Shown here in pieces: positions 1-7,057 of a stretch of 7,057 bases of DNA. The notes under the pieces were generated by a model. It saw nothing but the letters and a program-made list of their open reading frames with translations, was not told where the DNA came from and made no database searches. Position 1 is the first letter of the stretch, and each line of letters opens with the position of its first letter. The stretch is from a virus. Lineage: Duplodnaviria > Heunggongvirae > Uroviricota > Caudoviricetes. The DNA lies in IMG/VR virus record IMGVR_UViG_2645728091_000009; one strand, written 5' to 3'. A program made the position numbers and the translations under genes.

Positions 1-55
1 GGAGGAAGGAAACTACCGGATGGAAAGAGTCCCCCTAAAGCAGACTGACAGACAT

Positions 56-93
56 CACAAATCCCCGGGTGGGGATTTGTGTATAAGAGACAG
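56..93. repeat. Perfect 11-bp inverted repeat (56-66 CACAAATCCCC / 71-81 GGGGATTTGTG, loop GGGT) whose right arm runs into a 19-mer (75-93) resembling a Tn5/IS50 transposon end
   Basis: Read directly: the arms are exact reverse complements. Reverse complement of 75-93 is CTGTCTCTTATACACAAAT; the first 16 nt are identical to the Tn5 mosaic end CTGTCTCTTATACACATCT as I recall it (17/19 overall). No transposase ORF in the window. Confidence 0.5.
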
Positions 94-181
94 CCGCACA
101 GGGGGATTCACCATGCCAGTTTCTTTTAACAAACTCCCCGCAAACCAGACAACAGTCAACCGCCTGAATTGTGAGACATTT

Positions 182-207
182 AAAAAAAAGGCCCGCAAAA
201 GCGAGCC
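182..207 (-). terminator. Rho-independent terminator candidate downstream of the tRNA cluster
   Basis: Minus-strand RNA GGCUCGC-UUUU-GCGGGCC (7-bp stem with one G.U) followed by eight U (plus-strand A run 182-189). Confidence 0.55.
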
Positions 208-221
208 AGGGAAAATAAGTG

Positions 222-298
222 TGGCGCGTTGTACTGGATTCGAACCAGTGACCGATTGCTTAGAAGGCAATTGCTCTGTCCGGCTGAGCTAACAACGC
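222..298 (-). tRNA. argO: tRNA-Arg, anticodon UCU (argO-like, third gene of an ileZ-argN-argO type phage cluster)
   Basis: Manual cloverleaf on minus strand: acceptor GCGTTGT/ACAACGC, D stem GCTC/GAGC, anticodon stem ATTGC/GCAAT with loop CTTCTAA, T stem ACTGG/CCAGT with loop TTCGAAT, discriminator G, encoded CCA. Symbol assigned by anticodon and gene order from memory of Stx-type phages, not by search. Confidence 0.8.
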
Positions 299-311
299 AT
301 GATGCAGATAA

Positions 312-388
312 TGGACCGCCATCGGGGACTTGAACCCCGCGCAGCCAGCTTCGAAGGCTGGCGCTCTATCCCGATGAGCTAATGGCGG
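312..388 (-). tRNA. argN: tRNA-Arg, anticodon UCG (argN-like)
   Basis: Manual cloverleaf: acceptor CCGCCAT/ATGGCGG (C1-G72), D stem GCTC/GAGC, anticodon stem CCAGC/GCTGG with loop CTTCGAA, T stem CGGGG/CCCCG with loop TTCAAGT, encoded CCA. Symbol by analogy only. Confidence 0.75.
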
Positions 389-395
389 TATGTGA

Positions 396-471
396 TGGTG
401 GCCCTTGCTGGATTTGAACCAGCGACCTGGCGATTATGAGTCGCTCGCTCTCACCACTGAGCTAAAGGGCC
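396..471 (-). tRNA. ileZ: tRNA with anticodon CAU (Met or lysidine-modified Ile2; ileZ-like)
   Basis: Manual cloverleaf: acceptor GGCCCTT/AAGGGCC, D stem GCTC/GAGC, anticodon loop CTCATAA, T stem GCTGG/CCAGC with loop TTCAAAT, discriminator A, encoded CCA. Met versus Ile2 identity cannot be decided from sequence alone. Confidence 0.8.
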
Positions 472-511
472 GGGAGCCGCATAATAACGACGCGTAATTA
501 ATTCTTCAATA

Positions 512-1570
512 TCATCCGTTCTGGCTGACTAAATCCTGTACTTCCCGAACCGTCTGCTCAAAACGTTCAGTCTCCAGCTCAACGCCAATTGCACGACGCC
601 CGAGCGCCAGTGCCGCTTTCACTGTCGAACCCGACCCCATGAAAAAATCTGCAATCAGGTCACCCGGACGACTGCTAGCGCTGATTATCTGCTGCAGCAT
701 TTCTGCCGGTTTTTCGCACGGATGTTTCCCGGGATAGAACTGCACCGGTTTATGCGTCCACACATCGGTATACGGCACCTGCACCGTCACGCCAAAATAC
801 CGCCGCAGATGCTTATATTCACTCAGCAGTTCCATATACTGCCGGTTCAGCTCACTGTATGTGCTGACCAGTTGGTAATGGGACTTTTCCAGTTCTCCCC
901 GCTGATGTTTCTCTTCTGCCACCCGGGCAAACAGCGACTGTAATTTCAGATAATCGCTTTCGTTCGGTAGCTGCCACTGACTGGCACTGAACCAGTGCGA
1001 CACCATGTTTTTCTTTCCTGTGGCATCTGCAATCTGTTTTGCCGTTATCCCAAGAGCAGCACGCGCATCACGAAAGTAAGAAATCAGCGGGGCCATCACA
1101 TGCTGTTTCAGTGCCCTGCCCTTCGCCTCATCGCCATCATCTTTCGGACGATACGGCCCCTGATAATGTTCCGCGAACAGAATGCGTTCTGTGGCCGGAA
1201 AATACGCCCGCAGGCTTTCCTTGTTGCACCCGTTCCAGCGTCCGGACGGCTTCGCCCAGATAATATGGTTCAGCACATTGAAGCGTTCACGCATCATGAT
1301 TTCAATGTCAGATGCCAGGCGATGGCCACAGAACAGGTAAAGACTTCCGGCAGGTTTCAGCACCCGCCAGAACTGCGCCAGACACTGGTCCAGCCACTTC
1401 AGGTAATCATCGTCGCCCTTCCACTGGTTATCCCAGCCCTCGGGCTTCACTTTAAAGTATGGCGGGTCTGTGACTATCAGATCGACAGAGTTTTCCGGTA
1501 AGGTCTGGATAAATTCCAGGCAATCAGCGTTGATTAACTCACAACTGGATATTTTTACAGTATTAGCCAT
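512..1570 (-). CDS. DNA methyltransferase, beta-class amino-MTase (N6-adenine or N4-cytosine), probable phage orphan methylase
   Basis: 352-aa ORF. DPPY motif (motif IV) at residues 35-38 (IVTDPPYF) and AdoMet-binding FxGxG motif near the C-terminus (DFFMGSGST, about residue 300). Motif order IV then I defines the beta class. No adjacent restriction endonuclease gene. Confidence 0.8.
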   Translation of the reverse strand: MANTVKISSCELINADCLEFIQTLPENSVDLIVTDPPYFKVKPEGWDNQWKGDDDYLKWLDQCLAQFWRVLKPAGSLYLFCGHRLASDIEIMMRERFNVLNHIIWAKPSGRWNGCNKESLRAYFPATERILFAEHYQGPYRPKDDGDEAKGRALKQHVMAPLISYFRDARAALGITAKQIADATGKKNMVSHWFSASQWQLPNESDYLKLQSLFARVAEEKHQRGELEKSHYQLVSTYSELNRQYMELLSEYKHLRRYFGVTVQVPYTDVWTHKPVQFYPGKHPCEKPAEMLQQIISASSRPGDLIADFFMGSGSTVKAALALGRRAIGVELETERFEQTVREVQDLVSQNG

Positions 1571-1710
1571 AGATCAATAAGCACTTCTCTGATAGGCTCA
1601 TACCGCTTTTGCGCAAAGCAGATGGGCCTGAGGTTTGCTTGTGACCCCAACGCATGAGCAGATGGCTGGCAGGTGCCGCTAACACCCACCAGCCGCCCAT
1701 TACCACAAAT

Positions 1711-1734
1711 AAAAAAGCCTTCACTGAGGAAGGC
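1711..1734 (-). terminator. Rho-independent terminator candidate overlapping the stop of the 106-aa ORF
   Basis: Minus-strand RNA GCCUUC-CUCAGU-GAAGGC (6-bp stem) followed by UUUUUU (plus A run 1711-1716). Confidence 0.5.
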
Positions 1735-2041
1735 GTCTGTAACAACCGAACTGATAATCTGCCAGACCCGCCATAACAAGCTGGGTCAGTATTAACTGGC
1801 AGCGTTCGCGTGAAAGATAAGTGTTCTGCGCAATTTCCCCGGCGGTCGCCGGTTCGGTGACGCTTAATTCATTAAACACCACTCTGGCGGTTTCGGTCAT
1901 ATCCTGCTGTTTTAGCATGCCTTTTTCCATTTTCCGGTTAACGTGACATACCAATAACTCTTGTCGAAAAAGCCAGCAAGTTGAAAGACCGGTATTAGCA
2001 ACCACCAGCGCGTTTAACGCCCCGTGCCGTTTTTCAGTCAT
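1721..2041 (-). CDS. Hypothetical small protein; C-terminal half looks like a helix-turn-helix/winged-helix DNA-binding fold
   Basis: 106-aa ORF. The annotated ATG directly abuts the U-tract of the upstream terminator with no Shine-Dalgarno; internal Met codons (residues 38, 42, 48) are possible true starts. Segment ATAGEIAQNTYLSRERCQLILTQL resembles an HTH. Weak call. Confidence 0.3.
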   Translation of the reverse strand: MTEKRHGALNALVVANTGLSTCWLFRQELLVCHVNRKMEKGMLKQQDMTETARVVFNELSVTEPATAGEIAQNTYLSRERCQLILTQLVMAGLADYQFGCYRRLPQ

Positions 2042-2063
2042 AAAAAAACCCGCAAAAAGCGGG
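2042..2063 (-). terminator. Rho-independent terminator immediately downstream of the Q-like gene (tR'-like position)
   Basis: Minus-strand RNA CCCGC-UUUUU-GCGGG followed by seven U (plus A run 2042-2048). Position matches lambda tR' (established lambdoid layout). Confidence 0.6.
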
Positions 2064-2142
2064 CTCTTTCAAATGTCTATGTCTGCTATTCGCCTCGCGG
2101 TACAGCTTTGCGAAGCTTACCGGAATTGAAGCAGTTTTTACG

Positions 2143-2709
2143 TCAAAAAGCAATAACTTTTTTCTCTATACCAAAAGCCATAACCATTGGTTTGTACAAA
2201 ATAAATTCTGCCACCTTTAGCCAATGCTCAATGCGTCTTTCACAGGTTCTTAAACTCCATTCCGGATGTGCATCATTCAGCAGTTCAGCCATTTTGCGCT
2301 TAGTCATCCCCCGCCCCACATAACGCTGACTCAGAACATTGAGCAGCCCGGAATAACCTGCCAGTACTTCACCAATAACCCTGTCGATTATTAACGCCTC
2401 TGAATCGGTACAATGTGCCAGCCAGCTTTTTTGATTGCCGTTGATCATATCCCGCAAAAAAGCCTCAAGTTCAGGTTTGTCCAGACCCGCTTTTTTCATC
2501 CTCCGGAGCGCCTCGTTAATTGCCGTTTTTGTCAGCTTTTTAGAGGTCAGTAATTGGTTGAACATATTTCCCGTCTTACCGTCGCCAATATACGACCAAC
2601 GCCCCCACATACGCAGTTTCCCCTGGATCCAGACACTTTCCAGCGTTTTCAGGCGTAAATGCTCACCGCTTTTGCCTGTAATTTCCGGGTATATCATATT
2701 TATGCTCAC
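2143..2709 (-). CDS. Late-gene antitermination protein Q candidate (phage 82 / QuuD-like family)
   Basis: 188-aa ORF whose start overlaps the rusA stop (ATGA). Sits in the canonical rusA -> Q position. Motif RMWGRWSYIG...QLLTSKK resembles the WGxW...LITSK region of QuuD-type Q proteins as I recall them. Not confirmed by search. Confidence 0.55.
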   Translation of the reverse strand: MSINMIYPEITGKSGEHLRLKTLESVWIQGKLRMWGRWSYIGDGKTGNMFNQLLTSKKLTKTAINEALRRMKKAGLDKPELEAFLRDMINGNQKSWLAHCTDSEALIIDRVIGEVLAGYSGLLNVLSQRYVGRGMTKRKMAELLNDAHPEWSLRTCERRIEHWLKVAEFILYKPMVMAFGIEKKVIAF

Positions 2710-3071
2710 TCACTTTCAATTTTGTAAATCTTCACGCCCAGCCGCCCACCAGAAACGAGCTGACCGCGCACAATATTGATTTCATCAAACTGCTCGTCGT
2801 CTATAAGTAGTCCGGCATGCGTAAGCGCATCCAGTGGTGCCTTCAGGATATTGTCCAGGTCGCGGCGGCGCTTATCCGGTGGCTCTGCAATAATCTTTAT
2901 CGCCAGCCTTCCGGACAGGTTTAATTTCAGCCGCTGCTGGCGAACAATAAGTGCCACATCCCGGCGATAACGCTCACCGGCTTTTGACACAAAATATGTG
3001 CTGCCACGACGTCGCCAGTAGGTGTTCACCGTCGGCGGGTAAGGCAAAACAAATTCTATGCGTTCAGTCAT
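2706..3071 (-). CDS. rusA: Crossover junction endodeoxyribonuclease RusA (Holliday junction resolvase)
   Basis: 121-aa ORF with the RusA hallmarks: N-terminal PYPPTVNTYWRRRG, DKRRRDLDN catalytic acidic cluster, LDALTHAGLLIDDEQ; size matches 120-aa RusA. Confidence 0.9.
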   Translation of the reverse strand: MTERIEFVLPYPPTVNTYWRRRGSTYFVSKAGERYRRDVALIVRQQRLKLNLSGRLAIKIIAEPPDKRRRDLDNILKAPLDALTHAGLLIDDEQFDEINIVRGQLVSGGRLGVKIYKIESE

Positions 3072-4127
3072 TCATGCTTTCCACTTCAGGACACCCGAAT
3101 TTCTCGCGTGCATTAAAAAACGAATCAGCAACAACAGCTGGCTGCCGTGTTTTTCTTCAAAATCTTTTACCCCGGCGTGCAGTTCGTTATGACATTTACG
3201 GCACAGCGGAATAACAAACAAATCATCAGCCTTTGTTCCCATCCCTCCCAGTCCATGACCAATGATGTGATGCGGATCATCTGCCTGATTACCGCACGTC
3301 ATGCATTTCTGCGTTTTTACCCAGCGCGTGTATACAGGCATCTCTTCCCGTTGTGGTTTCTGGCGCTGGAGATACTGAGCCGGTGACTCCGGATCAACGG
3401 CAATGCTGACCACCGTCTTTTCCTGTGGCGGGTTTTGCTGGTGGGCGTGAGGCAGCAGCGCAAGATTTTTTGTGCGCTGCTTCAGTATGCTGGTGGCGGT
3501 CTGCTCTCCCGGTACGATGTCGCTTTCGCGGTACACCGAGCGGATTTTTTCCGCACGCAATCCCAGAGAACGACGTAATACTGCCTCCGGCAATACGTCC
3601 GCTACCTGATTGCAGACCGCCCACCAGGATAATTCAGCCAGCGATAACTCCCGCTCCTGTGTACCGTTTATTGCGTGGCGGATGACGTCAATCATCCAGG
3701 ATGTCAGGTTTTGTTGAGCAAGTTGCCCGAGTGATTCTGAAGTCTGGTCGCGTAACTGATTATCACAGTGCCAGCACAATACCATCGCGCCGGTACCGTA
3801 ACGATGTATGACGGTTTCACTGTGGTGGTAGTCACCATGAGGCCACTGGCAGGATTTAACATGGCGTAACAGCCAGTCAGACAATGCGCCAGCGCCGCCA
3901 GCAGCACGAGTCACCCGCTCATCGCTGAAAAATGGCAGTAATGATTTATCTTCCGCGAGCGGCTGGCGCACGGCAGGAACAGCTCCTGACGGCAGACCGC
4001 GCATGCTTTTCGGTTCCGGCTCCACCAGCACCCGGGGATTATGAAATACCTGTATGGATTCACGGCCCGGCTTAAGGACCACCAGCCCGAGTTCCGGTAC
4101 CAGAACAGGTCGAAGTAATACCCGCAC
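3072..4127 (-). CDS. YdfU-like (DUF968) prophage protein with a C-terminal YbcO/DUF1364-like Cys/His zinc-binding, putative nuclease domain
   Basis: 351-aa ORF, translationally coupled to both neighbours. C-terminal CMTCGNQADDPHHIIGHGLGGMGTKADDLFVIPLCRKCHNELH follows the C..C...H...G..GTK..DL...C..CH.E pattern I recall for YbcO-type proteins. Size matches Qin YdfU (349 aa). Confidence 0.75.
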   Translation of the reverse strand: MRVLLRPVLVPELGLVVLKPGRESIQVFHNPRVLVEPEPKSMRGLPSGAVPAVRQPLAEDKSLLPFFSDERVTRAAGGAGALSDWLLRHVKSCQWPHGDYHHSETVIHRYGTGAMVLCWHCDNQLRDQTSESLGQLAQQNLTSWMIDVIRHAINGTQERELSLAELSWWAVCNQVADVLPEAVLRRSLGLRAEKIRSVYRESDIVPGEQTATSILKQRTKNLALLPHAHQQNPPQEKTVVSIAVDPESPAQYLQRQKPQREEMPVYTRWVKTQKCMTCGNQADDPHHIIGHGLGGMGTKADDLFVIPLCRKCHNELHAGVKDFEEKHGSQLLLLIRFLMHARNSGVLKWKA

Positions 4128-4128
4128 G

Positions 4129-4407
4129 TTACCTCCAGATACGCTGCTGGAATGTGCGGGACGGAAGCGGTGGGCGTTCAGAGTAAGGCAGTCTGACTGA
4201 GATTATCCAGTGTCGGAAGTCGAAGCTGAGGTCTTTCTGAAACTCGTAACCACGTCCGCGGTAGTTCTGAATTAGCCACTCTGCCTGCTCTTCAGTACAT
4301 GGATCATGCTGGAACCAGTCAGATTTGAATGCATGAGAACGCCGCCCGTGCCTGCTGGCAAAGACGGCTGAATTATCAGAATTGTGTTGTCTGGAATTTT
4401 GCGCCAT
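4129..4407 (-). CDS. Hypothetical protein (92 aa), first gene of the ydfU-rusA-Q operon
   Basis: Good RBS (GGAGAAAG about 7 nt upstream of the ATG at 4407); stop 1 nt before the start of the downstream 351-aa gene. No recognisable motif. Confidence 0.55.
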   Translation of the reverse strand: MAQNSRQHNSDNSAVFASRHGRRSHAFKSDWFQHDPCTEEQAEWLIQNYRGRGYEFQKDLSFDFRHWIISVRLPYSERPPLPSRTFQQRIWR

Positions 4408-4473
4408 CGGCTTTCTCCGGTGGCACAGTGTTACTCAACAGGGGTTCAGCCCTGCGCTGAATTGTAGATGAAT

Positions 4474-4782
4474 TCACTCATCTTCAAAAGCAGAAAAACC
4501 AGCCTTAATCCCAGCTTCTTTCAGAGACGGCAACGATGTGACAAATTCATTTGCACGCAAAATAAAACCATCCGTCACAAGCCCATCCACCAAATGAATT
4601 AACGCAGCTCCACTCTTCCTTTGTTGAGACTGTAAACATTTAATACGGCAGTGGCTGACAATAGCGCCATTCTCAACGCGCACAGTATAGAGGCCATCCT
4701 CACTAAAAATTTCACGTAATTCTTCGATTTTCATCAACAGAATCCTTCCAGATAAATAGCACTCCCCCTGTTCGGGGTCCAT
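4474..4782 (-). CDS. Hypothetical small protein (102 aa from the ATG at 4782, or 86 aa from the internal ATG at 4734)
   Basis: Both candidate starts have purine-rich RBS (GGGAGAAGAGGG before 4782; GGAAGGA 8 nt before 4734). Lies in the AT-rich island just downstream of the cassette terminator. No recognisable domain. Confidence 0.5.
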   Translation of the reverse strand: MDPEQGECYLSGRILLMKIEELREIFSEDGLYTVRVENGAIVSHCRIKCLQSQQRKSGAALIHLVDGLVTDGFILRANEFVTSLPSLKEAGIKAGFSAFEDE

Positions 4783-4817
4783 CCCTCTTCTCCCTGCGCG
4801 CTACTTAAGTATTTTTG

Positions 4818-4847
4818 ATTCTATTCTGGCACCGTCCAAAACTTCAA
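4818..4847 (-). promoter_or_regulatory. Candidate sigma70 promoter for the 4474-4782 ORF
   Basis: On minus strand: -35 TTGAAG (plus 4842-4847), 18-nt spacer, -10 TAGAAT (plus 4818-4823). Hexamer matching only. Confidence 0.3.
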
Positions 4848-4867
4848 ACACGTTGAAAATAAAAACA

Positions 4868-4887
4868 AAAAACCCGCCGAAGCGGGT
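4868..4887 (-). terminator. Rho-independent terminator after the HTH-peptidase gene; left copy of a 20-bp direct repeat
   Basis: Minus-strand RNA ACCCGC-UUCG-GCGGGU followed by UUUUUUGUUUUU. The 20-mer AAAAACCCGCCGAAGCGGGT (plus strand) is identical to 6703-6722. Confidence 0.7.
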
Positions 4888-4891
4888 ATAC

Positions 4892-5998
4892 TCAAACAAT
4901 CTGGAAAATATTTCTTGGATTTGTAATAGGTCTGTTGATGGAGAACAACTCACGAATTAAATCTTGGCTCAAGCCAGTTTTCATAAGAATTCTTAGCCAA
5001 GTTGCATCATCCAGCATTTCAATCGCCTCGGCCAGCATGCCGGGTTCTTCAGGGCGCAAAAGTTCATCACCAGGTTCAACTCTCGTATACCCTCTGGAAT
5101 TAAGATGCATATAGCCAGTTCTTGCCTGTTCCTGGGTCAATAAGCCTAATGCGCTGGCTCGATAAATACACATTTTAAGGCTGATTTTCCATCTAAGTTT
5201 AAATTCAACCAGAGCATTCCAGTCGAATTGCTTACCTCGTATTCGTGGAAATTCTTTAATGAAAGATAACCTGGGAACTAATAAGGCGCTCGAAAAGTGA
5301 TCGGCTTGTGATTCCGTAAGTTTATCACCTGTCGTTATGCCCTCATGCATTACTAAATGCCCTAATTCATGACCTAAATCAGAGCGAAATCTACATATGC
5401 TTTTTTTAACATTGTTCCTGATGATAACAGGCCTGTTATTGTGAACAGTAAAAGCATCAACACGATCATCGACTCCCGTAACATGCGCAACGATTACCCC
5501 TAAACTCTCCGCCAATTTAACCATTGATGATATAGGGCCAAGACCTAAATTCCAGGCACGGCGACAATCTTCTGCCACTCGCTCAATATCATTCGGAGTA
5601 AGTAATTCAGCCCCTGGGTGCTCCGGTATGTTAACGTCAGGAAATTCGATTTCACCTTCAACAGCAGAAATTATAATATTAAGAATCTCAGCCCTGGCCA
5701 ATACACTATTAGTCAGCGTTTGAGTCCTGGACTTCTTACTCCGAAAATGGCAGACATCACTTTCCAGAGCGTATTTTCGTTCAGTAAAAAGAAAACTGGA
5801 CTTAATCATAAGCGCTGAAGATATTAACTCAAGACATTGCTCCGATGGCCTGCACCCCTTCTCCAGTTTGCTAACGAATTGCTTTGTCTTGCCAATTTTT
5901 TCGGCTAACTCTTCACAAGAAAGCCCAACAGCCATTCTCGCTAGTTTGAGCTTATCACCCCGATACTCAGTGAAGTTATTCACCTGATGTTCCATCAC
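4892..5998 (-). CDS. XRE-family HTH fused to an ImmA/IrrE-type (COG2856, Peptidase_M78) Zn-metallopeptidase; candidate antitoxin/regulator of a two-gene module
   Basis: 368-aa ORF. N-terminal HTH (LKLARMAVGLSCEELAEKIGKTKQFVSKLEKGCRPS). HExxH at residues 210-214 (HELGH) with downstream ESQADHFSSALLVP matching the E...A..FA..LL.P third-ligand region of ImmA/IrrE peptidases. About 120 aa of C-terminal extension without recognisable motif. Start (GTG 5998 or ATG 5995) overlaps the upstream gene. Confidence 0.88.
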   Translation of the reverse strand: MMEHQVNNFTEYRGDKLKLARMAVGLSCEELAEKIGKTKQFVSKLEKGCRPSEQCLELISSALMIKSSFLFTERKYALESDVCHFRSKKSRTQTLTNSVLARAEILNIIISAVEGEIEFPDVNIPEHPGAELLTPNDIERVAEDCRRAWNLGLGPISSMVKLAESLGVIVAHVTGVDDRVDAFTVHNNRPVIIRNNVKKSICRFRSDLGHELGHLVMHEGITTGDKLTESQADHFSSALLVPRLSFIKEFPRIRGKQFDWNALVEFKLRWKISLKMCIYRASALGLLTQEQARTGYMHLNSRGYTRVEPGDELLRPEEPGMLAEAIEMLDDATWLRILMKTGLSQDLIRELFSINRPITNPRNIFQIV

Positions 5999-6626
5999 TG
6001 CTCACATCCAAATCTTTATCCTTCGTACGCCGACGAAGAGGCACCTTATTAATCTCCGCTTCGTCAGGGAGTGTGTTATAATCAAGAGACATAAGCGGCA
6101 TCGATGCTGTAGATTGATGAGAAACTATACTAATCTGAGCACCATAAGTATTAAATCCAACAAGAGCTACCTCCCAACGAGGCAGTGTGGACTCTAATTC
6201 ACCATCGCCCTCTTCGGATAAAAAAGGCTCAGCTATGACTCGCCATGTAATATCTTGCTCAGCCTCAACATCACCAAACAATGAGAGCTGCTCATACTCT
6301 ACTTTATTTCGACGCAGACGATGTTTCTTTTTGGGGTTATTAATGCAATCTTTGGTAAATTGTAGCGGAACTTTATTTAAAGCAACTACATAGTCCAACC
6401 CCTTGGAAATCATCTCAAGGCCAGGAATTGCATCTTCATTTTGAATAAGATGATTTCTGACCCAATCATAAGCCCTTACACCTTCAGACCAGTTGCTGTC
6501 TAATGCGTGCTTATGATAGTACAGCTGCTCAAGTACGTTAGCGATCTCCGCCAACAAGTGGCGAACATAGTTTTCAGCAAGATAAGGTTGAAATTCCCAA
6601 CAAGGAGCTAACTGATTTTCATTCAT
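5976..6626 (-). CDS. Hypothetical 216-aa protein with no recognisable domain, co-operonic with the HTH-peptidase; candidate toxin/effector partner
   Basis: Long ORF in an AT-rich segment whose 3' end overlaps the downstream gene start by 23 nt. Acidic C-terminal half and a basic patch (NPKKKHRLRRNK). No TM segment or catalytic motif I can identify. Weak RBS. Confidence 0.7.
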   Translation of the reverse strand: MNENQLAPCWEFQPYLAENYVRHLLAEIANVLEQLYYHKHALDSNWSEGVRAYDWVRNHLIQNEDAIPGLEMISKGLDYVVALNKVPLQFTKDCINNPKKKHRLRRNKVEYEQLSLFGDVEAEQDITWRVIAEPFLSEEGDGELESTLPRWEVALVGFNTYGAQISIVSHQSTASMPLMSLDYNTLPDEAEINKVPLRRRTKDKDLDVSSDGTSGE

Positions 6627-6661
6627 TTCAAGTTTCGCTTTTTTTAGAATTCGTAAACCAC

Positions 6662-6690
6662 ATATTTTCGCATTTTTCTATTTTTGTCAA
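6662..6690 (-). promoter_or_regulatory. Candidate sigma70 promoter of the two-gene cassette
   Basis: On minus strand: perfect -35 TTGACA (plus 6685-6690) followed 15-17 nt later by an A/T-rich -10 region (TGcGAAAAT / AAATAT), about 40 nt upstream of the 216-aa start. Confidence 0.4.
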
Positions 6691-6702
6691 CCAGACTAAT
6701 GC

Positions 6703-6722
6703 AAAAACCCGCCGAAGCGGGT
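6703..6722 (-). terminator. Rho-independent terminator downstream of hok; right copy of the 20-bp direct repeat
   Basis: Minus-strand RNA CCCGC-UUCG-GCGGG followed by UUUUU. Identical 20-mer to 4868-4887. Confidence 0.5.
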
Positions 6723-6791
6723 TAAGTGCGGGTGCGTTGAGGATGCCTGGCACATCAGAGGTGGCGGGAGATTACTCCCCCGCCGGGTCTC

Positions 6792-6947
6792 TTACTCCTC
6801 AGGTTCGTAAGCTGTGAAGACAGCGACCTCCGTCTGGCCGGTTCGGATTCGTACCTCGCAGAGGTCTTTCCTCGTTACCAGTGCCGTCACTATGACGGTT
6901 AAACAGATGACGATCAGGGCGATTAACATCGCCTTTTGCTGCTTCAT
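6792..6947 (-). CDS. hokD: Hok/Gef-family type I toxin (small membrane-damaging peptide), HokD/RelF-like
   Basis: 51-aa product from the internal ATG at 6947: MKQQKAMLIALIVICLTVIVTALVTRKDLCEVRIRTGQTEVAVFTAYEPEE. It has the Hok signature (hydrophobic helix, TRK.LCE, conserved C-terminal region) and matches HokD as I recall it. RBS AGGAGA 9 nt upstream. The in-frame 64-aa extension in the ORF track is probably not used. Paralog assignment (hokD versus hokC-like) unverified. Confidence 0.8.
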   Translation of the reverse strand: MKQQKAMLIALIVICLTVIVTALVTRKDLCEVRIRTGQTEVAVFTAYEPEE

Positions 6948-7057
6948 AGCCTGCTTCTCCTGTGTAAGTTCACAGAGATATTGCAATTGCCTCCGGATAA
7001 GTAAGGGGAGATTGCACTATGCAAATGCAGCATCTGATGGTTGGCTATCCTAAGTAC

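Follow-up and report, generated by a model that had tools for sequence, protein, structure and literature searches.

The stretch of viral DNA analysed here (7,057 nt; hereafter, the window) contains exactly three tRNA genes, all of which were called by ARAGORN on the minus strand. In the order of transcription, these are an ileZ-type tRNA-Ile2 gene with the anticodon CAU (positions 396–471), an argN-type tRNA-Arg gene with the anticodon UCG, which reads CGA and CGG (312–388), and an argO-type tRNA-Arg gene with the anticodon UCU, which reads AGA and AGG (222–298). The genes lie head-to-tail in the late direction, are separated by 7 nt (389–395, between ileZ and argN) and 13 nt (299–311, between argN and argO), and each encodes its own CCA end. 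A first-pass annotation had described the same trio at 222–471, with these anticodons and spacers, from the sequence alone and had proposed ARAGORN as a check; both ARAGORN and Rfam agreed with it. When compared to the Rfam tRNA model (RF00005; gathering score, 29), the genes scored 72.5 bits (ileZ), 58.4 bits (argN) and 70.1 bits (argO), with E-values from 7e-15 to 5e-11, thereby indicating that the calls are not chance matches. In a cloverleaf check, argN and argO showed no broken stem pairs and lacked none of the universally conserved nucleotides, and ileZ contained a single non-standard pair, A27.C43. The discriminators are A73 in ileZ, U73 in argN and G73 in argO. The C1–G72 acceptor pair and the U discriminator that had been pointed out as unusual in the middle tRNA were both present, the U73 immediately preceding CCA; nevertheless, the minimum free energy (MFE) fold of argN alone was a clean cloverleaf (−35.0 kcal/mol). 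The annotation had also considered that the three genes might score as pseudogenes. Their Rfam scores of 58–72 bits speak against this, as does the 100%-identical module of Escherichia coli FDAARGOS_1059, in which NCBI labels the genes tRNA-Ile, tRNA-Arg and tRNA-Arg and flags none as a pseudogene. Two ORFs that span the insertion sequence (IS) end described below and the tRNA genes (20–292, plus strand; 55–270, minus strand) were treated as spurious. The Rfam matches to Plastid-ycf2 (on the plus strand of ileZ), STnc100 (1–145) and isrK (2043–2116) were all under the respective gathering scores.

ARAGORN labelled the CAU tRNA as Met, its usual mis-call for such a tRNA, and some phage records do likewise. 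An elongator Met was ruled out, as the gene is identical to K-12 ileX at 68 of 76 positions but to K-12 metT at only 54 of 77; its identity to ileZ of phage 933W is complete (76/76). The anticodon loop, CUCAUAA, is the same in ileZ and K-12 ileX, and the differences between the two genes are partly compensatory (U6–A67 in ileZ versus C6–G67 in ileX). K-12 ileX carries G27.U43 at the position of the A27.C43 pair of ileZ. By these likenesses, the CAU gene is a tRNA-Ile2 (ileX-like) gene and not a Met gene. It carries C4–G69 and C5–G68, which are determinants for TilS, and its CAU anticodon is expected to be converted by this enzyme to lysidine-AU, and hence to read AUA.

The argO gene is identical to 933W argO at 76 of 77 positions, the sole difference being A37 in the window and G37 in 933W, and to K-12 argU at 56 of 77; it shares with this host gene the anticodon loop CUUCUAA, A20 and G73. 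The argN gene is identical to its 933W counterpart at 74 of 77 positions, and C1–G72 and U73 are common to both copies. Among the K-12 tRNA-Arg genes compared, which included argU and argQ/X/W, there was no UCG isoacceptor, and all of them differed from the C1–G72 and U73 of argN. The identity elements for arginyl-tRNA synthetase (ArgRS) are A20 in the D-loop, C35, and G36 or U36. Both phage genes carry them: argN has A20, the D-loop AUCGGGAUA, and C35 and G36 in its UCG anticodon, and argO has A20, the D-loop AGCCGGACA and a UCU anticodon. A purine discriminator (A73 or G73), which was present in all of the K-12 Arg tRNAs compared, is found in argO (G73) but not in argN (U73). According to identity studies on E. 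coli ArgRS, a pyrimidine discriminator should reduce the efficiency of charging. U73, together with C1–G72, thus lowers our confidence that argN would be charged efficiently, although its sequence still marks it as an Arg-type tRNA gene.

The three genes are bracketed by signals of their own. A σ70 promoter-like site lies at 481–509 on the minus strand and consists of a −35 hexamer TTGAAG (504–509), a 17-nt spacer, a −10 hexamer TATTAT (481–486) and a GC-rich discriminator, which would place a putative promoter some 10 nt before the first tRNA gene. This was the single promoter-like match found by a promoter scan in positions 1–2300 of the window, a count that has no statistical significance in itself (one site versus 2.0 ± 1.9 in shuffled sequences). 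The site is conserved in position: TATTAT and a TTG-type −35, with unchanged spacing, precede ileZ in 35 distinct upstream contexts (118 viral loci) in which the flanks diverge, and it aligns with “pT”, the putative tRNA promoter annotated in 933W. Downstream of argO, a terminator scan detected an intrinsic terminator at 182–207 on the minus strand (stem GGCTCGC/GCGGGCC, loop TTTT, followed by T8). The hairpin was also seen in the MFE fold of the full predicted transcript, and the 933W feature to which it aligns is annotated [quoted passage not shown]. Having both a promoter-like site and a terminator of its own, the trio has the form of a self-contained tRNA operon within the late region.

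This cassette is already known, its annotation in Stx phages dating back to the genome record of 933W. The cassette annotation used here is that of the GenBank entry of the 933W reference record (NC_000924). The order in that record is pT, ileZ, argN, argO, rho-independent terminator and stxA2. Gene order, strand, anticodons, −10 hexamer and terminator hairpin are all shared with the window, the −35 is nearly identical (TTGAAG in the window, TTGCAG in 933W), and 307 of 330 positions are identical from promoter to terminator. The first spacer is 7 nt in the window and 9 nt in 933W. Comparison to the late region of 933W, which had been suggested beforehand, thus bore out the assignment of the trio to the ileZ–argN–argO cluster of Stx-converting and related lambdoid phages. 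The surroundings differ. In 933W, the cassette directly follows Q, pR′ and tR′, and stxA2 starts 90 nt after it; in the window, a 65-aa ORF and a DNA methyltransferase gene lie between the cassette and a DUF1133-type Q, there is no stx, and the end of an ISEc13 element is found 128 nt downstream.

Directly upstream of the tRNA promoter-like site is a gene for an N6/N4 DNA methyltransferase of 352 aa (512–1570, minus strand; Pfam PF01555, 151 bits; PHROG 67 and 6025). To examine the neighbourhood of the cassette, we surveyed 120 viral loci from IMG/VR that carry an identical ileZ, and in 55 of them the first feature recognised on the upstream side was such a methyltransferase, making it the commonest upstream neighbour. 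It is preceded by the 65-aa phage ORF (1721–1918, minus strand; PHROG 331, 126.9 bits), which is annotated as a hypothetical protein in relatives. At the end of this ORF, the terminator scan detected a terminator-like hairpin followed by a T-run (1717–1734, minus strand), a candidate for a late-operon terminator between Q and the methyltransferase gene. The Q-like late antiterminator itself (2143–2709, minus strand) is of the DUF1133/QuuQ type: it matched Pfam DUF1133 with 348.5 bits, PHROG 753 (“anti-termination protein Q-like”) with 271 bits, and Phage_antitermQ with 31.9 bits (cut-off, 26). A tblastn search of the window with 933W Q gave no meaningful match, so the Q of the window does not belong to the 933W Q family. 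Beyond Q, a RusA gene and then a gene for a DUF968/HNH protein follow on the same strand. The trio had been described as lying downstream of Q. This holds with respect to strand and late direction, but the cassette does not follow Q directly, as 1.67 kb and two ORFs intervene, nor is this Q of the 933W type.

The same description likened the locus to the region upstream of stx in Stx-converting phages. The cassette does match that of 933W, but its closest relatives carry a NanS-p esterase and lysis genes and not stx. When 933W StxA2 and StxB2 were used as tblastn queries, only chance matches were obtained in the window (E-values of at least 0.26), in keeping with the earlier remark that no Stx A-subunit start is encoded in the 221 nt that follow the last tRNA. 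The best genome matches, with 99.8% identity over positions 94–6961, were non-Stx prophages. The best of these is the lambdoid (Qin/DicB-type) prophage of FDAARGOS_1059 / O111:H2 strain 12A, which shares with the window the order hokD, a 216-aa ORF, an HTH-M78 protein, DUF968, RusA, Q-like, small ORF, methyltransferase and three tRNAs. After the tRNAs, it continues with a pseudogene fragment, a SASA/NanS-p esterase, holin, lysozyme, Rz and terminase, without stx; neither ISEc13 downstream of the tRNAs nor an IS481-family element beside hokD is present in it. Matches to Stx2 phages (about 94%) end near position 184, at the terminator, whereas the homology to non-Stx prophages reaches the IS junction. 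Among the 120 viral loci, the first recognisable downstream gene was a NanS-p esterase gene in 30, iraM in 28, a holin gene in 11 and stxA in only 8. Stx is therefore a minority cargo of the cassette, and the trio marks lambdoid late regions in general rather than stx. Its presence is no evidence for a nearby stx operon, since most copies are found in non-Stx prophages before esterase, iraM or lysis genes. As a whole, these data make it very probable that positions 182–509 of the minus strand represent a self-contained phage tRNA operon, the ileZ–argN–argO cassette, in a lambdoid E. coli prophage of the non-Stx, Qin/DicB type.

The window stops 221 nt past the last tRNA, as noted in the first-pass annotation, and this stretch consists of the terminator, 88 nt of prophage DNA (94–181, minus strand; 100% identical to FDAARGOS_1059 down to position 94) and the terminal 93 nt of ISEc13, an IS50-like element of the IS4 family (1–93, minus strand). 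The latter segment has an OE-type end, CTGTCTCTTATACACAAAT, and a subterminal hairpin. All of its 93 nt equal the end of an annotated ISEc13 copy in E. coli E2348/69 (the copy next to mog), it occurs as a multi-copy repeat at up to 32 places per genome, and the breakpoint relative to the uninterrupted relative falls exactly at 93/94. The insertion point of ISEc13 is 128 nt past the last tRNA, and the element is oriented with late transcription. The complete E2348/69 copy ends in CTGTCTCTTGATCAGATCT and CTGTCTCTTATACACAAAT and is accompanied by an 8-bp duplication at the apex of a terminator hairpin. The terminal 19 nt of the element in the window match the IS50 outside end at 17 of 19 positions, and CTGTCTCTTGATCAGATCT, the second end of the complete copy, is the IS50 inside-end sequence. 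An apparent preference of ISEc13 for hairpin targets of the CCGCNCNGGGGGATT type is a mildly new observation. A Nextera adapter artefact at positions 75–93 was considered and ruled out, because all 93 nt correspond to the ISEc13 end, which is multi-copy in many genomes; the motif CTGTCTCTTATACACA at 78–93 is accordingly the genuine end of the element and not adapter contamination.

It had been predicted that the left edge would be followed closely by late cargo, either toxin genes or the lysis cassette. For the sequence that comes immediately next, this is wrong, given the ISEc13 end at 1–93: the first gene beyond the edge should be a transposase gene rather than a toxin or lysis gene, with a start that, by analogy with a complete copy of the element, should lie about 73 nt outside the window and point with late transcription. 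On the far side of ISEc13, the organisation of the uninterrupted relative leads us to expect an 8–9-bp duplication of CTGTGCGG, followed by AGGGGCAATCAG, the NanS-p esterase gene and the lysis cassette. The leftward extension of the contig that had been suggested found no counterpart of the junction. The IS/prophage junction gave no exact match in species-representative genomes (49-nt pattern) or in viral and metagenome contigs (35-nt pattern), and none of the complete E. coli genomes searched has ISEc13 at the prophage site 93/94.

Many prophages integrate in tRNA genes, such as argU and argW of K-12, and the window stops soon after the trio, so the tRNAs could in principle be host genes at a prophage border, indicating its site of integration, a possibility already raised in the first-pass annotation. 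We give this explanation next to no probability. In uninterrupted relatives, the cassette lies amid phage genes, with Q and the methyltransferase before it and the esterase, lysis genes and terminase after it, and the 93/94 break coincides with an IS end and not with an att site; these two findings rule out a host tRNA or att-site boundary. In addition, no integrase gene is adjacent to the cassette, and the tRNAs share only 56–68 of about 77 nt with host genes.

The cassette is widespread in E. coli. The 328-nt module (match covering at least 80%) was found in 2,290 of 5,426 complete E. coli genomes (about 42%), at up to 13 places per genome, and positions 1–520 of the window were matched over at least 80% in 506 complete E. 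coli genomes, a match that requires most of the tRNA module together with 94–181. Of the 120 viral loci, 116 had enough downstream sequence for typing. Following ileZ, the tRNA content was CAU-UCG-UCU in 59 loci, CAU-UCU in 29 and CAU-Lys-Thr-Gly in 15, the remaining loci having other combinations. The argN gene was fully canonical in 37 of the 116 loci, compared to 76 of the 116 for argO, which was identical to the window copy in 38 loci. ARAGORN called 59 copies of argN, and these comprised 31 sequence variants. Pseudogene copies of argN were found in at least 29 viral loci and, clearly so, in E2348/69, where the copy has AA instead of the acceptor GG and lacks the T-loop. A scrambled tRNA-like sequence of about 80 nt takes the position of argN in no fewer than 24 loci; it retains the acceptor, D and T stems and CCA, but a hairpin with a 3-nt loop stands where the anticodon arm would be. 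In other relatives, the middle slot is filled by Lys, Thr and Gly tRNAs. The nucleotide at −1 of argN is an A that could pair with U73. Across the family, therefore, ileZ and argO are conserved and argN is the unstable member of the cassette, although the window copy of argN is intact; that the middle slot is unstable is a mildly new point.

The prophage segment at 94–6961 lies between two different IS elements, ISEc13 (1–93) and an IS481-family element (6962–7057), which is likewise a mildly new observation. The flanking by these two elements suggests that the prophage is decaying, and the cassette may have ceased to be of use for phage growth. One might go further and regard the cassette, or at least argN, as a non-functional relic that hitch-hikes in an IS-bracketed prophage and is of no use to phage or host; the argN pseudogenes in E2348/69 and the viral loci, the U73 of argN, and the lack of enrichment of its cognate codon, CGA (see below), would all fit such a view. 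However, all three genes in the window are intact and score highly, the promoter-like site and the terminator are preserved, and prophages with different flanking genes share an identical ileZ and a nearly identical argO. Such conservation despite differing flanks (argO being canonical in 76 of 116 loci) argues for purifying selection. We consider the relic explanation very improbable for the locus as it stands: for ileZ and argO a pure relic is unlikely, and for argN in many lineages it is plausible. Because argN is degenerate in so many relatives, a third or more of the cassette may be of little effect.

Codon usage points to a role for the two conserved genes. Relative to a host baseline of only 15 K-12 genes (4,919 codons), the 10 ORFs of the window are enriched 6.5-fold in ATA, AGA and AGG taken together (p = 2e-16), and for CGA the odds ratio is 1.8 (p = 0.11). 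In the late genes of the closest relative, the corresponding values are 4.4-fold and 0.96-fold, and in stx2AB of 933W they are 12-fold and 1.3-fold (p = 0.66); stxA2 alone contains 15 ATA codons. The proposal that the trio supplies tRNAs for rare codons thus stands for ATA and AGA/AGG, which are enriched 4–12-fold, but not for CGA, the codon of the UCG tRNA, which is not enriched and whose tRNA gene has decayed in many relatives. These results support codon supplementation by ileZ and argO, but not clearly by argN. The instability of argN and the conservation of ileZ and argO fit this codon demand, as the prophage genes are rich in ATA, AGA and AGG but show no enrichment of CGA.

On this basis, we infer the following course of expression for the cassette. 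The σ70 promoter would give rise to one short transcript containing tRNA-Ile2(CAU), tRNA-Arg(UCG) and tRNA-Arg(UCU) and stopping at the strong intrinsic terminator, and Q-modified polymerase from an upstream late promoter would probably read through the cassette as well. Host RNase P and 3′ exonucleases could then free the three tRNAs, the CCA ends of which are already encoded. Host TilS would form lysidine at C34 of the ileZ product, so as to permit AUA reading, and host ArgRS would charge both Arg tRNAs. The extra tRNAs may in this way increase the supply for AUA and AGA/AGG, codons that are rare in the host sample, 4–12-fold enriched in prophage genes and higher still in stx2A. The UCG tRNA would add direct decoding of CGA and CGG, a contribution that appears to be dispensable and to be eroding across the family.

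A different benefit has been proposed for other phage tRNAs, namely as spares that replace host tRNAs destroyed by anticodon nucleases such as colicin D, or by further defence systems that target tRNAs, rather than as a match to codon usage. Besides the study cited next, further recent work reportedly points to an anti-defence role for other phage tRNAs. Replacement of nuclease-cut host tRNAs has been described as such a role, with tRNA-Arg isoacceptors named as the target of colicin D and a mutation in the anticodon loop as the signature of anti-defence tRNAs (PMC10264068). Two of the three tRNAs of the cassette are Arg tRNAs, and thus of a known colicin D target class (PMC10264068), the acceptor features of argN are atypical, and the middle slot is hypervariable, both in its argN copies and in its occupation by Lys, Thr and Gly tRNAs. 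Yet ileZ and host ileX have one and the same anticodon loop (CUCAUAA), as do argO and host argU (CUUCUAA), which is the opposite of the loop-mutation signature in PMC10264068 and leaves an anti-defence role unsupported here. The codon-usage signal for ATA, AGA and AGG is strong, and the variation of argN, with broken stem pairs and lost T-loop nucleotides, looks like decay and not like a directed change of the anticodon loop. We therefore regard anti-defence as an improbable explanation of the cassette and favour codon supplementation by ileZ and argO.

The middle slot may also be considered separately. The atypical acceptor end of argN (C1–G72, U73 and the A at −1), its dozens of variants, its replacement by the tRNA-like sequence of about 80 nt and the Lys, Thr and Gly tRNAs of other relatives raise the question of whether more than simple decay is at work. 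It is conceivable, but in our estimation highly improbable, that this slot is fast-evolving and under selection, and that its products act not in CGA decoding but as decoys for, or substrates of, a tRNA-targeting nuclease, a CCA-adding or repair enzyme, or a synthetase. If so, the middle slot would harbour a new kind of phage tRNA-like effector within a textbook cassette.

The middle slot of the tRNA cassette, occupied in the window by argN (312–388, minus strand), was compared with positions 4170–4266 of the comparison sequence L010 and with IMG/VR loci among the 120 surveyed that carry an identical ileZ (L011–L130). In at least 24 related loci, the argN position is occupied by a tRNA-like sequence of approximately 80 nt, which retains the acceptor, D and T stems as well as the CCA end, and in which a hairpin with a 3-nt loop replaces the anticodon arm and the T-loop is non-canonical; 13 copies of this sequence are identical. 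In the E. coli E2348/69 prophage, the middle slot contains an argN pseudogene with point mutations rather than the tRNA-like sequence. In 15 of the IMG/VR loci, an identical ileZ is followed by a different set of tRNAs, Lys(UUU), Thr(UGU) and Gly(UCC), which replace both argN and argO. Since identical ileZ is paired with other tRNAs in these 15 loci, the cassette is modular, with ileZ as its constant member. The argO gene in the window has A at position 37 (window 258), whereas argO of the Stx2 phage 933W has G37, a variant present in 3 of the 59 surveyed trio loci. In tRNAs that read ANN codons, A37 is the carrier of the t6A modification.

Directly downstream of the Q-like gene, the Rfam model of IsrK, a prophage sRNA, gives a weak, sub-threshold match on the minus strand (2043–2116; 20.6 bits, E = 0.41), and a terminator-like hairpin lies about 300 nt beyond it on the same strand (1717–1734). 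Together, the IsrK-like match and the hairpin could represent the late promoter, short leader transcript and tR' for the type of Q in the window.

An overlapping gene pair on the minus strand (4892–6626) consists of a 216-aa ORF, assigned to PHROG 5786 (function unknown), followed by a 368-aa protein with HTH and M78 (ImmA/IrrE) domains, which is similar to repressor/antitoxin proteins of the spr1629 family (155.9 bits with the NCBIfam model, under the cut-off of 335). The closest non-Stx prophage, that of E. coli FDAARGOS_1059, carries this pair, whereas the E2348/69 prophage, otherwise similar to the window, has rem in its place. These two genes may form a moron, or a cassette of toxin-antitoxin-like or defence type.

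A HokD/RelF-type Hok toxin gene (6792–6986, minus strand; Pfam HOK_GEF, 81.7 bits), of a type also found in the Qin prophage of K-12, adjoins the start of an IS481-family element at the right edge (6962–7057; transposase ATG at 7019, plus strand). This junction is common to E2348/69 and about 55 other genomes. Because the IS481-family element occupies 6962–7057, the 6.9-kb prophage segment (94–6961) is located between two different IS elements.

At the left edge, the flank beyond the OE-type end of ISEc13 (1–93) is CCGCACAGGGGGATT, and that of the E2348/69 mog–satP copy is CCGCTCGGGGGGATT. A terminator hairpin carries the latter copy in its apex, where 8 bp are duplicated (CCGCTCGG). Matches to window 1–130 extend at least 11 nt beyond the ISEc13 end in 586 genomes, and 12–15 nt among the matches listed. 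ISEc13 appears to favour one particular target (window flank 94–108; positions 30–52 and 1585–1607 of the comparison sequence L002). The ISEc13 end at 75–93, CTGTCTCTTATACACAAAT, matches the Nextera/Tn5 mosaic end at 17 of 19 positions and could pass for adapter in trimmers or contamination screens; it is genuine IS sequence.

Follow-up and report, generated by a model that had tools for sequence, protein, structure and literature searches.

A RosmerTA-type cassette between two copies of a predicted terminator in a lambdoid prophage: a probable footprint of recombination

How does a gene cassette devoid of any mobility gene come to lie between two identical terminator-like hairpins in a prophage? 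The question is raised by a stretch of viral DNA of 7,057 nucleotides, hereafter the window, in which the 20-mer AAAAACCCGCCGAAGCGGGT occurs exactly twice on the plus strand (Table 1). The two copies form direct repeats with a spacing of 1835 and border a two-gene cassette. A first-pass annotation had located both copies, in the same orientation and exactly at the borders of the cassette, and had proposed that the cassette entered at or next to the hok terminator by recombination. The copies were found as described, the left hairpin lying 4 nt from the rmrA stop codon (4892-4894), and such an entry is supported by cassette-free relatives, in which the site has a single copy and the outer flanks are continuous. 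The duplicated terminator is probably the footprint of a recombination event at the terminator. The locus therefore offers a base-precise case of a defence system installed in a prophage without a mobility gene, with its junctions on a shared terminator.

The repeat is specific to the cassette borders. No third match to the 20-mer was found in the window with up to three mismatches allowed, and a 20-mer match was obtained in 0 of 200 dinucleotide shuffles. In UTME-9, 50 kb around the same cassette contain the 20-mer at the two cassette borders only. Identity beyond 20 bp needs a gap: the C ahead of the A-run is common to both copies, and the run has six A's in the left copy (4867-4872) and five in the right one, so that the shared stretch amounts to a 21-mer differing by 1 nt in its A-run. 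Read on the minus strand, each copy is ACCCGC-UUCG-GCGGGU with a U-run after it. They have the sequence attributes of Rho-independent terminators (GC-rich stem of 6-7 bp, UUCG loop, 5-6 U) and are both scored as terminator-like on this strand, with predicted folds, in 46-nt contexts, of -10.9 kcal/mol for the left copy and -15.1 kcal/mol for the right copy. These predictions agree with the roles first proposed for them, the right copy as the hok-side terminator and the left one as that of the cassette. A related terminator had also been noted at 2042-2063. A hairpin does exist within this interval, separating the Q-like gene from the ORF that follows, but it has only a generic 5-bp stem in common with the repeat (CCCGC-AAAAA-GCGGG on the plus strand) and was rejected as a third copy.

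Table 1. Coordinates of the features discussed, in the numbering of the window.
Feature	Position	Strand	Description
Separate terminator hairpin	2049..2063	-	CCCGC-UUUUU-GCGGG + U7; fold -18.2 kcal/mol, z = -6.3
rem-like gene	4474..4734	-	86 aa; 71% aa identity to K-12 Rem, 96% to the strain 118 homologue
Left 20-mer copy	4868..4887	-	Predicted rmrTA operon terminator; 4 nt past the rmrA stop codon
Inserted segment	4888..6702	-	1,815 bp; missing from empty sites L001, L002 and L135
rmrA, RosmerTA antitoxin gene	4892..5998	-	367-368 aa; PADLOC RmrA PDLC03943, E=6.2e-105
rmrT, RosmerTA toxin gene	5976..6626	-	216 aa; PADLOC RmrT PDLC03929, E=8.5e-26
Candidate cassette promoter region	6627..6702	-	-35 TTGACA 6690-6685; weak candidate -10, AAATAT-like
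Right 20-mer copy	6703..6722	-	7-bp stem, UUCG loop, U-run; predicted intrinsic terminator 3' of hokD
hokD-type Hok toxin gene	6792..6947	-	51 aa; Pfam HOK_GEF E=2.7e-23

The locus is the nin region of a lambdoid (Qin-like) Escherichia coli prophage. The rem-like gene on the left corresponds to the gene directly after the hok terminator at empty sites, annotated as rem in K-12 Qin. The only genes of the inserted segment are rmrT and rmrA; neither in the cassette nor at its borders was a transposase or integrase gene found, and the segment ends showed no inverted repeats, terminal or subterminal. The two genes lie on the same strand with an overlap of about 20 nt, as in the two-gene operon of RosmerTA. 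RmrA associates an XRE-type HTH with an M78/ImmA-IrrE Zn-peptidase (HELGH motif in the translation), and its Pfam matches, HTH_3 (E=5e-7) and Peptidase_M78 (E=6e-11), are both above their cut-offs. In RmrT, no Pfam domain was found. RosmerTA has been defined as a two-gene operon with an HTH and Zn-peptidase antitoxin and a toxin without known domain, and toxin-antitoxin behaviour as well as phage protection were shown for another allele (Millman et al., 2022, bioRxiv 10.1101/2022.05.11.491447). Both proteins of the window match the corresponding PADLOC models, and the cassette can be assigned to RosmerTA, its putative defence role being carried over from that other allele. The study of Millman et al. 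defines the function of the system but is silent on flanking terminators and on movement.

The segment upstream of rmrT is a candidate promoter region. As the first-pass annotation had it, the cassette promoter would begin at the right border, and the -35 hexamer, which has the consensus sequence, lies 12 nt from the right copy. The sequence GGTTGACAAA is conserved across RosmerTA alleles, in each of the 50 viral RmrA loci as well as in phage Tritos; a consensus promoter scan of the window called no promoter in this region. Beyond the right copy, the mechanical hok ORF, with a TTG start, extends to 6986, and a 156-bp hokD annotation is present in all related records. Upstream of the hok start, the loci are homologous for about 15 nt; at the end of this homology, the window has the beginning of an IS. 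An Rfam search returned three tRNAs and no hok/sok or other RNA family. The hok locus looks like the orphan hokD/relF type.

Comparison with cassette-free prophages shows what the site was like without the insert. In K-12 Qin, strain 118, and Z1323CEC0014, the order is hokD, a single terminator, and rem, and the empty site reads GTTGAAAATAAAAAC-AAAAACCCGCCGAAGCGGGT-TAAGTGCGGGTGCG. On the left, this sequence has the flank found to the left of the left copy and, on the right, the flank found to the right of the right copy. A single 20-mer at the empty site is what the first-pass annotation had predicted for related prophages lacking the cassette, and one copy is indeed found there. In the window, the right copy is preceded by cassette sequence (...CTAATGC), and it joins the hok 3' flank TAAGTGCGGGTGC uninterrupted at all empty and occupied sites. 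From this continuity, the right copy is identified as the resident predicted hokD terminator, the sole copy at empty sites. The empty site of Z1323CEC0014 is 100% identical to the window from 4298 through the six-A terminator. On the other side, the window carries another allele of the hok 3' region, set apart by 5 mismatches at 6750-6785, and the right copy has its five A's. This comparison places a recombinant joint, as read from the alleles, in or at the terminator.

All data fit recombination in a terminator common to donor and recipient, in which the second copy may be a duplicate of the resident one or may have come with the cassette. We consider it rather probable that a moron-type cassette was placed here by short-homology recombination within the terminator; the insertion is observed, and we infer this mechanism and the direction of events from the junctions. 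The ancestral order, hokD, terminator, rem, would have become hokD, terminator, promoter-rmrT-rmrA, terminator, rem, and the two identical 20-mers would most likely be both products of a crossover inside the short terminator of donor and recipient. Two routes may be envisaged: a circular or linear cassette with one terminator would recombine at the hok terminator already in place, or the crossover would take place, within the terminator, between a phage bearing the cassette and an empty-site phage with rem. The probable catalyst would be RecA or a recombinase of the phage Red/RecT type. For Red-beta, the minimal pairing segment measures 23-27 bp, near the length of this repeat (PMC3945230), and the published minimal efficient pairing segment for RecA is 31-34 bp. 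Because an identity of 20-21 bp is at or below these values, such crossovers should be rare. In the final arrangement, the right copy would stop transcription through hokD, thereby shielding the cassette promoter, and the left copy would end the rmrTA transcript and keep prophage-state transcription out of rem, ydfU, rusA, and Q. Selection for intact transcription units after random joining is another possible source of breakpoints at terminators.

Could the two terminators be independent of each other? The cassette would then have been joined illegitimately beside the hok terminator, and its own terminator would be the same common sequence by convergence or shared ancestry. The 14-nt core CCCGCCGAAGCGGG is indeed a widespread phage terminator, present in at least 120 viral contigs, and the full 20-mer occurs in 44 of 123 sampled core matches, 39 of these contigs being away from hok. 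Moreover, RosmerTA alleles with RmrA 90-100% identical all end in ACCCGC-loop-GCGGGT with varied loops, also outside hok contexts. The first-pass argument that an exact 20-bp identity is unlikely by convergence is thus weaker than stated, since the complete 20-mer is present in no fewer than 39 unrelated viral contigs. The same annotation had held that a terminator motif widespread throughout these phage genomes would speak against its proposal; the motif is widespread across phages but not within this prophage. However, each copy runs base for base into its outer flank, nothing being added or missing at either junction, and random joining would rarely be exact at both edges of a 20-mer. The left copy also bears the six-A allele of the recipient-type empty site. 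Finally, KL53 and KMi029, compared in the nin region, have a common sequence through CCCGCATATAGCGGG and diverge directly after. The same-stem terminator that might pass for the cassette's own is common to a phage with other cargo, and in this comparison it therefore belongs to the site. Independent terminators are, on balance, an unlikely explanation.

In a reverse history, the cassette and its two terminators would be ancestral, and single-terminator sites would derive from them repeatedly by deletion between the direct repeats. Recombination between 20-bp repeats 1.8 kb apart would yield the exact empty-site sequence, and the empty site of Z1323CEC0014 has the same rem allele and six-A run as the window. 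Against this history stands the distribution of the two states among 5,426 complete E. coli genomes. About 2,778 of them match a synthetic empty-site query without a break, at 85-98.5% identity and with K-12 Qin included, whereas the cassette is present in 237 and is nearly clonal (at least 99% identity in 224 of those). Since the empty site is found in more genomes and over a wider identity range than the cassette, it is the older and more diverse state. In addition, the GC content of the cassette is 9 points under that of its surroundings, and the hok 3' allele of Z1323CEC0014 is unlike that of the window, so that this empty site is no simple excision product. We find an ancestral cassette improbable. 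No isogenic pair of occupied and empty sites (at least 99.5% identity) was found; the closest empty site being 98.5% identical, a direct sign of recent insertion or precise excision is absent. Similarly, the cassette at 99% identity or more is seen in the hok context only, and hence evidence of present-day hopping between terminators is absent.

Copy-choice offers a route in which strand-exchange proteins are unneeded: replication would stall at the terminator hairpin and switch template between two phage genomes within the short hairpin sequence that they share. A hairpin rich in GC and capped by a stable UUCG loop could plausibly cause such a stall, and the product would look identical to the observed one; the data hold nothing specific to this route, however, and fit recombinase-mediated exchange equally, so we give it a low probability. 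A target-site duplication, or an insertion directed to the hairpin by a transposase or recombinase supplied in trans (IS200/IS605- or IS110-like), with the 20-mer as the duplicated target, was rejected as the main reading and seems very improbable: hairpin-recognising transposases exist, the target-insert-target layout is formally alike, and a 20-nt duplication from the second A would explain the six A's left and five right, but usual target-site duplications measure 2-14 bp, a range that excludes 20 bp, the segment has neither transposase or integrase gene nor inverted repeats at or near its ends, the two copies differ in their loops in divergent alleles, and breakpoints at other terminators differ in sequence.

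Recombination within the terminator can also be considered in the light of other cargo found in the same slot between hokD and its left neighbour. Phage Tritos carries there a RosmerTA allele whose RmrA is 32% identical and whose RmrT is without similarity; its right terminator and -35 region are unchanged and its left terminator is one loop base off. In A10 and CFSAN004176, a 94%-identical RosmerTA allele shows a one-base loop difference, and the outer flank is rem-less, matching rem-less empty sites. HS4 and phage 606R7 have a different gene and an rmrA remnant between both terminator copies. As it retains about 200 bp from the 3' end of a divergent rmrA, this cargo is a replacement inside a former RosmerTA cassette, and it was downgraded as independent evidence for terminator duplication.

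Outside the hok slot, terminators of this family recur at homology breakpoints of cargo slots. In KL53 and KMi029, family members with other loops are present at three successive module borders. In the lambda-like tail H-M slot, one and the same terminator and ribosome-binding-site unit closes the various cargoes: RosmerTA (L175), a lipoprotein gene (L112), and about 8 further ORFs. One locus in a non-hok context (L173) has near-identical up and down hairpins; its predicted empty-site joint gave 0 matches in viral contigs, and a synthetic empty site for the KL53 context gave no contiguous match. In the KL53 type and in L176, the downstream terminator and the hairpin upstream have unrelated sequences, and flanking terminator repeats are therefore not universal.

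Morons have reportedly been described in phages by Juhala et al. in 2000 and by Hendrix et al. in 2000. The cassette resembles them as an autonomous unit, with a candidate promoter and a predicted factor-independent terminator past rmrA, lodged between two genes, hokD and rem, that are neighbours in K-12 Qin, strain 118, and Z1323CEC0014. It resembles them also by its deviant base composition (41.4% GC vs. 50.6% in the remaining window) and by a presumable benefit for the lysogen, here anti-phage defence. Classical moron accounts do not involve duplication of a neighbouring terminator and favour non-homologous joining followed by selection. In contrast, the junctions here are exactly on the shared terminator.

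In T4-type phages, promoter-early stem-loop (PeSL) elements are mobile regulatory cassettes (Arbiol et al., 2010, PMC2839356; Comeau et al., 2014, PMC4122927). These promoter/stem-loop cassettes flank ORFans, are single at the empty site, and form mini-circles (PMC2839356). The locus resembles them in several respects: a short terminator stem-loop motif is found as direct repeats around accessory genes, the gene-free relative has one copy of the motif, as observed at this locus, excision and insertion are proposed to use recombination between copies, and the insert brings its own transcription signals. However, a PeSL measures about 100 bp and combines a stem-loop with a strong promoter, and a lytic T4-like genome contains about 50 of them, concentrated in hyperplastic regions. 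In the window, a 20-21-bp terminator alone is repeated, the candidate promoter region having no second copy at the left border, and two copies are found in 50 kb (UTME-9) of a temperate lambdoid prophage.

The mosaicism of lambdoid phages has been related to linker or boundary sequences between modules and to relaxed recombination by Rad52-like recombinases (De Paepe et al., 2014, PMC3945230). As in that model, short conserved intergenic sequences would here act as crossover points between unrelated modules, in phages whose recombinases tolerate short or diverged homology. The documented exchanges nevertheless involve longer diverged homology, with the minimal pairing given above, whereas a terminator of 20-26 bp is here the only shared sequence on one side.

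By analogy with PeSL, a broader proposal may be put forward, tentatively. ACCCGC-loop-GCGGGU terminators, of the GC-stem/UUCG type, might serve as portable recombination linkers in temperate lambdoid phages; the morons or defence cassettes that they flank would be excised as circles by recombination between these terminators and re-integrated, by short-homology recombination, at any similar terminator, in nin or tail slots, in what would be a recombinase-free system. If so, the precise landing of defence genes at transcription-unit borders would be explained. If terminators are general crossover points, this would help to settle the question of short conserved linkers vs. random joining plus selection, would explain terminator-bounded cargo slots in prophages, and would provide a simple rule to find such slots, including new defence genes. 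The direct repeats also predict precise loss of the cassette, which bears on the stability of prophage-borne immunity. Taken by itself, the locus is a tidy but fairly ordinary case of phage accessory-gene swapping.

The cassette DNA had no match in the phage collection. On plasmids, the cassette is found in two E. coli records, both in the same hokD...DUF968 prophage context. An RmrA scan of the genome collection led to E. albertii only, which has the same cassette, at a contig end.

The locus is the nin region of a Qin-like lambdoid prophage, and every gene of the window lies on the minus strand. [quoted passage not shown] 2022). This cassette is a RosmerTA moron, an accessory transcription unit, bearing a terminator duplication as its footprint. 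It adds a new case of moron insertion and cassette shuffling mediated by regulatory motifs, events of a known kind, and does not amount to a new system. Its GC content is 41.4%, versus 50.6% in the remaining window, and neither a mobility gene nor terminal inverted repeats were found within it. The three tRNAs located downstream of the Q-like gene and of the methylase are typical of Stx-type lambdoid prophages.

Features of the window, in the order of transcription
Feature	Coordinates	Strand	Match or position
hokD	6792-6947	-	Pfam HOK_GEF
right repeat	6703-6722	-	after hokD
216-aa gene (rmrT)	5976-6626	-	PADLOC RmrT E=8.5e-26
368-aa gene (rmrA)	4892-5998	-	HTH_3 + Peptidase_M78; PADLOC RmrA E=6.2e-105
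left repeat	4868-4887	-	after rmrA
rem-like gene	4474-4734	-	after left repeat
92-aa gene		-	after rem-like gene
DUF968/ydfU		-	after 92-aa gene
rusA		-	after DUF968/ydfU
Q-like antiterminator		-	after rusA
106-aa ORF		-	after Q-like antiterminator
DNA methylase		-	after 106-aa ORF
three tRNAs: Arg-UCU, Arg-UCG, Met/Ile-CAU	222-471	-	downstream of Q-like gene and methylase

The 20-mer AAAAACCCGCCGAAGCGGGT occurs exactly twice in the window, on the same strand, with a spacing of 1835 (repeat family D2). Even with as many as three mismatches allowed, the window contains no third match, and 200 dinucleotide-preserving shuffles gave none. Both copies share a C before an A-run of six residues at the left and five at the right, so that the repeat is a 21-mer with a one-nucleotide difference in the A-run. 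Read on the minus strand, each copy gives ACCCGC-UUCG-GCGGGU and then a U-run; both were classed as terminator-like, with predicted folds of -10.9 kcal/mol (left) and -15.1 kcal/mol (right) in 46-nt contexts. Exact matches and folds thus confirm the first-pass annotation, which had described minus-strand terminators in the same orientation at the two cassette borders. The right copy would halt transcription arriving through hokD, and the left copy would halt the rmrTA transcript ahead of rem, ydfU, rusA, and the Q-like gene. Another, strong hairpin with U7 occupies 2049-2068 (-18.2 kcal/mol, z = -6.3), right in the gap that separates the Q-like gene (stop 2143) from the ORF after it (start 2041). 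Q may act on this hairpin as the terminator of the late operon.

The same annotation had proposed that the cassette entered at or next to the hok terminator, and that related prophages lacking it should carry a single 20-mer. Comparison with such empty sites supports this reading, with the frequency of the motif as a caveat. In K-12 MG1655 Qin (L002), strain 118 (L001), and Z1323CEC0014 (L135), a single copy of the repeat separates hokD from rem, in the arrangement ...GTTGAAAATAAAAAC AAAAACCCGCCGAAGCGGGT TAAGTGCGGGTGCG..., where the left flank is that of the window's left copy and the right flank that of its right copy. A synthetic query that mimics the empty site (4100-4887 fused to 6723-6960) found a contiguous match in 2,778 of 5,426 complete E. 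coli genomes, at 85-98.5% identity; since the search tool bridges gaps of as much as about 1 kb, small inserts may be present in a few of them. The region 4100-7057 is complete in 228 genomes, thousands more matching the flanks only, and the cassette alone is present in 237, with at least 99% identity in 224 of them. The empty state is common and diverse and the occupied one rare and almost clonal, which identifies the cassette as an insertion. No isogenic empty site was found in the 5,426 genomes, the best match to the synthetic query being 98.5%. In strain 3059 (L004 1961-2035), the cassette and both repeat copies are present and the downstream rem is cut to a 75-bp fragment. In ZH193 (L012, about 1885-1900), the sole terminator of the empty site carries a stem mutation (CCCGCCGAACCGGG) that should weaken the hairpin.

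The position of the joint can be narrowed further. Z1323CEC0014 and the window have 100% identity from 4298, across the six-A run and the terminator, up to 6749; five differences follow between 6750 and 6785. Identity through the six-A run means that the left copy and its flank are of recipient type. The right copy has five A's, comes after cassette sequence (...CTAATGC), and goes together with the cassette and with another hokD 3' allele; this allele of the window is associated with the cassette in most viral loci that have it. As read from these alignments, the lineage switch falls inside CCCGCCGAAGCGGGT or at its edge. The rem gene, too, is a module that some prophages have and others lack (window 4408-4867, compared with L011, L012, and L001). 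In rem-less prophages, ...GAATTGTAAACCAGAATGCCAGGAAAAAACAAAA is joined directly to the terminator, so that one border of the rem indel abuts the terminator A-run.

The hok slot has other occupants. Phage Tritos (L003, OV696610, 1889-3770) carries a RosmerTA pair in the same slot and with the same boundaries, rem being absent; its RmrA is 32% identical to that of the window and its RmrT has no similarity. The right terminator and the -35 region (TTTGTCAACCAGA) are the same as in the window, and the left terminator, CCCGCCGAGGCGGG, differs by one loop base. Strains A10 and CFSAN004176 have a 94%-identical cassette with a left loop CGTA, and their outer flank, devoid of rem, matches rem-less empty sites, for example that of AB_24_S34. 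In HS4 (L010 1892-2585) and phage vB_EcoM-606R7 (L013), a 130-aa gene and about 200 bp of a divergent, decayed rmrA 3' end are enclosed by a perfect copy on the left and one truncated to GGAAAAAACGCCGAAGCGGGT on the right, an arrangement that, judged by sequence, is a replacement inside a former RosmerTA cassette. From these occupants, the slot boundaries are more conserved than the cargo. The 130-aa product has a signal-like sequence at its N-terminus.

Terminators of the same family also border cargo elsewhere. In the 50 viral loci with RmrA relatives examined, all alleles with 90-100% RmrA identity end in ACCCGC-loop-GCGGGT and a U-run (loops TTCG, TACG, TATAT, CATTG, TGCTT, TGCAT, or TTCAT), and all also have a hairpin ahead of the cassette, 13-17 nt upstream of a conserved -35, TTGACAAA. 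In L138 (IMGVR_UViG_3300008272_000091), the left terminator precedes a stretch of about 17 T's and several G substitutions near the contig end, which looks like a sequencing or assembly error and not a genuine variant. In another nin region (L173), the cassette again lies between direct repeats, its upstream hairpin being almost identical to the downstream one (CAACCCGC..GGCGGGTTTTTTCAT). In L175, the cassette occupies the interval from H, the tape-measure gene, to M in a lambda-like tail module, where the related contig L112 has a 267-aa lipoprotein gene. These two loci and about eight further contigs with other cargo ORFs have in common the terminator, TTTTTT(A/T)TGCC(C/T)GGAG, and then the start codon of the gene that follows; the H-M position may represent a second hotspot for cargo, delimited by this terminator. 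The unit recurring after unrelated cargo ORFs reads CCCGCTTCGGCGGG, T6-7, (A/T)TGCC(C/T)GGAG, start codon (L175 4126-4170; the about eight other contigs include L033, L042, L044, L049, L077, L079, and L104).

E. coli KL53 (L007) has a cassette 80% identical in DNA that does not adjoin hok. The related prophage of KMi029 (L188) shares its left flank through the terminator CCCGCATATAGC(G/A)GG and diverges immediately after, with a different small gene and another member of the terminator family, CCCGCCGTAGCGGG. Homology breakpoints thus fall exactly on terminators of the ACCCGC-loop-GCGGGT family in four separate comparisons, which suggests that such terminators could act as general recombination linkers for defence cassettes in temperate phages. 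In KMi029 (L188 3105-3545) and KL53 (L007 2305-2464), three terminators of the family are packed into about 450 bp. Each marks the border of a module, following dinI (loop CGTA), a 99-bp DNA-methyltransferase remnant (ATATA), or a small cargo gene (CGTA).

The earlier argument that exact identity of the two copies is unlikely by convergence is weakened by the frequency of the motif. The 14-nt core CCCGCCGAAGCGGG is found in at least 120 viral contigs; among the matches listed, it adjoins the hok 3' flank in only 10 of 123 and is part of the full 20-mer in 44 of 123, 39 contigs of these having it in unrelated contexts. The 20-mer is a favoured terminator design, with a GC stem, a UUCG tetraloop, and a U-run. 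What stands is that the motif is otherwise unrepeated within one prophage: in the 50 kb of UTME-9, the 20-mer occurs only at the two cassette borders. With a motif so frequent, it is possible that independent, coincidentally identical terminators were joined by illegitimate recombination. However, this would explain neither the base-perfect continuity at both junctions nor the site-resident terminator in KMi029.

The probable mechanism is a crossover inside a short stretch common to donor and recipient, which fits the absence of a mobility gene or end repeats, the perfect continuity of the flanks, the lineage switch inside the terminator, and the recurrence of terminators as breakpoints. A circle made of the cassette and one terminator would integrate at a resident terminator to give terminator-cassette-terminator; alternatively, crossover inside the terminator between a cassette-bearing phage and an empty-site phage would yield the same product. 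The closest documented analogue is the modular shuffling mediated by promoter-early stem-loop (PeSL) cassettes in T4-type phages, where ORFans lie between promoter/stem-loop motifs, the motif is single in a sister genome, and mini-circles have been detected (PMC2839356). For efficient pairing, the reported minimum is 23-27 bp with Red-beta and 31-34 bp with RecA (PMC3945230). The identity available here, 20-26 bp, is near the first minimum and below the second, so that events should be rare. This expectation fits the lack of an isogenic empty site and the finding of the cassette at 99% identity or more solely beside hok (5,426 E. coli genomes and 50 viral RmrA loci). Copy-choice at the hairpin accommodates the data as well as recombinase-mediated exchange does, but we consider it improbable. 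A transposase acting in trans and producing a 20-bp target duplication has no supporting feature. Finally, an ancestral cassette, repeatedly deleted to leave the empty sites, is contradicted by distribution, diversity, and GC content.

hokD of the window (6792-6961) looks like the orphan K-12 hokD/relF type, with no Rfam match for Sok or hok RNA elements; the conserved unit having almost no upstream region, it would have no promoter or antisense regulator of its own. On its right side (6962-7057), the window ends in sequence matching an IS with an IS481-family or 'integrase core domain' transposase, which starts about 15 nt upstream of the hokD start and is also carried by many plasmids. Homology across all hokD loci ends at 6961-6963.

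Follow-up and report, generated by a model that had tools for sequence, protein, structure and literature searches.

The DNA between positions 4888 and 6702 of the window (the whole 7,057-nt stretch that was analysed) is very probably a type II toxin-antitoxin (TA) cassette of the RosmerTA class, carried as a ‘moron’ in the nin region of a lambdoid prophage. A moron is an autonomous promoter-genes-terminator unit, and the cassette is a real, self-contained two-gene unit in an E. coli prophage. We assign the pair to RosmerTA because gene A matches an RmrT model and gene B matches RmrA models. The initial annotation had proposed a TA or anti-phage module built on an HTH-COG2856 protein, with RosmerTA as the example, and this proposal holds up well: both genes match RosmerTA models (E = 8.5e-26 for gene A and 6e-105 for gene B), and the family relative Vmi480/Vmi470 is a proven toxin and antitoxin. 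The RosmerTA family of this pair is already catalogued, and the cassette is ordinary, not new.

An insert at the hokD terminator

The features of the locus are as follows.

6792-6947, minus strand: HokD, 51 aa, neighbouring gene
6703-6722, minus strand: upstream copy of the 20-bp direct repeat AAAAACCCGCCGAAGCGGGT (plus-strand spelling), which is the hokD terminator hairpin; single copy at the empty site
4888-6702, minus strand: the whole inserted cassette, 1,815 bp, delimited by a blastn alignment of the window to the empty site L002, junction read-out and composition
6653-6691, minus strand: tandem GTTGAC (6691-6686) and GTTTAC (6658-6653), spaced by 33 bp and overlying the -35 box and the predicted start of transcription
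6685-6690, minus strand: -35 box TTGACA of the cassette promoter, read from the sequence; all five aligned upstream regions of orthologues carry GTTGAC unchanged
5976-6626, minus strand: gene A, putative RmrT-type toxin, 216 aa, ATG start (PADLOC RmrT PDLC03929; phrog_5786)
4892-5995, minus strand: gene B, putative RmrA-type antitoxin, 367 aa from ATG 5995, or 368 aa from GTG 5998
4866-4887, minus strand: hairpin ACCCGC-UUCG-GCGGGU with U-run, terminating the cassette; 4868-4887 form the second copy of the 20-bp repeat, on the downstream side

By blastn, the insert is missing from the hok-rem site of prophage PPompW_132418, which is homologous in other respects, and mapping against this empty site places the insert exactly between hokD and rem. 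The resulting boundaries are identical to those drawn earlier without any comparison genome, and the hok neighbour named then is present as HokD. The 20-bp repeat that brackets the insert is a duplicate of the hok terminator, whose stem-loop (6723-6706) has a predicted energy of -15.1 kcal/mol; the empty site has one copy only of this repeat and terminator. The insert (4888-6701) has a GC content of 0.414, compared to 0.505 in the left flank and 0.528 in the right flank. It is thus AT-rich as had been observed, although the flanks are not uniformly at 52-58% and locally span 49-58%.

Both of the overlapping minus-strand genes called at the outset are present as open reading frames where they had been placed, and they are real genes and not chance reading frames, because both have strong homologues. 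They lie on the same strand, preceded by a single promoter-like region and followed by a single terminator, as expected for one operon. The RefSeq start of gene B is ATG 5995, one codon after GTG 5998, and the two genes overlap by 20-23 nt depending on which start is chosen.

Gene A and its family

The match of gene A to PDLC03929 extends over residues 7-209 and profile positions 5-195 of 198, and the gene also matches phrog_5786 (E = 6e-85). All 62 relatives retrieved by profile search match PDLC03929 as well, the best at E = 3e-72. Whether the 216-aa protein belongs to a described toxin family had been left open at first; it falls in a catalogued RmrT family, and the novelty implied for it is not supported.

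The product of gene A is soluble and acidic (pI 4.9), with no transmembrane or hydrophobic segment, and it has no Pfam match at E values up to 1. Searched against the PDB and BFVD, its good AlphaFold model (pLDDT 84.7) gave no significant structural match, and sequence searches of the PDB returned no relatives of the family. There is a weak restriction-endonuclease-like hint. The PD-(D/E)XK nuclease superfamily is defined by an alpha-beta-beta-beta-alpha-beta core whose second strand bears a conserved D and whose third bears (D/E)xK. The catalytic motif is absent from gene A, and we rejected this assignment. The residues conserved in the family are D43, W46-x-x-G49-x-R51-x-Y53, E110, R129 and E133.

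Gene B and the repressor-protease alternative

RmrA proteins are characterized by a length of ~360-400 aa, an N-terminal XRE-type HTH and an M78/COG2856 Zn-peptidase with HExxH. Gene B matches fourteen PADLOC RmrA models, the best being PDLC03943 over profile positions 2-342 of 370, and is 29% identical to the verified RmrA (E = 2e-35). The fusion of an XRE HTH to a COG2856 peptidase with HELGH, which had been read from the translation, is found in full: HTH_3 covers residues 17-63, Peptidase_M78 covers residues 177-282, and HELGH is intact at residues 209-213 (367-aa numbering). These Pfam domains and the PADLOC RmrT and RmrA matches are the outcome of the HMM searches that had been suggested as a check. 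The C-terminal ~85 aa lie outside any Pfam domain, and a PDB sequence search with gene B returned matches to the HTH only.

HTH plus M78 is the repressor-protease logic common to ImmR/ImmA and DdrO/IrrE. By this logic, gene B could be an ImmR/ImmA- or CapH/CapP-like switch, a damage-sensing repressor-protease acting on prophage or neighbouring genes, with gene A as a non-toxic accessory. In fact, gene B matches the capP (E = 1.6e-14) and capH (E = 1.5e-4) models in addition to Peptidase_M78, although these matches are at the domain level only and the window contains no CBASS genes. In ImmR/ImmA, DdrO/IrrE and CapH/CapP, two separate proteins regulate other genes, whereas here the HTH and peptidase are fused in a single protein that travels with a candidate toxin gene, and gene A always accompanies gene B in the contexts that we examined. 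Furthermore, an ImmR/ImmA-type repressor and protease would reside in the immunity/integration module, but the cassette is an optional hokD-rem insert in the nin region, outside that module, and the backbone is unchanged in prophages that lack it. We consider a switch of this kind highly improbable, and the RosmerTA assignment remains our preferred reading of gene B.

Relatives of the pair and the polarity of toxin and antitoxin

A relative with experimentally proven roles is the Vmi480/Vmi470 pair of Vibrio mimicus MGIVmi1. On its own, the upstream protein kills E. coli; the HTH-peptidase encoded downstream neutralises it, and the gene for the Vmi470 peptidase does not tolerate deletion by itself (Luo et al., 2015; PMC4671572). 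Gene A's family most likely includes Vmi480 (VMD_06480). The link is indirect: it combines 8 residues at the N-terminus and about 9 at the C-terminus, deduced from primers, with locus architecture, and runs through a 199-aa V. fluvialis protein (P0033, locus L010). P0033 matches gene A's profile (E = 1.1e-11) and PDLC03929, its termini match those deduced from the vmi480 primers, and its locus has a 5-bp gap, a 361-aa HTH-M78 partner and a resolvase upstream. Like the window pair, Vmi480/Vmi470 has the toxin first and a large HTH-Zn-peptidase antitoxin second. The two differ in that this family relative, which shares about 25% identity with gene A, belongs to a mobilisable genomic island and has a 5-bp gap, whereas the window pair overlaps and is in a prophage.

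A second relative, the E. coli prophage TA pair E101_02645/E101_02644, is reported to be 33% and 42% identical to Vmi480 and Vmi470, and its presence makes clpP essential (Rousset et al., 2021; 10.1101/2020.05.25.114553). The E101 toxin resembles gene A in having no predicted domain and in belonging to an E. coli prophage pair (10.1101/2020.05.25.114553), but it is a different protein, in which the T46S suppressor residue corresponds to W46 of gene A. In looking for this toxin (WP_001179380.1), a further homologue search gave no second E. coli lineage, and tblastn against phage genomes gave no match.

The polarity seen in Vmi480/Vmi470 is not universal among such pairs, because in PD-lambda-2 the Xre-peptidase is itself toxic when over-expressed and the upstream gene rescues (Vassallo et al., 2022; PMC9519451). 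By this precedent, gene B would be the toxic effector and gene A its neutraliser. However, a natural IS5 insertion in strain FDAARGOS_1249 breaks gene A and leaves gene B intact, a combination that would be lethal if the polarity were reversed, and in Vmi480/Vmi470 it is the upstream gene that is lethal and the peptidase gene that is undeletable alone (PMC4671572). The resemblance to PD-lambda-2 is also limited in composition, since that system has three components, including a HigB-like upstream gene and the toxic peptidase protein (PMC9519451). Its required third gene is related to a P4 antitoxin. In the window, gene A does not resemble HigB and a third gene is lacking, with the terminator directly 3' of gene B. 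We give reversed polarity very little credence. That the IS5 insertion in gene A is tolerable with gene B intact points to gene A as the toxic partner, and we take this natural knockout as indirect support for the view that gene A would be toxic alone and neutralised by gene B.

Transcription signals

The claim that the cassette has its own promoter stands in part. The -35 box TTGACA is present and is kept unchanged in orthologous cassettes of five taxa, but the -10 is weak and a consensus promoter scan did not call the cassette promoter. The scan missed it because the closest -10 candidate, AAATAT (6667-6662, spaced 17 nt from TTGACA), agrees with the consensus at just 3 of 6 positions. Promoter-like sites in the region were not above chance (4 found compared to 4.9 expected), and those within gene B were at chance level only.

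The tandem GTT(G/T)AC sites at this promoter recur with a spacing of 31-33 bp in six of seven loci, from E. coli, Xenorhabdus, Serratia and Vibrio, and such a pair appears in shuffled sequences at a frequency of about 1e-4. We infer that the tandem may be an operator for the RmrA HTH domain. At the other end of the cassette, gene B directly precedes the UUCG-loop terminator that had been claimed, and the hairpin and U-run (4887-4872, minus strand) score -10.9 kcal/mol with z = -2.3.

Distribution

Among 5,426 complete E. coli genomes, 237 carry the cassette and 2,812 have the empty site. The locus in the window is 99-100% identical to >200 public E. coli genomes, including the well-studied strains 042 (EC042_RS07045 and EC042_RS07050), ABU 83972 and ML35. 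A close-alignment genome scan of species representatives found E. albertii and Xenorhabdus only. Two ‘plasmid’ matches are not counted as true plasmid carriage, because both show this prophage context again, on a linear 237-kb record. Different prophages, and also islands, carry orthologous pairs at other accessory sites, and together with the filled and empty sites in E. coli this is the cargo-like distribution that had been anticipated.

The order of gene A followed by an HTH-M78 gene, with either a 14-23 nt overlap or a 5-bp gap, is found in all seven contexts examined, which comprise three different prophage positions and integrase islands, and is conserved from E. coli to Vibrio. Distant homologues adjoin defence-type genes encoding SIR2, a retron-like RT with an AAA protein, and a deaminase.

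Phage defence and the addiction alternative

RosmerTA systems defend against phage (Millman et al., 2022; Ernits et al., 2023, PMC10440598). In the verified system of E. coli OLC-716, the rmrA deletion could not be transformed (Millman et al., 2022). Like the window pair, OLC-716 RosmerTA is a toxin-first two-gene operon on a mobile element, and its ~370-aa antitoxin joins an XRE-HTH to an M78/COG2856 Zn-peptidase in one protein. The subfamilies differ for both partners. The verified RmrT is PDLC03935 whereas gene A is PDLC03929, and a link between the two sequences was negative by both BLASTP and hhalign; the verified RmrA is PDLC03949 whereas gene B is PDLC03943. In E. coli, the RosmerTA of Gordonia phage Kita confers a narrow-spectrum defence (Ernits et al., 2023, PMC10440598), and Ernits et al. 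report that Rosmer toxins have a fold in common. The Kita system is likewise phage-encoded, with an RmrA-type protease antitoxin and an unrelated upstream toxin, but this toxin is predicted to contain transmembrane regions and depolarises the membrane (PMC10440598), in contrast to the soluble product of gene A.

Phage protection has been demonstrated in the OLC-716 and Kita subfamilies only. Defence by the window cassette is thus an extrapolation across subfamilies, because the verified RmrT shows no detectable sequence similarity to gene A and the RmrA identity to gene B is low. One could instead suppose that the cassette is a genuine TA system that, like hok/sok, keeps the prophage or a mosaic segment from being lost and has no part in phage exclusion. 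The cassette directly adjoins hokD, another post-segregational killer, Vmi480/Vmi470, on its genomic island, has been presented solely as a TA pair (PMC4671572), and the literature that we searched holds no phage-defence data for the PDLC03929 subfamily. Against these points, RosmerTA members with other toxins defend against phages, and the distant homologues have the defence-type neighbours listed above. We judge addiction as the sole function to be unlikely. Addiction and phage exclusion are not mutually exclusive.

A model for the cassette

In the model that we favour, the cassette would be transcribed in the lysogen from its own weak promoter, and RmrA would bind both GTT(G/T)AC sites, which overlie the -35 box and the start of transcription, making the operon autoregulated. 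RmrA would keep RmrT inactive through direct contact. An infecting phage would then inactivate or titrate RmrA, possibly via peptidase cleavage as in ImmA/ImmR, IrrE/DdrO and CapP/CapH, and the freed RmrT, acting in the cytoplasm, would arrest or kill the cell before the invader's cycle ends. The outcome would be protection of the lysogen population and of the resident prophage. In the lysogen, the terminator would block read-through into rem...Q.

As an identification, the locus matters little, as PADLOC or DefenseFinder would already call RosmerTA. It has modest value as a clean, base-pair-resolved example of a defence/TA ‘moron’ inserted at a terminator in a lambdoid prophage, and the conserved tandem GTT(G/T)AC sites, also of modest value, give a testable RmrA operator. 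For the PDLC03929 RmrT family, including Vmi480, we tentatively suggest, as possible rather than probable, that the toxin has an undescribed fold and activity, that the conserved residues may form a new active site or target-binding surface, and that control may be exerted by the fused HTH-Zn-peptidase together with host ClpP, as the E101 relative suggests. This family is widespread, already serves through vmi480 as a counter-selection marker, and gave no structural relative, which makes its mechanism a sensible subject for biochemistry.

Organization and family assignment

The cassette inserted between hokD and rem carries gene A, which encodes a 216-aa RmrT-type protein, and downstream gene B, which encodes an RmrA-type HTH-Zn-peptidase. 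Its features are as follows.

5976-6626, minus strand: gene A, ORF of 216 aa, ATG start
4892-5998, minus strand: gene B, ORF of 368 aa, GTG start
6690-6685, minus strand: -35 box TTGACA, perfect match
6691-6686, minus strand: repeat core GTTGAC, containing the -35 box
6658-6653, minus strand: repeat core GTTTAC, over the predicted transcription start
4887-4872, minus strand: cassette terminator, ACCCGC-UUCG-GCGGGU plus U-run, -10.9 kcal/mol, z = -2.3
4868-4887 and 6703-6722: exact 20-bp direct repeat bracketing the insert, AAAAACCCGCCGAAGCGGGT on the plus strand

Both overlapping minus-strand ORFs of the initial annotation were recovered. In RefSeq, gene B begins at the next codon, ATG 5995 (367 aa), and the overlap with gene A is 20-23 nt. 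The segment is AT-rich, as had been judged by eye (GC of the exact insert 0.414 versus 0.505 in the left and 0.528 in the right flank; 0.40-0.44 over 4650-6750 and 0.49-0.58 in the rest of the window). Likewise, gene B does join an HTH domain (HTH_3) to a metallopeptidase (Peptidase_M78) with HELGH, the cassette ends at the strong UUCG-loop terminator that had been noted, and its upstream neighbor is indeed a hok toxin, the 51-aa HokD.

The predicted HTH-COG2856 toxin-antitoxin module is of the RosmerTA type, which is defined as a Zn-peptidase antitoxin with a partner toxin of unknown function (Millman et al., 2022); an rmrA deletion was unobtainable in that study. Gene A matches the PADLOC RmrT model PDLC03929 (E 8.5e-26), with protein and profile both aligned almost end to end, and gene B matches fourteen RmrA models, with PDLC03943 at the top (E 6e-105), as well as the capP and capH models. 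Based on these matches and the published definition, the pair classifies as a RosmerTA system by the criteria of standard defense-annotation tools. The description of the 216-aa protein as lacking a recognized domain stands for Pfam, in which our search found none, but the RmrT match means that it is not an orphan. In PHROGs, gene A falls into phrog_5786 (unknown function; E 6e-85) and gene B into phrog_2439 (E 8e-123), and in NCBIfam gene B hits the spr1629 repressor/antitoxin family below threshold.

The verified RosmerTA of E. coli OLC-716 has a 239-aa RmrT that matches PDLC03935 and an RmrA that matches PDLC03949. Gene A shows no similarity to this RmrT by BLASTP or profile comparison, and gene B is 29% identical to its RmrA over 301 residues (E 2e-35). 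The window pair thus represents another sequence subfamily of this system type. Gene A also differs from the RosmerTA toxin of Gordonia phage Kita: the Kita toxin depolarizes the membrane (PMC10440598), whereas gene A encodes a soluble, acidic protein (pI 4.9) with no hydrophobic segment.

Insertion site and distribution

In the empty-site reference, prophage PPompW_132418, rem comes immediately after hok (gef), and relative to this prophage the window carries an extra 1,815 bp, exactly 4888-6702. The 20-bp repeat that brackets this insert is the hok terminator hairpin, present as one copy at the empty site, so hok now ends at one copy (-15.1 kcal/mol, z = -4.2) and the cassette at the second. 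Cassette insertion thus either copied a terminator or proceeded by recombination through one. The route may have been microhomology, a template switch or recombination of two similar terminators.

The cassette is present in 237 of 5,426 complete E. coli genomes, whereas the hokD-rem junction is uninterrupted in 2,812. Together with its use of other sites elsewhere and the lack of a match among deposited phage genomes, this bears out a cargo-like distribution. Hundreds of public genomes contain near-identical sequence, with at least 99% identity in 224 of the 238 matching records from complete E. coli genomes. The cassette also occupies this site in E. coli 042, where its genes are labeled ‘hypothetical protein’ and ‘helix-turn-helix domain-containing protein’. 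From hok through the cassette to rem, the window is 99.7% identical to 042, against only 83-93% in nearby prophage genes, a contrast that reflects the usual lambdoid mosaicism. The comparison over 2053-2724 shows this mosaicism too: the DUF968 and RusA genes reach only 83% identity to 042, and the Q antiterminator region, with a 188-aa ORF at 2143-2709, does not align to it.

Other copies occupy other places. An 80% identical cassette of E. coli KL53 (locus 3983-5717) lies in a second type of lambdoid prophage, flanked by DinI/DUF1367 and DUF550 genes, with no hok alongside. Its terminator shares the ACCCGC/GCGGGT stem but carries a TATAT loop. Orthologous pairs lie between KilA-N/ANT genes and DUF1367 plus Q genes in Xenorhabdus, between Q and holin in Serratia, and in integrase islands beside SIR2, deaminase or retron-like genes in Vibrio. 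Neighbors of distant pairs include a reverse transcriptase with an AAA/SMC-like ATPase (retron-like; V. fluvialis locus 8555-11111), a SIR2_2 protein and a large deaminase (loci 11623-12660 and 9004-10530), which is consistent with a defense-island context.

The gene A product of Escherichia albertii NBRC 107761 (= DSM 17582) is 100% identical to that of the window, which indicates that the cassette crosses a species boundary within Escherichia. Two E. coli ‘plasmid’ records, pMY504-2 (NZ_AP026904.1) and CP088590.1, carry it at 99.8%; they are 237 kb linear and 175 kb, and non-mobilizable. In the record inspected, pMY504-2, the cassette sits in full lambdoid prophage context, so this may be a chromosome fragment or mis-assigned contig.

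Elsewhere in the window, three tRNA genes lie downstream of a DNA methyltransferase gene (512-1570):

225-298, 315-388 and 399-471, minus strand: tRNA genes

Stx-type and other lambdoid prophages also have tRNA genes at such a spot (tRNA-Arg, Arg, Ile, or Arg, Lys, Met in related prophages).

Promoter and candidate operator

The cassette had been credited with its own promoter. The perfect -35 box stands, but the best -10, AAATAT after a 17-nt spacer, is weak, and consensus scanning did not call the promoter; promoter-like sites here are no more frequent than expected by chance. Upstream of gene A lies an imperfect 28-nt direct repeat with 33-bp spacing. The upstream regions of the E. coli, Xenorhabdus, Serratia, V. 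parahaemolyticus and V. fluvialis loci, whose proteins are only ~25% identical, can be aligned, and GTTGAC is invariant. Two GTT(G/T)AC sites 31-33 bp apart occur in six of seven loci versus ~1e-4 of shuffled sequences; a metagenomic locus has instead two GTTGAC sites 19 bp apart. We infer that the pair marks the promoter and a candidate operator for the RmrA HTH domain.

Toxin family and polarity

Searching 1.84 billion representative proteins with a profile returned 69 relatives of gene A, mostly ~200 aa. All 62 aligned relatives match PDLC03929; they derive from Enterobacterales, Vibrio, Aeromonas, Photobacterium, Alphaproteobacteria and metagenomes, and each is annotated as hypothetical. 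Among 50,697 deposited phage genomes, tblastn matched neither gene A nor a Vmi480-like protein, although phrog_5786 and phrog_2439 contain gene A and gene B proteins. The family appears restricted to islands and integrated prophages, which may be cryptic.

One relative, P0033 of Vibrio fluvialis (199 aa), has MTPKPEFY at its N terminus and KIQKEVDDDE at its C terminus. A 5-bp gap separates its gene from the downstream gene for a 361-aa HTH-M78 protein, and a resolvase gene lies ~570 bp upstream on the opposite strand, all within an integrase island. The V. mimicus toxin Vmi480 (198 aa; its primers specify an MTKKPEFY N terminus and a KVQKKVSDE C terminus) is likewise separated by 5 bp from its 362-aa HTH-Zn-peptidase antitoxin Vmi470, with a res gene ~600 bp off (PMC4671572). 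This likeness in termini, gap, partner and flanking gene indirectly places Vmi480 in the gene A family. Vmi480 alone kills E. coli, Vmi470 neutralizes it, vmi470 is undeletable on its own, and the toxin has served as a counter-selection marker since 2015 (PMC4671572). An E. coli prophage pair 33%/42% identical to Vmi480/Vmi470 makes clpP essential (Rousset et al., 10.1101/2020.05.25.114553); gene A is ruled out as that toxin, which has T46 where gene A has W46.

In PD-lambda-2, the gene-B-like partner is toxic and the upstream gene is its antidote (PMC9519451). We do not consider this reversed polarity a serious rival here. In E. coli FDAARGOS_1249, an IS5 interrupts gene A at about codon 40 (window ~6502-6510; locus 3124-4180), and gene B is intact, with a WP accession identical to that of E. 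coli 042. Such an insertion would be tolerable if gene A encodes the toxin but lethal if it encodes the antidote. This natural toxin knockout is a single case.

The AlphaFold2 model of gene A (62-sequence alignment; pLDDT 84.7, pTM 0.74) comprises two long helices, a three-stranded sheet, two short helices, three further strands and a disordered charged tail. Foldseek against PDB and BFVD found nothing significant, and profile searches found no PDB sequence relatives. Family-wide conserved residues are D43, W46, G49, R51, Y53, E110, R129 and E133. The PD-(D/E)XK signature is not conserved: only 36% of the family has an acidic residue at position 78, and the third strand reads [R/Q]-F-x-[R/K]. 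A nuclease-like role is a weak lead.

Model for the prophage module

We propose that in the lysogen the module is expressed from its own weak, autoregulated promoter, where RmrA would repress the operon through the GTT(G/T)AC pair and keep RmrT inactive. A phage-derived cue would inactivate RmrA, perhaps by its peptidase, as in ImmA/ImmR, IrrE/DdrO and CapP/CapH; gene B matches the capP and capH models. Freed RmrT would then arrest the cell, presumably with an abortive-infection outcome. The gene identities, architecture, insertion, conserved pairing and conserved cis sites are seen here; toxicity and neutralization are taken from the literature on a family relative and phage defense from that on other RosmerTA subfamilies, so that defense by this member is proposed by analogy. 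The only serious rival is that the pair acts solely in addiction, a role compatible with defense; we do not regard a pure regulatory switch as a serious one.

The system type, antitoxin family and toxin family are already catalogued. Our analysis adds the exact moron boundaries with a duplicated hok terminator, a conserved candidate operator and a natural IS5 knockout. It also adds a confident model for the RmrT family of gene A that lacks a structural relative, and this toxin family may have a new fold and a new activity.
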